64,000 nt of DNA. Source: an uncultured delta proteobacterium. GTDB taxonomy: Bacteria > Desulfobacterota > Desulfobacteria > Desulfobacterales > UBA2156. Positions 1 through 64,000 of this stretch are shown piece by piece. The notes below the pieces were generated by a model. It worked only from the letters and a program-made list of their open reading frames with translations, was not told the DNA's origin and made no database searches. A program made the translations under genes and the position numbers. How positions within the stretch are numbered: position 1 is the first letter of the stretch; each line of letters begins with the position of its first letter. The stretch spans positions 192,001 through 256,000 of the forward strand of contig CAVTQK010000015.1 of assembly GCA_963736855.1 (NCBI GenBank). Direction: 5' to 3'.

Positions 1-2234
<2,234 letters not shown>

Positions 2235-2372
2235 CTATATACTTGAATTTGATATTTTTGTAAACCTTTAAAAAATGGTCCGGAATTCCGATCCGGAAAT
2301 GACGAAATGTTTGTCCGGCAACTCCTAATTCATCGGAGCAGCAACCTGTGCCCGGAATCGATACGGCATGGT

Positions 2373-3789
2373 TTAATCCCCACCCCCACCCAATGCCGCG
2401 TAGAGCCTCACTTGATTGGCCAGTTTGATCAGACGGAGTGTGATAAGCCCCTGCCGCGCCGCATTGAGTGAACGCTGGGCATCCAGGACGCTCAAATAAT
2501 TGTCGATCCCTTTGGTGTAACGTATATCAGAGAGCCGGTAGGTTCTCTCAGAGGCAGCTGCCAGGGATTCTTGTGAAGATACCTGTTGGTCGATGGTGCC
2601 TTGTACGGCAAGGGTGTCGGCTACTTCTCTGAAGGCGGTTTGAATTGCTTTTTCGTATTGAACCAAGGCGATTTCCTTTTCGGCTTTGCTGGCATCCAGC
2701 GCTGACCAAAGTCGGGCATCGAAGATGGGCATGAGGATCTGCGGCACAAAACTCCAGGCTCCCGAGCCGGATTGGAAAAGACCGGAAAGCTCGCTGCTGG
2801 CTGTGCCGACAGAAGTTGTCAGTGAAATTCGGGGAAAAAGAGCAGCTCTGGCTGCGCCGATATTGGCGTTGGAGGCCTTGAGAAGATTTTCTGCGGCCAG
2901 GATGTCAGGCCGGCGCAGGAGCACTTCTGAGGAGATGCCGGCTGAAACCGCTTCGGGAGGCTTGACATCAGCCAATGCCTTTGGAAAGAACTCGCTTTGT
3001 CGTCAAGGACGGATAACCGATCAAAAGGTTCAATGCGTTTTCATCCTGTGCCGTCAACTGCGTGAAACGGGCGATGTCTCCGCGGGCGGTATCCATTTGC
3101 GTTTGGACTCGGGCCAGGTCCAATTCGGTGGCGAGTCCCAGTTCATAACGCCGCTTAATCAAATCATAGGCGGTCTTCTGCGTTTCGAAGGTTTTTTCCG
3201 TCAGCATGAGTTTTTCCCGATCCGCAGCCAAGGTGAGATATGCGTTGGCAACCTCCGATATCAGCAGAATCTGTGCGCTGCGACGGGCCTGCTCCGTGGC
3301 CAGGTATTCTTCCAGGGCCCGGTCTTTTAATATGCGGATGCGGCCAAAGAAGTCGATTTCCCATGATGCGATGGCGAGGTTGACATCGTATCGTTCCGTG
3401 GTCTTCGCATTTCCGTCAGATGAAAGATCGGCGGGAACCCGTTGCAGGTTACCGCCGGCTCCTGCATTGACGGCCGGGAAGAGCTCGGCGCGTTTGATGC
3501 CGTAAATGGCCCTGGCCCGTTCTACATTCAAAGCGGCCAGCCGCAGATTGCGGTTGTTTTCCAGGGCGGTCTCGATGATTTTTTTAAGCTTCTCGTCGGA
3601 GAAGAATTCCCGCCATTGTAAGTCCGGAGGATCCGGTATGCTTGTTGTTCCCCGGCTTTCCGGGTAAGCGTTGCCGCTTGGAAAGCCCGCAGGGACCGGA
3701 GCTGTCGGCCGGGTGTATTCAGGTGCCATGGTGCATCCGTCCAAGATGAGGATGCTCCCCATCAGCAGAAAAAACAAATGCTTGTTCAT
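2373..3789 (-). pseudogene. RND outer-membrane factor lipoprotein (OprM/NodT family), split by a +1 frameshift near 2990-3000
   Basis: ORF 2968-3789 carries the lipobox LDGC, WREFF and WEIDFFGR. ORF 2373-2975 carries LLRRPDILAAE, NANIGAARAALFPRISLT and LYAALGGG. Removing one base in ACAAAGC joins the two halves. May be a sequencing error. Confidence 0.85.
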
Positions 3790-3790
3790 G

Positions 3791-6700
3791 TTATGGATTC
3801 CCGGATGGTTTTACCTCAATGTTTTTCACTACTTGTTGCCGGTGTTGTTTGCCGAAAGTCTTTTCAATCAACACATAAAAGAGCGGCGCGAACAGGGTCA
3901 CCAGGAAGGTTGAGGTTACTACTCCTCCCAGCACCGCTGTGCCGATGGCTTTTTGCGCTCCTGCCCCCGCTCCGCTCGCCAGCGCCAGCGGTAAAACTCC
4001 GAATCCGAAGGCAAGCGAGGTCATGATAATGGGACGCAGCCTGAGTTTCGCTCCTTCCAGCGTCGCCTCGATCAATCCCATCCCTTCTTCCACCCGGGCC
4101 TTGGCAAACTGGACGATCAGAATGGCGTTCTTGGTGGTCAGGCCGAGTGTAGTCAAGAGCCCGATCTGGAAATAAACGTCATTGGGCAATCCCCTGAGCG
4201 TTGAGGCGATCACGCCGCCGATGACTCCCAGAGGCAGAGCCAGGAGGATCGAAATGGGAATGGGCCAACTCTCATACAGGGCTGCCAGGCAGAGGAAAAT
4301 CACCAGAATCGAGAATGCATATAGGGGGGCCATCTGGGCGCCGGCCTGCCGCTCCTGAAAGGAGAGCCCGGTCCAGTCAAAGCCGATTCCCTGCGGCAGC
4401 TGTCTCACGAATCCTTCCATGGCCGCCATGGCCTCGCCGGAACTCCTTCCCGGCGCCGCTTCACCCAGAAGGTTCATTGAAGGAAAGCCATTGAAGCGCT
4501 CCAGCTTCGGAGAGCCGGTACTCCAGTGTCCGGATGCAAAAGATGGGAAGGGTACCATCTTTCCCGTGTTGTTGCGTACATAGAGTTTCTTCAGATCCTC
4601 GGGAAGCATACGGTAGGGGGCGTCCGCCTGAACGAATACCCGTTTGACCCGTCCACCTTGAATAAAGTCGTTCACATATGCGCTGCCAAAGGCCGCGGAG
4701 ATTGTATTATGGATGGAGGTGATGGGCAGCCCCAGTGCACCGGCTTTTTCCCAATCCACGTCGATCCGGTATTGAGGCACATCTTCCAGGCCGTTGGGCC
4801 GAACCTTTGTCAATACAGGGTCCTTTGCCGCCATTCCGAGGAGCTGGTTGCGGGCCTCCATCAGCTTGATATGGCCCAGGCCGCCTCGATCCAGCAACTG
4901 AAAATCAAAACCCTTAGACACTCCCAGTTCGATGACCGCTGGCGGTGGAAATGCAAACACCATCGCGTTGCGGATTTTGGAAAACTCCCTCATGGCTCTT
5001 CCTGCCACCGCACCAGCCTTCAGCTCCGGTCGGTTGCGGATGTCCCAGTCCTTGAGCTTGACAAATGCCAGGCCAGCGTTCTGTCCTCTGCCGGAAAAGC
5101 TCGAGCCGGAAATTGTCATGATGCCTTCCGCCGCGTCTTTCTCTGTTTCCAGAAAATACTCTTTGACCCGCCTCATGATCGCTTTGGTCTGTTCCAACGT
5201 CGAGTTGGCCGGAAGCATCGCCTGAACCATGAGCATACCTTGATCTTCATCCGGGAGATAGGCTGTTGGCATCCGCTTGAAGAGCAATACCATCCCCGCC
5301 ACAATTATAATAAATACCACTATGTAGCGTAGTTTTTTGGATAAGGAATGTCCCACGAGCTGCAGATACTGTTCCCTTGATCGAAAAAAGATGCGGTCAA
5401 ACCAACGGAAGAAGGTTCGGAGGAACCAGACACCGCCTTCCGCCGGTACGTGCCCCTTGGGCACCGGCTTGAGAAACAGGGCGCACAGCACCGGCGTCAG
5501 GATCAGGGCCACAACAACGGAAAGGAGCATGGATGAGATGATGGTTACTGAAAACTGACGATAGATGACCCCTGTTGACCCCCCAAAAAATGCCATAGGG
5601 CCAAAGACCGCCGAGAGCACTAACCCAATACCGATCAAGGCGCTGGTGATCTGGTCCATGGACTTGGCGGTAGCCTCTCGAGGCGGAAGACCCTCCTCTC
5701 TCATGATCCGCTCCACGTTTTCCACGACCACAATAGCATCGTCCACCAGCAGACCGATGGCCAGCACCATGGCAAACATCGTCAGCATGTTGATCGAAAA
5801 CCTGAAAAGTCCTAAGATCGCAAAAGTGCCCAGGATTACTACCGGGACTGCGATAGTCGGGATCAGGGTGGCTCGCATGTTCCCCATGAACAAATACATC
5901 ACCAGGAAGACCAGCAGGATCGCCTCGAAAAGAGTTTTCACGACTTCATTGATGGCGACCCGGACAAAAGGGGTGGTGTCGTAAGGGTAAATGACTTTCA
6001 TACCTTTAGGAAAAAAATGGCTCATTTCTTCCATCTTGGTCTTGACGTTGTCGGCCGTTTCCAGGGCGTTGGCTCCGGCCGCCTGACGAATGGCCATCCC
6101 GGAGGAGGGTTTATCTTTGTAAAAGGATTCAGAATCATAGGCCTCGGTCCCCAATTGTGTCCATCCCACATCCTTGACCCGCACGATTGATCCGTCCGGA
6201 TTGGTTCGCAGAGGAATGGCGGCAAATTCTTCAGGCGTTTTCAGCAGGCTTTGAACGATGATGGCGGCATTCATGCGCTGTCCTTCGACTGCCGGAGCGC
6301 CGCCGAACTGTCCGGCAGAGACCTCAACATTGTAAGCCCGAAGTGCCGTTATTACATCTTGAACCGTCATCCGGTAATCGGTCAACCTTTCGGGGTTCAA
6401 CCAGATTCGCATGGCGTATTGGCCGCCGAAGATCTCCACCTCGCCCACTCCCGGTACCCGCGAAAGCACCTTCTCCAGGTTAGACTGGGCGTAATCCCGC
6501 AAGTCATTCCCGTCCATGCTTCCGTCCTCCGAAATCAGTCCTATGATCATCAGCCAGTTGCGGGTGCTTTTACTGACTTTAACACCTGAATTCTGAACGA
6601 CTTCCGGCAGGTTGGCCATGGCGAGTTGGAGCTTGTTCTGCACCTGGGCCCAGGCTAAATCAGGATCGGTCCCAGGGGTAAAGGTCAGCTCCACGCGGGA

Positions 6701-6964
6701 AGAACCGGAAGAATCGCTGGTCGCCGACAAATAGAGCATCTTGTCGAACCCGGTCATCTTCTGTTCGATAATCTGCGTCACGCTGTTTTCCACCGTTTCC
6801 GCCGAGGCTCCAGGATAAGATGCGGTAATGGCGATGGACGGGGGGGCGATGGGAGGATACTGGGATATGGGTAGATTGTAGATCGCCAAAGCACCTGCCA
6901 CCATTAGGATAATAGCGATTACCCAGGCAAATACCGGGCGGTCCAGGAAGAATCTCGATAACAT
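3791..6964 (-). CDS. RND efflux permease, HAE1 family (AcrB/MexB-like)
   Basis: 1057 aa; MLSRFFLDRPVFAWVIAI, GLLVDDAIVVVENVER, KNAILIV, RLRPIIMTSLAF. Confidence 0.97.
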   Translation of the reverse strand: MLSRFFLDRPVFAWVIAIILMVAGALAIYNLPISQYPPIAPPSIAITASYPGASAETVENSVTQIIEQKMTGFDKMLYLSATSDSSGSSRVELTFTPGTDPDLAWAQVQNKLQLAMANLPEVVQNSGVKVSKSTRNWLMIIGLISEDGSMDGNDLRDYAQSNLEKVLSRVPGVGEVEIFGGQYAMRIWLNPERLTDYRMTVQDVITALRAYNVEVSAGQFGGAPAVEGQRMNAAIIVQSLLKTPEEFAAIPLRTNPDGSIVRVKDVGWTQLGTEAYDSESFYKDKPSSGMAIRQAAGANALETADNVKTKMEEMSHFFPKGMKVIYPYDTTPFVRVAINEVVKTLFEAILLVFLVMYLFMGNMRATLIPTIAVPVVILGTFAILGLFRFSINMLTMFAMVLAIGLLVDDAIVVVENVERIMREEGLPPREATAKSMDQITSALIGIGLVLSAVFGPMAFFGGSTGVIYRQFSVTIISSMLLSVVVALILTPVLCALFLKPVPKGHVPAEGGVWFLRTFFRWFDRIFFRSREQYLQLVGHSLSKKLRYIVVFIIIVAGMVLLFKRMPTAYLPDEDQGMLMVQAMLPANSTLEQTKAIMRRVKEYFLETEKDAAEGIMTISGSSFSGRGQNAGLAFVKLKDWDIRNRPELKAGAVAGRAMREFSKIRNAMVFAFPPPAVIELGVSKGFDFQLLDRGGLGHIKLMEARNQLLGMAAKDPVLTKVRPNGLEDVPQYRIDVDWEKAGALGLPITSIHNTISAAFGSAYVNDFIQGGRVKRVFVQADAPYRMLPEDLKKLYVRNNTGKMVPFPSFASGHWSTGSPKLERFNGFPSMNLLGEAAPGRSSGEAMAAMEGFVRQLPQGIGFDWTGLSFQERQAGAQMAPLYAFSILVIFLCLAALYESWPIPISILLALPLGVIGGVIASTLRGLPNDVYFQIGLLTTLGLTTKNAILIVQFAKARVEEGMGLIEATLEGAKLRLRPIIMTSLAFGFGVLPLALASGAGAGAQKAIGTAVLGGVVTSTFLVTLFAPLFYVLIEKTFGKQHRQQVVKNIEVKPSGNP

Positions 6965-6976
6965 CGCAAACCTCCG

Positions 6977-8188
6977 TCAGTTCGATGCCGGGGTCGGCTG
7001 GGTCGGTTGACCCGGTTTTACCCCCTGATTCCGACCGTCATCGAAGGGGACCTCTTTCACGGCAGCGCCGGGTCGCACTTTTTGTATACCTTCTACGATT
7101 ACTCGATCTCCTGGAGCAAGACCCGAGGAGATCAGCCATTGATCGCCGATGGCTCGATCCAGCCTAAGGATTCGCTGCTCCACTTTGCCCTCGGAATTCA
7201 CGATCAGGGCCACGGGATTCCCCTTGGGGTCGCGTGAAACCGCCTGCTGAGGAATAAAAATGGCATTCGTATTGACACCTTCCTTCAACACCGCCCTGAC
7301 GAACATGCCCGGAAGGAGAACCCCTTTCGGATTAGGGAATACGGCCCTCATGACGACGGACCCGGTCGTCGGATCTACCGAGATGTCGCGGAATTGAAGC
7401 GTTCCTTCCAAAGGATATTTTGTACCGTCTTCCAGAATGAGTCGCGCCTGGTTCAGGTTCTTTCCGTTGTGATCGAGCCGACCATCCTCCAGGCGGCGTT
7501 TCAACCGCAATAGGTCGGTGGTGGATTGGGTGACATCCACATAAATGGGGTCCAGCTGCTGAACCGTCGCTAAGGCCATGGGCTGATAGGCCGTTACAAT
7601 AGCGCCATCCGTCACAGCGGATTTCCCGATGCGGCCGGAAATCGGAGAAGTGACGCGGGCGTATCGGAGATTGATGCGGGCCGTCTCGACCATCGCTTTC
7701 CAATACTGTATATCAGCCTCGGTTTGTTTTAGGGCGGCGTCCGCATCATCGAAGTCCTGCTGGCTGACCGCCTTGTCTGCCAGGGCTTCTTTGTAACGGG
7801 CGACCCTCAACCGGATCGCAGGCAAATTGGCTTCAGCCCTGCCGAGGGAGGCCTTGGCGCTGTCGATCACAGTCTGGAAGGGCGCGGGATCGATTTGATA
7901 GAGCTCCTGACCGGCCTGGACATCGGAACCTTCCGTGAACAATCGTTTCTGGATGAGGCCATTGACCTGGGGCCGGATTTCCGCGATACGGTAAGCCGAT
8001 GTTCGGCCCGGCAATTCAGTGGTCAGCATAACCTGCTGGGTGGATATTGTAACGACGGCGACTTCCGGGACAAGAGGCGGCGGGGATTGCTTCCGGCGGT
8101 CGCAGCCACCCAGCCAGAGGCTGCAAATCAGGGCCACCCCCAGCGCAGCACATCGGAAAAATCCGTAAACAGTATGGGTCTTTCGCAT
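6977..8188 (-). CDS. RND periplasmic adaptor (AcrA/MexA-like)
   Basis: Lipobox LGGC, ELPGRTSAYRIAEIRPQVNG, SPISGRIG, VDPTTGSV, LLPGMFV. Start set at ATG 8188, which has an RBS. Confidence 0.95.
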   Translation of the reverse strand: MRKTHTVYGFFRCAALGVALICSLWLGGCDRRKQSPPPLVPEVAVVTISTQQVMLTTELPGRTSAYRIAEIRPQVNGLIQKRLFTEGSDVQAGQELYQIDPAPFQTVIDSAKASLGRAEANLPAIRLRVARYKEALADKAVSQQDFDDADAALKQTEADIQYWKAMVETARINLRYARVTSPISGRIGKSAVTDGAIVTAYQPMALATVQQLDPIYVDVTQSTTDLLRLKRRLEDGRLDHNGKNLNQARLILEDGTKYPLEGTLQFRDISVDPTTGSVVMRAVFPNPKGVLLPGMFVRAVLKEGVNTNAIFIPQQAVSRDPKGNPVALIVNSEGKVEQRILRLDRAIGDQWLISSGLAPGDRVIVEGIQKVRPGAAVKEVPFDDGRNQGVKPGQPTQPTPASN

Positions 8189-8250
8189 CAAAAAATCCTC
8201 CTGGTAGCGATGTCGGCCGGCGGATTGCATTCGCCGCGCATAATAAAACC

Positions 8251-8874
8251 TCAATGGTTGACAAGCCCTTCAAGCAAGATATTTAAAATAGTGTCCGGTT
8301 CCTCCGGATACGGATATCGTTGTGGGTCTTCGAGCCAGAGGGAGAGAAAGGCGTTAGTCATGCTGTCGAGAGCGACGGCCAGATGAAAAGGAGCGGCGAT
8401 CCGCCGAAAGTATTTTTGCTGCATCCCATCTTCGAAAACCGAGGCAAGTGACAGTAAAAAGTTCCGATAACGTTCGCGGATTTCGAGATCCAAGCCTGTC
8501 ATGACGTTAAAGCGTGCCCCGCGGGTCTCGGCAAAATAGAGCCGGATGGTCGTCACGTTGCTGCGGAAAATCTCCCCTTTGACTCGAATGAAGGTCCTCA
8601 GCTTGTCGATTTCATCCGCGTTGCCGCCGATTGCCTCTGTGACTGCTTCGTGGAAGCGGTCGGCCTGTTCCAAGATGAGGGCTTTGTAGAGTTCCTCCTT
8701 GTTTCGAAAAAACTTGTAAAGCGTTCCGATGGCGAACTCGGCCTTCGTGGCAATCTCGCGCATGGACACATTATGATACCCTTTTTCCGAAAAAAGCAGC
8801 AGGGTGACGGTGAGAATTTCCTGGCGTTGCCGTAACTTCTCTCGTTCCCGCCGGGGCAGGCTTTGGTTTTCCAT
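8251..8874 (-). CDS. TetR/AcrR family transcriptional regulator
   Basis: N-terminal HTH FSEKGYHNVSMREIATKAEFAIGTLYKFFRNKEELY; first gene of the efflux operon. Confidence 0.92.
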   Translation of the reverse strand: MENQSLPRREREKLRQRQEILTVTLLLFSEKGYHNVSMREIATKAEFAIGTLYKFFRNKEELYKALILEQADRFHEAVTEAIGGNADEIDKLRTFIRVKGEIFRSNVTTIRLYFAETRGARFNVMTGLDLEIRERYRNFLLSLASVFEDGMQQKYFRRIAAPFHLAVALDSMTNAFLSLWLEDPQRYPYPEEPDTILNILLEGLVNH

Positions 8875-9025
8875 CAAATGGCATCCCTTAAGAATGCAAT
8901 TATAAAATATGAAGGATGCGTCACTATATTACCCGGTGTTCTTTGTCAAGAAATATCAACAGCAAAACACAATTCATCCTCGCGCTTGATCCGCACATAA
9001 AAAAGCGACTTCTATTAAAAAAAGC

Positions 9026-9075
9026 TTGACAAGCGTGTTCGGTTAATTTAAATAGGATAAAAATCATCCTATTTA
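9026..9075 (+). promoter_or_regulatory. sigma70-type promoter overlapped by a perfect 10-bp inverted repeat (putative Rrf2 operator)
   Basis: TTGACA at 9026-9031; TAAATAGGAT-N7-ATCCTATTTA at 9049-9075 covers the -10/+1 region. Confidence 0.7.
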
Positions 9076-9094
9076 TCCTGTTTTGGAGTTTCTG

Positions 9095-9595
9095 ATGCGC
9101 CTAACCCGTGCCGGTGAATACGCGGTGCGCTGTGTCCTGTACCTGTCCTCATGTTCCGCGCAAGAGGTGGTGAGCCGGAAGGCCATCGCCGAAGCAATGG
9201 ACATCCCGGATCAGTTCTTGGGCAAGATCGCCCAGCAGCTGGCGCGCTCAGGGATTGTCGAAATCGTGCAAGGTGCGAAAGGCGGGTTTCGGCTGCTCCG
9301 TTCCCCCGAAGCCCTGAGCCTTCTGGAGGTCGTGGAAGCGACGATCGGAGAGATCTTCCTGAATGACTGCCTGATGAATCCGGGGAGCTGCATGAGGAGC
9401 CAGGCTTGCGCGGTCAACAAGATCTGGGAAAAGGCGAGGAATCAGCTCCGAGAGACTCTCGGGAATGCGACCTTCAAGAGCCTACTGGACTCACAAAGCT
9501 GCATGAGCCCTTCTCTTCCTGCCCGTGCGAAGGGGAAGGATGTGGGCCGGAGGAAAAGAAGTAAAAAGGTTTCACCTTCAGCAAAAGGAGGATAA
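9095..9595 (+). CDS. Rrf2 family transcriptional regulator with three C-terminal Cys (Fe-S binding type)
   Basis: MRLTRAGEYAVRCVLYL, GAKGGFRL, DCLMNPGSCMRSQAC. Confidence 0.92.
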   Translation: MRLTRAGEYAVRCVLYLSSCSAQEVVSRKAIAEAMDIPDQFLGKIAQQLARSGIVEIVQGAKGGFRLLRSPEALSLLEVVEATIGEIFLNDCLMNPGSCMRSQACAVNKIWEKARNQLRETLGNATFKSLLDSQSCMSPSLPARAKGKDVGRRKRSKKVSPSAKGG

Positions 9596-9598
9596 GCC

Positions 9599-10915
9599 AT
9601 GGACCCCTTGTTTCTTTCAAGGCTGCAGTTTGCAGCGGCAACCATGTTCCATTTCCTGTTCGTGCCCCTCACCCTGGGCCTTTCCATCATGGTCGCTGTG
9701 ATGGAAACCCGTTACGCGCGCACCGGGGACGAGACGTACCTGAGGATGACCCGGTTCTGGGGAAAGCTGTTTTTGATCAACTTCGCCCTGGGAATCGTGA
9801 CCGGCATCACCCTTGAGTTCCAGTTCGGGACGAACTGGTCGAGGTATTCGGCTTTTGTGGGAGACGTGTTCGGATCCCTGCTGGCCATTGAGGCGACGGC
9901 TGCATTTTTCCTGGAGTCCACCCTCATCGGCGTCTGGATTTTCGGGTGGAAAAAGCTCTCAAAGAAAGCTCATGCCACTGTAATGTGGCTCATCGCGGGA
10001 GCCTCGACGCTTTCCGCTGTATGGATTCTCATTGCCAATTCCTGGATGCAGCACCCTGTGGGGTATGTTATCAGAAACGGCAGGGCGGAACTTGAAAGCT
10101 TCACGGCTGTGGTGTTTCAGGGGTGGGCGGTCTTGACCTTTGTCCACACGGTGAGCGCCGCCTATATTCTTAGCGCCTTCTTCGTCATGGGCATCAGCGC
10201 CTACCATCTCTTGAAGAAGCAGCACATCGATTTATTCACACGATCCTTTCGCATTGCACTGAGCATCGGCCTCATGTTCTCTCTACTGGAGATCGTGGAA
10301 GGCCATCTCCACGGGGCGGACCTTGCAGAAAAACAGCCTACAAAGCTTGCGGCCATGGAAGCCCACTGGGAAACGACCACCCAGGCTCCAGTTTACATGT
10401 TTGCGATTCCCGATGAAAAGAATGAGCGCAACATGATGGAGATTCTGCCCATCCCCGGGCTTCTGAGTTTTCTGGCAAAGCACGATCCGAAAGCGGAGGT
10501 CAAAGGCCTCAAAGCATTCCCTCCTGCAGACAGACCACCGGTGCTTATCAATTTTATTGCTTTCAAACTCATGATCGCCCTGGGCGTCTATTTTGTCCTG
10601 ATCACCCTTTACGGTTGGATTCGCCGGAACCGCCTCACCGAGAGCCCCGGCCTATTGAAACTCATGGTGCTTTCCATCCCTCTGCCGTACATCGCGGCGG
10701 AAGCCGGGTGGGTTCTGGCCGAAGTGGGGCGCCAGCCTTGGATCGTCTACGGCCTCATGAGAACTTCGGACGCCGCCTCACCAGTTGCAGGATCCCAGGT
10801 CCTGATCAGTCTGGTGGCCTTTGTCCTCGTTTATGGTGTTCTCGGATGCTTGGGCTTCTATCTCATGGCAAAGCATGTGGTGAAAGGGCCTGAGCCTGTT
10901 ACGACTGCTCGGTGA
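9599..10915 (+). CDS. cydA: Cytochrome bd quinol oxidase subunit I
   Basis: LSRLQFA..FHFLFVP, EFQFGTNWS, ANSWMQHP, QPTKLAAMEA, GWVLAEVGRQPW. Confidence 0.97.
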   Translation: MDPLFLSRLQFAAATMFHFLFVPLTLGLSIMVAVMETRYARTGDETYLRMTRFWGKLFLINFALGIVTGITLEFQFGTNWSRYSAFVGDVFGSLLAIEATAAFFLESTLIGVWIFGWKKLSKKAHATVMWLIAGASTLSAVWILIANSWMQHPVGYVIRNGRAELESFTAVVFQGWAVLTFVHTVSAAYILSAFFVMGISAYHLLKKQHIDLFTRSFRIALSIGLMFSLLEIVEGHLHGADLAEKQPTKLAAMEAHWETTTQAPVYMFAIPDEKNERNMMEILPIPGLLSFLAKHDPKAEVKGLKAFPPADRPPVLINFIAFKLMIALGVYFVLITLYGWIRRNRLTESPGLLKLMVLSIPLPYIAAEAGWVLAEVGRQPWIVYGLMRTSDAASPVAGSQVLISLVAFVLVYGVLGCLGFYLMAKHVVKGPEPVTTAR

Positions 10916-10931
10916 TGAAAGGAGGTTCTAA

Positions 10932-11960
10932 ATGATACTTCAAGATGTTTGGTTTTTCCTTTGGGGACTTCTCTGGGCTGTTTATTTTATCAGCGACGGA
11001 TTTGATCTGGGGATCGGGAGCCTGCTCCCCTTCTTAGGGAAGAGCGAAAGCGATCGCAAAGTCATGATCCACGCGATAGGACCCTTGTGGAACGGCAATG
11101 AGGTGTGGCTGCTCACGGCAGGCGGAGTGACCTTTGCGGCTTTTCCGGCCGTCTATGCCGTGATGTTCAGTTCCTTGTACTCGGCCCTGATGCTCCTTCT
11201 TTTTGCGCTCATCATCCGGGGGGTCTCCTTTGAGTTTCGAAGCAAAGTGGAGAGTCTGGGATGGCGCAAGTTTTGGGACATTTGCCTATTCATCGGAAGC
11301 TTGGCCCCTGCAGTGCTGCTGGGCGTGGCCTTTGCCAACATTTTTCGCGGAATTCCCTTCGATCAGAACGGTATCTACCATGGCACCCTCCTCACCCTGC
11401 TGAACCCTTACGGTTTATTGGGAGGAATCCTTTTTCTCTGCCTTTTCCTGGTCCACGGCTCCCTGTGGCTGTCCATCAAAGCGGATGGAGATCTCCATGA
11501 AAGGGTTGTGAACGCAGCGCACAAGCTGTGGGTCGCATTGCTGTTTGTGGCTGTGCTGTTCCTCATTGCCACGAAGTTTGCGACCCCTCTCTACAACAAC
11601 TACATCGCTCATCCGATCCTCTTCGTTGTTGTACTGGTCACCGTGGCAGCGCTCCTGGCTACCAAGGTCTTCCTCAAAATCGGGGCCCTGTGGAAAGCAT
11701 GGTTCTCGTCAGCTCTCACCATCATTGGAGCGACCTTTTTCGGAATCATCGGGCTCTATCCGAACCTGTTTCCCTCCAGCCTAAACAGCCAGTACAGCCT
11801 CACGGCCCACAATGCTTCGTCGAGTCCGCTCACGCTCAAAATAATGTTCATCGTGGCGCTGATCTTTGTTCCCATTGTTCTGGCCTATCAAGTCTGGGCA
11901 TACCATCTCTTCACAGGGAAGGTCACTTCAGAAGATCTGGCCTATGAGGAGGGAGAGTGA
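10932..11960 (+). CDS. cydB: Cytochrome bd quinol oxidase subunit II
   Basis: DGFDLGIG, GPLWNGNEVWL, RGVSFEFR; directly follows cydA. Confidence 0.97.
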   Translation: MILQDVWFFLWGLLWAVYFISDGFDLGIGSLLPFLGKSESDRKVMIHAIGPLWNGNEVWLLTAGGVTFAAFPAVYAVMFSSLYSALMLLLFALIIRGVSFEFRSKVESLGWRKFWDICLFIGSLAPAVLLGVAFANIFRGIPFDQNGIYHGTLLTLLNPYGLLGGILFLCLFLVHGSLWLSIKADGDLHERVVNAAHKLWVALLFVAVLFLIATKFATPLYNNYIAHPILFVVVLVTVAALLATKVFLKIGALWKAWFSSALTIIGATFFGIIGLYPNLFPSSLNSQYSLTAHNASSSPLTLKIMFIVALIFVPIVLAYQVWAYHLFTGKVTSEDLAYEEGE

Positions 11961-11961
11961 G

Positions 11962-12072
11962 TGATGTAGGTTGAAAATAATGGACTCCGAAGTTTACAAT
12001 GATTGATAGACGGAGGTGTCAGTATGGAAAAATTACCATACAGCAAATACAGTAAAGAGTTTCGTAAAGAGA
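11962..12072 (+). mobile_element. IS3-family left-end remnant (IRL plus the first ~16 codons of OrfA)
   Basis: TGATGTAGGTTGAAAATAATGGACTCC resembles IS3-type IRs. GGAGG RBS, then ATG 12024 MEKLPYSKYSKEFRKE, a typical OrfA start, truncated. Confidence 0.6.
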
Positions 12073-12080
12073 AAAGAGTC

Positions 12081-13691
12081 CTATTTCAGGAGTTGCTCGA
12101 AAAAATCATTCCCTTTGTCGTCAACAATGATAAAGGCCGGGAAATTTTTTACCGTAATCTCGAAGATGGCTTCCATGCCGAGTTCTTCAAACGCTAAAGT
12201 TTTCATCGATATAATGCATTCCTTGCCCAGCCTGGCGGCGGGGCCACCGATGGATCCCAGGTAAAACCCCCCGTATTTTTTACACGATTCGGTGACTATT
12301 TTGGATCGGTTTCCCTTGGCGAGCATGACGAGGGAAGCTCCTTGTTCCTGGAATATGGGAACATAGGCATCCATTCGACCGGCAGTGGTGGGGCCGAAGG
12401 ACCCGGAAGGATACCCCTTGGGTGTTTTGGCCGGGCCCGCATAGTAGATAATATGATCTCTGAAATAAGACGGGAGCCTTTCACCCTTTTCGAGGCTTTC
12501 GTTCAGTCGGGCGTGGGCGATGTCTCGGGCAACCACCAGTTTCCCGGACAAACGCAGACGAGTGGCAACCGGGTACTGAGTCAGGATCGCCCGTATTTCG
12601 TCCATTGGGCGGTTCAGATCGATGAAGACCCCTTCATCTTCAATTGAATCGGGCTTGGGAAGATATTTGGCCGGGTCGGTTTCCATTTGTTCTAAAAAAA
12701 TGCCCTCGGTTGTGATTTTTCCTTTGATGTTCCTATCCGCACTGCAGCTTACTCCCATCCCTACCGGACAGGAAGCGCCGTGCCGGGGAAGGCGGATGAC
12801 GCGTACGTCGAGACAGAAATATTTTCCTCCAAACTGGGCACCGATCCCCAGTTTCCGGGATATTTCCAGAGCTTGTTTTTCAAGAGTCAAATCCCGGAAA
12901 GCCTGACCGCAGGCATTTCCTTTCGTGGGAAGTTTATCCAGGTAACCGGCCGTGGCCAGCTTGACGGTTTTGAGATTCATTTCCGCGGAAAGTCCTCCCA
13001 CGATAAAAGCTAGGTGATAAGGCGGGCAAGCCGCCGTACCCAGGGTTTTCATCTTTTCCATCATGAAGTTAAGGAGCTTTTCCGGCGTCAGAAGGGCCTT
13101 TGTTTCCTGATATAGGAAAGTCTTGTTGGCCGAGCCTCCCCCTTTGGCGATGAATAAAAAATCGTAGGCATTCCCTTCAACGGCGTACAATTCAATCTGG
13201 GCCGGGAGGTTGCAGCCGGTGTTTTTTTCTTCGAACATCGTCAAAGGCGCATTCTGGGAATAGCGCAGGTTGTTTCGGGTGTAGGCGTTGAAGACACCCC
13301 TAGAAATCGCCTCCTCGTCGGGATATCCGGTCCAGACCCGTTGCCCTTTTTTCCCGATCACGATAGCGGTGCCGGTATCCTGGCACATGGGAAACTCTCC
13401 CTCTGCCGATATGACGGCATTCTTCAACATTTCCAAGGCTACATATCGGTCGTTCCTGGAGCTTTCGGGATCTTTCAGGATCGCGGAGAGCTGGTTCAAG
13501 TGGGAAGGTCGCAGCAGATGAGAAACGTCCCTGAAGGCCTGTTCGGTTAAGAGGGTGAGCCCTTCGGATGCCGCTTTCAGTATAGGAATACCCTCGAAAG
13601 ACCCCTCACATACATGATTGTGCGTTAGTAGTCTATACGGCGATACATCTTCCAGGTGCACGATTAAGGGCTGAAAATGAAACTCGACCAT
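12081..13691 (-). CDS. Class I (Fe-S) fumarate hydratase
   Basis: [54 protein letters not shown]. Confidence 0.96.
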
Positions 13692-13863
13692 TGGCAAAAT
13701 CCTTTTTCAACGAATGAACCCAATCCCAGTAAAGGGATGAAGGGGCATCTTTAAAAGGATGTCCGTCTGTTGTCAAGGTAAAGAGGGCAAGTTGAGATGC
13801 CCCTTTCTTTTCCGGGCCGTTGGTCGGGATAAAAGAGAAGGCATCCGTATATCGTGAAGAGGG

Positions 13864-14214
13864 TTACCGGAGGCTCGGGTCGAAGACCTTTCTGTCCCTG
13901 AATTCCTCTTGCTTCGCGTCGTTCCACTGGGCCACCGGCCGAAGATATCCCACCACCCGGCTATAGACTTCGCAGGGTTGATAGTTTTTCAAGGAATGGT
14001 CCTTATGGAAACAGGCATCGCATTTCAGATAGAACCGGTCCGGCTCCGGTTCATAAATCCCTCCTCCCTCGATATGGACTCCGTCTACTTGGGGGATTGC
14101 CCGGATGGTTACCGGGGTTCGACAATCATGGCAGTGTCCCACCCATTCCAGAACATCCTTGTCCGCATGGGTATCAAAAAGCTCGAAGAGGCGCTCGCAG
14201 GTCATCATTCCCAT
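13864..14214 (-). CDS. Small stand-alone NrdD-like protein (Zn-ribbon plus glycyl-radical C-terminal motif), 116 aa
   Basis: CHDC...CDAC, then CEVYSRVVGYLRPVAQWNDAKQEEFRDR. AAGGAG RBS before ATG 14214; the longer ORF-track start lies inside the repeat element. Confidence 0.8.
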   Translation of the reverse strand: MGMMTCERLFELFDTHADKDVLEWVGHCHDCRTPVTIRAIPQVDGVHIEGGGIYEPEPDRFYLKCDACFHKDHSLKNYQPCEVYSRVVGYLRPVAQWNDAKQEEFRDRKVFDPSLR

Positions 14215-14239
14215 GGCAATCTCCTTCAAGTGAAATTTT

Positions 14240-14403
14240 GACGGCTTCGTAAAAAGTCCATCTGTCCCGCCAAGGCGGGATTGCACTGCATCCTTCGTCA
14301 TTGCGGCGTACTCATATGTACGCCTCATTCCTCAGGATTTGCGCGCCTTGCATCTGAAGCTTTTTACTTTGCCATCCTAATTTTGAGTTTTTACGATTTC
14401 ATC
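14240..14403. mobile_element. MITE-like palindromic element, copy 1
   Basis: Termini GACGGCTTCGTAAAAAGT ... TTTTTACGATTTCATC; 7-bp direct repeat AAATTTT on both flanks; near-identical to 20750-20902. Confidence 0.85.
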
Positions 14404-14482
14404 AAATTTTGAATATGAGTAAAACAGTCTATATGGTATGTCAAGGAAGAAAAAACACAACATATTGTAATAAGCGCCGGTT

Positions 14483-15334
14483 TCAGTTCAATGTTTTGCG
14501 TAGATAGGAGATGAGATCGTCCGGATGCATATCACCGCGAATGCCGAAGCGGGTTAGAGCGAAATCGTATCGTACCGGATCTTCCGGGCAGATTTGCCGG
14601 AAACGATGCGTCACTTCAAGGGCAGCGGTCATATCGGCTCCTTTTCGGGTAGTGAACCCCAGACGGAGGGAAAGAGCATGCAGATGGGTATCGAGGGGGA
14701 CGATGAGCTTGGAAGCCGGGATCCCTTCCCAACCACCGGGATCAACGGTGTCTTGACGTACCATCCACCGCAGGAAAAGGTTGAGTCGCTTACAGGCGCT
14801 TCCCCGTTCCGGAAGGGGGATCAGATGCCCGCTACATCCGTGTGCGGCTGTGACGATGTGCTGTCCAAAGGCACTCAGGGCACCTTCGACCGTAGCGTCA
14901 TTTTTTGAAAAACCATTAAGAAACAGATGGTTGAGAGATTCATACCTGTTTTGGATATCCCGGATGGCGATAAGCAGGAAGGAGAGATGACGGCCGGTGG
15001 CAAAGCGGTGGATAAATCCATCAAAGGTCTTATGAAGGGTTTCCGGATTCGATTGCGCTAAAAATGCGGACGGAGAGGGACCCATCTTTTCCAATATGGA
15101 GGATACGCTTTTCAAAATTTGTTGTACGCGCCCATATGCCAGCGAAGCCGCTATTATTCCGGCGACTTCCCGATCTTTTGGGTCCGGATAAACATGCAGG
15201 AATTCCACAGGGTCCGGGTGAATGAATGTCCTGAGGTTGTAAGTGCGGTAAAGGGCTTCCAGGCATTCTTTTAAGCTCTTATTATTGCCGCCTCTTGGGG
15301 GGCGTCGGAGACAGCTGTTTGCCTGATGACTCAT
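14483..15334 (-). CDS. TIGR02757/DUF2400-like family protein
   Basis: HPDPVEF, LAYGRV, SACKRLNLFLRWMVR, PLDTH, DPVRYDFAL; start uncertain. Confidence 0.85.
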   Translation of the reverse strand: MSHQANSCLRRPPRGGNNKSLKECLEALYRTYNLRTFIHPDPVEFLHVYPDPKDREVAGIIAASLAYGRVQQILKSVSSILEKMGPSPSAFLAQSNPETLHKTFDGFIHRFATGRHLSFLLIAIRDIQNRYESLNHLFLNGFSKNDATVEGALSAFGQHIVTAAHGCSGHLIPLPERGSACKRLNLFLRWMVRQDTVDPGGWEGIPASKLIVPLDTHLHALSLRLGFTTRKGADMTAALEVTHRFRQICPEDPVRYDFALTRFGIRGDMHPDDLISYLRKTLN

Positions 15335-15417
15335 AGAAACAACTTTACATTAATGGAATTCAAAAGTATATTTAGATTGTATACGATCGATCCAAAAGGG
15401 CACCTAACAGGGGGTTC

Positions 15418-16068
15418 ATGGAACAGCCGACCACCTTGATCTTGGCCACTGCCAATGCGGGAAAGGCAGCCGAGATCCGGGAATTGCTTAAAAATTTTTG
15501 TATTCAGATCAAAATGTTAAGCGATTTCGGGCCGATTCCCGGAGTCGAGGAGGACGGTCTGACTTTCGAGGAAAACGCCTACAAGAAGGCCGGCCACACG
15601 GCTCGGATCCTGGGTTTTCCGGCCTTGGCGGACGATTCCGGACTCATGTTGGAGGGCTTGGCAGGGAGACCAGGGGTTCACTCGGCCCGATATGGGGGTT
15701 TGGATGTTTCGGATCAAACACGGTGCGACCGCCTCCTCGAAGAAATGAAAGGGGTTGCCAACCGTGCGGCTGCTTTTGAATGCGTCATTTCCCTGGCGGT
15801 ACCCACCGGTGCTGCCTTGACATACGTGGGGCGGTGCGAAGGGGTCATCACTGAAGCGACGAAAGGCCAAAACGGCTTCGGATACGACCCGGTTTTTTAT
15901 TATCCGCCCTTGAATAAAACCTTTGCCGAGATGACGCGGGAAGAAAAAAGCCGGGTGAGCCATCGGGGAAAGGCCTTGAGGGAGCTGAAAAGCGAGTTTG
16001 ATAAGGTCTTGATATGGATTAAACAAAATATGCCGATACCGGGAAAATGGGTTTGTCATGGAGGTTAA
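15418..16068 (+). CDS. rdgB: Non-canonical purine NTP pyrophosphatase (RdgB/HAM1)
   Basis: LATANAGK, TFEENAYKKA, LADDSGL, PGVHSARY, GFGYDPVF, SHRGKAL. Confidence 0.95.
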   Translation: MEQPTTLILATANAGKAAEIRELLKNFCIQIKMLSDFGPIPGVEEDGLTFEENAYKKAGHTARILGFPALADDSGLMLEGLAGRPGVHSARYGGLDVSDQTRCDRLLEEMKGVANRAAAFECVISLAVPTGAALTYVGRCEGVITEATKGQNGFGYDPVFYYPPLNKTFAEMTREEKSRVSHRGKALRELKSEFDKVLIWIKQNMPIPGKWVCHGG

Positions 16069-16069
16069 A

Positions 16070-16645
16070 ATGATCGCGGATTTGGTACGGAAAAACAGGA
16101 GCTGTAGGCGCTTTTACCAGAATCACCCCGTTGCGAATGAGACGCTCATGGATTTGGTGAATCTTGCTCGGTTGTCGGCCTCCGCCGCCAACTTGCAGCC
16201 TCTCTGCTACATTCTTTCCAGCGCCCCCCAGTATAATGAAAAAATCTTTTCCTGCCTTGGGTGGGCGGCTTACCTCAAAGATTGGCCGGGTCCGAAGGAA
16301 GGGGAGCAGCCTTCGGCCTACATCATCATCCTGGGAAACACCACCAAAGCCAAGGATTTCGGCTGTGACCACGGCATTGCCGCCCAGAGCATCCTGCTGG
16401 GAGCCCGTGAAGCAGGCCTTGCGGGGTGTATGATCGGTTCCATCAGTCAGGAACCTCTCCGGGACCTTTTCAACATACCGGTGCACCTAAAAATCCTTTT
16501 GGTGATCGCTCTGGGAAAACCCAAGGAGCAGGTGGTCATCGAGGAAGTCGGCCCTGAAGGAGACATCCGGTACTGGAGGGATGAGCAGGGGGTGCATCAC
16601 GTTCCCAAAAGAAACCTGACGGATATCATCATCGCAACTTATTAA
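16070..16645 (+). CDS. Nitroreductase family protein
   Basis: KNRSCRRF, ARLSASAANLQP, DHGIAAQSILL, HHVPKR. Confidence 0.9.
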   Translation: MIADLVRKNRSCRRFYQNHPVANETLMDLVNLARLSASAANLQPLCYILSSAPQYNEKIFSCLGWAAYLKDWPGPKEGEQPSAYIIILGNTTKAKDFGCDHGIAAQSILLGAREAGLAGCMIGSISQEPLRDLFNIPVHLKILLVIALGKPKEQVVIEEVGPEGDIRYWRDEQGVHHVPKRNLTDIIIATY

Positions 16646-16714
16646 AGCGTTTTCTCAACCGAGCCATTAGCCGCTAAGAGAGAAAGAGCAAGCCTGAACG
16701 GATGCTCGAGTCGA

Positions 16715-18715
16715 ATGAAGAAAGGAACACAAGGGGTGTTTGAGAAGAAAAAGGGAGTGGATATCGGTCAGGAAATCGGCGGGATCCATACGGTTGAAGC
16801 AGCTGTTCGGGTGTTCGAAAAAGCCATGACACCTGACCAATATCGGCGGATCCGGGCGATTCAAAATCCGGAAGTGACTGTCAAGATTGCCAATGCCATC
16901 GCGATGTGCACTCCGGACGCGATCTTTGTCAATAGAGGATCCGAAGCTGACCAGGCATTTATTCGGGAGTTGGCTCTTAAAAAACAGGAAGAAAAAAAGC
17001 TCTCCTTGGAAGGACACACCATCCATTTCGATCTCAAGGAGGAGCAAGGACGGATCATCGATCGGACTTTTTATATCAAAAATCCCGGTGAGACCGTCAG
17101 TTCGTTGGCCTTCAGCAAAGATCGGCAGGAGGCACTCATTGACATCCGGGAGAAGATGACGGGGATCATGCGCGGCCACACCATGATCATCGGATTCTAC
17201 ATGCGCGGCCCTATCGGAGCACCGGTTTCCAATCCGGCCCTGGAAATCACCAGCTCGGCGTACGTGTCGCACAGCGCTGAGCTATTATATCGAAATGCCT
17301 ATGCGGTCTTTGACAGCGAAGTGGATCGCCTGGAGCATTTTTATACCAACATCCACAGCGAAGGGCTGAACCGGCCCGAGGACCTTCCCAACGCCCGTGT
17401 CTATATGGATCGGAGCTATCAGACAACCTATTCCATAAATTGTACCTATGCCGGCAACACCCTGTTGCTGAAAAAGGGAAACCACCGGTTTTCCGTGGAT
17501 AAGGCCGTTTACGAAAACCGGGGGCTCGAGCTTTCCGAACACATGTTTATCACCGGAATCAAGGGTGAAAACGGACGGATGACCTGGTTTACCGGCGCAG
17601 CCCCCTCCGGTTGCGGCAAGACCACAACGGCCATGGCAGGGGATTTCTTTGTAGGGGACGACTTGGCCCAGCTTTGGATCGCAACAGACGGGACGATTCG
17701 ATCCGTCAACCCGGAGAGCGGCATATTCGGGATTGTCGAAGATGTCAATGGGGAAGGCGATCCCAAGCTCATAACCTGTCTTCGTCGCCCCGGAACTGAA
17801 GTCATCTGGTCGAATGTTCTCATCGATGAAAACGGCGTGCCCCACTGGACCGGAAACGGGGAACCGGTGCCCGAAAAGGGGTACAATTTTCAGGGTTCCT
17901 GGCATAAAGGAATGAAGGATGCCAATGGGAAACCGATCCCAATATCCCATCCGAATGCGAGATGTACCCTCAGGTCTTCGGCATTGGCTAACTATTCCGA
18001 AGCGGCGGAGGATCCGAAAGGAGTTATTACTCGAGTCATCACTTACAGCGGCCGGGACAGCGACACCATGCCACCGGTGTGGGTGGCAAAAAATCCCCGC
18101 CATGGGGTGGTTATCGGTGCCTGCATCGTTTCGGCGGCCACCGAAACCGAAGTGGGCGCTACGGGGATCAAACGGGCGCCCTGGGCCAATGCCCCGTTTA
18201 CCCCTGGATCTCTTGGGGACTACATGGACGCCCAGTTCGCTTTTTTCGAAAGTGCCCGGATTGCATCGGAGCAGCAACCCATCATGGCGGGATTGAATTA
18301 TTTTTTGACCCATGAGGCTCGGGGTGGATCGTCAAAAACGCTGCTCGGAGAAAAGAAAGACGTCAAGGCCTGGCTCTCCTGGCTCGAAAAACGCGCCCAC
18401 AAAGAGGTAGACGCCATCACCACTCCCATCGGTCTGATCCCCAAATTCGAAGATCTGGCATCGCTTTTTCAAAACAAGGTCGGGAAAGCCTATCCCGAAG
18501 ATCTCTATGTAAAACAGTTTTCGCTTTATATCGATAAGATCACGGCCAGAATCGACCTCCAGAAGGCGGCTTACGGGAAGGAAGCCAATGTGCCCAGAGC
18601 CTTGTTTGAGGTCCTCGAGGAACAACGCCGGGGACTTATGGCCTTGAAAGAAGCATACGGATCCGTGGTTACACCTCGCCGGGTGGCGGCGTTTTCAGAG
18701 CGACATCCGTTTTAA
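16715..18715 (+). CDS. pckG: Phosphoenolpyruvate carboxykinase (GTP)
   Basis: YAGNTLLLKK, LSEHMF, GAAPSGCGKT, VGDDLA, NPESGIFG, HPNARC; start uncertain. Confidence 0.9.
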   Translation: MKKGTQGVFEKKKGVDIGQEIGGIHTVEAAVRVFEKAMTPDQYRRIRAIQNPEVTVKIANAIAMCTPDAIFVNRGSEADQAFIRELALKKQEEKKLSLEGHTIHFDLKEEQGRIIDRTFYIKNPGETVSSLAFSKDRQEALIDIREKMTGIMRGHTMIIGFYMRGPIGAPVSNPALEITSSAYVSHSAELLYRNAYAVFDSEVDRLEHFYTNIHSEGLNRPEDLPNARVYMDRSYQTTYSINCTYAGNTLLLKKGNHRFSVDKAVYENRGLELSEHMFITGIKGENGRMTWFTGAAPSGCGKTTTAMAGDFFVGDDLAQLWIATDGTIRSVNPESGIFGIVEDVNGEGDPKLITCLRRPGTEVIWSNVLIDENGVPHWTGNGEPVPEKGYNFQGSWHKGMKDANGKPIPISHPNARCTLRSSALANYSEAAEDPKGVITRVITYSGRDSDTMPPVWVAKNPRHGVVIGACIVSAATETEVGATGIKRAPWANAPFTPGSLGDYMDAQFAFFESARIASEQQPIMAGLNYFLTHEARGGSSKTLLGEKKDVKAWLSWLEKRAHKEVDAITTPIGLIPKFEDLASLFQNKVGKAYPEDLYVKQFSLYIDKITARIDLQKAAYGKEANVPRALFEVLEEQRRGLMALKEAYGSVVTPRRVAAFSERHPF

Positions 18716-18975
18716 GATCGAAATCCCCGGGAGAGACGGGTCCGCTATTGCCTTGCATTCGACCGTTAACCGGCGCATCCTCGCCGTCTGCTATGAGCGA
18801 TATGACACCTGGGCCAATGTGCCCTTTGCCGCCGTGACTTTCGAGAACGTATTCATTTTCCTGTTTTATATTGGAATCGGATCGGTTTTTTAAAAAACCT
18901 CTTTTAGAGTTTTTCCATGCGCTTTTATCCGTCATGACAAGCGGAGCCATTCTGACGACCTTGAAAGAGACATAA

Positions 18976-20751
18976 ATGGACGAAGACATCCTTTCCCTTG
19001 AAAGCACCGAAAAACAGCTTATACGTCTTTACAAAGAGCGATCCGCTGTTTTGTCTCTTCCTCCGGAACAGGCATTGAGCCGAATTTTGGATGCCGAACA
19101 TCCCGCTGCCCTGGTGCATTCCTTTTCCGATGAAGATTTTTATCTATTGATCCAGGAGATCGGCCCTGAAGATGCCATCGAAATTTTATCGCTGGCCTCG
19201 AACCGGCAATGGGAATTTATCCTGGATATGGAATCCTGGAAAAAGGAACGCTTCGACAGCCCCGGCGTCACCCGTTGGATCGATTATTTGATGAAGGCCG
19301 ATTCCCATCGCCTGGCCCGATGGGTCCTGGAAGAAAAGACCGAATTTTTTAAACTTTTCATTTTTAGAAACCTCGAACTTCGAATCCGGGAACATGACGA
19401 GGATCCCTCCGATCTTGGCGACGATTACATAACCCAGGACGATGTCCTTTATATCCGATTTATTGAATATCCCTTTGATCGACCCCTTTCACCCGATGAA
19501 AAACAAGCGAGGGAAGAGGTTTTAGTGAAATTTTTGAAAAACCTGGCAGAATATGATTATCCGCGATACCAACATCTGATAATGGAATCGGTCCATGTCA
19601 TCCCCGCCGAGTCCGAAGAGGAGATTTACCGCTTGCGTAACGTTCGGATGGCGGAAAATGGATTTTTACCCTACCATGATGCAGTAGGGATCTATCAGGC
19701 CATTGAACCCCTTCGTCTGAAGAAAAAGAAAGGTAAGTTTGTTTCCAAGGGGATCACCGATCTGTTTTTGCCGGTACCGATCGGTTTCTCCAGGGTCCTG
19801 ACTGCAGACAATCTTTTTGCCCGGGCATTGGAAATCCTGAAACCGGAAGCCACATTCCTTCAGATTCAGACCGAGTTTGCCGCTTTGTGCAACCGGATTA
19901 TTTCCGCGGACCAGAAGATTATCCGGGACCGCGAGACGCTCCGGGGGATCGTCAAAAAAGCCTGCGGGTACTTGAGCATCGGAATGGAGAGGCTGTCACC
20001 AAAAAAGGAGAATCTGGAGCCGGCCCGGGCTGCCGCCATGTTGGTCCGGCATTCTCTGGAAGACCTCTTTAGAGTAGGTTTCGGTGCGGCGCAGGAATTG
20101 AAGTGGCGGGCGGAAAAATGGCAAAGGGCTTCCTGGTTTTCAAGCCAGGGTCTTTCCCTGGCCTTTTGGGGAGAACAGGGGCTGGGGGTGCTGGGGGGCC
20201 TGTTGATCCAGAGGCCGCTTTTTTTCGACAATTACCAGACAGGCGTCCTTTACCGGGAATTTACCTCACAGCAAGAAGTGGAAAAGACAAGTCTCGCTCT
20301 GGAAGGGATCATTGCCCTGGATACGCTTTTTTCGCGGTTGAATATCGACGTTACTTCATTTGCCGGCCGGCCGTTTTTCAATTATAAAAATTGCCTATTG
20401 ACCCTCTGGGGAGCACACCATCTTTACCAAAATGGCGGTGGGGATATTGAACGGGCTCAGGTGGCGCCTCTGACGATGCAGGATTTCAGGCGCCTTTTTT
20501 CCCGGCTATGGGAAGGAAAAAAGGAATCCCGCCGCATCCGGCTGACCCTAAAGGCCGATTTCTTAGCATGGCTTTGTGCTCGATCATGCCTTTCAGAAGA
20601 CGAGATCCGTGGACAGGTGGGACTCATTCTGGAAGATCTCTTCTCCGAGGTCGAAAACGAATACCGGGATGTATCCCTCAAAAACCTTGATCCCCGCTAC
20701 ATCCACCTGTTTCTGATCCGAAAACCCGAAAGGCAATCGGTTCAACCATGA
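18976..20751 (+). CDS. Conserved hypothetical protein (DUF6178-like, Desulfobacterota/Myxococcota type)
   Basis: 591-aa ORF; IGPEDA..ILSLAS..QWEFILDMESW, EEEIYRLRNVRMAENGF, GYLSIG, LFRVGF. Confidence 0.6.
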   Translation: MDEDILSLESTEKQLIRLYKERSAVLSLPPEQALSRILDAEHPAALVHSFSDEDFYLLIQEIGPEDAIEILSLASNRQWEFILDMESWKKERFDSPGVTRWIDYLMKADSHRLARWVLEEKTEFFKLFIFRNLELRIREHDEDPSDLGDDYITQDDVLYIRFIEYPFDRPLSPDEKQAREEVLVKFLKNLAEYDYPRYQHLIMESVHVIPAESEEEIYRLRNVRMAENGFLPYHDAVGIYQAIEPLRLKKKKGKFVSKGITDLFLPVPIGFSRVLTADNLFARALEILKPEATFLQIQTEFAALCNRIISADQKIIRDRETLRGIVKKACGYLSIGMERLSPKKENLEPARAAAMLVRHSLEDLFRVGFGAAQELKWRAEKWQRASWFSSQGLSLAFWGEQGLGVLGGLLIQRPLFFDNYQTGVLYREFTSQQEVEKTSLALEGIIALDTLFSRLNIDVTSFAGRPFFNYKNCLLTLWGAHHLYQNGGGDIERAQVAPLTMQDFRRLFSRLWEGKKESRRIRLTLKADFLAWLCARSCLSEDEIRGQVGLILEDLFSEVENEYRDVSLKNLDPRYIHLFLIRKPERQSVQP

Positions 20752-20902
20752 TGGCTTCGTAAAAAGTCCATCTGCTGCGTTGCACTGCATCCTTCGTCAT
20801 TACGGCGTACCCATATGTACGCCTCATTCCTCAGGATTTGCGCGCCTTGCATCTGAAGCTTTTTACTTTGCCATCCTAATTTTGAGTCTTTACGATTTCA
20901 TC
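20750..20902. mobile_element. MITE-like palindromic element, copy 2
   Basis: GATGGCTTCGTAAAAAGT ... TCTTTACGATTTCATC; 6-bp direct repeat AACCAT on both flanks. Confidence 0.88.
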
Positions 20903-22190
20903 AACCATAGAGCCAGCTGCAGGCGATGATCGAGCAGAGGATGCCTGCCACATCCGCGGTGAGGGCCGCCGCCAGAGTATGCCGCATCCTCTTGATCTGG
21001 ATAGCTCCGAAATAGACCGCGATGACGTAAAAGGTGGTTTCGGTACATCCCTGAATCGTCGAAACCAGATAGCCCACATAACTGTCCGGGCCGATGGACG
21101 GATCCTGAATAGTGGATGCCAGGATGGCGTAGGCGCCGGATCCGGACAAGGGCCGCATCAGGGCCATGGGGAGGGCCTCGGCGGGAAGGCCGATCTTTTC
21201 GGTAAAGCCGCCGATCCATCCGACGATGGCTTCCATGGCACCGCTTACCCGAAAGATCCCGACGGCCACGAGAATCGCTACCAGGTAGGGGATGATGCGT
21301 ATCGCTACCTGGAACCCCTCCTTTGCCCCTTCCACAAAGGTTTCATAGATTCGAACCCTGCGAATCACGCCGAAGGATAAAAATCCGGCCATCAGAGCGG
21401 GGAGGATCCATGGGGATATCGCCTTGCCGTAAAAAACGGTCATCGGTATGAAGGCCAGCAAGGAGGTTAAAGCGATCCAGCTGACCCAGGCCGGGTAGGG
21501 CGGGGGCGATGCGATTTCTTCAGTAGATGCCGGCGAAATCGCCCCACGTTCTTTTTCTCCTTGTTGGAAACCTGGGCTTATGGATCGGAAAAAGCGCGCA
21601 TAGAGCTTGGCGGAAAGCACTGCGACCAAAGTGGAACCGGCAGTGGCAAACAGGGTGGTGGGGAGGATGCCGGCAGGATCTGCGGATCCGGATGCGGCCC
21701 GCAGCGCGATGACGCCCGTGGGAAGGAGGGTGACGGAAGAGGTATTGATGGCCAGGAATAAAGCCATGGCATTGGTAGCAGTGCCGCGGCTGGGGTTGAG
21801 CGTATCGAGTTCCTGCATGGCCCGGATCCCGAAGGGGGTGGCTGCATTCCCGAGACCGAGGGCGTTTGCAGAAAGATTCAAGATCATAGCGCCCATGGCC
21901 GGGTGGTCCGGGGGGACTTCCGGAAAAAGGCGCACCATCATCGGCCGGATCAGTCGGGCGAGGATGGTGAGCATGCCTCCGGCTTCGGCTACCTTCATCA
22001 AACCTAAAAAGAGGGTCATGACTCCCACAAGTCCGATGGCTAATTCCACCGCACCTGAGGCTGACTCCACCATCGCCTTGGACAAGACCTCCATGGGAGA
22101 CAGGTCGCCGGTGGTGGGGGTCCATCCGATCTGGCGGGCGGCTCCGAATCCGAAAGCGACTATGACGATGAAAAAAAAGATCAGATTCAC
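20901..22190 (-). CDS. Fused SpmA/SpmB nucleoside-recognition (Gate) membrane protein
   Basis: ANALGLGNAATPFGIRAMQEL (SpmA part); FVEGAKEGF, LMRPLSGSG, TETTFYVIAVYFG (SpmB part). Confidence 0.9.
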   Translation of the reverse strand: MNLIFFFIVIVAFGFGAARQIGWTPTTGDLSPMEVLSKAMVESASGAVELAIGLVGVMTLFLGLMKVAEAGGMLTILARLIRPMMVRLFPEVPPDHPAMGAMILNLSANALGLGNAATPFGIRAMQELDTLNPSRGTATNAMALFLAINTSSVTLLPTGVIALRAASGSADPAGILPTTLFATAGSTLVAVLSAKLYARFFRSISPGFQQGEKERGAISPASTEEIASPPPYPAWVSWIALTSLLAFIPMTVFYGKAISPWILPALMAGFLSFGVIRRVRIYETFVEGAKEGFQVAIRIIPYLVAILVAVGIFRVSGAMEAIVGWIGGFTEKIGLPAEALPMALMRPLSGSGAYAILASTIQDPSIGPDSYVGYLVSTIQGCTETTFYVIAVYFGAIQIKRMRHTLAAALTADVAGILCSIIACSWLYG

Positions 22191-23782
22191 GATATTCCAT
22201 CCCGGGGTATTTCGGGATCGATACGAAACGGAGGTCCGGCTTTCACGGATGGAAAGCGGGAAAGATCGGTATGAGGAATAAATTTTGCCGCGCTGAATCG
22301 GTTCATGAAGTCCTGGTTGACGTTGAGCTCCAGGTAGGTGGTTTGTTCCCGGATCTTAGCCACCTGGTCGATGCTTTCCCGGGAGAATAATGCCTGAACG
22401 GCGCCTTCGATGGCGCTGTTTCCTAAAACATGGAATCGATCCCTGGGCAGGTCGGGAAGCAGACCGATACCAATGGCGGATTCCGGATCAACGATGGAAC
22501 CAAAGGCTCCGGCCACGTAAAAGGAAGCGATATCTTCCAGGGAAACGCCGACGGTTTGCGCCAGGGTTTCCAGGATCGTGTACATGGCGGCTTTGGAGCG
22601 GATAAGGCTGTCTAAATCAGCCTGAGTAAGAGTGAGGTCGACCCCGGTGGCTGCCTCTTGGGCCGGAACCAGCACAAAATGCATCTCAGTACCTCGTTTT
22701 ATAAGATACTTCGAACATGCCGAAAGGACCCATTTCCCTTGAATATCGATCATGCCGGCCCGAAAGAGCTGGGCGGTCAGATCGATGAGGCCGGAGCCGC
22801 ATATTCCTCTGGGTGGCTGGTTTTCAATGGTTCGGATGCGGATTTTCTTTGTGATCGGATCGATGGATATCCGGTCGATGACTCCCGGCCCGGCGATCAT
22901 TCCCATTCGCGTGACTCCACCCTCCAGGGCCGGTCCGGCGGCTCCCGCGCAGGCCATAAGCCAATCCCGGTTTCCCAGCACCACTTCCGCGTTGGTTCCT
23001 ACATCGACCAACAGGGAGACCCCGTCCTTCTCGTGCATTCCCGAGTAAAGTATGCCCGCAAAAAGATCCCCTCCGAAGTAACTGCCGATATTGGGAAAGA
23101 CGAAAACGCGGCCTGCCGGATGAATCCGAATGCCGATCTTTTCGGAAAAAAGCAAAGGGATTCGATTGATCACAGGAATGTATGGCTCCCGAATCAGGTG
23201 CCGGGGGGAAAGACCCAGGAAAAAATGGGTCATGGTAGTGTTCCCGGCTGCAGATATGATGAAGATCCGCTCCTTCTTAAAGCCACAGGCTCTGCAAAGG
23301 GTTTCCAGGTTTTTGTTAATGGCTTCGATTAAGAGGCGGTTGAGTTCAAAAAGCCCCTCCTTCATTTCAGAATAGTGGATCCGAGTTAAAACATCCGGCC
23401 CGATTTGAATCTGGGGGTTGGTGAAGGCGGCCTGCCCAAGGACGGCGTGGCTTTGAAGATCGACAAGTTTCATGACCACCGTGGTGGTTCCCATGTCCAG
23501 GGCCAGTCCTGCGACTATCTGGGCGTCATCCGGATCCAGTATTCCTACAAGGGTGTACCGATCCAAATCCTTGAACACAACACACCGAACTCGATAGGCA
23601 TGTTTCCGAAGAAATTCGGAAAGCGGTTGGATCAGTTCCAGATCGATGTGGATGGAATCGGCGGAAATATTTCTTTTTAAGCCTTCAATAAGCCTGTCGG
23701 TATCCGCAGTGTTGTTTTTCAGGGATGGTGGGGTAAGAGCTAAGATCTTCACCCATCCCGATTGGGTGTTAGGCTCCCTCAT
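22187..23782 (-). CDS. ASKHA-domain ATP-dependent corrinoid reductive activator (RACo/DUF4445 family), no N-terminal 2Fe-2S domain
   Basis: GLALDMGTTTV, NPQ..GPDVLTRI, AGNTTM, DVGTNAE, AAGPALEG, GICGSG, AGAFG, GNSA. Confidence 0.9.
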   Translation of the reverse strand: MREPNTQSGWVKILALTPPSLKNNTADTDRLIEGLKRNISADSIHIDLELIQPLSEFLRKHAYRVRCVVFKDLDRYTLVGILDPDDAQIVAGLALDMGTTTVVMKLVDLQSHAVLGQAAFTNPQIQIGPDVLTRIHYSEMKEGLFELNRLLIEAINKNLETLCRACGFKKERIFIISAAGNTTMTHFFLGLSPRHLIREPYIPVINRIPLLFSEKIGIRIHPAGRVFVFPNIGSYFGGDLFAGILYSGMHEKDGVSLLVDVGTNAEVVLGNRDWLMACAGAAGPALEGGVTRMGMIAGPGVIDRISIDPITKKIRIRTIENQPPRGICGSGLIDLTAQLFRAGMIDIQGKWVLSACSKYLIKRGTEMHFVLVPAQEAATGVDLTLTQADLDSLIRSKAAMYTILETLAQTVGVSLEDIASFYVAGAFGSIVDPESAIGIGLLPDLPRDRFHVLGNSAIEGAVQALFSRESIDQVAKIREQTTYLELNVNQDFMNRFSAAKFIPHTDLSRFPSVKAGPPFRIDPEIPRDGIS

Positions 23783-23788
23783 GACATC

Positions 23789-24535
23789 CTACAGCAGACG
23801 TTCGAGTTCCGCCAGGATGGCGGCGAGGGTTTCTCCGGCTTTTCCTTGAATCAGGTAATCGCTGATGCTCCCGGTCAGAGGGGTGGTCTCCGGATTGATC
23901 TCGATCACCCTGGCGCCGGCCTGCTTAGCGATGACAGGCATGAGGGCGGCGGGTTGCACCACTGCCGATGTGCCGACCACCAGCATCAAATCGCAGGTTG
24001 AAGCGGCCTGTCTTGACCGATACAGGGCCTGGGAAGGGATCATTTCGCCGAAAAAGACGCAGTCGGGCCGATAGATGCCGCCGCAGGGGCATTTCGGAGG
24101 GATTTCGGAAAGATCGATCTGTCCGGTCTTTATGCGTGTTCCGCAGGTTAAACAAAAATGCCAGGCAAAGTTGCCATGGAACTCGATGACATCGGTATTG
24201 CCCGCCATTTGGTGCAGGCCATCCACGTTCTGGGTGATCACCGTATTTAATTTACCCAAAGTTTCCAGCCGGGCAAGCCCCAGATGCCCATCGTTGGGTT
24301 TTGCCTGGTCGATGATGTCCTTCATATCCTTGAGGAGTGCGTTCCAAACTTTGATTGGGTCTGTCATGAACGCGTCGATGTGGGCGTATTCCATGGGATC
24401 GAATTTTTCCCAAATGCCGCCTTTCCCTCGAAAAGGAGGAATGTTGCTTTCCACCGAAATTCCTGCTCCGGTGAGGGCGACGACCTGCTTACAGGTTGCC
24501 AGATCCTTTGCCGCTTTTTTGATGAGTGCATCCAT
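23789..24535 (-). CDS. cobB: NAD-dependent protein deacylase (sirtuin)
   Basis: LTGAGISVES.IP.FRG, ITQNVDGLHQ, EFHGN, CxxC...CxC, VGTSAVVQPA, EINP. Confidence 0.93.
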   Translation of the reverse strand: MDALIKKAAKDLATCKQVVALTGAGISVESNIPPFRGKGGIWEKFDPMEYAHIDAFMTDPIKVWNALLKDMKDIIDQAKPNDGHLGLARLETLGKLNTVITQNVDGLHQMAGNTDVIEFHGNFAWHFCLTCGTRIKTGQIDLSEIPPKCPCGGIYRPDCVFFGEMIPSQALYRSRQAASTCDLMLVVGTSAVVQPAALMPVIAKQAGARVIEINPETTPLTGSISDYLIQGKAGETLAAILAELERLL

Positions 24536-24545
24536 TAATTCTTTT

Positions 24546-25385
24546 CTAAAGATCAAACTGGGTATCGCAACCGACGGCCAGGACCTCCAGGGCAGAGCTG
24601 TTTTTGGTGATCTCGTTTCGGCAGTCCTCGACGATGCGATCCATATCCGCATCCGTCCGGTCCCGGTTTAGGTGAAAAAGTCCCAGCTTGCCGACCCCAG
24701 CCTCCATGGCCAGATTGAGGACGTCTCGATAGCAAGAGTGACCCCAACGGATAGTGGTCTGGTACTCCTCGGGTGTGTATTCAGCATCATGGAAGAGGAT
24801 GTCCGCTCCCTCCGAAAAGGCGCGATAGTCCGGGTAGGAGAGACCATACGGATGCACATGACCCAGCTCGTTATCCGTAAGAAACACGAAGGTTTTCCCG
24901 TTTTCCACGATTTTATATCCGAATCCCGTGTTTGGGTGACTCAATGCAATGGGGGTCAGGGTGATGGAACCGATTTCGAATGTCCCTTGGGGATCTTTTT
25001 GGAATAGGATTTCAGCGTCGATATCCGATGACTTCAAGGGGAAGTTGGGAGGGTACATCACCCGGGAAAGAACATGCCGGGCATAATTTTTATGGAAAGA
25101 TCCGTTGTGAAAAATCAAGCGGGCATTTTTGAAAAGGGTGGGTTTGAAGAAAGGGAATCCCAAGATGTGATCCCAGTGGCAGTGAGTAAAGATGAGATGG
25201 TATTCAAAACGGTTTTCCTGGAGCAGGCTGTTTCCCAACTTTCGAATCCCGGTTCCGGTGTCGATAATCAGGATATGATCGCTTTGGGTCCTAACCTCCA
25301 GACAAGTGGTATCCCCACCATATTTAAGATATTCATATCCGGAGACCGGAACAGAACCGCGGGAACCCCAGCATTTGATCTGCAT
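24546..25385 (-). CDS. MBL-fold metallo-hydrolase
   Basis: WGSRGS, YGGDTTC, DTGTG, THCHWDH, TDNE, HDAEY, WGHS, FH. Confidence 0.9.
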   Translation of the reverse strand: MQIKCWGSRGSVPVSGYEYLKYGGDTTCLEVRTQSDHILIIDTGTGIRKLGNSLLQENRFEYHLIFTHCHWDHILGFPFFKPTLFKNARLIFHNGSFHKNYARHVLSRVMYPPNFPLKSSDIDAEILFQKDPQGTFEIGSITLTPIALSHPNTGFGYKIVENGKTFVFLTDNELGHVHPYGLSYPDYRAFSEGADILFHDAEYTPEEYQTTIRWGHSCYRDVLNLAMEAGVGKLGLFHLNRDRTDADMDRIVEDCRNEITKNSSALEVLAVGCDTQFDL

Positions 25386-25402
25386 CTTTTACCCCCGGAG
25401 GT

Positions 25403-26302
25403 TCATCTGGCAGTCAACTCAATGGACTTGGCACGATTTCTCAGAAGATAGGTATACCAGATCCCCTCGTGGTTTTGGGATTCGACGATGTCAAACCGCT
25501 TAGATGCCAATACATCTGTCACATCCCGTGCCTCGCTTCGCATCAGCCCGGAAAGAATCACCCATCGTTTCTGATTCAACCCCTTTGCGTAAAGCAGACC
25601 TTTCATTGCATCGTAGTGGATGTTCGCTATCACGAGATCGGCCGGGCAGTCAATAAAATCCTTTGCATCTCCTTGAATAGCAAGGATTTTATTTTCCATC
25701 CGGTTGATTCGGATGTTTTTTTGGGCCGTACGTGCCGCCAGGGGATTGAGATCCACGGCAAGGGCTCTTTGAGCCCCCAGTTTTACGGCGGCTAAAGCCA
25801 GAATGCCGGTGCCGGTTCCCAGGTCGAGGATCGTATGGGAATTTACCCTTTCAAAAAGGAGGTTCAGGACCTTCAGGCAGCCTATTGTCGTAGGATGAGC
25901 CCCGGAACCGAAAACGACTCCGGGATCCAGGAGCAGGGTATGCGGTGCATCACCGACGGTCCCGACAGATTCCTCTTGATACCAGCAGGGCATCACCCGG
26001 ATCGTGCCGACCTGAAAGGGAACCGGGTCTATTCCCTGCCAAAGGGTATAGTCGAGGCAAAACTGATCGATAAGATTCAACCCTGGATGTTTTTTTAAAA
26101 AAGCCGTCACGGCTTCTTGTGCGGGCACGGAAAAAAACAGGAAAGAGGTCTGATCCTCCTTCCAGTTGCCTAAAAAATTTATATCGGAAGAAAATGCATC
26201 GGCATCCACGCTTCCGTCGAGATAGTAGATATAAAGGTCGCCGTAAGGGCAGGCTTCCTTCTCCGGTGAAGGTTTTGGTGCCTTGATGGGGTTATCGTCC
26301 AT
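25403..26302 (-). CDS. PrmA-like SAM-dependent (lysine) methyltransferase
   Basis: LDPGVVFGSGAHPTT, LDLGTGTGIL, VIANI, LSGL; N-terminus divergent from canonical PrmA. Confidence 0.8.
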   Translation of the reverse strand: MDDNPIKAPKPSPEKEACPYGDLYIYYLDGSVDADAFSSDINFLGNWKEDQTSFLFFSVPAQEAVTAFLKKHPGLNLIDQFCLDYTLWQGIDPVPFQVGTIRVMPCWYQEESVGTVGDAPHTLLLDPGVVFGSGAHPTTIGCLKVLNLLFERVNSHTILDLGTGTGILALAAVKLGAQRALAVDLNPLAARTAQKNIRINRMENKILAIQGDAKDFIDCPADLVIANIHYDAMKGLLYAKGLNQKRWVILSGLMRSEARDVTDVLASKRFDIVESQNHEGIWYTYLLRNRAKSIELTAR

Positions 26303-26972
26303 CCGCGGGGAGTTGATCGATGTACCATTCCATAGGGTCCAGCAACGTGAAGCCAAGACCTTTAAGTTTCTTTTTTACACGACCGACGTTTTGCGTCAAT
26401 AAATAGGGGAATACCGCCCGCTTTCCCTTATCCCAGTAACGGGCTACCAGGATGCTTCCAAAAGAAATGCCTTCTTCGGTGATGGCGTCCACGATCCGTT
26501 TCATAGTTCCGAGCTTATCTTCCACGAGGATGCAAAGCAGGGTTCCAGGTTCTTCGATGCCCAAAACGTTGATGAAGGTTCGAATTAAATCTCTTACGCC
26601 GATGATCCCTTTAACGTGTCCGTCATCATCCACCACGGGGAGGGCCCCCACCCGCGTGAACTGTATCAGAAGCAGAACATCTTCGATGGTATGAGAGGGG
26701 CGAACCGTGACCACCTTTTTGGTCATGACGTCTTTTACCTTGATCTTGACCAGTTTGTTGCGCTCCTCCCGACTGTCATAGTCCTGCAGAAGAATGGAGG
26801 GCATGGCGCTTCGAATGTCCCGGTCGGTGACGATGCCGATCAGGCGGTTTTGTTCATCCACCACGGGAAGATGCCGAATCTGGTGGTCTTTCATCTTTTC
26901 CCCGGCGGCAAAAATTGTCTCTTCCGGGTTCACGGTAATGACTTTTGTTGCCATCGATTTGCTAACGAACAT
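26292..26972 (-). CDS. CBS-pair plus ACT domain protein (AcuB-like)
   Basis: IRHLPVVD..LIGIVTDRDI, VGALPVVD, C-terminal VEDKLG. Confidence 0.88.
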   Translation of the reverse strand: MFVSKSMATKVITVNPEETIFAAGEKMKDHQIRHLPVVDEQNRLIGIVTDRDIRSAMPSILLQDYDSREERNKLVKIKVKDVMTKKVVTVRPSHTIEDVLLLIQFTRVGALPVVDDDGHVKGIIGVRDLIRTFINVLGIEEPGTLLCILVEDKLGTMKRIVDAITEEGISFGSILVARYWDKGKRAVFPYLLTQNVGRVKKKLKGLGFTLLDPMEWYIDQLPADGR

Positions 26973-27927
26973 CGGGTCCTCCGTTCAATAAGATGGTGAC
27001 ATGGTTCTTGGCCAGTTCTCCCAGACGATGCAGCGCGTATCCACCTTCCAGGACAGACAGGAGCCGCCCTTTGGTGTGTTTTTCCGCCAGGGCCACGATC
27101 TGTTCCATGATCCATGAAAAGCATTCTGTCGTCAGACGGATGTCGGACATGTCGTCGTCCATGTGACCGTCGAATCCTGTTGAAACAATGATCACCTCAG
27201 GTTCAAACTGTCCGATGGCCGGAATCATGTCTCTTTTTAAATAGAGCTGATAGATATCATCCCCCTGGCCGGGGAGCACTGGTGAATTCATGGTGAAACC
27301 CAGACCCTTTCCGACTCCCTTATCAAAGTCCCGACCGGTTCCCGGATAGGCAAAAGAGGGATGCTCGTGAATGGAGTAGTAAAAAACGGTCGGGTCTTCT
27401 TCGAAAATGTGCTGGGTGCCGTTGCCGTGATGAACATCGAAATCGATGATGGCTACCCGTTGAATCCCCCACTCAATTTGAAAATACCGTGCGGCGATGG
27501 CCACGTTATTGAAATAGCAAAATCCCATGGCGGCGGAATGTTCGGCATGGTGCCCCGGCGGCCTAACGGCGCAAAAGGCGTTATCGATTTCGCCTTTCAT
27601 GATCATTTCCGCTGCTTTCAGGATGCCGCCTACGGCCAATAGGGCGATTTCGAAGCTCATATCGCACATCTGGTTGTCCGCGCAGTCGAAGGTCCGAACA
27701 TGCGATATGCAGGCATCGTTAAAACGGTTGATGTATTCTTTGGAATGAACCGTTTCGATCCATCGCATGTCGGCCCGGCAGGCCTTGATGGGGATCAGAT
27801 GGTTCAGCAAGCCGTCCTTTTGAATTCCCTCATGAATCGCCTTTAACCGTTCTGGAACTTCCGGATGCCAGGAACCGGTTTCGTGCAGCAGGAATCTCTC
27901 GTCGTAAAGATACCCGGTTTTTTTCAT
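26962..27927 (-). CDS. Zn-dependent histone-deacetylase-family protein (AcuC/AphA-like)
   Basis: HPEVPERL, RPPGHHA, GFCYFNN, DFDVHHGNG, GFDGH.DD, LEGGY. Confidence 0.93.
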   Translation of the reverse strand: MKKTGYLYDERFLLHETGSWHPEVPERLKAIHEGIQKDGLLNHLIPIKACRADMRWIETVHSKEYINRFNDACISHVRTFDCADNQMCDMSFEIALLAVGGILKAAEMIMKGEIDNAFCAVRPPGHHAEHSAAMGFCYFNNVAIAARYFQIEWGIQRVAIIDFDVHHGNGTQHIFEEDPTVFYYSIHEHPSFAYPGTGRDFDKGVGKGLGFTMNSPVLPGQGDDIYQLYLKRDMIPAIGQFEPEVIIVSTGFDGHMDDDMSDIRLTTECFSWIMEQIVALAEKHTKGRLLSVLEGGYALHRLGELAKNHVTILLNGGPDVR

Positions 27928-27947
27928 GGACCTCTTCAATTAAAAAG

Positions 27948-28697
27948 CTATTTGACGATTTTATCAAACATCGAAAATGCCGCCTTCACGGCGGGGTTGT
28001 CCTCGGGCAGGGTCACGGTGGGCCGCCCATGGAGATCATAGTCATAGACGGTATCGTCCTCCGGGATCGTTCCCAGTAATTCAAGACCGTCTTCTTTAAC
28101 GAACTCCAAAAGGGATGAAACATCTTCCAGTTTGGCATGGTTGATGATGAGATAGCTTTTCCCCACACCGATCTTCAATTCTTTAGCCAGTGCGTTGATC
28201 CGGGAAGCGGCCGTGATGCTCCTGCGGGAGGTGTCGGAGACGATGAGCAGGATATCCACGTTCTTGGTGGTGAGGCGGCTGATATGTTCCATCCCGGCCT
28301 CGTTGTCCATAACGATGTACGGGTAATTATTGGTCAGCTTTTCCAGAAACCCGGCAAGGAGGGAATTGGCTGCACAATAACATCCGGCACCTTCGGGTTG
28401 GCCCATGACGATAAGGTCGAAGCCTCCGGACTCCACCACGGCTTCTTCGAGTTTCATGGAGATAAAAATGTCCTTGGTCATGCCGGAAGGGACCTGCCCT
28501 TTTTTCATTTTTTCCCGAGCCCCTCCCAGGGTTTCTGTGACCTCAACACCCAGGACCTCGTTCAAATTGGCATTGGCATCCGCATCCACAGCCAGGATGG
28601 GGGTTTTATTGTGGCTGATGAGATATTTTACAAGAAGTCCAGCCACTGTGGTTTTTCCCGTGCCGCCTTTTCCGGCAAGGGCGATGGTAAAAGCCAT
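27948..28697 (-). CDS. cooC: CooC/AcsF-type Ni-insertion ATPase (CO dehydrogenase/acetyl-CoA synthase maturation)
   Basis: AGKGGTGKTT, VDADANANL, GCYC, DNEAGMEHISR. Confidence 0.9.
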   Translation of the reverse strand: MAFTIALAGKGGTGKTTVAGLLVKYLISHNKTPILAVDADANANLNEVLGVEVTETLGGAREKMKKGQVPSGMTKDIFISMKLEEAVVESGGFDLIVMGQPEGAGCYCAANSLLAGFLEKLTNNYPYIVMDNEAGMEHISRLTTKNVDILLIVSDTSRRSITAASRINALAKELKIGVGKSYLIINHAKLEDVSSLLEFVKEDGLELLGTIPEDDTVYDYDLHGRPTVTLPEDNPAVKAAFSMFDKIVK

Positions 28698-28830
28698 GAT
28701 TCAATCTCCTATTCAATAATATATCAAAAATACGGTCTGTTGAAAAACATGAAATTTCCTTAAGGGAGTCGTATTCAACAGTCAAGCGACTTTTTTCTTT
28801 AACGGCCCGGCAGCCGGTCCGGCAAACACC

Positions 28831-28897
28831 TTGAAATGCACCTATATGTATGGTAAATTTTACATCTACGGTGATATGAATCATCATCGTTCATATC
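28831..28897 (+). promoter_or_regulatory. sigma70 promoter and downstream palindromic operator for the acyl-CoA dehydrogenase
   Basis: TTGAAA-N17-TAAATT with an extended -10 TG; GATATGAA-N9-TTCATATC at 28873-28897. Confidence 0.5.
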
Positions 28898-28924
28898 CAC
28901 ATCGCATGCAAGGGGGCATCGAAG

Positions 28925-30079
28925 ATGAATTTTGAGCTGACGAAATCGCAAAAGGAGATCCAGAAGGCGGCCTATGAGTTCGCCAAGGGGGAATTCGACA
29001 AGGAACTCGCGTTGGAGCTGGACAAGAAACACGAGTTCCCTGAAAAGATCTGGAAAAAAGCCGCGGAACTCGGTTTTATCGGCATCCACTTTCCGGAAGC
29101 TTATTCCGGACAGGGGCTTGGAATTTTGGAAAATATCCTGGTTGCCGAGGAATTCTGCAGGAGGGATTCCGGCATCGGAAGCGCGGTAATTCTTGCCAAT
29201 TTTGCCTCCGAGTGCATCCTGCGATTCGGCAGCGATGTCCAAAAGGAGAAATACCTCCCTTCGGTGGCGGAAGGAAAGACGCTTTCCGGTGGCGCCTTCA
29301 CCGAACCCGGTCATGGGTCGGATATCACTTTTATGGATACCACCGCCACCAAGGATGGCGATTCATGGGTGGTCAACGGCACCAAAACTTTCATTACCAA
29401 TGGAGGCTTGGCGTCGTTTTACACCGTGCTTTGCCAGACCGATACCGAAGCCGTCCCCACCTATCGCGGCATCAGCATGATACTCGTGGAAGGAGACCGC
29501 AAGGGAGTTTCCACCGCCAGTGTCGGGGACAAGATGGGGATTCACATGATAGCCACCGCCGAGGTCAACTTCAAGGATGTTCGTGTGCCGCTGGACCACC
29601 TCGTGGGCAAGGAAGGGAAAGGCTTTTACCAGGTCCTGGAATTTTTCGACGAAAGTCGAATCCTGATTGCTGCTCAGGCCTTGGGGATCGCTCAGGGTGC
29701 CTTTGACCGGGCCATCGACTATGTGAAGCAACGGGAGCAGTTCGGGAAAAAGATCGCACAGTTCCAGGTGACCCAGCATAAGCTCGCCGACATGGCCACC
29801 AAGATCGAGCTGGCGCGCCTGATTACTTACAAAGCGGCTTGGAACTATGACCAGGGCAGGATCGATCCCAAGCTCACTTCCATGGCGAAAATGTATGCCG
29901 GCCGCACTGCGGTGGAGGTTGCGGACGAAGCCATCCAGCTCTTGGGCGGGTACGGGTACATGACGGAATATGAGGTGGAGCGATTCTACCGGGATGCCAG
30001 GATCACGGAAATTTATGAAGGGACACGTGAGATCCAGAAAAACACCATTGCCGGCACCCTCCTTGGAAAAATTAAATAA
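28925..30079 (+). CDS. Acyl-CoA dehydrogenase
   Basis: AFTEPGHGSD, NGTKTFITNG, REQFGKKIAQFQ, QLLGGYGY, IYEGT. Confidence 0.96.
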   Translation: MNFELTKSQKEIQKAAYEFAKGEFDKELALELDKKHEFPEKIWKKAAELGFIGIHFPEAYSGQGLGILENILVAEEFCRRDSGIGSAVILANFASECILRFGSDVQKEKYLPSVAEGKTLSGGAFTEPGHGSDITFMDTTATKDGDSWVVNGTKTFITNGGLASFYTVLCQTDTEAVPTYRGISMILVEGDRKGVSTASVGDKMGIHMIATAEVNFKDVRVPLDHLVGKEGKGFYQVLEFFDESRILIAAQALGIAQGAFDRAIDYVKQREQFGKKIAQFQVTQHKLADMATKIELARLITYKAAWNYDQGRIDPKLTSMAKMYAGRTAVEVADEAIQLLGGYGYMTEYEVERFYRDARITEIYEGTREIQKNTIAGTLLGKIK

Positions 30080-30096
30080 GCCGCTCCGTTAAATAA

Positions 30097-30229
30097 GATG
30101 AAATCGTAAAAAGTGCCAAAACCGTCATGCCGAACTTGATCCGGCATCCAGAAGTAATTGACATTACTGGATTCCGGCTTTCGCCGGAATGACAAAAATG
30201 GGATGTTTACGGGTTTTTACGAACTCATC
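30097..30229. mobile_element. MITE-like element with the same termini but a different palindromic interior
   Basis: GATGAAATCGTAAAAAGT ... TTTTTACGAACTCATC; interior GTCATGCCGAACTTGATCCGGCATCCAG...CTGGATTCCGGCTTTCGCCGGAATGAC. Confidence 0.75.
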
Positions 30230-30240
30230 AAACATTCCTC

Positions 30241-31602
30241 ATGAAAAATGCCCACTCCGATTGTTTCTTTCCGGCAGACAAGGTGAACGGAGAAGAATTA
30301 CCTCGAAAACACGACTTCCCGATTCGGGCAGTGGCGGCAGATGCCGAAGGCCATATCTTCGAGCTTGCAGAATATGGGGCTGTCGGGATGTCCGGAACAC
30401 TCTTCTCACCGCTGACACCCAAAGCCACCCTTCCCATCCCATATGGTACGGAACTCATGTACTTGCCGGATCGCCGGCCTGTGGTTTTCAATCCGGATCA
30501 GGAGCAAATCGAGGTGTTGAAGGAGAACCCCTATGCTCCGGGCGAACCGATTTATCCGGTGGCTGCGTTCAATTCCCCTGGACATATAATCACCGCCGCA
30601 TGTGCTTATCGGGAAAAACGAGGTGCAAGGCCGCTTCCCCTGTTTTCTTATGGAGCAGTGGGATGGCATCAGGGAAAATTTCGTTCCGCCGCCCTTTGTG
30701 TGGATTCAGAGCCCCGCCAGGATCTTCGTCGGATGAAGCCGGAGGCGGTGAGACGGGGGGTTGCGTCCATCCGAAAACTTATGCCGAACAACCGCTTGGC
30801 GCGGCACCTGGAAACCTGCGCTCTGATCTATGGATGCCCGGCCGGAAAAAATTTTTTCTTGAGCCGATATGAAGCGCCACTGCCCACCTCCAGGGTGTGC
30901 AACGCTCGATGTTTAGGATGCATTTCCCTACAGCAAAAAAGCGATATCCCATGCAGCCAGGACCGAATAAAATTTATTCCATCCCCGGAAGAGATCGCCG
31001 AAGTGGCCCTGCATCACATCCGTCGCGTGCGAAAGGCGGTGGTCAGTTTCGGCCAGGGGTGCGAAGGAGAACCTCTCACCGCCGCCCATGTCATCGAGCC
31101 GGCCATCCGGAAAATCCGAACCGAAACGCACCGGGGAACTATAAACCTCAATACCAACGGGAGCATGCCGGCGACCGTCAAACGCCTCTTTTCTGCCGGC
31201 CTCGATTCCATCCGGGTCAGTATGAACAGTGTGCGAGAGCCTTGTTACGAAGCCTATTTCCGACCCAAAAGCTACGCCTTTTCGGATGTGCTCAAGACGA
31301 TTGAAACCGCCATTAAGATGAACAGGTTTGTCTCCATCAACTACCTGAATCTTCCCGGTTTCACAGATACGCCGCAGGAGGTTTCCGCATTGTTTCGTTT
31401 CCTGGAGAAATTCCCCATCAATATGATCCAGTGGCGGAACCTCAATATCGATCCTGTGTACTATTTAAGAGCCATGAGCCGTGTAGCTCCGCAGGGAGAT
31501 CCCATGGGTATCTCCAAATTGCTGGAGCAAGTCCGCAACCGCTTTCCCCATATCCGCTTCGGCTATTTCAACCCTCCCGTCGTGTTACGAAACACCCTTT
31601 GA
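30241..31602 (+). CDS. Radical SAM protein of unknown function
   Basis: CNARCLGC (CX3CX2C), SFGQGCEGEP, NTNGS. Confidence 0.88.
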   Translation: MKNAHSDCFFPADKVNGEELPRKHDFPIRAVAADAEGHIFELAEYGAVGMSGTLFSPLTPKATLPIPYGTELMYLPDRRPVVFNPDQEQIEVLKENPYAPGEPIYPVAAFNSPGHIITAACAYREKRGARPLPLFSYGAVGWHQGKFRSAALCVDSEPRQDLRRMKPEAVRRGVASIRKLMPNNRLARHLETCALIYGCPAGKNFFLSRYEAPLPTSRVCNARCLGCISLQQKSDIPCSQDRIKFIPSPEEIAEVALHHIRRVRKAVVSFGQGCEGEPLTAAHVIEPAIRKIRTETHRGTINLNTNGSMPATVKRLFSAGLDSIRVSMNSVREPCYEAYFRPKSYAFSDVLKTIETAIKMNRFVSINYLNLPGFTDTPQEVSALFRFLEKFPINMIQWRNLNIDPVYYLRAMSRVAPQGDPMGISKLLEQVRNRFPHIRFGYFNPPVVLRNTL

Positions 31603-31736
31603 ACAAATCCTGGTAAAATGGGTGGGTTGCCTTTATCATTTCAGGCTGATAAAATAACAAAATGTTCAAATACTGCGGTATGAGATCTTGTTTTTCGTCG
31701 ATTATCAATCGAACCAACAGGAAAGGACTGAGGCCA

Positions 31737-32207
31737 ATGAAGAAAATATCGATGGTGTGTGTTTTTTTTATGCTCCTTTCGGCTTTTTCATGTGCTCCGG
31801 GAAATCGGGGCGGAGAGACTGTGGGTATCCTGACGGGGATCCTGGTGGGTGCAATCCTTGGGCACCAGGTAGGAGGAGATAGCACAGCGAGAGCCGTGGG
31901 TGCGGGGGTGGGAATGGTGGTTGGAGGCTTGGTCGGATCGCAGCTCGGCAGGATGTACGACAAACTGAATGAAGAGGAACAGCGGGTTCACTCTTCCATC
32001 ATCACCGAGTCAATCCAGACGTCCAAGGTGGGGGAAGGTAACCAATGGTACAACCCCGAAACCGGAAACAGCGGAAGGGTTGTCGTTACCAAGGAACAGG
32101 AATATTGCCGGGAGTATCAGCAGACCATAACCATCGGCGGTAAAGAAGAAAAGGCTTACGGAACCGCCTGCCGCCAACCCGACGGGTCTTGGAAAATAAA
32201 GAACTAA
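31737..32207 (+). CDS. Glycine-zipper lipoprotein (17-kDa surface antigen / RT0821-Lpp0805-like)
   Basis: Lipobox FSC, glycine zipper, WYNPETGNSG, YCREY, GTACRQPDGSW. Confidence 0.85.
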   Translation: MKKISMVCVFFMLLSAFSCAPGNRGGETVGILTGILVGAILGHQVGGDSTARAVGAGVGMVVGGLVGSQLGRMYDKLNEEEQRVHSSIITESIQTSKVGEGNQWYNPETGNSGRVVVTKEQEYCREYQQTITIGGKEEKAYGTACRQPDGSWKIKN

Positions 32208-32221
32208 ATCGATATTCGATT

Positions 32222-32259
32222 TCGGCAAAAGACGCCGGCTTACCGGCGCTTTTTGCCGA
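32222..32259. terminator. Bidirectional intrinsic terminator
   Basis: TCGGCAAAAGACGCCGG-CTTA-CCGGCGCTTTTTGCCGA between convergent genes. Confidence 0.7.
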
Positions 32260-32261
32260 TT

Positions 32262-32939
32262 TCATTTCCAAAACAAAGCAAACAGGACGGCAAAGGCCAG
32301 GGCCGGAACCATGTTCCCGATGCGGATCCGGCTCTGTCCTAGAAGATTGAACCCGATTCCTGCAATAAGAAGGCCGCCGGTGGCCGTTACGGCTTCCAGG
32401 ACCGCGGGTTCCTGAAGGAAAGCCAGCTTGGATGCCAGAAGGGTGATGGATCCTTGAACAGCCAGGACCGACAACCCGGAAAAAGCCACCCCTATCCCAA
32501 AAGAGGAAGCCAAGGCAATGGAGGCCATTCCGTCCAGAAGCGATTTAACCAAGAGCGTGCTGGAATCCCCCGTTGTCCCATCCTGTATGGAACCGACGAT
32601 CACCATGGCCCCTGTGCAATAGAGCACGGATGCCGTCACGAAGCCTTCCACGAAGGAGGATGAATCCGAGCGGGCTCTCTTTTTAAGCCATGCCCCCAGT
32701 CGTTCCACCGCACCCTCGATATTGACGGCCTCTCCGATGACGGCGCCTGCCAGCAGGCATCCCAACGTCGGAAGAATTTTCTTTCCGGAAAGAGCCATCT
32801 GAAGACCGATCAGTAGGGTGGAAAGCCCCAGGGCATGCATGACAATGGTTTTGATGCGCTCGGGCAGGCGCTTTCCGATGCCAATCCCGATGAGTCCCCC
32901 TGAAATAATGGCTCCCGTATTAACCCATGTACCGATCAC
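32262..32939 (-). CDS. DUF554 family membrane protein
   Basis: MIGTWVN, EGFVTASVLYCTGAM.IVGSIQDG, KSLLDG, GIGVAFS. Confidence 0.88.
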   Translation of the reverse strand: MIGTWVNTGAIISGGLIGIGIGKRLPERIKTIVMHALGLSTLLIGLQMALSGKKILPTLGCLLAGAVIGEAVNIEGAVERLGAWLKKRARSDSSSFVEGFVTASVLYCTGAMVIVGSIQDGTTGDSSTLLVKSLLDGMASIALASSFGIGVAFSGLSVLAVQGSITLLASKLAFLQEPAVLEAVTATGGLLIAGIGFNLLGQSRIRIGNMVPALAFAVLFALFWK

Positions 32940-33103
32940 GAAAATCCCTCCAATAAAGAGCGCCTTGCCTCATAGCATCGATGCGGTTAAAGGGCAAGAA
33001 TTCTCCAAGCTCACGAGAATCCCGATGTCGGATTGACTGAGAGACGTTCCATACATAAAATTTGTATATTACAGGTCTGCAAAATAGGCCCAAGGAGTCG
33101 ATC

Positions 33104-34330
33104 ATGAGAATCCTGCACTTGCTCAGTCAGCGCCCTGAGGCTACGGGGAGCGGTATTTATGTCCGCGCCATGATGGAGCATGCCCGGCGGAAGGGGCATA
33201 CAAATTTTCTTCTGGCCGGCATCGCACCCGATGATAATCCGGCAATCGAAGGATACAGCCGGAATTCGTGCGCCTTTGTGCGGTTCGGTGGTGCGGATCT
33301 CCCGTTTCCCGTGGTAGGGATGAGCGATGTCATGCCCTACGAAAGTGTTTGTTTCAAGGACCTGACCCGTGATCAGATTGAAAGCTACGAGGGCTGTTTC
33401 CGGGAGCACCTCGAGGGCGCGATCCATCGTTTTAGACCCGATCTCATCCATTCCCATCACCTCTGGTTGATGACCTCCCTTGCCAAACGCACTTTTCCTG
33501 ACCTTCCGATGGCGAGCACGTGTCATAGCACGGATCTGCGACAGTTTTATAACTGTGACCACCTGCGAGAACGCGTACTCGAAGGGTGCCGCCGGTTGGA
33601 TGCCGTCATGGCGCTGAGCCGGAATCAAAAAGACGAAATCGCCGGACTTTACGACATCGACCCGGATAAAATTGATGTTACGGGCGTGGGATATAACGAC
33701 CGACTTTTCACCTTCGACGGTGTAAAACCGAAAAGCTCGATCCGTCTGGTCTACGTCGGTAAACTCTGTCGCGCCAAGGGGGTTCCCTGGATGCTGCGGG
33801 CGCTTTTAAAAACCACACAATTATCCTGGAAGCTTCACTTGGTGGGTGGCGGGACCGGTCCGGAAAAGGCCGAGTGTCTTCAGATTGCAAAGGGCCTGGG
33901 GGATCGGGTGATAACCCATGGCCCTGTTTCCCAGCAGCGACTTTCCGAGATCCTGAAGCGCAGTCATCTTCTGATCCTGCCTTCTTTTTTCGAAGGGATT
34001 CCCATCGTCCTTTTGGAGGCCATGGCTTGCGGATGCCGAGTCGTAACAACCGCGCTTCCCGGCGTTGATGAACTCTTTGAGAAGACCCCGGAAAAATTTT
34101 TGCGCACCGTTGCGTTGCCCCGACTTGAAAATGTAGATCGGCCTATTCCTGAGGATGAGCCGGCCTTTGAAGCACGCCTTTCCGAGGCCGTTGTCGAAGA
34201 GATCCGTGACATCCAGGCAAGTCCCGAAATCGATTCGGCCCGTCTTTCCTCCATCTTGAAGCCGCATACTTGGTCCAGCGTGTTTCAGCGAGTGGAGGCG
34301 GTCTACCGACGGATCGCACCCGGAGAATGA
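33104..34330 (+). CDS. GT4 family glycosyltransferase
   Basis: TGSGIY, HSHHLW, YVGKL..AKG, PSFFEGIPIVLLEAMACG. Confidence 0.9.
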   Translation: MRILHLLSQRPEATGSGIYVRAMMEHARRKGHTNFLLAGIAPDDNPAIEGYSRNSCAFVRFGGADLPFPVVGMSDVMPYESVCFKDLTRDQIESYEGCFREHLEGAIHRFRPDLIHSHHLWLMTSLAKRTFPDLPMASTCHSTDLRQFYNCDHLRERVLEGCRRLDAVMALSRNQKDEIAGLYDIDPDKIDVTGVGYNDRLFTFDGVKPKSSIRLVYVGKLCRAKGVPWMLRALLKTTQLSWKLHLVGGGTGPEKAECLQIAKGLGDRVITHGPVSQQRLSEILKRSHLLILPSFFEGIPIVLLEAMACGCRVVTTALPGVDELFEKTPEKFLRTVALPRLENVDRPIPEDEPAFEARLSEAVVEEIRDIQASPEIDSARLSSILKPHTWSSVFQRVEAVYRRIAPGE

Positions 34331-34382
34331 TCCCTGTCTGCCGGTCACAAAATCGCTGCAAATCTCGATAACGCAGCTTGTC

Positions 34383-34775
34383 TCAATCTGCAGGAGGGCC
34401 TGGCTTGGCGTCGAAATCCGACCATCGCCTCTTGGATAGGGTTCCAAACGGAATCAGAACCGGAAACAACCAAAGCAAATTCCACCATCGCAACCCTGTC
34501 GCCTCGATACCGCCATATGCCCATATGGCCCATACAATTGAAATGAAGAACACTCCATAAGGCATGGCCATGAGACGCCAAAACGGAGTGGATGGATGCC
34601 GCCAGGGGGAAAAAGCCATGATGGTAATGACCGCTGCGATAAAGACGAGCATCCCAGAAAGGCCCTGAGCCCATTTTCCTTGAATAAGAAAGACCATGGA
34701 TAGAAGGGCAAGCCAAAGGAATCCTCCCAACCAGCCGAATGTCCAGCCTATCTTTTCACCTCTTCTTTTCACCAT
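34383..34775 (-). CDS. Hypothetical membrane protein (about 4 TM, Trp-rich)
   Basis: AGGAG RBS; hydrophobic segments. Confidence 0.6.
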   Translation of the reverse strand: MVKRRGEKIGWTFGWLGGFLWLALLSMVFLIQGKWAQGLSGMLVFIAAVITIMAFSPWRHPSTPFWRLMAMPYGVFFISIVWAIWAYGGIEATGLRWWNLLWLFPVLIPFGTLSKRRWSDFDAKPGPPAD

Positions 34776-34892
34776 GTTTTAACTCCTGCCATATTGACTA
34801 TCCGCCGAAACGAAACACATAACGATCGCTTTTTGATAAATGGTTGGCAGCGCATGAAAATGAATCGTTTTTACACCTTTTCAGAAAACGGC

Positions 34893-35345
34893 TCATTGTC
34901 GGAACCGCTTCATGATGGAGGAAAAACCGATTAAAAGGATCCCGATCGCACAATAGAAAATAATGGATGGTAGGATGAACATCCCAGGGCTTCCGCCCGC
35001 ATCTCCTTTATAGTACTTAAGAACATGTGCTGCGTCCAGTGAGAGAATGACTATCAAAGAAATTAACATCGTCAAGGCATAGCTGCCGCAGACGATGATG
35101 ATTTTCTTGGTCGAACCGGACCGACCCCAATACCCGCTGGCCAATTCCAGACTGTTCAATATAAGCATAGCCAGTATCGACACACCAAACAGAATCCCGT
35201 ACAAGAGATGCGAGTTCCAGTATTCGAGAAGCGGGAAAAAGATCAGATAGGTGATGCAAAACGGCGCAAGCCATACAGTGGTCATCCCGAGGACTATCCA
35301 TCCCGGCACCGCCGCAAGAAATTTTCCGGGCTTGTTGGCAATCAT
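34893..35345 (-). CDS. Hypothetical membrane protein
   Basis: 150 aa with 4 hydrophobic segments. Confidence 0.55.
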   Translation of the reverse strand: MIANKPGKFLAAVPGWIVLGMTTVWLAPFCITYLIFFPLLEYWNSHLLYGILFGVSILAMLILNSLELASGYWGRSGSTKKIIIVCGSYALTMLISLIVILSLDAAHVLKYYKGDAGGSPGMFILPSIIFYCAIGILLIGFSSIMKRFRQ

Positions 35346-35397
35346 ACTGATTTTCTATTCCTTGTCATGTTTTTTATGCAACTACAGGGTCAAATGA

Positions 35398-35835
35398 TTA
35401 CCGGAGCAGTCGTTTCACCATAAAAATAGAACTTGACGGACATAAATTTGAAAATTCAGCCGTTTCCTGTATGGCGGACGGGGCTTGGCTGCGAGGTGAA
35501 GGTGAATATCCAAGTTTGGAAAAGAATTGATCGGCGGTAGTCGTAAGCAGATAGATGATCTGCACACCTTGAGCATGGGCATATTGCTCAGCGTGTGCCA
35601 CAAGATGCCGGCCTATCCCGTTTTTGCGGTGTTTCGATGATACGGCCAGGGAACGAAGCAATGCAATAGTCCCAAATATCTCAAGGCCCACAACACCCAA
35701 CAAACCGGAATTGTCACCGAAACCGAAGAAGTGCTCCAGATGTTTTGGTGTAATATCTGAAACAGGAAGACCGCACTCCTGAAGGAGTTGTTTAACGTCA
35801 AATTCGTTCGGAGTCTTTATTGTCGTGTTTTTCAA
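35398..35835 (-). CDS. GNAT acetyltransferase (ArsN2-like)
   Basis: LLQECGLP, ALLRSLAV, GIGRHL, YLLTTTA, EFSNLCPSS. Confidence 0.8.
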   Translation of the reverse strand: MKNTTIKTPNEFDVKQLLQECGLPVSDITPKHLEHFFGFGDNSGLLGVVGLEIFGTIALLRSLAVSSKHRKNGIGRHLVAHAEQYAHAQGVQIIYLLTTTADQFFSKLGYSPSPRSQAPSAIQETAEFSNLCPSSSIFMVKRLLR

Positions 35836-36129
35836 CAGCTAACGCTCCTCATCGCCTGACCGGAGTACCGATGGCCTTAAAACAAACACAGAAACAGAGA
35901 TTGTTGAAGCTTTAAGCACTCACCGGTAAAAAGCGAAGCGCCGGCTCGGTATCGTGCGGTCATCATATAGCCATTTCAATTCGTTATCAAATTCAAACAA
36001 ATAATGTTGAAAGAACAAATATACCCTTCGGATTTGTAACACAGATACTGTCCGGTTTATGAAGTCACCGAGGAGGTGAACGGGTGATGCAGACAACAGT
36101 ATCTATAGGAGACTCGGATGATAGTAATG

Positions 36130-36164
36130 AAAAAGGGTTACCGGAAAAACCGCGTAACCCTTTG
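36130..36164 (-). terminator. Intrinsic terminator after tRNA-Arg
   Basis: Minus strand AAAGGGTTAC-GCGGTTTTTCCG-GTAACCCTTTTT. Confidence 0.6.
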
Positions 36165-36171
36165 ATTTGAT

Positions 36172-36248
36172 TGGTACGCCCGGCAAGATTCGAACTTGCG
36201 GCCTACGGATTCGAAGTCCGGCGCTCTGTCCAGCTGAGCTACGGGCGC
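36172..36248 (-). tRNA. tRNA-Arg (TCG)
   Basis: GCGCCCGTAGCTCAGCTGGACAGAGC...CTTCGAA...GTTCGAATC...GGGCGTACCA; cloverleaf with encoded CCA. Confidence 0.95.
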
Positions 36249-36295
36249 ACGAAGAAGCCTCCCGATTCAGTTTTCGGGAGGCTTTTGAATCGGTG

Positions 36296-36372
36296 TGGGG
36301 TGAGTGGTGGGACTTGAACCCACGACAACCGGGGCCACAACCCGATGCTCTGCCAACTGAGCTACACCCACC
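36296..36372 (-). tRNA. tRNA-His (GTG), with encoded G-1
   Basis: GGTGGGTGTAGCTCAGTTGGCAGAGC...TTGTGGC...GGTTCAAGTCC...CACCCCA. Confidence 0.95.
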
Positions 36373-36385
36373 ATCAATTTATAGA

Positions 36386-36414
36386 ATTATAGCCAAAGTC
36401 GGGTTCCTTTTCAA
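36386..36414 (-). promoter_or_regulatory. sigma70 promoter for tRNA-His/tRNA-Arg
   Basis: TTGAAA-N17-TATAAT on the minus strand, just upstream of tRNA-His. Confidence 0.75.
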
Positions 36415-36432
36415 GAAAATTTATGGGGGTTT

Positions 36433-36451
36433 GACTTTTTACGATTTCATT
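36433..36451. repeat. Solo right end of the MITE family
   Basis: GACTTTTTACGATTTCATT matches the element termini; abuts the stop codon of the CDP-alcohol phosphatidyltransferase gene. Confidence 0.55.
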
Positions 36452-37010
36452 AACTTTTAGGTTGCGAATTTTTAAGACCGTATTGAAGGGTGGTCAGCCC
36501 GAGGTAGATATAATGGAGTCCGGAAATGATGGTCAGGGTGGCGGTGGTCCATATCAGGAACCAGCCGATGGTATATGCGTGAACGAATTGGGGCCTGAAC
36601 AGGCTGAAGAAGATGGTGGAAAGTTGAGAAACCGTGGTGAACTTGCTGACCAGAGTCGGTTTGATGTTGACGCTGACCCCGGTCATGAAAAAGACGGAGA
36701 CGCCGATGAGAATGATGACATCCCGGGTGATCACCAGAACAGCAAGCCAACTCGGGATGATGTGCATAATTGCCAGGCAAATGGTAGCGCTGGAAAGCAG
36801 CAGCTTGTCGGCAAGGGGGTCAAGATACGCGCCCAGGGCTGTTTTCTGGTTTGTATACCTGGCGATGAATCCGTCAAGACCATCGGTGATGGCGGCAAGG
36901 GTGAAGATTAACAAGGCGTAGCCTTCCATATCCTTGAGCAGCAGGATAACGAACAGAGGGGTCAACAGGATTCGGATAACGGTCAATATGTTGGGGATAC
37001 TGATCAGCAT
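36450..37010 (-). CDS. CDP-alcohol phosphatidyltransferase (PgsA-like)
   Basis: IPNILTVIRI, TDGLDGFIAR...LGAYLDPLADK. Confidence 0.93.
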   Translation of the reverse strand: MLISIPNILTVIRILLTPLFVILLLKDMEGYALLIFTLAAITDGLDGFIARYTNQKTALGAYLDPLADKLLLSSATICLAIMHIIPSWLAVLVITRDVIILIGVSVFFMTGVSVNIKPTLVSKFTTVSQLSTIFFSLFRPQFVHAYTIGWFLIWTTATLTIISGLHYIYLGLTTLQYGLKNSQPKS

Positions 37011-37014
37011 GGCG

Positions 37015-38280
37015 TCATCGAGTCTCTGTTGGGGCTGTATCGGTATTTGGTTTCCGAGGAGAAAGCGCCAATAGGATCCGGTCCGGCGCCGTTTCTAGGA
37101 TCAAGACCTCGAAAGCTTCGAACACACTTCGGGCCAGTGCGTTTGCTAAAGTGGATGCGGTTCCCTGGAAGTCCACCCGAATTTTTGCTTCATTTGCCTG
37201 GATTTCTTCGATCCGCATGTTTTTTACGCCGGGAAGTTCCGCCAATGCCCTTCGGAAGGTGACGAAATTGCCCAGACGCTGGGTTCCGCGCACCAGAAGG
37301 GAAATGGAAGCGATGGATTCCGCTTTTCGGGACCATTTTTGGGCGATCTGATCGGAAAGGTCTGCTGCGCCAAGGCGCCCGGCACTAAACAGGGCATCCG
37401 CAAAAGCCTTGGCATCGTCTAAATCCGGAACATGAAATTGCTTTGAAACAGCGGCGATTTCTTCTCCGGTCTCTGTTTTCAGGGCCCGGATGGAAAGATC
37501 TCCTCTTGGGGTAGTGCCCGATGCCGATGGAGTTTGGAGTTTGGGCCTGACGAGACTTTTTCCAAGAACCACCACCTCGGCTTCCAGCCGTTTTCCTAGT
37601 TCCAAAGCGTCGGTGTCTGAAAAGGCCGTCTTCGATGCCGGAAAAGTTTCCAGGAGTTGCGGTGCGTCTATGGCGGGGCGGATGACGGAATGCCCTTTTT
37701 CAATCATGGCCTCGTAGATTCCGCCTTCGGTGGTAGGCGGCAAGGTGTGAATTGCAGCCGGCCTTCTATAAACCGGATCGCTTCCGGATCGGGGCGACTC
37801 GGCGATGAGCAACAGAACCTTAGGAAGCTTTTGACGTACCTCCATGATACCGGCATTGAAAAGGTGTTCCTGGATTTTGTCCGTCCGGACGACAGCCTCG
37901 ATGAAGACTCGGTACTCCGATCCGACTACGGACTCGGTAAGGACTTTGTATTCCTGGATAAACTGATCCGCCTTTCCGGAAAACGCTTGGCTCACGGTCT
38001 TGAACTGTTTAATCAGGGTATCTCGGGGAAGAAGCGCCATGACTGCCGCGTCTACGGCAGCGGCCAGACTTTCGGCCACGGCTGCGTTTCTGGCAGCGGA
38101 AAAATCACCTTTTCCCACGAGGGCGCTTCGGATCACCTGAAATTTGTTCGAAGTGGCCGTGGCCCGGGCGTCTGGTATAGCGATAAAAAGTAGCGCTATC
38201 GACAAAACGATCAGGCTCATGAAAAGGTCGGGCGCTTGGAATGCGCCGGTATCCGGTTTCTTTTTCATCGCATCTTTCAT
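37015..38280 (-). CDS. Exported hypothetical protein (FlgT-N/curli-like periplasmic domains possible)
   Basis: Signal-peptide-like segment, ARNAAVAESL.., translationally coupled to ispB. Confidence 0.55.
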   Translation of the reverse strand: MKDAMKKKPDTGAFQAPDLFMSLIVLSIALLFIAIPDARATATSNKFQVIRSALVGKGDFSAARNAAVAESLAAAVDAAVMALLPRDTLIKQFKTVSQAFSGKADQFIQEYKVLTESVVGSEYRVFIEAVVRTDKIQEHLFNAGIMEVRQKLPKVLLLIAESPRSGSDPVYRRPAAIHTLPPTTEGGIYEAMIEKGHSVIRPAIDAPQLLETFPASKTAFSDTDALELGKRLEAEVVVLGKSLVRPKLQTPSASGTTPRGDLSIRALKTETGEEIAAVSKQFHVPDLDDAKAFADALFSAGRLGAADLSDQIAQKWSRKAESIASISLLVRGTQRLGNFVTFRRALAELPGVKNMRIEEIQANEAKIRVDFQGTASTLANALARSVFEAFEVLILETAPDRILLALSPRKPNTDTAPTETR

Positions 38281-39260
38281 CACATTTTGCGGGAAAGGGC
38301 GTAATCGGCAATGTCCATCAGCAGGTTCCGGGTCGGCGACAGGGAAAAGACGCCGATTGAACCTTTTGCACTTTCCACGTAACGTTTGGCCATTGTCTTC
38401 GTATAACCGATTCCGCCGCTTTCGTGAAGGATTTTTACCAGGCTTTCAAAGTCTTGAACAGAAAAATCCGAGCGGGAGATCATATCAAGAATCCAATCCT
38501 TTTTTTCTTTTCCGATCTTTTGCAGGGCATAAATAACCGGCAGGGTCAGCTTTCCTTCTCTCAGATCGGCGCCCACCGTCTTGCCGAGGACCCGGGTATT
38601 CGACACGTAGTCCAAGAGATCGTCGGCCATTTGAAAGGCAAGCCCGAGGTCTGCGCCATATCGGCCAAGGGCTATAACCTTTTCCTCGGATGCATCCGCC
38701 AGAAGGGCTCCGGAGCGGCAGGCGCCTTCGAAAAGGACCGCGGTCTTGCGGCGAATCACTTCCATGTAATCGGTCTCGGTAATAGCCGGATTTCCCTTGA
38801 GCTGAAGCTGGTGGATTTCACCCTGGGACATGGTCTCGGTGATCCCGGCGATGGTGCTGATGATCCTTGGCCGCTCGGTTTTGGCGGCAAGACTCAAGGA
38901 ACGCGCCAGGAGAAAGTCGCCCACCAGGACTGCAGTGGGATTTCCCCAGATGTGATGGGCCGCCTTTTGCCCGCGTCTCATGGTGGCTCCGTCCACAAGG
39001 TCGTCATGGAGGAGGGTGGCGGCATGGAGATATTCAAAGATGGCGGAAAAGGGGATGGCGTCCGATTCCTGATACCCGCATATCCGGGCGGAAAGCACCA
39101 TCAAGAGGGGTCTCAGTCGCTTGCCTCCTGAAAAAAGGATGTGGCGGGCGACCTCGGATACCAGATCCAGATGAGGACTTAGGTTTTGGGAAATGGCGAT
39201 TTCAATATCGGAAAGATCCGCCGAAACCCTGCTGAGAATACGATGTTTAAGATCCGTCAC
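38280..39260 (-). CDS. ispB: Polyprenyl (octaprenyl) diphosphate synthase
   Basis: GGKRLRP, LLHDDLVD, RRG, GDFLL, FQMADDLLD. Confidence 0.9.
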   Translation of the reverse strand: MTDLKHRILSRVSADLSDIEIAISQNLSPHLDLVSEVARHILFSGGKRLRPLLMVLSARICGYQESDAIPFSAIFEYLHAATLLHDDLVDGATMRRGQKAAHHIWGNPTAVLVGDFLLARSLSLAAKTERPRIISTIAGITETMSQGEIHQLQLKGNPAITETDYMEVIRRKTAVLFEGACRSGALLADASEEKVIALGRYGADLGLAFQMADDLLDYVSNTRVLGKTVGADLREGKLTLPVIYALQKIGKEKKDWILDMISRSDFSVQDFESLVKILHESGGIGYTKTMAKRYVESAKGSIGVFSLSPTRNLLMDIADYALSRKM

Positions 39261-40582
39261 ACGGCTTCTCCCGTAAGGTCGTATGTGCCGGCTTTGGTGA
39301 TTCGGACATTGACAAATGAACCCGTCTCAAATCCCCGGCCGGCCACACGTGTGATTCCGTCGATCTCAGGGGCCTGAAATGCGGTCCGACCGAGGAAGTG
39401 TCCTCTTTCCTTCTTTTTTTCCAGTAATACCGGATAGACATGGTTTATGTGTCCTTGATTTTTTTGAAAAGATAGTGCGGCCTGCAACTGCATGAGTCGG
39501 CTGCGCCGTTTCCGGGCCACCACCTTGGGTACCCTAGGTCCAAGGCGGTGGGACGGGATATCCTCTGCATCGGAATAGGTGAAGACTCCGGCATGATCGA
39601 ACCGGATATCTTCTGCCAGGCTGCACAGCAGTTCGAAGTCTTCTTCCGTTTCCCCAGGGAATCCCACCAGGAAGGTGGTCCGAAGAGCTGCGTCAGGCGC
39701 GATAGCGCGGATCTTCTCGAATAGGCGACAGAGTGTTTCCCGGGAATAGTGGCGCCCCATTTTCTTGAGGATTCTATCGCTTCCATGCTGAGCCGGAATG
39801 TCGAAATACCGGCATAGTCTGGAATGTCTAGCCACAGTTTGGACCAAGGATTCGGTCATGCTCTCGGGGTGGCCGTATAAAAAACGGACCCGAAAGTCGC
39901 CGGGCATTTCGGCAAGATGGGATAGAAGCTTTTCCAGGGAAGCTTGGGGGGAAAGGTCGGCGCCGTAGGCCGTGGTTTCCTGGGCCACCAGGACCAGTTC
40001 TTTGACGCCTGTGGAGATGAGAAACTCGGTTTCGGATCGGATCGAATCCATGGGCCGGCTTTTTTGCCGGCCGCGGAGTCTTGGGATGATGCAAAAGGTG
40101 CAGTGCCGATCGCACCCCTCCGCAATTTTGACATAAGCGATGTGCGGCGCACTTCTGATCCGGCGATCCTCCATCCCCGTGAGAGGCCGGGCGTTGGGGT
40201 CCGGTAAGAGGCACCAGGACGGTTCAGCGGTTGCAGTGACGGCGGCAAAGATATCCTCATAGGCGCCGGTCCCCAGGAAGGCATCCACTTCGGGAAGCGA
40301 TTGGACGAGGGTTTCCCGGAAGCGTTCGGGGAGGCACCCGGCGACGATGAGGCGCCGGCATTGACCCGTCTTTTTGTGTCGGGCAGCCTCCAGGATTGTG
40401 TCTATGGATTCTGTAACGGCGGACTCGATGAAACTGCAGGTATTGATCACGATGATTTCGGCTTCTTGAGGATCCAGGGTGATCTCCACTCCACCATCTA
40501 TCAGGCGGCCCAGCATGATTTCGCTGTCGACGCGGTTTTTAGGACACCCGAGGCTAATCAGATGTAGCTTCAAAGAACCCAT
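39257..40582 (-). CDS. rimO: Ribosomal protein S12 methylthiotransferase
   Basis: SLGCPKN.VDSE, NTCSFI, KIAEGCDRHCTFCIIP, APEIDG (TRAM). Confidence 0.95.
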   Translation of the reverse strand: MGSLKLHLISLGCPKNRVDSEIMLGRLIDGGVEITLDPQEAEIIVINTCSFIESAVTESIDTILEAARHKKTGQCRRLIVAGCLPERFRETLVQSLPEVDAFLGTGAYEDIFAAVTATAEPSWCLLPDPNARPLTGMEDRRIRSAPHIAYVKIAEGCDRHCTFCIIPRLRGRQKSRPMDSIRSETEFLISTGVKELVLVAQETTAYGADLSPQASLEKLLSHLAEMPGDFRVRFLYGHPESMTESLVQTVARHSRLCRYFDIPAQHGSDRILKKMGRHYSRETLCRLFEKIRAIAPDAALRTTFLVGFPGETEEDFELLCSLAEDIRFDHAGVFTYSDAEDIPSHRLGPRVPKVVARKRRSRLMQLQAALSFQKNQGHINHVYPVLLEKKKERGHFLGRTAFQAPEIDGITRVAGRGFETGSFVNVRITKAGTYDLTGEAV

Positions 40583-41588
40583 CCGAAGAAAATTCCTGCA
40601 AAGGGGAGTCCTTTTTTTGAACGATAATCAGGCATTCCACCGATTCAAGCCGGTTAACCAATTCGATTCCCTTTTCAGGCCCCATCACCATGAGACCGGT
40701 GGCCAGTGCATCGGCGAGGGCGCAGGTTTTGGCTATAACAGAGACGCTCACCACCCTGTTGGAAACCGGGTATCCCGTTCGGGGATCGATAACATGGGAA
40801 TACCGAATGCCTCCTTTCTCGAAAAAATTCCGGTAGTCCCCGCTGGTGGCGAGGGCCATGTCCTTGAGGGTGACGGCTTTGTAAACTCGGTCCAAAGGAG
40901 CGCCTGAGTTCGGCTCGTTGATTCCGATGCGCCATTTGCTTCCGTCGGACTTTTTGCCCGAGGCAAATACCTCTCCGCCGATCTCCACCAGAAAATTCCG
41001 GATCCCGCACTCCTGCAGCAGAGTAGCGAGGCGGTCCACACCATACCCTTTGGCGATGGAGGCGAGGTCCAGTGTGACGTCTGCGCTTTTCTTGACAAGA
41101 TATCCTTTCTCGGAGATCTCTATGCGATTAAACCCCACTTTTTTGATCGCCTCTCGGAGCTTTTCAGGGGCGGGTGGCTGGGTTGTGACACCCGGTGGCC
41201 CGAATCCCCACAGATCCACCAGCGGCTTGACGGTCCCGTCCCATGCGCCGTCCGTGAGTCGGTACACGTATTCCGACGTTTGCATAACCCTATGAAAATC
41301 CTGAGAAACCGGAAAGGGTTTGCCCGCCGTATGATCGATGTTGAACCGGCTGATCTCGCTTTCCGGTATGAATGTGGACATGCTTTGATTGATCGCATCC
41401 AGGCTTTGGCGGATTTTTGCATCCAAGGCGTCCGGCACGGGAATCGATCCGGGGAAGATCTTGATATGGTAAGTGGTCCCCATGGTCTTTCCGGAGAGTA
41501 CGAGGGGACCGGAATCTCCCAATGTCGGTGGGACCCAGAGAAAAAATAGTGAAAGGATAACGTATGAATATCGTTTAACGGATTTCAA
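40554..41588 (-). CDS. apbE: FAD:protein FMN transferase
   Basis: TMGT, SEISRFN, DLASIAKGY, EIGGE, ATSGDY, HVIDPRTG, ADALAT. Confidence 0.93.
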   Translation of the reverse strand: MKSVKRYSYVILSLFFLWVPPTLGDSGPLVLSGKTMGTTYHIKIFPGSIPVPDALDAKIRQSLDAINQSMSTFIPESEISRFNIDHTAGKPFPVSQDFHRVMQTSEYVYRLTDGAWDGTVKPLVDLWGFGPPGVTTQPPAPEKLREAIKKVGFNRIEISEKGYLVKKSADVTLDLASIAKGYGVDRLATLLQECGIRNFLVEIGGEVFASGKKSDGSKWRIGINEPNSGAPLDRVYKAVTLKDMALATSGDYRNFFEKGGIRYSHVIDPRTGYPVSNRVVSVSVIAKTCALADALATGLMVMGPEKGIELVNRLESVECLIIVQKKDSPLQEFSSDGFFEATSD

Positions 41589-41590
41589 GA

Positions 41591-42601
41591 TCAGCAGATC
41601 CTGGGAAGTTGTTCGCCGGTGAGCATATCCACGAATCGGCTTCCACCAATGGAGGTCTTCAGGACCACTTTGCCCGAATGCGCTTCGGTTACCTCGCCTA
41701 TAATACAGGCATCCTTTCCCAACGGATCCTGTCGCATGGCGGTAAGGACCGCATTACACGCGCCTTCCGGTACAAAGGCGATGAGTTTTCCTTCGTTTGC
41801 CACATACAAGGGATCGAAACCCAGAAGGCTGCAGATACCGCGCACTTCCGGTTTGACCGGGATGTAATCTTCATGGATCACGATGCCGACTTTTGAGGCA
41901 AGAGCGATTTCGTTCAAAGTGGATCCCACGCCGCCTCGGGTGGGGTCCCTCAGGGCGTGGATCTCTTGTTTGGTTTCGAACATGCGGGCTACGAGATGGT
42001 TGAGGGGGGCTGTATCGCTGACCACTGTGCTCTCAAAGGTCATCCCCTCCCGTTGTGTCAAGACAGCGACACCGTGCTCGGCGATACTTCCGGAAAGAAG
42101 GATGCGATCCCCGATTTTCGCGTTTTGGCCCGAAACATTCACATCTTCGGGGACAACTCCAACCCCCGAAGTGTTGATGAAGATTTTATCCGCAGATCCC
42201 TTGGGTACCACCTTCGTGTCCCCGGTTACAACGAGGACCTGGGCATGGCGAGAAGCTTCCTGCATTTGCTTGCAGATGGTACTGAGATCCGAAAGGGGAA
42301 ATCCTTCCTCGATGATCAGTCCCACGGAAAGATAGAGCGGCTTTGCGCCGCACATCGCCAGGTCGTTGACCGTTCCATTTATTGCTAAATTCCCGATGCT
42401 CCCACCGGGGAAAAAAATGGGATCCACCGTGAAAGTGTCGGTGGAAAAGGCCAGCTTTCCGGCCGGCACATGAAAAACCGCGCCGTCGTCCAAACGGGAG
42501 AGGATGGGGTTGTCGAAACGAGGAACCAGCATTTCCGAGATGAGGCGGTGGGACATCTTTCCCCCGCTTCCGTGATCCAGCAGGATGATCTCTTTTTTCA
42601 T
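41591..42601 (-). CDS. hypE: Hydrogenase maturation carbamoyl dehydratase
   Basis: HGSGG, GTVNDLAM, TGDTKVV, RDPTRGG, ANEGK, C-terminal PRIC. Confidence 0.97.
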   Translation of the reverse strand: MKKEIILLDHGSGGKMSHRLISEMLVPRFDNPILSRLDDGAVFHVPAGKLAFSTDTFTVDPIFFPGGSIGNLAINGTVNDLAMCGAKPLYLSVGLIIEEGFPLSDLSTICKQMQEASRHAQVLVVTGDTKVVPKGSADKIFINTSGVGVVPEDVNVSGQNAKIGDRILLSGSIAEHGVAVLTQREGMTFESTVVSDTAPLNHLVARMFETKQEIHALRDPTRGGVGSTLNEIALASKVGIVIHEDYIPVKPEVRGICSLLGFDPLYVANEGKLIAFVPEGACNAVLTAMRQDPLGKDACIIGEVTEAHSGKVVLKTSIGGSRFVDMLTGEQLPRIC

Positions 42602-42676
42602 CACACAGGTTCCTTCTCGATTTCATAGAGCCTGACCAGCAAATCCATAGGATCATTGCGCCTTTCCCGAGTCGAC

Positions 42677-43225
42677 TTAGGGGCCTGAGGAAGGAATGGC
42701 CACGCGCCTGGCCATCCAGAAATTTTGGGCCCAGTAACCGTCGTGAAGACTGGACAGCGTGACTCCTTCCGACTTGGAGACGTGTATGAAACGAGAATCG
42801 CCGATGTAAATGCCTACGTGTCTGCCAAACCAGCCCGTCTTGAATAGGACCAGATCCCCGGCGGCCAGGTTTTGATCGGAGATGCGTTTTCCCGTTTCGG
42901 CTAAAGCTTGGGTTGTTCTGGGCAATTGAAGATCCATGTGATCCCTGAAGATGACATGTACGAAGCCGGAGCAGTCGATTCCGCTGCGGGACATCCCTCC
43001 CAGTCGGTACCGGGTTCCTTTCCAGGATTCGTATTGCGCAATCAGTCGGTCCCGGATCTGGGGTCGCGAAAGCGAAAGAGGGGGCGTCAACTTTTGAGGT
43101 TCGGGATAGTAGACCGGACCGGCGGATCGGGGAATCGTGGAACACCCCGTGCCTCCGACGAGAACGGCTATAAAAAGTGCGACGCCGACAATACCCTGAA
43201 ATGATCGATGAAACGGCTGGTTCAT
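42677..43225 (-). CDS. NlpC/P60 family lipoprotein (peptidoglycan endopeptidase)
   Basis: GTGC lipobox, YRLGG, IDCSGFV, GDLVLF, HVGIY, FIH. Confidence 0.92.
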   Translation of the reverse strand: MNQPFHRSFQGIVGVALFIAVLVGGTGCSTIPRSAGPVYYPEPQKLTPPLSLSRPQIRDRLIAQYESWKGTRYRLGGMSRSGIDCSGFVHVIFRDHMDLQLPRTTQALAETGKRISDQNLAAGDLVLFKTGWFGRHVGIYIGDSRFIHVSKSEGVTLSSLHDGYWAQNFWMARRVAIPSSGP

Positions 43226-43361
43226 ATTACTGAGGGAGCATAAACGTTATGAGTTATTGTGTCAACGGCATGGTAATTATTATTCAGGTGGACGTTACGA
43301 TACGGGTCGGATGGGAAAGCGGATCTACGAGGTATTAAATAGACATGACGGGACGGGGACG

Positions 43362-43745
43362 TCAGTCGACACGGCCGAAACCCCATGAAAAGGGCTGTTT
43401 GAACATCTCGTGACCGCCGAAGCGAACTCCGAAGAACATAATTTCGGCCATGGCCGTAGACCCCAGGCGTCTGGCCACGTCGATCATTAATTCTGCATCT
43501 GCTATTAAGCGCTCCACGTTTTCCCCCGGATAACCCGCCCAATATTTTAAGTCATGCAGAAAACATGCCGGATAGAGATCAACACCTTTCCAGATATCCA
43601 CCCATAGGGAACACCCATCGCTCTTGAAGGGCCTTTGAGGAACATCTTTCTCGATTTTGACCCAGAGGGCGGAAAGTCCGTAAAAATTACAAATCTCCCG
43701 GATCCGCTCGAGAGGAACTTCCTCCCCTTTTTTAGGCAATTTCAT
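43362..43745 (-). CDS. Hypothetical protein with a prokaryotic phospholipase A2-like motif
   Basis: SDGCS...ACFLHDLKY...ADAEL...GVRFGG; AGGAGG RBS. Confidence 0.55.
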   Translation of the reverse strand: MKLPKKGEEVPLERIREICNFYGLSALWVKIEKDVPQRPFKSDGCSLWVDIWKGVDLYPACFLHDLKYWAGYPGENVERLIADAELMIDVARRLGSTAMAEIMFFGVRFGGHEMFKQPFSWGFGRVD

Positions 43746-43969
43746 ATGCGTCCTCCTGCTTCAGGCTTCGGTTAAAACCGGACAAAGAATTACCAGAATT
43801 GTGAAGAAGGATAAACAGGATAATAGATTAGTCTTTTCAATCAGATATAAAATGCGCGGTCTATTTACGGAGCTGACCGGTTTGACGACAGCCTTTTTCG
43901 TTCTTAATTTAAGTAATTATGGATAACCGTTTTGTGAGTTTGCCTAATGCCAAATGAAAGGAGACAAAA

Positions 43970-44419
43970 ATGAAAAAATCGGCATTTATGATGATGGTTG
44001 TGATCGCAGGAATGGTATTGATCAGCGGAATTTTTGCCCAGGCGGCTGAGGAAACCCTGGTTTCCAAGCTGGTTCGTGAGTTGGGTGTCACAGAGAAACA
44101 GGCTTCCGGCGGTGCAGGGGCCCTTTTGAAACACGCTCAGAGCGGTCTTGGTGAAGCGGATTTCGGGAAAGTCACAGCGGCGCTGCCTGAAGTCACTTCC
44201 TTGCTTAAAACCGCTCCGGAGAGTATGGGTAAAGGGATGGGCGCCGGTCTGGGTAAGGGATTAGAGAAGGCGGGCGGCATGGCCGGCGTGACCAAGGTTT
44301 TTAACACGCTGGGGATGAAGCCGGACATGGTCGGCAAATTCGTTCCTTCGATTCTCTCTTATGCCGAATCGAAGGGTGGAACTCCGGTTATGGAGATCCT
44401 GAAGAATGTTCTGAAGTAA
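43970..44419 (+). CDS. DUF2780-like exported protein
   Basis: Signal peptide; LGVTEKQASGGAGALL, LGMKPDMVGKF. Confidence 0.75.
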   Translation: MKKSAFMMMVVIAGMVLISGIFAQAAEETLVSKLVRELGVTEKQASGGAGALLKHAQSGLGEADFGKVTAALPEVTSLLKTAPESMGKGMGAGLGKGLEKAGGMAGVTKVFNTLGMKPDMVGKFVPSILSYAESKGGTPVMEILKNVLK

Positions 44420-44448
44420 AATGCGGGGATGTTTGCAGAAGGTGCATC

Positions 44449-44823
44449 ATGAATAAAGGATACTTTGAAGAAACCCGTGGGATCGGAGTCCTGGCGACGG
44501 CCGACGCTGAGGGAAATGTAAACACCGCCATATACGCCAGACCCCATGTGATGGAGGATGGTACCCTTGCCTTCATCATGCGGGACCGATTGACCCATCA
44601 CAACCTCCAGTCCAATCCTAAGGCTGCATATCTTTTCATGGAAGAAGGCAAGGGATACAAAGGGATTCGCCTGCACCTGTTAAAAAATCGGGAGGAGCAA
44701 GACCCGGAAAAGATTGAGCGCTTCCGCAGGCGTCAATACGTCAGTGACAAGGATGAGGCCCGGTTTCTGGTTTATTTCAAGGTTGAAAAGAAGCTTCCGC
44801 TGATCGGCACGAGTCCCGAATAA
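44449..44823 (+). CDS. Pyridoxamine 5'-phosphate oxidase-like FMN-binding protein
   Basis: GVLATAD..G.VN, THHNLQSNP.A.YLF. Confidence 0.75.
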   Translation: MNKGYFEETRGIGVLATADAEGNVNTAIYARPHVMEDGTLAFIMRDRLTHHNLQSNPKAAYLFMEEGKGYKGIRLHLLKNREEQDPEKIERFRRRQYVSDKDEARFLVYFKVEKKLPLIGTSPE

Positions 44824-45039
44824 GTGTCCTTAAGGTTTATCCCGGGGCGTCTCCCGCTTTCTCGAAATGGGCATTTTCAATCCCATCAAGAAGTAAATAG
44901 GAGACGATCCGTATACAAACCGGTACCACGCCGAGACGATGAATAAATCCCAGAAGATGCGGATGGGCGGTTTCTAGAAGATTGCAGATTGCGCTCTATC
45001 GGAAATGCTAAAGTCTGCGCTCGAGAAAAAGAAGGAGAT

Positions 45040-46275
45040 TCACCCATCGGCTTTTCTGGAGGCCATCCCTGATGAAGGCATTTTTTTTGTTTGTGTTCCA
45101 GAATCGTAAAGGGATTTCAGCACCCCGTCGAAATAGTCGGGGAGGTAGCGATCCCAGAGCCGGATGGGAAGAGCGGTCAGTTCGGTTTTCTCGGATTCCG
45201 CAAAGGCAAACAGGTACTCCATGAGAAATTCGATGTTGCAGGCCAGCTGCCCCTTGTATTGTTGATCGAGGCGCTGACGCAGGATCCGTTCCTCATGCAT
45301 GGATTGTCCGATTTCGCTTTCCAGCATCTCCTGATAGTTGCACACAATGACTTCCAGCTCCACGCTTTCCTCGGCCTCTAGTACGAAGTCACGGAAAAGT
45401 CGTCGGACCTCATCGGGACCCATCCCCCATTTTTGCATGGAATCGAAAGTCTGTCGTTTCATGGGGTTCGAAAGGAGTTCTTCTTTATCCGGTTGATACC
45501 GAATAATCAAGTTGATGGCGTTGTATAATCCGCTGTGGTCCTCCCTTTCGAAAAGATCGCAGCAGTGCGTCTCCGAGATACGATCAAAGAAATGCTGACG
45601 GTGTGAATCTTCAACGATGACTTTTACGCCGGCGACGTCCCGGATGATCATCCCGTGGTTTTCTTCGATGGGGCGTCCGTTTTTCAGATCGTCAAGCAGG
45701 CGGCCTTCGGCTTTGAGGAACTCCTCGATCATTTTCGACTGCGGGGTAATCAGGAGTTCCACGGGGATACCCAAATGGAGAGCCCGGTCCCGGGCCAACG
45801 CATCGGCGCGTTTTCGGATGTCGATATACATCCGGTCGATGATACGGCGGGCGGCCTTTTCCGCCAGACGTCGGGAACGCTTGATACGGTTGGAACCAAT
45901 ATAGCGGAAGCCCCCGGAATGTTCGACAAAATAGAGTATGCTCTGGAACGGGGTCTCCCGGTAGTACACTCCTGGATCGATACGATATGCCGAGATCATC
46001 GCATCGATTCTCGGATTATGATAGGGGAGGTTTTCGACGATGACGTCTTTGAGATCGGCCTTGCTGGTCGCTTTCCGCATTTTAAGGGGGACGTCGTGGA
46101 GCAGACCAAAGATTTTTTCGGAGAAAGCCGGCAGGTAGCTCTGGATAAAAGCGCTGTTGAAGTGTATGAGTCGGTTGAGAATCTCGGCGTCGGAGGGGTT
46201 CGGAGTATTATACATCCATCGGGTGATAAGCTGTTTCAAGGCATCCCGATGCAAAATGCCGCTAATAGTAATCAT
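45040..46275 (-). CDS. Conserved hypothetical protein with divergent RelA/SpoT synthetase (nucleotidyltransferase) motifs
   Basis: RIKRSRRLAEK, RDVAGVKVI, SGLYNAINL, ELEVIV, ESEIGQSMH, in canonical order. Confidence 0.55.
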   Translation of the reverse strand: MITISGILHRDALKQLITRWMYNTPNPSDAEILNRLIHFNSAFIQSYLPAFSEKIFGLLHDVPLKMRKATSKADLKDVIVENLPYHNPRIDAMISAYRIDPGVYYRETPFQSILYFVEHSGGFRYIGSNRIKRSRRLAEKAARRIIDRMYIDIRKRADALARDRALHLGIPVELLITPQSKMIEEFLKAEGRLLDDLKNGRPIEENHGMIIRDVAGVKVIVEDSHRQHFFDRISETHCCDLFEREDHSGLYNAINLIIRYQPDKEELLSNPMKRQTFDSMQKWGMGPDEVRRLFRDFVLEAEESVELEVIVCNYQEMLESEIGQSMHEERILRQRLDQQYKGQLACNIEFLMEYLFAFAESEKTELTALPIRLWDRYLPDYFDGVLKSLYDSGTQTKKMPSSGMASRKADG

Positions 46276-46322
46276 ATTACCGCAAGATATCCGAAAAGTG
46301 CTTATATGCCAAGATCAATTTT

Positions 46323-46479
46323 GATGAAATCGTAAAAACTCAAACCTAAATTGAGCGATTTTCGAATTTACCGCAGATGCAAGGCGCGGAAATCCTGAGG
46401 AATGAGGCGTACATATGGTTACGCCGCAATGACGAAGGATGCAGTGCAACGCAGCAGATGGACTTTTTAGGAGCGAGTC
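46323..46479. mobile_element. MITE-like element, inverted copy
   Basis: Reverse complement of copies 1 and 2 over most of its length; flanks AATTTT / ACTTTT (5 of 6 match). Confidence 0.8.
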
Positions 46480-46552
46480 ACTTTTTCGAATGAGTGATTG
46501 AATGACATCATGCTCAATTTTAGCTCTAAGGCCATTTCCATGTTTCTCAGGC

Positions 46553-47819
46553 TTAACGCTGAAGTGCCTTTTCAGGGGTGGTGATCAGAATCTCCAGATC
46601 TTCTCCTTGCATTTTTAAAGGTATCACCGCGATATTGTTTTGCTTATCCAAAAAACAGCTTCTTTTACCCTTGTCGGGTAAAAATGTGGCATGAGCAAAA
46701 CGGGGAGAGCCTGGATCAGCGTCCATGATCCGAACTGTACCGGTACCTTCCATAGCCTCCGGATCGACCCTGAGGATGAGAAGCCCAGCATCGGAAATCA
46801 AACGGTCAGAGCCAATGGGTTGACGGTTTTCCAAGAGGTAATAGATACCTCCTTGGAGAGGAATTTTCACCACCAAAGGATTGCCTCCCTTGGCTAACGG
46901 TACCAAGATCACTCGCTTTTCTTCGCCCGGTTTTACATGCACAACCTGATCATCGGTAATCCAACCCAACCGGATTCTGGTAAAGGAAGACAACCCGGGC
47001 GGGGGCGCATCCCTTTTAATCAGGTGTGAGGACATGACATCCCATGGACCCATGTAAGTAGTGCAATCTTCCCATTTCATTTTCGCTGAAGCGTCAGCCT
47101 GACGCTCGAAGTCATAAAGTCAGGGAACCAGGCGTTGGTTGTTGTACACCCCCCCCAGGGCATGAAAGAAGTCATGGGCAAACATACCTATGTGGGAATT
47201 TTCGGTGCCTACAAATATCCCCCCTGAAAATTCCTTGCCGCCCTTTGAGCGAAGGGTAAGATATTCCGGGTTTCTCCGCACACCCGTCAGCATACCGGGA
47301 TTGGCACAGTAGCAGGGCATGCCGTAACCCTTGTCAGAGACCGTTTGGACGCCGGGTACAATGAGCATGTGTTGATAAGCGGAGAAGTCCACCTCTTTTT
47401 CAAGACCGGTCATGGCGTCCCCGATGAGTTTTCTCACCCTATTGCGGTCCACCTTAAAATTGTCTTGAGCTGACCCGATACTCGGAGACAGGGTCGGGCA
47501 TCAAGACCCAGCCTGTCATATGGGCATCGATCCGAGCCTTGCCATACGATTGATCACGGACGTATTCGTTGAGCCGTGTTACTGCCTTGTACTTGATTTG
47601 ATCCAGGGAAAGATTCGGTTTTACGTCAGGAAACCGGACAGGAACCACGAGGAGGCGGATTTCTCCTTGTGCCTTCTGGGATTGAGGACCCAATAAGTCT
47701 GTAACTCGCGGTTGGCGATATTGGATTTCTGCACTTTCCTTCTGCTTCTGGATAGAACCGGTCCCTGTCTGGCAGGCGCATAAAAAAAACATCATAAAAA
47801 GCCATGTCCAATGTTTCAT
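46553..47819 (-). CDS. M6 (immune inhibitor A)-like metzincin lipoprotein; candidate selenoprotein (in-frame UGA 47120-47122) with one +1 frameshift near 47465
   Basis: Three ORF-track pieces join into about 421 aa: lipobox LCAC, VVPVRFPD, YVRDQSYG, AHDFFHALGG...VP*LYD, Met-turn GPWDVMS, LGWI, YYLLENRQ, GLLI. Confidence 0.75.
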
Positions 47820-47869
47820 AGATCTTTTCCTGTCTTTAGTTATTGGGTGGGATCAGCATGTTATGAAAC

Positions 47870-49660
47870 TTATTCTATTCGCTTGGGAATTTCCAACCTA
47901 AATATAGTTCCCCGGCCAGCTTGGCTGTCGACCTTGATGCTGCCGCCATGATCCTCGACAATCTTTCGCACGATAGCCAGACCCAAACCGGTTCCGCCGT
48001 GCCGGCCGTCGGATACGAACGACTCGAACAGACGGTGGCGGATCGCTTCAGGAATACCGGCACCGTCATCGCTAAAGAGGAAACACACATTTTTACCGGC
48101 ATCTTCCACTTCCACCCGGAAATGACCGCCATCAGGCATGGCCTGGCGGGCGTTGCGTGCCAGGTTGAACACCACTCGGCGCAGCTTGTTTTCATCCGCC
48201 CGCAACGGTCCCTGGTAGCGATCATGGATATCCAGCTTAATACGTGCCGGTGTCAGCTCTTTCTCCAGCAGTTCTCGTATCTCTTCGAGGAACTTGTTGG
48301 TGTAAATCTTGTACAGGAGTATCTGGCTTTCTCCCCGGGCAAAAGCCAGCAATTCATGGATCATGGTATCGATGAAATCAAACTGCCGCAGAATGATCTC
48401 GATTTTTTGTCGGCGGCTCTCGCTACCGGGTTCCATGGCCATCAATTGTACATAGCCGGAGATGATGGTCATAGGGGTGCGAATGTCATGGATGACTCCG
48501 GAGAGCATCTTTCCGATGGAGCTTAAGCGATTTTCTTTTTCACGCTCCTCCCGGCGAGTCCAGGTGATCAAAGCCGAGTGAGCCTGACCGGCGATGAGTG
48601 TGGCCAGTTTTTCGTCTTCGATGCCGAATTTCCCCTTGTGCTTGTTGAGCAATTCAAGTGCACCGATGTTCTCGCCTCCTGCTCCCAGGGGTACGGCCAA
48701 AATATTGCGCACCGGAAAATCCAGCTCTTTCTCCAACGAAACCAGGTGCCGCGGGTCGGAAGAAGGATCGTCCACCAGGGCGCTTTGGCCGTTTTCGGCA
48801 ACCCAGCCGGCAACTCCGCTTCCGCGCTTTAAGCGGATGCGCTTGATCTGATTCGCCTGGGAGCCGACCGCCTCGGGAAATAGCAACTCCTGGCCATTTT
48901 CGTCCAGCAGAACGATGCTTCCTGCTTCGCAGTCCAACAGTTCAACGGTTTGTCGCAACAGACGACCCAACATTTCATCGATGTCCAAAGATGTGGCAAT
49001 TTCGCGCTCCAGGGTAAAAAGCGCATCCAATTCCTGAATGCGGCGAGTCAGCTGCTCCTTCGCTGTTACCAATTCGATATTGCGGGACATCAGCCCCAGC
49101 ACCAGCCTCGTGTTCTCTATCGCCACCGCCACTTGAGAACAGATGGCTTCAAGCAGCTTCTCATCAGCCGCCGAGAAATAACCTTGGCGCTTGTTTAATG
49201 ACTGTACGACTCCCAGCACCTCCCCGCTTTTGCTACACAGCGGGACACTAAGAAGGCTCCTTGTGCGGTAGCCGCTTTGCTTGTCGATATCCGGATTGAA
49301 ACGATCGTCGGCATAGGCATCATTCAGGTTGAGAGTGCAGCCGTGTCGCGCCACCCAGCCGGCAACGCCTTGATTTAAAGGCAGCCGGAGTTCCTGCATG
49401 CCTTCACCTTGGGCCACCTTGGACCACAATTCACCCCGCTCTTTGTCCAACAGAAAAATGGAGGATCGTTCCGCCTCCATCAAGGCAGTGACGTTTTCAG
49501 CCACTAAACGCAGCAATTGGTCGAAGTCGCCCACGGCGGTGAGGCTGCGGCCTACTTCTATCATGGCCGCACAACGTCCTTCGGAGCGTTTCAGATCGGA
49601 ACGCAGGCGGAACATCTCTTGGCTGGCTTTGTCTCCGGAGATCTTTTCTTTATCCGCCAT
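47870..49660 (-). CDS. Cytoplasmic GAF-GAF sensor histidine kinase
   Basis: Two GAF domains (GVAGWVA, NKRQG.F...DE); H-box HDIRTP, N-box NLARNA, DDGAGI, GTGLGL. Confidence 0.92.
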   Translation of the reverse strand: MADKEKISGDKASQEMFRLRSDLKRSEGRCAAMIEVGRSLTAVGDFDQLLRLVAENVTALMEAERSSIFLLDKERGELWSKVAQGEGMQELRLPLNQGVAGWVARHGCTLNLNDAYADDRFNPDIDKQSGYRTRSLLSVPLCSKSGEVLGVVQSLNKRQGYFSAADEKLLEAICSQVAVAIENTRLVLGLMSRNIELVTAKEQLTRRIQELDALFTLEREIATSLDIDEMLGRLLRQTVELLDCEAGSIVLLDENGQELLFPEAVGSQANQIKRIRLKRGSGVAGWVAENGQSALVDDPSSDPRHLVSLEKELDFPVRNILAVPLGAGGENIGALELLNKHKGKFGIEDEKLATLIAGQAHSALITWTRREEREKENRLSSIGKMLSGVIHDIRTPMTIISGYVQLMAMEPGSESRRQKIEIILRQFDFIDTMIHELLAFARGESQILLYKIYTNKFLEEIRELLEKELTPARIKLDIHDRYQGPLRADENKLRRVVFNLARNARQAMPDGGHFRVEVEDAGKNVCFLFSDDGAGIPEAIRHRLFESFVSDGRHGGTGLGLAIVRKIVEDHGGSIKVDSQAGRGTIFRLEIPKRIE

Positions 49661-50492
49661 TCTAATCCTAACCTTTGGGCTATAGGCCAGTTGAAACCTT
49701 GGATTAAATGGATCATCAGCGGAATATTCAGCGGGGCCGGGCTCTCCATCTTCTCATGAACCCGTGGCTATGCCGGTTCCCCCTTTGCCTCGGGACCTCG
49801 AATACCCGTTCTTTTTTTGTCTGAACCATCACGCAGCTATTTAACACTTTTCCGAAAAACTCAGTGCAGGTAGTTGCCACAATCATCATACCGATATCCG
49901 TTTCTCCCTTGATGCGTGTCTGCTGGAGAATGCATCCATCATTCGGTATCGGCCCGACAAAAAAGGCCTTTCTATCCCAACATCTGCGGCCCAAGATATG
50001 GGAACATGGGGTTATAATAATCAGTAAGTAACAATTATAGCAAAAGGGATGCGCTGTCAATCGGAATTTAATCGGTAATCAAGAGATATGATAGCTGGTT
50101 TAATTTCTAGATTGCAGGTTTTTTCGAATCATAACCCAAACAGGATCATGTTTTTATGAAACATTTACGGCTGATCACCAATCATTTTGATTCACATTAA
50201 AAAAAGCTCTATGTCGAAGTGGCAAGCTTGTGCGAAGCACGCAGACAGGTGAACTGTGTTTGAATCGGCTTCAATTTCATCAACATGCCGATAAAATTCC
50301 GATTGACAGCGCATTCACCTTCGGATAATTGAAAATCTATAAGCCTTGTCAAATGCAGGTTCCCATATTTTCTGGTGCAGATGATGGAAAAACACAATTC
50401 AGTCCTGCACTTAATCCGCCCACAAAAAAGCGACTTTTTATCAGTTTTTAGCCTCGCACCACCGAACTACCCACATTCATAGGAGGGATACC

Positions 50493-51410
50493 ATGAGAAT
50501 TGCCTTAATTGGTCAGGCGGCTTTCGGTGCAGATGTCTTTAAGGGTTTGCTGAACAACGGTCAGCAAGTCGTGGGGGTCTTTTGCCCGCCGGATCAGGGG
50601 ACCAGGAAGGACCCCTTGAAGGAGGCGGCCCTTGCCGAAGGGGCGCCGATCTTCCAGCCCGGCCACATGCGGGACCCCGATGCCTACGAGGCCATGGTCT
50701 CCCTGAAGGCTGATTTGGGGGTGCTGGCCTTTGTCACCGACATTATTCCGCCTAAGGTCTTCAACGCCCCTCGGTTGGGTTCCATCTGCTATCATCCTTC
50801 CATTTTGCCCCGCTACCGGGGCTCCAGCGCCATCAACTGGGCGGTGATCGGCGGTGAAACCGAGACCGGGCTCACCATTTTCTGGGTGGACCAGGGCATC
50901 GACACCGGTGACATCCTCTTGCAACTAACGGTGCCCATCGGCCCCGCCGAGACCACCGGGGAAGTATATTTCAACAAGCTCTACCCCATGGGAGTGGCGG
51001 CGGTGCTGGAGGCGGTGGAACTGATCGCCAAGGGCAAGGCTCCCCGCATCCCCCAGGATCACTCCCTGGCCAGCTATGATCCGCCCTGCGACGAAAAAGT
51101 GGCGGGTCTCGTCTGGAAAAAGCCGGCCCGTCAGGTCTTTAATTTCATCCGGGGCTGCGATCCCCAGCCCGGGGCCACCTCCACCTTCCGGGGCGAGAAG
51201 GTTAAATTTTATAACGCCGCCTTTTTAGCAGAACCGGCTGACGCAGTCCCCGGAGAAATCCTGGCGGTGACCGATAAGGGCCTCAAAGTGGCGGCGGCCG
51301 GCGGTGCCCTGCTCATTTCCCGCTTCCGCACCAAAGAGCTGGGCAAGGTAAAGGCGCCGGATTTTATTGCGGCCAAGCAGCCTAAGGCGGGGGAAAAATT
51401 CGGGGATTAG
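50493..51410 (+). CDS. Formyltransferase family protein (Fmt / 10-formyl-THF hydrolase-like)
   Basis: MRIALIGQAAFG, YHPSILPRYRG.SAINW, DQGIDTG, FIRGCDPQPGA. Confidence 0.88.
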   Translation: MRIALIGQAAFGADVFKGLLNNGQQVVGVFCPPDQGTRKDPLKEAALAEGAPIFQPGHMRDPDAYEAMVSLKADLGVLAFVTDIIPPKVFNAPRLGSICYHPSILPRYRGSSAINWAVIGGETETGLTIFWVDQGIDTGDILLQLTVPIGPAETTGEVYFNKLYPMGVAAVLEAVELIAKGKAPRIPQDHSLASYDPPCDEKVAGLVWKKPARQVFNFIRGCDPQPGATSTFRGEKVKFYNAAFLAEPADAVPGEILAVTDKGLKVAAAGGALLISRFRTKELGKVKAPDFIAAKQPKAGEKFGD

Positions 51411-51605
51411 AGGTCATTCAGACTTTGCCATCCCTTGCTTTCGGTCTGGGTCTTTTCTTCTTCACCGGGAAGGCCAACGACTTCTTTATCTTTATGGTGA
51501 TCTCCCTGCTTGTTCTTACCTTTTGTATCCGAGATATGCCGACTGGAAAAGGTCGGCGCAGCAGGATGTATCATTGATCCGTCTTCCAGATAAGTTGGGC
51601 AAGCC

Positions 51606-52457
51606 ATGAAAAACGTCGGTATCTTTTACCACTCCTCTTTCAGCCGCAAGAGTTACATGACTATCGGCAACCGGCTGCGGGATTTCCCCGAGGTGTTGGA
51701 TCTCTTGCTGCAACGGCCCAACGTGCGCCTGTTTGAAGCCCCCCGGGCCTCGGATGATCTCATCCTCAAGGTCCACGCCCCGGAGATGCTCACCATGGTG
51801 GCTCGGGACGGCTTTTGCTCTACGGCCTACGAATCCGTGGGCTCAGTGGTGGCGGGCATGGAGGCCCTGGCAAAGGAAGAGATCGACCGGGCTTTCTGTT
51901 TCATCGGGGCCGGGGGCCACCACGCCGGCTACGACCAGTTCTGGGGAGCCTGTTGCTTCAACGACGTGGTCATTGCCCTGACCCACACCCGGGAGATCAG
52001 TTCCTGGCGGCGCTTCGCCATTTTCGACACCGACGCCCACCACGGCGACGGCACCCGCCAGTTGGTCCAGGACGATCCGGAGGTGCTGCATATTTGTTTC
52101 TGTGGTCAAAACTATCATTCCCGGGACGGCAGCAAGATCGACATCAACGTTTACCGGTCGTACGATCACGGCGACCCTAACGCCCAATATCTCGAACAGG
52201 TGCGGAAAAATGCAGCCCTGGTGCCGCCCTTTAAGCCGGATCTCCTCGTCTGGTACTACGGCTTCGACACCCACGAAGACGATTACGGCTCTCTGGGTCT
52301 GAGCGAAGCGGCCTACTTCGACATCTGTGACCTGATGATCACCACCGCGGCGAAGGCTGATGTCCCCCTGCAGGTGGTCCTGGGGGGCGGTTCGCTCTCC
52401 CACCTGGCCACCGCCACCATCCCGGAGATCATCCGCCGCCTGGCGGAATCCTTATGA
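51606..52457 (+). CDS. Divergent HDAC/arginase-fold deacylase
   Basis: GGHHAG, CCFND, DTDAHHGDG, GFDTHEDD; LGGGS replaces LEGGY. Confidence 0.8.
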   Translation: MKNVGIFYHSSFSRKSYMTIGNRLRDFPEVLDLLLQRPNVRLFEAPRASDDLILKVHAPEMLTMVARDGFCSTAYESVGSVVAGMEALAKEEIDRAFCFIGAGGHHAGYDQFWGACCFNDVVIALTHTREISSWRRFAIFDTDAHHGDGTRQLVQDDPEVLHICFCGQNYHSRDGSKIDINVYRSYDHGDPNAQYLEQVRKNAALVPPFKPDLLVWYYGFDTHEDDYGSLGLSEAAYFDICDLMITTAAKADVPLQVVLGGGSLSHLATATIPEIIRRLAESL

Positions 52458-52603
52458 AGATCAACAAGAACGTTATAGTCAACGTCATAAATAACTTGAT
52501 ATACGGGTCAGTATCTTCTGACATACGGGTTTGAAATTCGAAAATTTTTTTACTGCTACCGTATTTTCAAGTGTAGAATCGACTGGATCATGGAGGGCAG
52601 ACC

Positions 52604-53737
52604 ATGTCGCTCAAGAATCCCAAGCGCAGGATAGGTGCTTTGGCTTTTCCCCGGCGATCACTTCCGGGAAGCGCCCCTGGAACTCTGATACTCGATCCCC
52701 AGGCTCCAAAGCCCATAATCCGAGTTGTTGCGTTCGGACCCGATAAAGTGATCGAGAAGGATGTCGAAGACCTGCAAACAGTCCAGACGCTTTTCAATGA
52801 ATGGCCGGTGACATGGATCAATGTTATAGGACTGGGCGACCTCTCGATCATCATGAAACTGGGCGATATTTTCAATATCCATCGGCTGGCTCTCGAGGAT
52901 GTTATCAACGTTCATCAGAGGCCCAAAGTGGAGCAGTACAAGGGTTATTGCTATATCGTCATTCGAGGGGTCGGGGATATCGAAAAGCAAGTCACCGAAC
53001 AGATCAGTATTTTCCTGGGTAAAAAGTTTGTGCTCACTTTTCAGGAGCGCGCCGGCAATTATTTCGATCTTGTGCTCGATCGTATCCGCGCAGGTACCGG
53101 CCGGATGCGCATTGCCGGGCCGGATCATCTGACCTATGCTTTGATCGACGCAATTATCGACTGCTATTTTCCGGTTCTGGAGAGGTATGGCGAACGGGTG
53201 GATTCTCTGGAAGACGCTATCGTCGCACAGCCTAACAGTAACCTCATCGGACAAATTCACGATATGAGGCATGGTCTGCTCACTTTGCGGCGCGCCGCCT
53301 GGCCGCTGCGTGAAGCCATGAACATACTCTATCGCGAGCCGATTCCATTGATCGACGAAGAGGAGCGGCTTTACCTCAGAGACTCTTACGATCACACGGT
53401 TCAGATCATTGATTTGTTGGAAAATTATCGTGACGTGACTTCAGGATTGATGGAAGTATATCTCTCCAGTATCAGCAACCGCACTAACGAGATTATGAAG
53501 GTTCTGACGATCCTTACAGCGATATTTGTCCCCCTTACGCTTATCTCCGGTATTTACGGAATGAACTTTAATACCCAGGCTTCGCCATGGAATATGCCCG
53601 AGCTGGGATGGCGCTGGGGCTACCCGTTTGCTTTGGGTCTTATGGCTCTGGTAGCCGTTATCCTGTTGCTGTTCTTCAAAAGAAAAGGATGGATAGGTTC
53701 TCCCGTTAAGCGCCCTCCTTCCGAGAATCAGACATAA
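52604..53737 (+). CDS. corA: Magnesium/cobalt transporter CorA
   Basis: WINVIG, QRPKVE, TNEIMKVLT, GIYGMNF, MPEL.W. Confidence 0.95.
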   Translation: MSLKNPKRRIGALAFPRRSLPGSAPGTLILDPQAPKPIIRVVAFGPDKVIEKDVEDLQTVQTLFNEWPVTWINVIGLGDLSIIMKLGDIFNIHRLALEDVINVHQRPKVEQYKGYCYIVIRGVGDIEKQVTEQISIFLGKKFVLTFQERAGNYFDLVLDRIRAGTGRMRIAGPDHLTYALIDAIIDCYFPVLERYGERVDSLEDAIVAQPNSNLIGQIHDMRHGLLTLRRAAWPLREAMNILYREPIPLIDEEERLYLRDSYDHTVQIIDLLENYRDVTSGLMEVYLSSISNRTNEIMKVLTILTAIFVPLTLISGIYGMNFNTQASPWNMPELGWRWGYPFALGLMALVAVILLLFFKRKGWIGSPVKRPPSENQT

Positions 53738-53814
53738 TTTTTTTAGTCCATCAATTTACCGCATCGCCGCAAATTCGTGGTTACATCCCAGCAAAGACAA
53801 ATTGGGTGGGAAAG

Positions 53815-54102
53815 ATGAAACCGGACCTGAAACAGGGAAACCGGGTCAAAGCCCTTCAAGAGCTGATCGCTCAAGAGAATCTTATTGATGAGCGCGTGGA
53901 TGCAGAGGGAAACCGGTGGCGGAAGGTATATTTCGGTGGTGGAGAGCATTGCCGAAACTGGCTCGTGCAGTTCAAGGAACTTGGTGACGTAAGAGTTGAA
54001 GCAGTGGATTCTGAAGGGTTCAGGTGTTTCAAAGAGGGTGGGGAAAAGCTTTGCAGGGTCTGGTTAAAGATGGACGAATCCGGACTGGATGATCTGTTCT
54101 GA
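53815..54102 (+). CDS. Hypothetical protein
   Basis: 95-aa ORF downstream of corA, WRKVYFGGG. Confidence 0.5.
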   Translation: MKPDLKQGNRVKALQELIAQENLIDERVDAEGNRWRKVYFGGGEHCRNWLVQFKELGDVRVEAVDSEGFRCFKEGGEKLCRVWLKMDESGLDDLF

Positions 54103-54145
54103 AAAAACCAGCCGTTGGCCTTGGTGTATTATATGAAGGTGTCTG

Positions 54146-54442
54146 TTATGCCATAATTTCTTTTATTGGCAATATTTGCTTGCCATGGCGGATCGTAAGG
54201 ATAGATATTTGTTCCGCTTCAATACGATAAATTATACGGTAATTACCGTAAATAAGCTCCCTAAATTGATTGTTTCTAATTTCGGGAACAATCCTACCGA
54301 TTTCCGGGGAAGATTTTAGTTGCTCAACTTTTGAAAATACTGTTTTAATCCATTTTTCTGCTGCTGATGGTTTGTCTTGGGCAATATAGCCTGCGATTTC
54401 TGAAGCCCTATCGACAGCCAGCGGTGACCAGACGATGTTCAT
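54146..54442 (-). CDS. Type II TA toxin, RelE/ParE family
   Basis: IVWSPLA..IAGYIAQDKPSAA, GRIVPE, RELIYGNYRIIYRI, IRHG. Confidence 0.9.
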   Translation of the reverse strand: MNIVWSPLAVDRASEIAGYIAQDKPSAAEKWIKTVFSKVEQLKSSPEIGRIVPEIRNNQFRELIYGNYRIIYRIEAEQISILTIRHGKQILPIKEIMA

Positions 54443-54720
54443 TTTTGGACTCGCTTTAAAACTTTGTCCATTGCATCCTCATGATCTATACCTTGTCCAT
54501 TTTCGATCTGGCTTAAGGATATCTGAACATCCGTTAAAAGTTCAATTTTCTCTTGCATCGTTTCAAATTCATGTGCGTCTATAAGAACAGCAACGCCTTT
54601 TCCATGCTGAGTAATTATCAAAGGTCTTTTTGTATCGTGGACTTGCTTGATAAAATTTGCGATGCCGGTTCTTATCTCAGACAACGGTTTGATATCCTGG
54701 TTAATTTTTAGTCTTTGCAT
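54439..54720 (-). CDS. Type II TA antitoxin, Phd/YefM family
   Basis: DIKPLSEIR, RPLIITQHGKGVAVL; 4-nt overlap with the toxin. Confidence 0.9.
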   Translation of the reverse strand: MQRLKINQDIKPLSEIRTGIANFIKQVHDTKRPLIITQHGKGVAVLIDAHEFETMQEKIELLTDVQISLSQIENGQGIDHEDAMDKVLKRVQK

Positions 54721-54743
54721 CTTGCACCTCATTTCAGTTCTTA

Positions 54744-54781
54744 TTTTTGTACAATATAACGTACAAAAAAGATGCATGCAA
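54744..54781 (-). promoter_or_regulatory. TA promoter and operator palindrome
   Basis: TTGCAT-N17-TATATT; TTTTTGTAC-N8-GTACAAAAA straddles the -10. Confidence 0.75.
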
Positions 54782-54795
54782 GATATTTTTTAGGG

Positions 54796-54851
54796 GCATA
54801 ACGAAAAAATCAGCCGGAGCGTAGCGATCGGCTGAATTGATTTTGCTCGGT
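54796..54851 (-). other. attC site (R'' mutated: ACCGAGC)
   Basis: ACCGAGC-AAAAT-CAATTCAGCCG...CGGCTGATT-TTTTC-GTTATGC. Confidence 0.75.
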
Positions 54852-54867
54852 GTGCACATTTTCAATC

Positions 54868-55609
54868 CTATCTCTTTCCGATAACTTTCTGGATCAGCGA
54901 CGGAACAACCCTGTTGAGAAATAGTACAAGTTTTGTTCGCCCCGGCTTGATCTCGTAATTGTCCATTTCTATATTGCGGATGACTTCTCTTGCCAAGATG
55001 TCTGGCGATATTTTACCGGCATCGTTCTCACGCCCCTTCGTCATATCAGTATCAACAAGCGGTGTAATGATCTCAAACACTTTAACAGGGGTACCCTGTA
55101 GTTGATAACGAAGGGATTTAGAAAAAGCATGAAGGGCCGCCTTTGTAGCACAGTATATTGGTGCACTACTTTTTGGCACAATTCCAAGAAAAGATGAAAC
55201 ATTAATGATTGCTGCTTCAGACGCCTTCACAAGATTCGACAAAACAAGTCTTAGTTAGGCGAGCTACTGCTTTAAAATTGATGTCAATCTCTTCGTCAAT
55301 CTTTTTTAGCGCATTCTCATCCTTAAGAAAATCATATTGGTGTTGAATTCCTGCGTTGTTGACGAGGATATTAAGCGATTGGAAATTGGCTGTTAAATGA
55401 TCAAGCATTTGATTAACTTCAATTGGATTCGAAACATCACATTGGATAGTATGAATACCAGGGTATTGTTTCTTGACCCAATCCAATTTATTGATATTTC
55501 GGCCGCAGACAATAACAGTGTTCATATTTTCTAAGAATACTTTAGCAATCGATAAACCGATCCCAGATGCACCGCCGGTCACAAGAACAGTATTTCCTTC
55601 GATTTTCAT
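54868..55609 (-). pseudogene. Short-chain dehydrogenase (DltE-like) cassette gene, +1 frameshift near 55245
   Basis: TGGASGIG and NNAG in ORF 55217-55609; NVSS and YCATK in ORF 54868-55242. Confidence 0.85.
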
Positions 55610-55624
55610 AATTTCATTCCATTT

Positions 55625-56017
55625 CTATTTCACCGAACTGCCAATTGAGTCGCCCAGAACCCGCTTTCGAACCTCGTCACGAAGATAATCTAGCAACTCT
55701 GATGGACTCACCATTCGCCGTTGTGTCTCGATCCTCACCCAACTCAACAATTCCAGTCGCATGGAAAGCACCATGCTTTCGGTGCTAAGTGCCAGCGTGG
55801 AGCCGCAAGGACAATTAGCCATCGCCATGGACCCGATGGGCTGCGTGGTTTTCCAATCTCCAATTTCTGCATCGTAGGACATGGGCGGTCCAATACGTGT
55901 GGTGATCTGTATATACTCCCGGAGCGTGGCAAAACTCCGATTACAGTTTGGGCAGATCTTTGGGAAAAGGCTCTCAAAGTGTTCGCGCAAGGTCTGGACT
56001 ACTTCATCTTCGGTCAT
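55625..56017 (-). CDS. Hypothetical Cys-containing (CxxC, CxC) cassette protein
   Basis: FPKICPNCNR, NCPCGSTL; starts just after the GTTAGGA core site. Confidence 0.7.
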   Translation of the reverse strand: MTEDEVVQTLREHFESLFPKICPNCNRSFATLREYIQITTRIGPPMSYDAEIGDWKTTQPIGSMAMANCPCGSTLALSTESMVLSMRLELLSWVRIETQRRMVSPSELLDYLRDEVRKRVLGDSIGSSVK

Positions 56018-56027
56018 GTTGGCGGCT

Positions 56028-56119
56028 TCCTAACGATAGCGATAACCGGCACGCGCTGGCACTGGCTTTCGTGTCACTTCTGCCTTGCTGGCGAGTGTCC
56101 GGTTCATTGCCTGTAAAGA
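56028..56119 (-). other. attC site (R'' mutated: TCTTTAC)
   Basis: TCTTTAC-AGGCA-ATGAACCGGACAC...GTGCCGGTTAT-CGCTATC-GTTAGGA. Confidence 0.8.
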
Positions 56120-56160
56120 TCTTTCAAGCATCTTCCTTCATTACTAATCTCTTACGGCTA

Positions 56161-56616
56161 CTATATGTATCGAGGCGAGTCTTTCGACTCTTCGTAGTAC
56201 GCCTCGACGCCGATTTCCTTCATTAAATTATTCATTTTGATCCATCTCTCTTTCAGATTTGGATCAAAATTGGTTTTCTCGCACGGGTACTCGTTGCACT
56301 GAAAACAAAAATCGATACCTCTTTTCTTAGAGCATGGAGCAACACCACAGTTCGGGTATATACAGTCCCCATTGCGGCATCCTTTACAACCGGCTTGCGC
56401 GAAATGGTCTAACAATTTCTTAAAGGAAGGGTAGTTATCAAAAACTGCGTTAAAACGGGAGAATCTTTCAGCGTAACTATCAAAAGCTCCGAGTAATCTC
56501 TTTAGCTCACCGGCATTCCTTTTTATCTCTCCGTCAACATAGGCCAAGCATTTGGAACAGTTCAAACCGCAAGGCGCAAGCACTTTTACAATATCATCGT
56601 AGTTCATAGTTTTCAT
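56161..56616 (-). CDS. Cys-rich DUF3795-like cassette protein
   Basis: APCGLNCSKC, CKGCR..DC...C...C..KRG..FCFQC.EYPC. Confidence 0.75.
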   Translation of the reverse strand: MKTMNYDDIVKVLAPCGLNCSKCLAYVDGEIKRNAGELKRLLGAFDSYAERFSRFNAVFDNYPSFKKLLDHFAQAGCKGCRNGDCIYPNCGVAPCSKKRGIDFCFQCNEYPCEKTNFDPNLKERWIKMNNLMKEIGVEAYYEESKDSPRYI

Positions 56617-56626
56617 CCTCTTTCTG

Positions 56627-56685
56627 CTCTAATGATGCGGGTGAGACGCTCGGCTCACCGCTTCGCCTCCACCCGTTGGTTCGAT
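56627..56685 (-). other. attC site (R' mutated: ATTAGAG), overlapping the end of the upstream gene
   Basis: ATCGAAC-CAACG-GGTGGAGGCG...CGTCTCACCC-GCATC-ATTAGAG. Confidence 0.75.
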
Positions 56686-57155
56686 GCTCCTCGTTCCATA
56701 ATCGTCGAGATTGCAAAGCCATCTGCGAGCGCAATCAGAGCCCAGAAAATGAGTTCTATTGCGATGAGACCGAAGGGTTCGCCGAATTGGTTGAAAGGTG
56801 TGAAGAACTCCCAGAAAACGAATGTCATCACAAAGACGATCAGGGCGAAGGAAAGACCACGTTTCGCGATGCCCGTCGGCCACGCGGAGCAAAGCCAGCG
56901 GTAGAGATATGCGTGCACAACTCCGAAGACGATAATGCCCAGGATGATAGGGATGGGGCGATTCACGACGAGAGGCAGAGGCTCAAGCTCGGTCCACACG
57001 GCGATGAGTTTCCTGCTCTGAAAGGATTGATTGAGCAGGATTCCATCTCCGTTCACTCCGAACCCTATGAATCGGAATGTGAGTAGCATAACGACGTTCA
57101 TTGCGAAACCGCCCGCAACACCGGCAAGAACCGTTTTGACATGAGATGGCTTCAT
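56655..57155 (-). CDS. Hypothetical 4-TM membrane cassette protein
   Basis: 166 aa with four hydrophobic helices, between core sites. Confidence 0.7.
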   Translation of the reverse strand: MKPSHVKTVLAGVAGGFAMNVVMLLTFRFIGFGVNGDGILLNQSFQSRKLIAVWTELEPLPLVVNRPIPIILGIIVFGVVHAYLYRWLCSAWPTGIAKRGLSFALIVFVMTFVFWEFFTPFNQFGEPFGLIAIELIFWALIALADGFAISTIMERGASNQRVEAKR

Positions 57156-57161
57156 CTTATC

Positions 57162-57215
57162 ATCGTACGGCGGAGGTCAGCGGTGGCGAAGCCATCCGCT
57201 GGAGAGATGTTGGAC
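57162..57215 (-). other. attC site (R' mutated: GTACGAT)
   Basis: GTCCAAC-ATCTC-TCCAGCGGATGGC-TTC-GCCACCGCTGA-CCTCCGCC-GTACGAT. Confidence 0.8.
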
Positions 57216-57275
57216 CAAGATGGGATGGCATTTCCCTTGGCCTGGATTGCTAGTCCAGAAACGAAACCTTCTTTT

Positions 57276-57545
57276 TCACCATCTTTCCGTTCTGATACGT
57301 ACAAAGCAGGTCGACCTTGGAAAAGCCCACCCATCTGAAGCAACCAATGTCGTGGGGTTTCTCTCGGATTTAGAAACGTTCAAACCGAGTCCCCGCGCTA
57401 AGGATTCGGCAGTTTCAATAGGGGTGTTTACGGAGATCTGCTGGGAAAAATCATCAATCCGTGTTTCCGCCTCATGGACTTGCCGAAAAGGATAAGCCAG
57501 TAAGAGGAGAATCGATACTGCAATTATTATGGCTTTCATTTTCAT
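57276..57545 (-). CDS. Small exported hypothetical cassette protein, possibly frameshifted near its 3' end
   Basis: MKMKAIIIAVSILLLLAY signal-like N-terminus just after the GTTGGAC core site. Confidence 0.5.
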   Translation of the reverse strand: MKMKAIIIAVSILLLLAYPFRQVHEAETRIDDFSQQISVNTPIETAESLARGLGLNVSKSERNPTTLVASDGWAFPRSTCFVRIRTERW

Positions 57546-57560
57546 TCTTATTCTCTCAAG

Positions 57561-57629
57561 GTCCAACGCTGCGCCTGAACCGCGGGAACCCGATGTGGGT
57601 CACCGTCGCGTTCCAGGCGCTTGTTGGCA
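57561..57629 (-). other. attC site (intact core triplets)
   Basis: TGCCAAC-AAGCG-CCTGGAACGCG...CGCGGTTCAGG-CGCAGC-GTTGGAC. Confidence 0.85.
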
Positions 57630-57658
57630 ACTCTGCCTCTCCAAGAAATCCCAATATT

Positions 57659-60265
57659 CTACGGATTCTCCTCAGGTTCAAGAGATGGCAGTTCAAACTG
57701 CTGCGCGACCCGATCGTCAGGTTCGTCAGGTGCGTCCTCAAGACGACCCTCCTTTAGTCTACGTTCAATGTAGGCTCGCTCATCAAAAAACCGTTTTTGC
57801 ATTACCTCCACCACGCTCGTGCAAAACGGTTGTGGTAGACGTCCCATATCAAACCTCTTGAACTCCTCCCTCTCCTGGGCCTTCAGGTAGTCAATGAAGA
57901 TTTGTGTTCGGTTGAACCGAACACGCATCCTCTCCTCCTTATCTGTTTCCCGGTCACCCAAGTTGTTGACTTCGTAGACGGACTGACGGAGGGTGCGTTC
58001 TAACTGGGAATCGTCCAACGGGGTGTCCTGAAGCACGAGATCGAGGTACGCGAATTTGTGCGCAAGATGACGAGCGTAGTACCACCCCGCCGCCGTGACA
58101 CGAACATGGCTTGCACCCAAGACACTCGTGAGTGATCGGGTGTTCGCCTCGATGAGTTGGCTCGCAACGAGCCGGTTCAAAGTGGTAGTGACATCTTGAA
58201 CATTGTCAAAGGTATCAGCAAAGAAACCAATGATCCTGGCCAGATCGACATACCCACGCCCTTCTGGATTCGATTTCCCCTCGATGGTCGAGAAGCACAG
58301 CGAGGAGCCTGATGGCAGTAAAGTGGCTGGCATTTCGTTCTCCGGTACAGTTGAAGATGTTCAATATGGGACTCTGATCCTCTTTATAGTAGGCTCGGTC
58401 TTGCAGCATCACCGACTTCAGAAACTCGTGAAATGCTACGTTGTAGCGACCATCTCTCCTGTAGATCAGGAGCGTCTTGTCAACGTCGGTTGCACCGGAC
58501 GCCAGAAACGTGGTGAACATCTGCAACGCTGACCGCATATTCCCAAAGCAGATGCATTCCATGAAGCGAGCAATGCGACGACTCCATTCCAGCACACTAA
58601 ATTGGACGATGCGGAGGAACTCACAGATGTCTTTGGTGTCGAACGTGTGCCCGCGCAACATGGTGGCCAACTTTGCTCAAGATTATCACGAGACTCAAGG
58701 GCGCGAATGCCGCATACTCAATTCGATTTCTGGATCATCGCGCGGAAATGAGGCGATGCTATATGAAACTTGTGGCTCGTGTATGCCGTAAATGCGTTCT
58801 GGATGCTGGAGGCGTAGTAGCGATTTCTCGTATCGCTATGATCGTAACGCTCGCCGCCAAACGCGTGATCTCTGCGGCAAGCAGGAATACTGCGCCTGGA
58901 TCAGTCTCGATCAGTTGGTCTACGTTGTCTATGAACAGAACGACAGTCCGTTTGTGAAACAGCCATGAGAGGCGCAAGAGGTTCGGCACGTAGTCCGACA
59001 ACTCCTGCTGCCATCTCAGCATGTATGGTCCAATGGCTTGCTCATATTCCTCTGTGTGTCTTCTTCTTGTTCCACGCAACGCAGTACGTTCCAAATTGCG
59101 TAACCTCTCCTTGAACAAAGCCTTCAGGTTCTTTCGACACTCCACATCCAAATCGCTGTATTGGGAGCGCAGAATTTCAAGGACCATTTTCCACACAAAC
59201 TGCTCAAGTCGATCAGCCGATAGAGGAGCCTTGAGGAAGTCCACATGAAATGTGAAGGCGTTCTCGTCTAAGAACCTGCGGGCGATAACCTTCTCGTAGC
59301 GTTTGAGAAATGTAGTCTTCCCCGATCCAATGCCCCCCAGCAGCAAATACAACTCACCTTGTCGCGCCGAAACCGCTCGCTTGAAGTCCGCACCGAAGCC
59401 CCCTGCATCGTCCTCTGATTGAAGAATTGGTTGTGTTCCGGCGAACGCCACGTCCTTCGGAATCGTGTCAGTAATCACAACATCTAGGTCCCCTCGGCTA
59501 CAACGCGAAGACTGCGAGTGTGAACGTAGCATGAATTAAGTAAATTCACGTCCTCCTGTGCGGCAATGTCTTCGAATATGTATTTCACGAGTGGCTGCAA
59601 CTGTGGATTGAGCCGATTTCTGTGCAGAGGAAGGTCGGCATTGAACAGCCGATCAACGACGCGATTGAAGTTCCGCGAGGCGGAAGGAAGGCGACTGAAC
59701 TCCGAATCCAGCGATCCATTAGATATGCACTCAAACGACAAGAGATTCCAGAATTCGACGAAATGCGCCTTGATGTAGTCGATCGATGGAAAGACTCGCG
59801 CTTTTCCATTTCTCCACGGCATGTCATCGCGGATAGCGCGGAAGATGATCCACGAGTAACCGTTCGTCGCTATAGCGAACTTCACTCCTTGATCGTCACA
59901 GTACTGCCGGACTTGGCGAATGGTTTCGTCCACGGCAGGATCAGTGACAAGAGCGCCGTTCAGACTTGGCGAGTGGGGAGTCGGTACGTTTCAGGAAGGA
60001 CAAAGGCTATACCTTCGCGCTTGGCCTCAACCACGACGTACTGGGTTTGCCTCACTCTCAGTTGATAATCTGTGTATCCGCTCTGAACATGGTCCTCTCG
60101 GCTGATTGCTGATTCTGGCCAGAAACATACTTCCTTCAAGATGCGGTCTATGAGCTTAACACGCGTATCAGCTTCGCTTGTCCCTCCTTTGCCCGCGACG
60201 AAAACAGAGAAGTCGGCGGTAATGGCGTTGAGACGTTCTAGAGCTTCGTCGGCTGGATTAGTCAT
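57659..60265 (-). pseudogene. HsdR_N-type PD-(D/E)XK nuclease fused to a P-loop NTPase (about 870 aa), broken by at least 4 frameshifts
   Basis: EADTRVKLID, TDYQL, VVEAKR, QVRQY, IATNG.SW; Walker A GGIGSGKTT; Walker B LFIDNVD; spread over five ORF fragments. Confidence 0.8.
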
Positions 60266-61181
60266 AACATAACCCTCCTCGTACCTGGCACCCTTTCGTT
60301 CTGTTGCCAACATTATCAATATCTGGAAAAAATTACTCGATATCGTCCTTATAGCCTGTCAAATATTACATATATGCTCATACCTGAATCTTTCACCAAA
60401 CTCCTTATAAATCAACGTGAGACCTGTAAAACCTTATGACTAAACAGTTCACGCGAATCAGAAATAAAGCCTATTTTTACCAACGAGGTAAAAACTCTCT
60501 ATCGACTTTCAGCAAATACAGGCCAGTATTGGTCTGGTAGAAACACTCTCGAAGCCAGTAAATTCGGGCTCTCACAAATAGGTTCATTTTGATATATTTA
60601 TAACACAATGAAAATACACAGAAATTTAACCGTGCAAAAAATTTCTTGCACGGAAAATTAAAAAAAGCGTGCAAGATTCAGGTCATAACAGATCAGTTAA
60701 TATGGAAAATGTCGTTCAACCTTTCCATCTATCACATTTTATGCGGCTAAATACGGAATTCGCAGTAAAGTCTCAATATTGCTCCTGGGCTGACTTTCGG
60801 ATGTGGGAGACGAGGCTTGCCGCATCCGTGGCATTCTTGACAGTAGATGGTCCGTATGCGAACCCGGTCTCAGCGGTCCCGATCCTCGGGCCATCGCCGG
60901 AAACAGCGGCCACTGAATGATCTTCCCTTTTATTGGGGTTGAATCGGTTGGACGGTTTGACTTCATCGGCGGTTCCTTTTGGTTAGGAGGATGAAAAATC
61001 TGGAACCTGTATGGCAAAATAAAACAAAGACCCTTTTTGCGCAACTCGAAAGTGTTCTTTTTTGTGGGGGAGCCCTGAGGGAAAAGAATTCTATCTCAAC
61101 GGGACAAGGCTGCTTCTCATCCGAGCCTACCCCCTGGCTGGGTATCCGTTTGCCTATTAAAAGGGCCGAAATTCGTCTTGC

Positions 61182-61203
61182 CTGCTGGGAATACTGCTGG
61201 GAA
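61182..61203. repeat. Tandem 10-bp direct repeat near the tRNA-Glu 3' end (possible integrase arm-type site)
   Basis: CTGCTGGGAA-TA-CTGCTGGGAA about 60 bp from the tRNA 3' end. Confidence 0.4.
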
Positions 61204-61264
61204 ACCTGATTTTGCTAAATCAAAGGAGGGTTGTGATTGTATTCTAACCTATTGATATCATTAT

Positions 61265-61340
61265 TGGTGGTCCCAACGGGGATCGAACCCGTGTTTCCGG
61301 CGTGAGAGGCCAGCGTCCTGGGCCGCTAGACGATGGGACC
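61265..61340 (-). tRNA. tRNA-Glu (CTC)
   Basis: GGTCCCATCGTCTAGCGGCCCAGGAC...CTCTCAC...GGTTCGATCCC...GGGACCACCA. Confidence 0.95.
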
Positions 61341-61357
61341 CTTAATATATTTTATAA

Positions 61358-61386
61358 AGACTATTGGGAAAGCTGAGATTTGTCAA
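61358..61386 (-). promoter_or_regulatory. sigma70 promoter for tRNA-Glu
   Basis: TTGACA-N17-TAGTCT on the minus strand. Confidence 0.6.
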
Positions 61387-61610
61387 ATACTATTCAAGCC
61401 CCCTCCAGCGCTTGATTTTTTCCCTTTTCTGAATCCGAAAATCAGGTAGACCAGCCAGCCGATGAAAGGGAAAAGGGCGATGACCCCCCACAAGGCCTTT
61501 TTCCCCATGGTTCCGAAGTCCTTGCGGGCCACGTCGAAGACGGCCAGGATGGTTAAAACAAAGAATACGGCGCCGATCTTGATCCAAACCAGGGTCGTTT
61601 CCAAGTCCAT
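61383..61610 (-). CDS. PLDc N-terminal-domain small membrane protein
   Basis: AVFDVARK, KALW..IALFPFIGWLVYLIFG. Confidence 0.8.
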   Translation of the reverse strand: MDLETTLVWIKIGAVFFVLTILAVFDVARKDFGTMGKKALWGVIALFPFIGWLVYLIFGFRKGKKSSAGGGLNSI

Positions 61611-61612
61611 GT

Positions 61613-62506
61613 CTATCCTTTCAACAGCTCACTGATTTTAAGGATCGTATCGACGTAAAATTGGCTTCGGTTGTAGCGGAAAATGACTTTTGAAGCCTTT
61701 TCACGATCAATCCCCGGCCGCCACCCGAAATGTTTCAGATAGCTGGCGATGCTGGCGGCGGCATCGGAGTGGTCGAACAGGTCGATGTGGCCGTCCTGAT
61801 TGCCGTCACTTCCATAGGCAAGGATGCTGGTGGGCATGAACTGGGCGATTCCCAAAGCTCCGGCATAGGAACCGTTTATCTCCGCCGGATCCAGGTTTTC
61901 ACGAGCGGTGTATCGGATGAATGCGGCCAATTCCGCGTATGCCCATTTCGATTTTTTCAAGGCCCAGGATTCAAATTCATCTTTGTTGATGCTGACGCTT
62001 TTGGAGATTTCTTTAAAGAAGGCATCCCGAATGTCCGTATCCGAAAGGGAAGCCAAAGTCGACAGGGTGTTCAGTATGGATCGCTTCCCCACCGAATTCC
62101 CCAGGCGGGTTTCCACGAGCAGGATGGCCGTGATCACGGTCTTATCGACGCCGTAACGCTTCTCCACCGCGTCGAGGGCATCCTCGTGCTCCTGGAGGTA
62201 GCCTTTGGCCATTCGGATGGCCCACCAGGAGGTGAACTGGCCGTAATCCAGTTTGGCTTCCCGGTGCCTGAAAAAGAGGCGGACCATCTCCATGTCCTCT
62301 TTCACCTTTGGGTTTGCATAGATGGATTCGACGCTCTTGGAGTCAAACCCGTCGGCGATCAACTTCTTCTTTAAGGATGAAAAAGGATTTGGGGTATCCG
62401 CGCGCAGGGCAGCAGGAATCATAAGAATCCCGGTGATGACCATCGCAAAAAAGAGCATGGCATTGCGCCTGAGTCGGCTGGATTTGAAGGTGTCAGGGTC
62501 AGTCAT
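61613..62506 (-). CDS. Lytic murein transglycosylase (MltB family)
   Basis: YGVD..VITAILLVETRLG, GSYAGALGIAQFMPTS, DGNQDGHIDL, SIASYL, RYN. Confidence 0.9.
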   Translation of the reverse strand: MTDPDTFKSSRLRRNAMLFFAMVITGILMIPAALRADTPNPFSSLKKKLIADGFDSKSVESIYANPKVKEDMEMVRLFFRHREAKLDYGQFTSWWAIRMAKGYLQEHEDALDAVEKRYGVDKTVITAILLVETRLGNSVGKRSILNTLSTLASLSDTDIRDAFFKEISKSVSINKDEFESWALKKSKWAYAELAAFIRYTARENLDPAEINGSYAGALGIAQFMPTSILAYGSDGNQDGHIDLFDHSDAAASIASYLKHFGWRPGIDREKASKVIFRYNRSQFYVDTILKISELLKG

Positions 62507-63371
62507 GAGTAAAATCGCCTTCAGGATTGCCGGGGTCGATGGTCCCCGATCTCTTTTCTGTTTGCCGTTTTTCAAGGTTCGAGTCGATTAAAATGGAGTA
62601 GGCGACCCGATGATTGAAGCCGGTCAGGGTGGTGTAGCCCGCCTTCAGGACGGCGGCAATCCCTTCGGTTCGATGGCCGCCCACGGATTGCGGTCTGTGG
62701 GCGTCCGAGCTCAAGGTTACAGGAATTCCTTTTTCCCGGCATGTTTTTAAAAGACTTTCGGAAGGATAAATCTCTCCGATGGGATGATCAAGCCCGCTGG
62801 TGTTGACCTCTACGACATATCCTTTATCGCGAATCAAGGAAAGGATTGCATCGATTTCGGAGCTGAAATCCTTTGATGCACGCCTGCCGAATTTCTTGAC
62901 CAGGTCAAGGTGGCAAATCAGGTCGAAGGAGTCGTATCGGCACATCTGGTAAAGGGCATCAAGGTATCGGGCATACAGATCGTCGGAGTCCATGTGGGCA
63001 TAGCCGGCGGCTGCGCCGTGGCTGACGACATCTAAATCGTTCAAAAAGTGAACGGATGAAGCCACCACATCGAAATCGAAGGTGTCGATGATTTTTTGAG
63101 CGATCGTCATGTTGGAAGGGTTGAAATCCACCTCGAGGCCCGCCTTGACTGCAATCTTTTCGGAATACTGATCCTTGAGAGCCTTTACGGCGTTGAAATA
63201 AAGAGGTATTTCTTCAGGGCTCATGGATTTCGGGTCTTTCTCCAGTCGTATCGTCAGGTGATCCAAAAAACAGATCTCCAAAAGCCCCAGTGAAACGGCC
63301 TGTTGGACGCAGGCCTCCATGGACCCTCTGGCATGGTTACAAAGCGGGGTGTGGATATGATAGTCGATCAC
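62499..63371 (-). CDS. PHP-family histidinol-phosphatase (HisJ-like)
   Basis: DYHIHT, DH, GLEVD, SVH, CHLDLVK, EVNTSG, SDAH. Confidence 0.85.
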   Translation of the reverse strand: MIDYHIHTPLCNHARGSMEACVQQAVSLGLLEICFLDHLTIRLEKDPKSMSPEEIPLYFNAVKALKDQYSEKIAVKAGLEVDFNPSNMTIAQKIIDTFDFDVVASSVHFLNDLDVVSHGAAAGYAHMDSDDLYARYLDALYQMCRYDSFDLICHLDLVKKFGRRASKDFSSEIDAILSLIRDKGYVVEVNTSGLDHPIGEIYPSESLLKTCREKGIPVTLSSDAHRPQSVGGHRTEGIAAVLKAGYTTLTGFNHRVAYSILIDSNLEKRQTEKRSGTIDPGNPEGDFTHD

Positions 63372-63399
63372 GGCACTTCTTTATCCGATTCCTTTTCTT

Positions 63400-63577
63400 G
63401 ATGGCAAAGTAAAAAGTCCAATTTCTGCGTTGCGCTTCATCCCGTTGCGATTTCGACGTACGATAAGTACGCCTCATCACACGGGATTCGCGACGCCTTG
63501 AACTTGAACTTTTTACTTTGCCATCTGATTTTTGACTTTTTACGAGTTCATCAATTTTGAGTGTTTACGATTTCATC
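63400..63577. mobile_element. MITE-like element, divergent copy with three stacked right ends
   Basis: GATGGCAAAGTAAAAAGT; right ends finish at 63525, 63552 and 63577; 6-bp direct repeat TTTCTT on both flanks. Confidence 0.85.
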
Positions 63578-63660
63578 TTTCTTGATGCCGTTTTTTTGGC
63601 ATGATATGGATACTTTTGTCAAATGGGATCGGTTGTCGATATCATCATAAACAGGATTCG

Positions 63661-64000
63661 ATGAAGAAATCCGAAAAAACGGTTTTTGTTTGTCAGTCGT
63701 GCGGGCACCAGACCCTGAAATGGATGGGCAAGTGTCCGGAGTGCGGCCAGTGGGATGCCTTTATCGAGGAGATTCAACATCGCCGGTCGGTCTCCCGCGG
63801 AGACATTCCCGCATTTCAATCGGAGCCGGTTGCCATCGATTCCGTCTCCAGCGAGGACGTGGAGAGGTTTTCGACTCGCATGGCCGAGTTCGACCGGGTC
63901 CTCGGGGGTGGGCTGGTTCCCGGCAGCCTGGTGCTCATCGGCGGTGATCCGGGAATCGGTAAATCGACCCTCATGCTGCAGGCCCTTTTCGGGCTGGCCG
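63661..64000 (+). CDS. radA: DNA repair protein RadA/Sms, 5' part (runs off the window)
   Basis: FVCQSCG...KWMGKCPECGQW, EFDRVLGGGLVPGS, GDPGIGKSTL. Confidence 0.95.
   Translation, partial: MKKSEKTVFVCQSCGHQTLKWMGKCPECGQWDAFIEEIQHRRSVSRGDIPAFQSEPVAIDSVSSEDVERFSTRMAEFDRVLGGGLVPGSLVLIGGDPGIGKSTLMLQALFGLA

Follow-up and report, generated by a model that had tools for sequence, protein, structure and literature searches.

The window (the whole 64,000-nucleotide stretch analysed) carries on its minus strand a gene for a predicted metzincin-like selenoprotein. The assembly presents it in two parts. The 5' part (47454..47819, from the list of open reading frames) encodes a putative signal peptide and the N-terminal portion of an M6-like catalytic domain, with a weak TIGR03296 match (E 0.0023). 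The 3' part (46553..47452), read through an in-frame UGA, gives 299 amino acids with the metal site, the Met-turn and a C-terminal beta domain (TIGR03296, E 4e-12). Both parts form one continuous frame in the relatives L007 and L013. From near 47452, the minus-strand frame reads ...HDFFHALGGVYNNQRLVP (ending AHDFFHALGGVYNNQRLVP), then TGA (47122-47120), then LYDFERQADASAKMKWEDCTTYMGPWDVMSSH..., and it meets no other stop until 46553. This is the open frame by which the initial annotation had joined the open reading frame at 47120-47452 to that at 46553-47080. The UGA corresponds to residue 233 of the intact relative of 421 amino acids, at the third-ligand position. On the genomic evidence, it is almost certainly decoded as selenocysteine (Sec) by SelB, with a hairpin 20 nt downstream.

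Between the two parts, one extra base shifts the frame (47463..47465, minus strand), a probable consensus error of the assembly. The base is missing in all four aligned relatives. It is also missing in the contigs from 4/4 runs, which are contigs of related strains. Two runs lack the base at 47463 (AGC) and two lack the base at 47465 (GAC). The AGAC of the window holds both variants, as expected from a consensus of two alleles. Likewise, L007 (same genus, 91% identical) and L013 (421 aa) encode an unbroken protein. The 40 run-contig differences listed include none that touches the TGA. A sequencing error had been suspected at this +1 frameshift; the shift is real in the assembly and absent from relatives, and we regard an assembly error as very probable. 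Programmed frameshifting at 47464 was rejected, since no relative carries the shift. The second tuf copy of this assembly (G000:C6:75000-76420) points the same way: it is 98.8% identical to the first and differs from it by two one-base indels, which suggests that the assembly contains such errors.

An LCAC lipobox-like motif (47783-47772, minus strand) ends the hydrophobic putative signal peptide. A loose lipobox pattern was found in 22/60 Sec rows; 17 of the 60 have no readable N-terminus, which leaves 22/43 readable. The other readable Sec-type N-termini show signal-like stretches. So, the lipid anchor proposed from LCAC has its motif in the copy of the window, but it is not a family-wide feature. 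The product is predicted from its N-terminus to be an exported protein of about 420-470 amino acids.

The gene follows a GAF histidine kinase in the window, and not generally elsewhere. Across 83 loci, no partner family occurs in more than 6 neighbourhoods and none points to a substrate. A promoter and terminator scan gave chance-level results. Directly downstream lies a 411-aa open reading frame (45040-46275, minus strand) with no Pfam or NCBIfam match. The window also contains, at 46314-46472, a MITE-like repeat of ~155 nt, whose ends are imperfectly inverted (TTGATGAAATCGTAAAAA ... TTTTTACGAAGCCATCAA in the majority of copies). It has 54 near-full copies among 91 genome matches, and the copy at 46314-46472 has a degenerate right end.

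Relatives and the residue at the UGA site

We gathered 133 loci with the protein or its alignment. The motif pattern fits 127 of them, 101 with TGA and 26 with Cys. The six misses are two TGA genes (L026, L135), one Cys gene (L081), the canonical HExxH member L058, and L011 and L012, which have no readable motif. Collapsing loci that share at least 95% identity over 300 nt left 83 non-redundant loci, the copy of the window included. At the site, TGA occurs in 66 and Cys in 17, a ratio biased by searches seeded with a Sec-type gene. Among the 120 protein matches listed, 119 have Cys at this position, and the remaining one is a C-terminal fragment. The homologue check proposed at the outset thus returns TGA or Cys in close homologues, and no Trp was seen.

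In an even sample of the phylum (401 genomes), the family is present in 16. Apart from the genome studied here, these comprise nine with Cys, four with HDxxH and Asp, one with TGA and one with canonical HExxH. In the order, 301 genomes gave six matches. The relatives are MAGs of Desulfobacteraceae, Desulfatiglandaceae, Desulfocapsaceae, Syntrophaceae, Syntrophobacteraceae and unclassified Deltaproteobacteria. Their hosts are uncultured anaerobic bacteria of sediment and groundwater. Only the distant canonical L058 comes from a cultured isolate among 46 loci.

We built a FastTree phylogeny of 124 rows from an alignment that excluded the trait site and the ten residues after it. A single clade of 97 rows (SH-like 99) contains every one of the 66 Sec rows, interspersed with 31 Cys rows. 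The whole tree, with a root that is not clean, needs 18 changes among U, C and D, counted without direction. Thirteen close pairs of Sec genes, picked by hand, give dN/dS values of 0.02-0.19 upstream of the UGA and 0.07-0.36 downstream of it. Purifying selection acts on the coding region 3' of the UGA. The family is conserved, and the gene decay that the initial annotation had named as a refutation is not what we observe.

Three loci (L089, L117, L128) have tandem copies or fragments of the family, adjoining a 296-312-aa protein that has no Pfam match and recurs in 6/83 loci. Two Cys-type members, L149 and L153, contain a TAA within the match, distant from the ligand site.

SECIS hairpin and selenocysteine machinery

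Downstream of the UGA, the sequence AGCGTCA-GGC-TGACGCT (47106-47090, minus strand) forms a bacterial SECIS hairpin. The published model, in the legend to Fig. 2 of PMC13188914, has a loop of 3-9 nt, with G in its first two positions, at a distance of 16-37 nt from the UGA. It also sets a stem of 4-16 bp and an MFE of at most -7.5. The hairpin of the window lies within these limits, with a GGC loop of 3 nt (47099-47097) 20 nt from the UGA, a 7-bp stem and -10.6 kcal/mol. Both the 7-bp stem and the apical loop that begins with G, about 20 nt 3' of the UGA, are as first described.

The folding energy alone is not significant (z = -1.11; 30/200 shuffles equally stable). Likewise, a loose SECIS pattern scanned over the whole genome selected 339 TGAs and discriminates poorly. 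It is conservation that lifts the hairpin above chance, as only TGA genes show fixed synonymous sites in its core. The exact core CGTCAG(G/T)CTGAC occurs in 66/66 TGA genes and in 1/17 Cys genes, and all six core pairs form in 66/66 and 0/17, respectively. In every one of the 66 TGA genes, the codons Arg(+6) CGT, Gln(+7) CAG and Asp(+9) GAC are fixed, wobble bases included, while the codons flanking the core vary freely. The sole variable core base is the second loop position (G in 25 and U in 41 TGA genes), and the published model permits both. The stem is invariant in TGA genes, so there are no compensatory changes and covariation cannot be scored. These counts are not independent, given that the TGA genes are mutually related. 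The single Cys gene that carries this core, L049, is surrounded by Sec genes in the phylogeny, and it has a mismatch immediately beyond the core. This suggests a recent change from Sec to Cys.

Eleven other UGA genes of the genome, chosen by eye, are followed by short hairpins of a similar kind, and several of these hairpins have GGN triloops. By their motifs, some of them listed in PMC13188914 Table 1, we take them to be FdhA, SelD, HdrA, MvhD, hydrogenase, peroxiredoxin and others.

The genome has the machinery whose presence was to be confirmed. We found selB (381 bits; cut-off 242), selA (617 bits; cut-off 268) and selD, itself with an in-frame TGA. The tRNA-Sec(TCA), which is selC, and a tRNA-Trp(CCA) are both present. 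Of the other genomes holding the TGA form, 36/39 have selA. Of the remaining three, two have selB, and the third lacks both genes and gave no more than a sub-threshold tRNA-Sec match. Nevertheless, the machinery does not discriminate between forms, because genomes with the Cys and Asp forms carry selA too (54/57 entries, three of which are repeats).

Fold and metal-site position

An AlphaFold2 model was made for L013 minus its signal peptide, from 95 sequences (pLDDT 92, pTM 0.90). The best structural matches are metzincins. Compared with InhA2, the model gives Z 26.0 and rmsd 2.6 A over 331/406 aligned residues with 22% identity (Foldseek E 3.6e-13), and the next match has Z 9.9. The predicted model contains the metzincin catalytic-domain fold, with a five-stranded sheet and the active-site helix. 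Modelling thus supports an M6/thuringilysin metzincin fold for this protein.

In a PDB sequence search, a narrow family profile gave 0 matches and a broad profile retrieved InhA2. The nearest ESM Atlas clusters are annotated 'hypothetical protein', and PF05547 is found on 10-11% of their members. The M6 homology is significant (E 5.7e-21), yet the TIGR03296 score of 75.7 bits is below the cut-off of 110.8. PF05547 scores 19.4 against a cut-off of 22 bits.

Metzincins are characterized, in the account of PMC12237041, by the motif HExxHxxG/NxxH/D and a Met-turn, and the third ligand of thuringilysins is Asp. In some metzincin families, the ligand is followed two residues later by a Tyr switch (PMC12237041; for M6, PMC4815223). 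In the window, HDFFH (47162..47176, minus strand) aligns to the InhA2 motif. It presents two predicted His metal ligands and an Asp instead of the general-base Glu. This replacement, already read from the window, extends to 95/95 aligned rows. The His, Asp and His of HDxxH, the Tyr(+2) and the Met-turn are all invariant in the 95 rows.

At the third-ligand position, the His or Asp that metzincins have three residues past the Gly is missing. Sec or Cys comes instead after an inserted loop, VYNNQRLV with an invariant Arg (47126..47149, minus strand), which separates the helix Gly from the third-ligand position. Compared with InhA2, the insertion has 9 residues. The motif is therefore HDxxHxxGG-x8-P[U/C/D]LY and not HExxHxxGxxD. 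When InhA2 is aligned with a profile of 30 mixed members, the Asp of its LPDEYD, which follows a gap in the InhA2 row, falls in the U/C/D column. Moreover, the relatives form a graded series: HExxH-GLPD; HExxH with the insertion and Asp (P0146, P0152, P0173, P0180, P0182); HDxxH with the insertion and Asp (P0123, P0125, P0126, P0130, P0141, P0157; L145-L148); HDxxH with the insertion and Cys; and finally Sec. The series and the profile alignment place Sec/Cys in the third-ligand slot by homology. So, the position first proposed for Sec stands as homologous to the third-ligand Asp of M6, but the HExxHxxGxxD spacing does not. The Glu-to-Asp change is not tied to Sec, because sister subfamilies combine HDxxH with an Asp ligand.

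The Met-turn expected after the third ligand is found at GPWDVMSSH (47024..47050, minus strand; Met 47035-47033). Its invariant Met aligns with the W-S-L-M turn of InhA2. Three residues past this Met, parsed HDxxH rows have a His in 64/64 U, 124/130 C and 7/7 D cases. Five diverged members (P0112, P0122, P0137, P0159, P0169) have lost the His and the motif Asp together, and P0112 keeps the Cys. They are likely inactive paralogues, judging from these residues. Their joint loss of His and Asp indicates that the intact motif is selected in the remaining members.

Candidate functions and related systems

From positional homology, the two His of HDxxH and the selenolate (thiolate in the Cys forms) probably hold one divalent metal. 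The reading we favour, tentatively and with close to even chances, is a metal-dependent hydrolase of narrow specificity, acting on amides through a His-His-Sec site. It is preferred because Asp, Cys and Sec share one slot in one subfamily, while the acid, the Tyr and the Met-turn are invariant. A ligand role fits this sharing, as Asp is incapable of thiol redox. SelB would read the UGA as Sec by means of the downstream hairpin, and the resulting His-His-Sec site would hold Zn or Fe above the Met-turn. The metal could then activate the hydrolysis of a specific amide or peptide bond, with the motif Asp serving as a shorter general base. The cleft may be reshaped by the inserted loop and by the additional His that follows the Met-turn. 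Sec may tune the metal or shield the ligand from irreversible oxidation. The enzyme would be a metzincin with a His2-chalcogen ligand set of the peptide deformylase type, unlike a broad degradative protease.

Several observations weigh against this hydrolase. The canonical general-base Glu is missing, and zincin Glu-to-Asp mutants usually lose most of their activity. In most selenoproteins, Sec serves redox chemistry (PMC13188914), and the conserved CxC could pair with Sec instead. P0112 retains its Cys despite the loss of both His. In the 83 loci, no conserved neighbour indicates a substrate, and the copy in the window is frameshifted in the assembly.

A second reading, which we consider less likely than the hydrolase, is a redox or sulfur-group selenoenzyme on a protease scaffold. 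Sec (or Cys) would cycle with the nearby CxC, or else with Fe, Cu or Ni as a redox metal, acting on an extracytoplasmic peptide, thiol or metalloid substrate. The repeated interchange of Sec and Cys in the 97-row clade (66 U, 31 C) resembles that of redox selenoproteins, and the loss of the general-base Glu fits as well. The CxC motif (CYC, 47306..47314, minus strand) is part of a strand predicted in the catalytic domain (E154-158 of the model). Over the 95 rows, its first Cys is invariant and its second at least 90% conserved. It is present in 61/66 Sec and 111/133 Cys rows, some misses being pattern failures. However, the second Cys also occurs in 3/7 parsed Asp-type rows, so CxC is not tied to Sec/Cys. 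Against redox chemistry, the same slot is held by Asp in HDxxH relatives with the same insertion. Similarly doubtful is a metzincin with a mononuclear His-His-Sec site and an Asp base doing redox, sulfur or metalloid chemistry, and not ordinary proteolysis, outside the Desulfobacterota cytoplasm. If this non-proteolytic reading were true, it would mean a protease-fold selenoenzyme and a new metzincin ligand class.

Somewhat less probable again is a non-catalytic pseudo-protease whose His-His-Sec site binds either a soft metal or a peptide ligand, for a role as scavenger, chaperone or sensor. It agrees with the Glu-to-Asp change at the catalytic position and with the members without His ligands. 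Substituted, presumably inactive zincins are common (PMC3650047), and NCBIfam has an inactivated M6-like family, NF052323, although the match is weak. Nevertheless, the strict acid, Tyr(+2), Met-turn and post-turn His exceed what metal storage needs.

It is very improbable that the UGA is a true stop, in a split or decaying pseudogene or between two proteins with a restart at ATG 47080. The frameshift in the window's copy and the ATG, 13 codons past the UGA, agree with a stop. So do six database representatives that stop right before the site (five at Pro, one at Ser), but such ends are also expected where gene callers take the TGA of a Sec gene as a stop. However, TGA occupies one codon in 66/83 non-redundant loci with frames open on both sides, dN/dS past it is 0.07-0.36, and no genes but those with TGA have the hairpin fixed. 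At the restart position, many Sec genes lack a Met. In practice, gene callers miss or shorten the Sec forms, as the six representatives ending at the UGA illustrate. Finally, nothing was found in favour of an alternative genetic code in which UGA is Trp or another residue, and the Cys at the site in 119 of the 120 protein matches listed and the tRNA-Sec(TCA) next to tRNA-Trp(CCA) in the genome leave it a negligible chance.

The favoured His-His-Sec hydrolase shares several features with M6 peptidases and thuringilysins (InhA2, PDB 4YU5/4YU6; TIGR03296, PF05547). These are the fold, the two helix His, the Met-turn, the Tyr two residues after the third ligand and the export signal. Unlike them, the family has HDxxH and not HExxH, Sec/Cys and not Asp as third ligand, the loop insertion, the extra CxC and the post-turn His. 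It also differs in its length of about 420-470 aa and in its sub-cut-off TIGR03296/PF05547 scores. As two motif features fail, it should not be classed as a canonical M6 peptidase. In peptide deformylase, two His ligate the metal. That enzyme also resembles the family in holding a hydrolase metal with Cys and an HExxH-type motif, as outlined in PMC3101196. However, it has another fold, with a Cys supplied by a separate motif further upstream and with the catalytic Glu retained, and it is outside the selenoprotein catalogue. The T9SS-dependent M6-like inactivated metalloprotease NF052323 likewise has an altered M6-like active site, with a weak match over 61 residues. It differs in its model of 1043 positions, scores 23 bits against a cut-off of 600, and has no Sec described.

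Like catalogued bacterial selenoproteins, the family has an in-frame UGA, a downstream SECIS with a G[G/U] loop, Cys orthologues and a selenoprotein-rich host lineage. Unlike them, its Sec lies outside a CxxU/UxxC motif, and the site is homologous to Asp and not only to Cys. Known selenoproteins are mostly thiol-type oxidoreductases or have Sec on Mo/W/Ni centres. Sec replaces Cys as a direct metal ligand in [NiFeSe] hydrogenase and Sec formate dehydrogenase, according to PMC10779653 and PMC13188914, and in the hydrogenase it comes with better oxygen tolerance (PMC10779653). These enzymes differ in having Ni-Fe or Mo/W redox cofactors and unrelated folds, with no mononuclear hydrolase-fold site.

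The 119 prokaryotic selenoprotein families in Table 1 of PMC13188914 include no peptidase or zincin fold. The available text on BSepDB (111 families, PMC13326102) and on deep-Sep mentions no such family. In NCBIfam of June 2026, 30/30 members gave sub-cut-off M6 matches only, and no selenoprotein model. Our literature search found no selenoprotein M6/metzincin and no HDXXH metalloprotease, with Deng et al. 2026 and Haft and Tolstoy 2025 outside the comparison. The former (Cell Rep 45:116760) reportedly contains unvalidated new selenoprotein candidates from groundwater MAGs, and the latter (mSystems 10:e0141724) is said to cover selenoprotein families that appear in the 2026 table. This is a real selenoprotein family, apparently absent from the catalogues, and by homology a new ligand variant on the metzincin fold. 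It would extend the metzincin ligand set beyond His and Asp. With its repeated Sec-Cys switches, the family is a natural Asp/Cys/Sec series at one metal-ligand position of one fold. The old question of what selenium contributes beyond sulfur at a metal site can thus be put to a direct test on natural proteins.

Elsewhere in the genome, more genes that combine an in-frame UGA with a hairpin were noted at G000:C15:78490, C15:361831, C6:143231 and C8:98949, with the motifs GCYPU, SMYUPFC and, in two of them, NTEUGH. By these motifs, they are apparently candidate members of known selenoprotein families.
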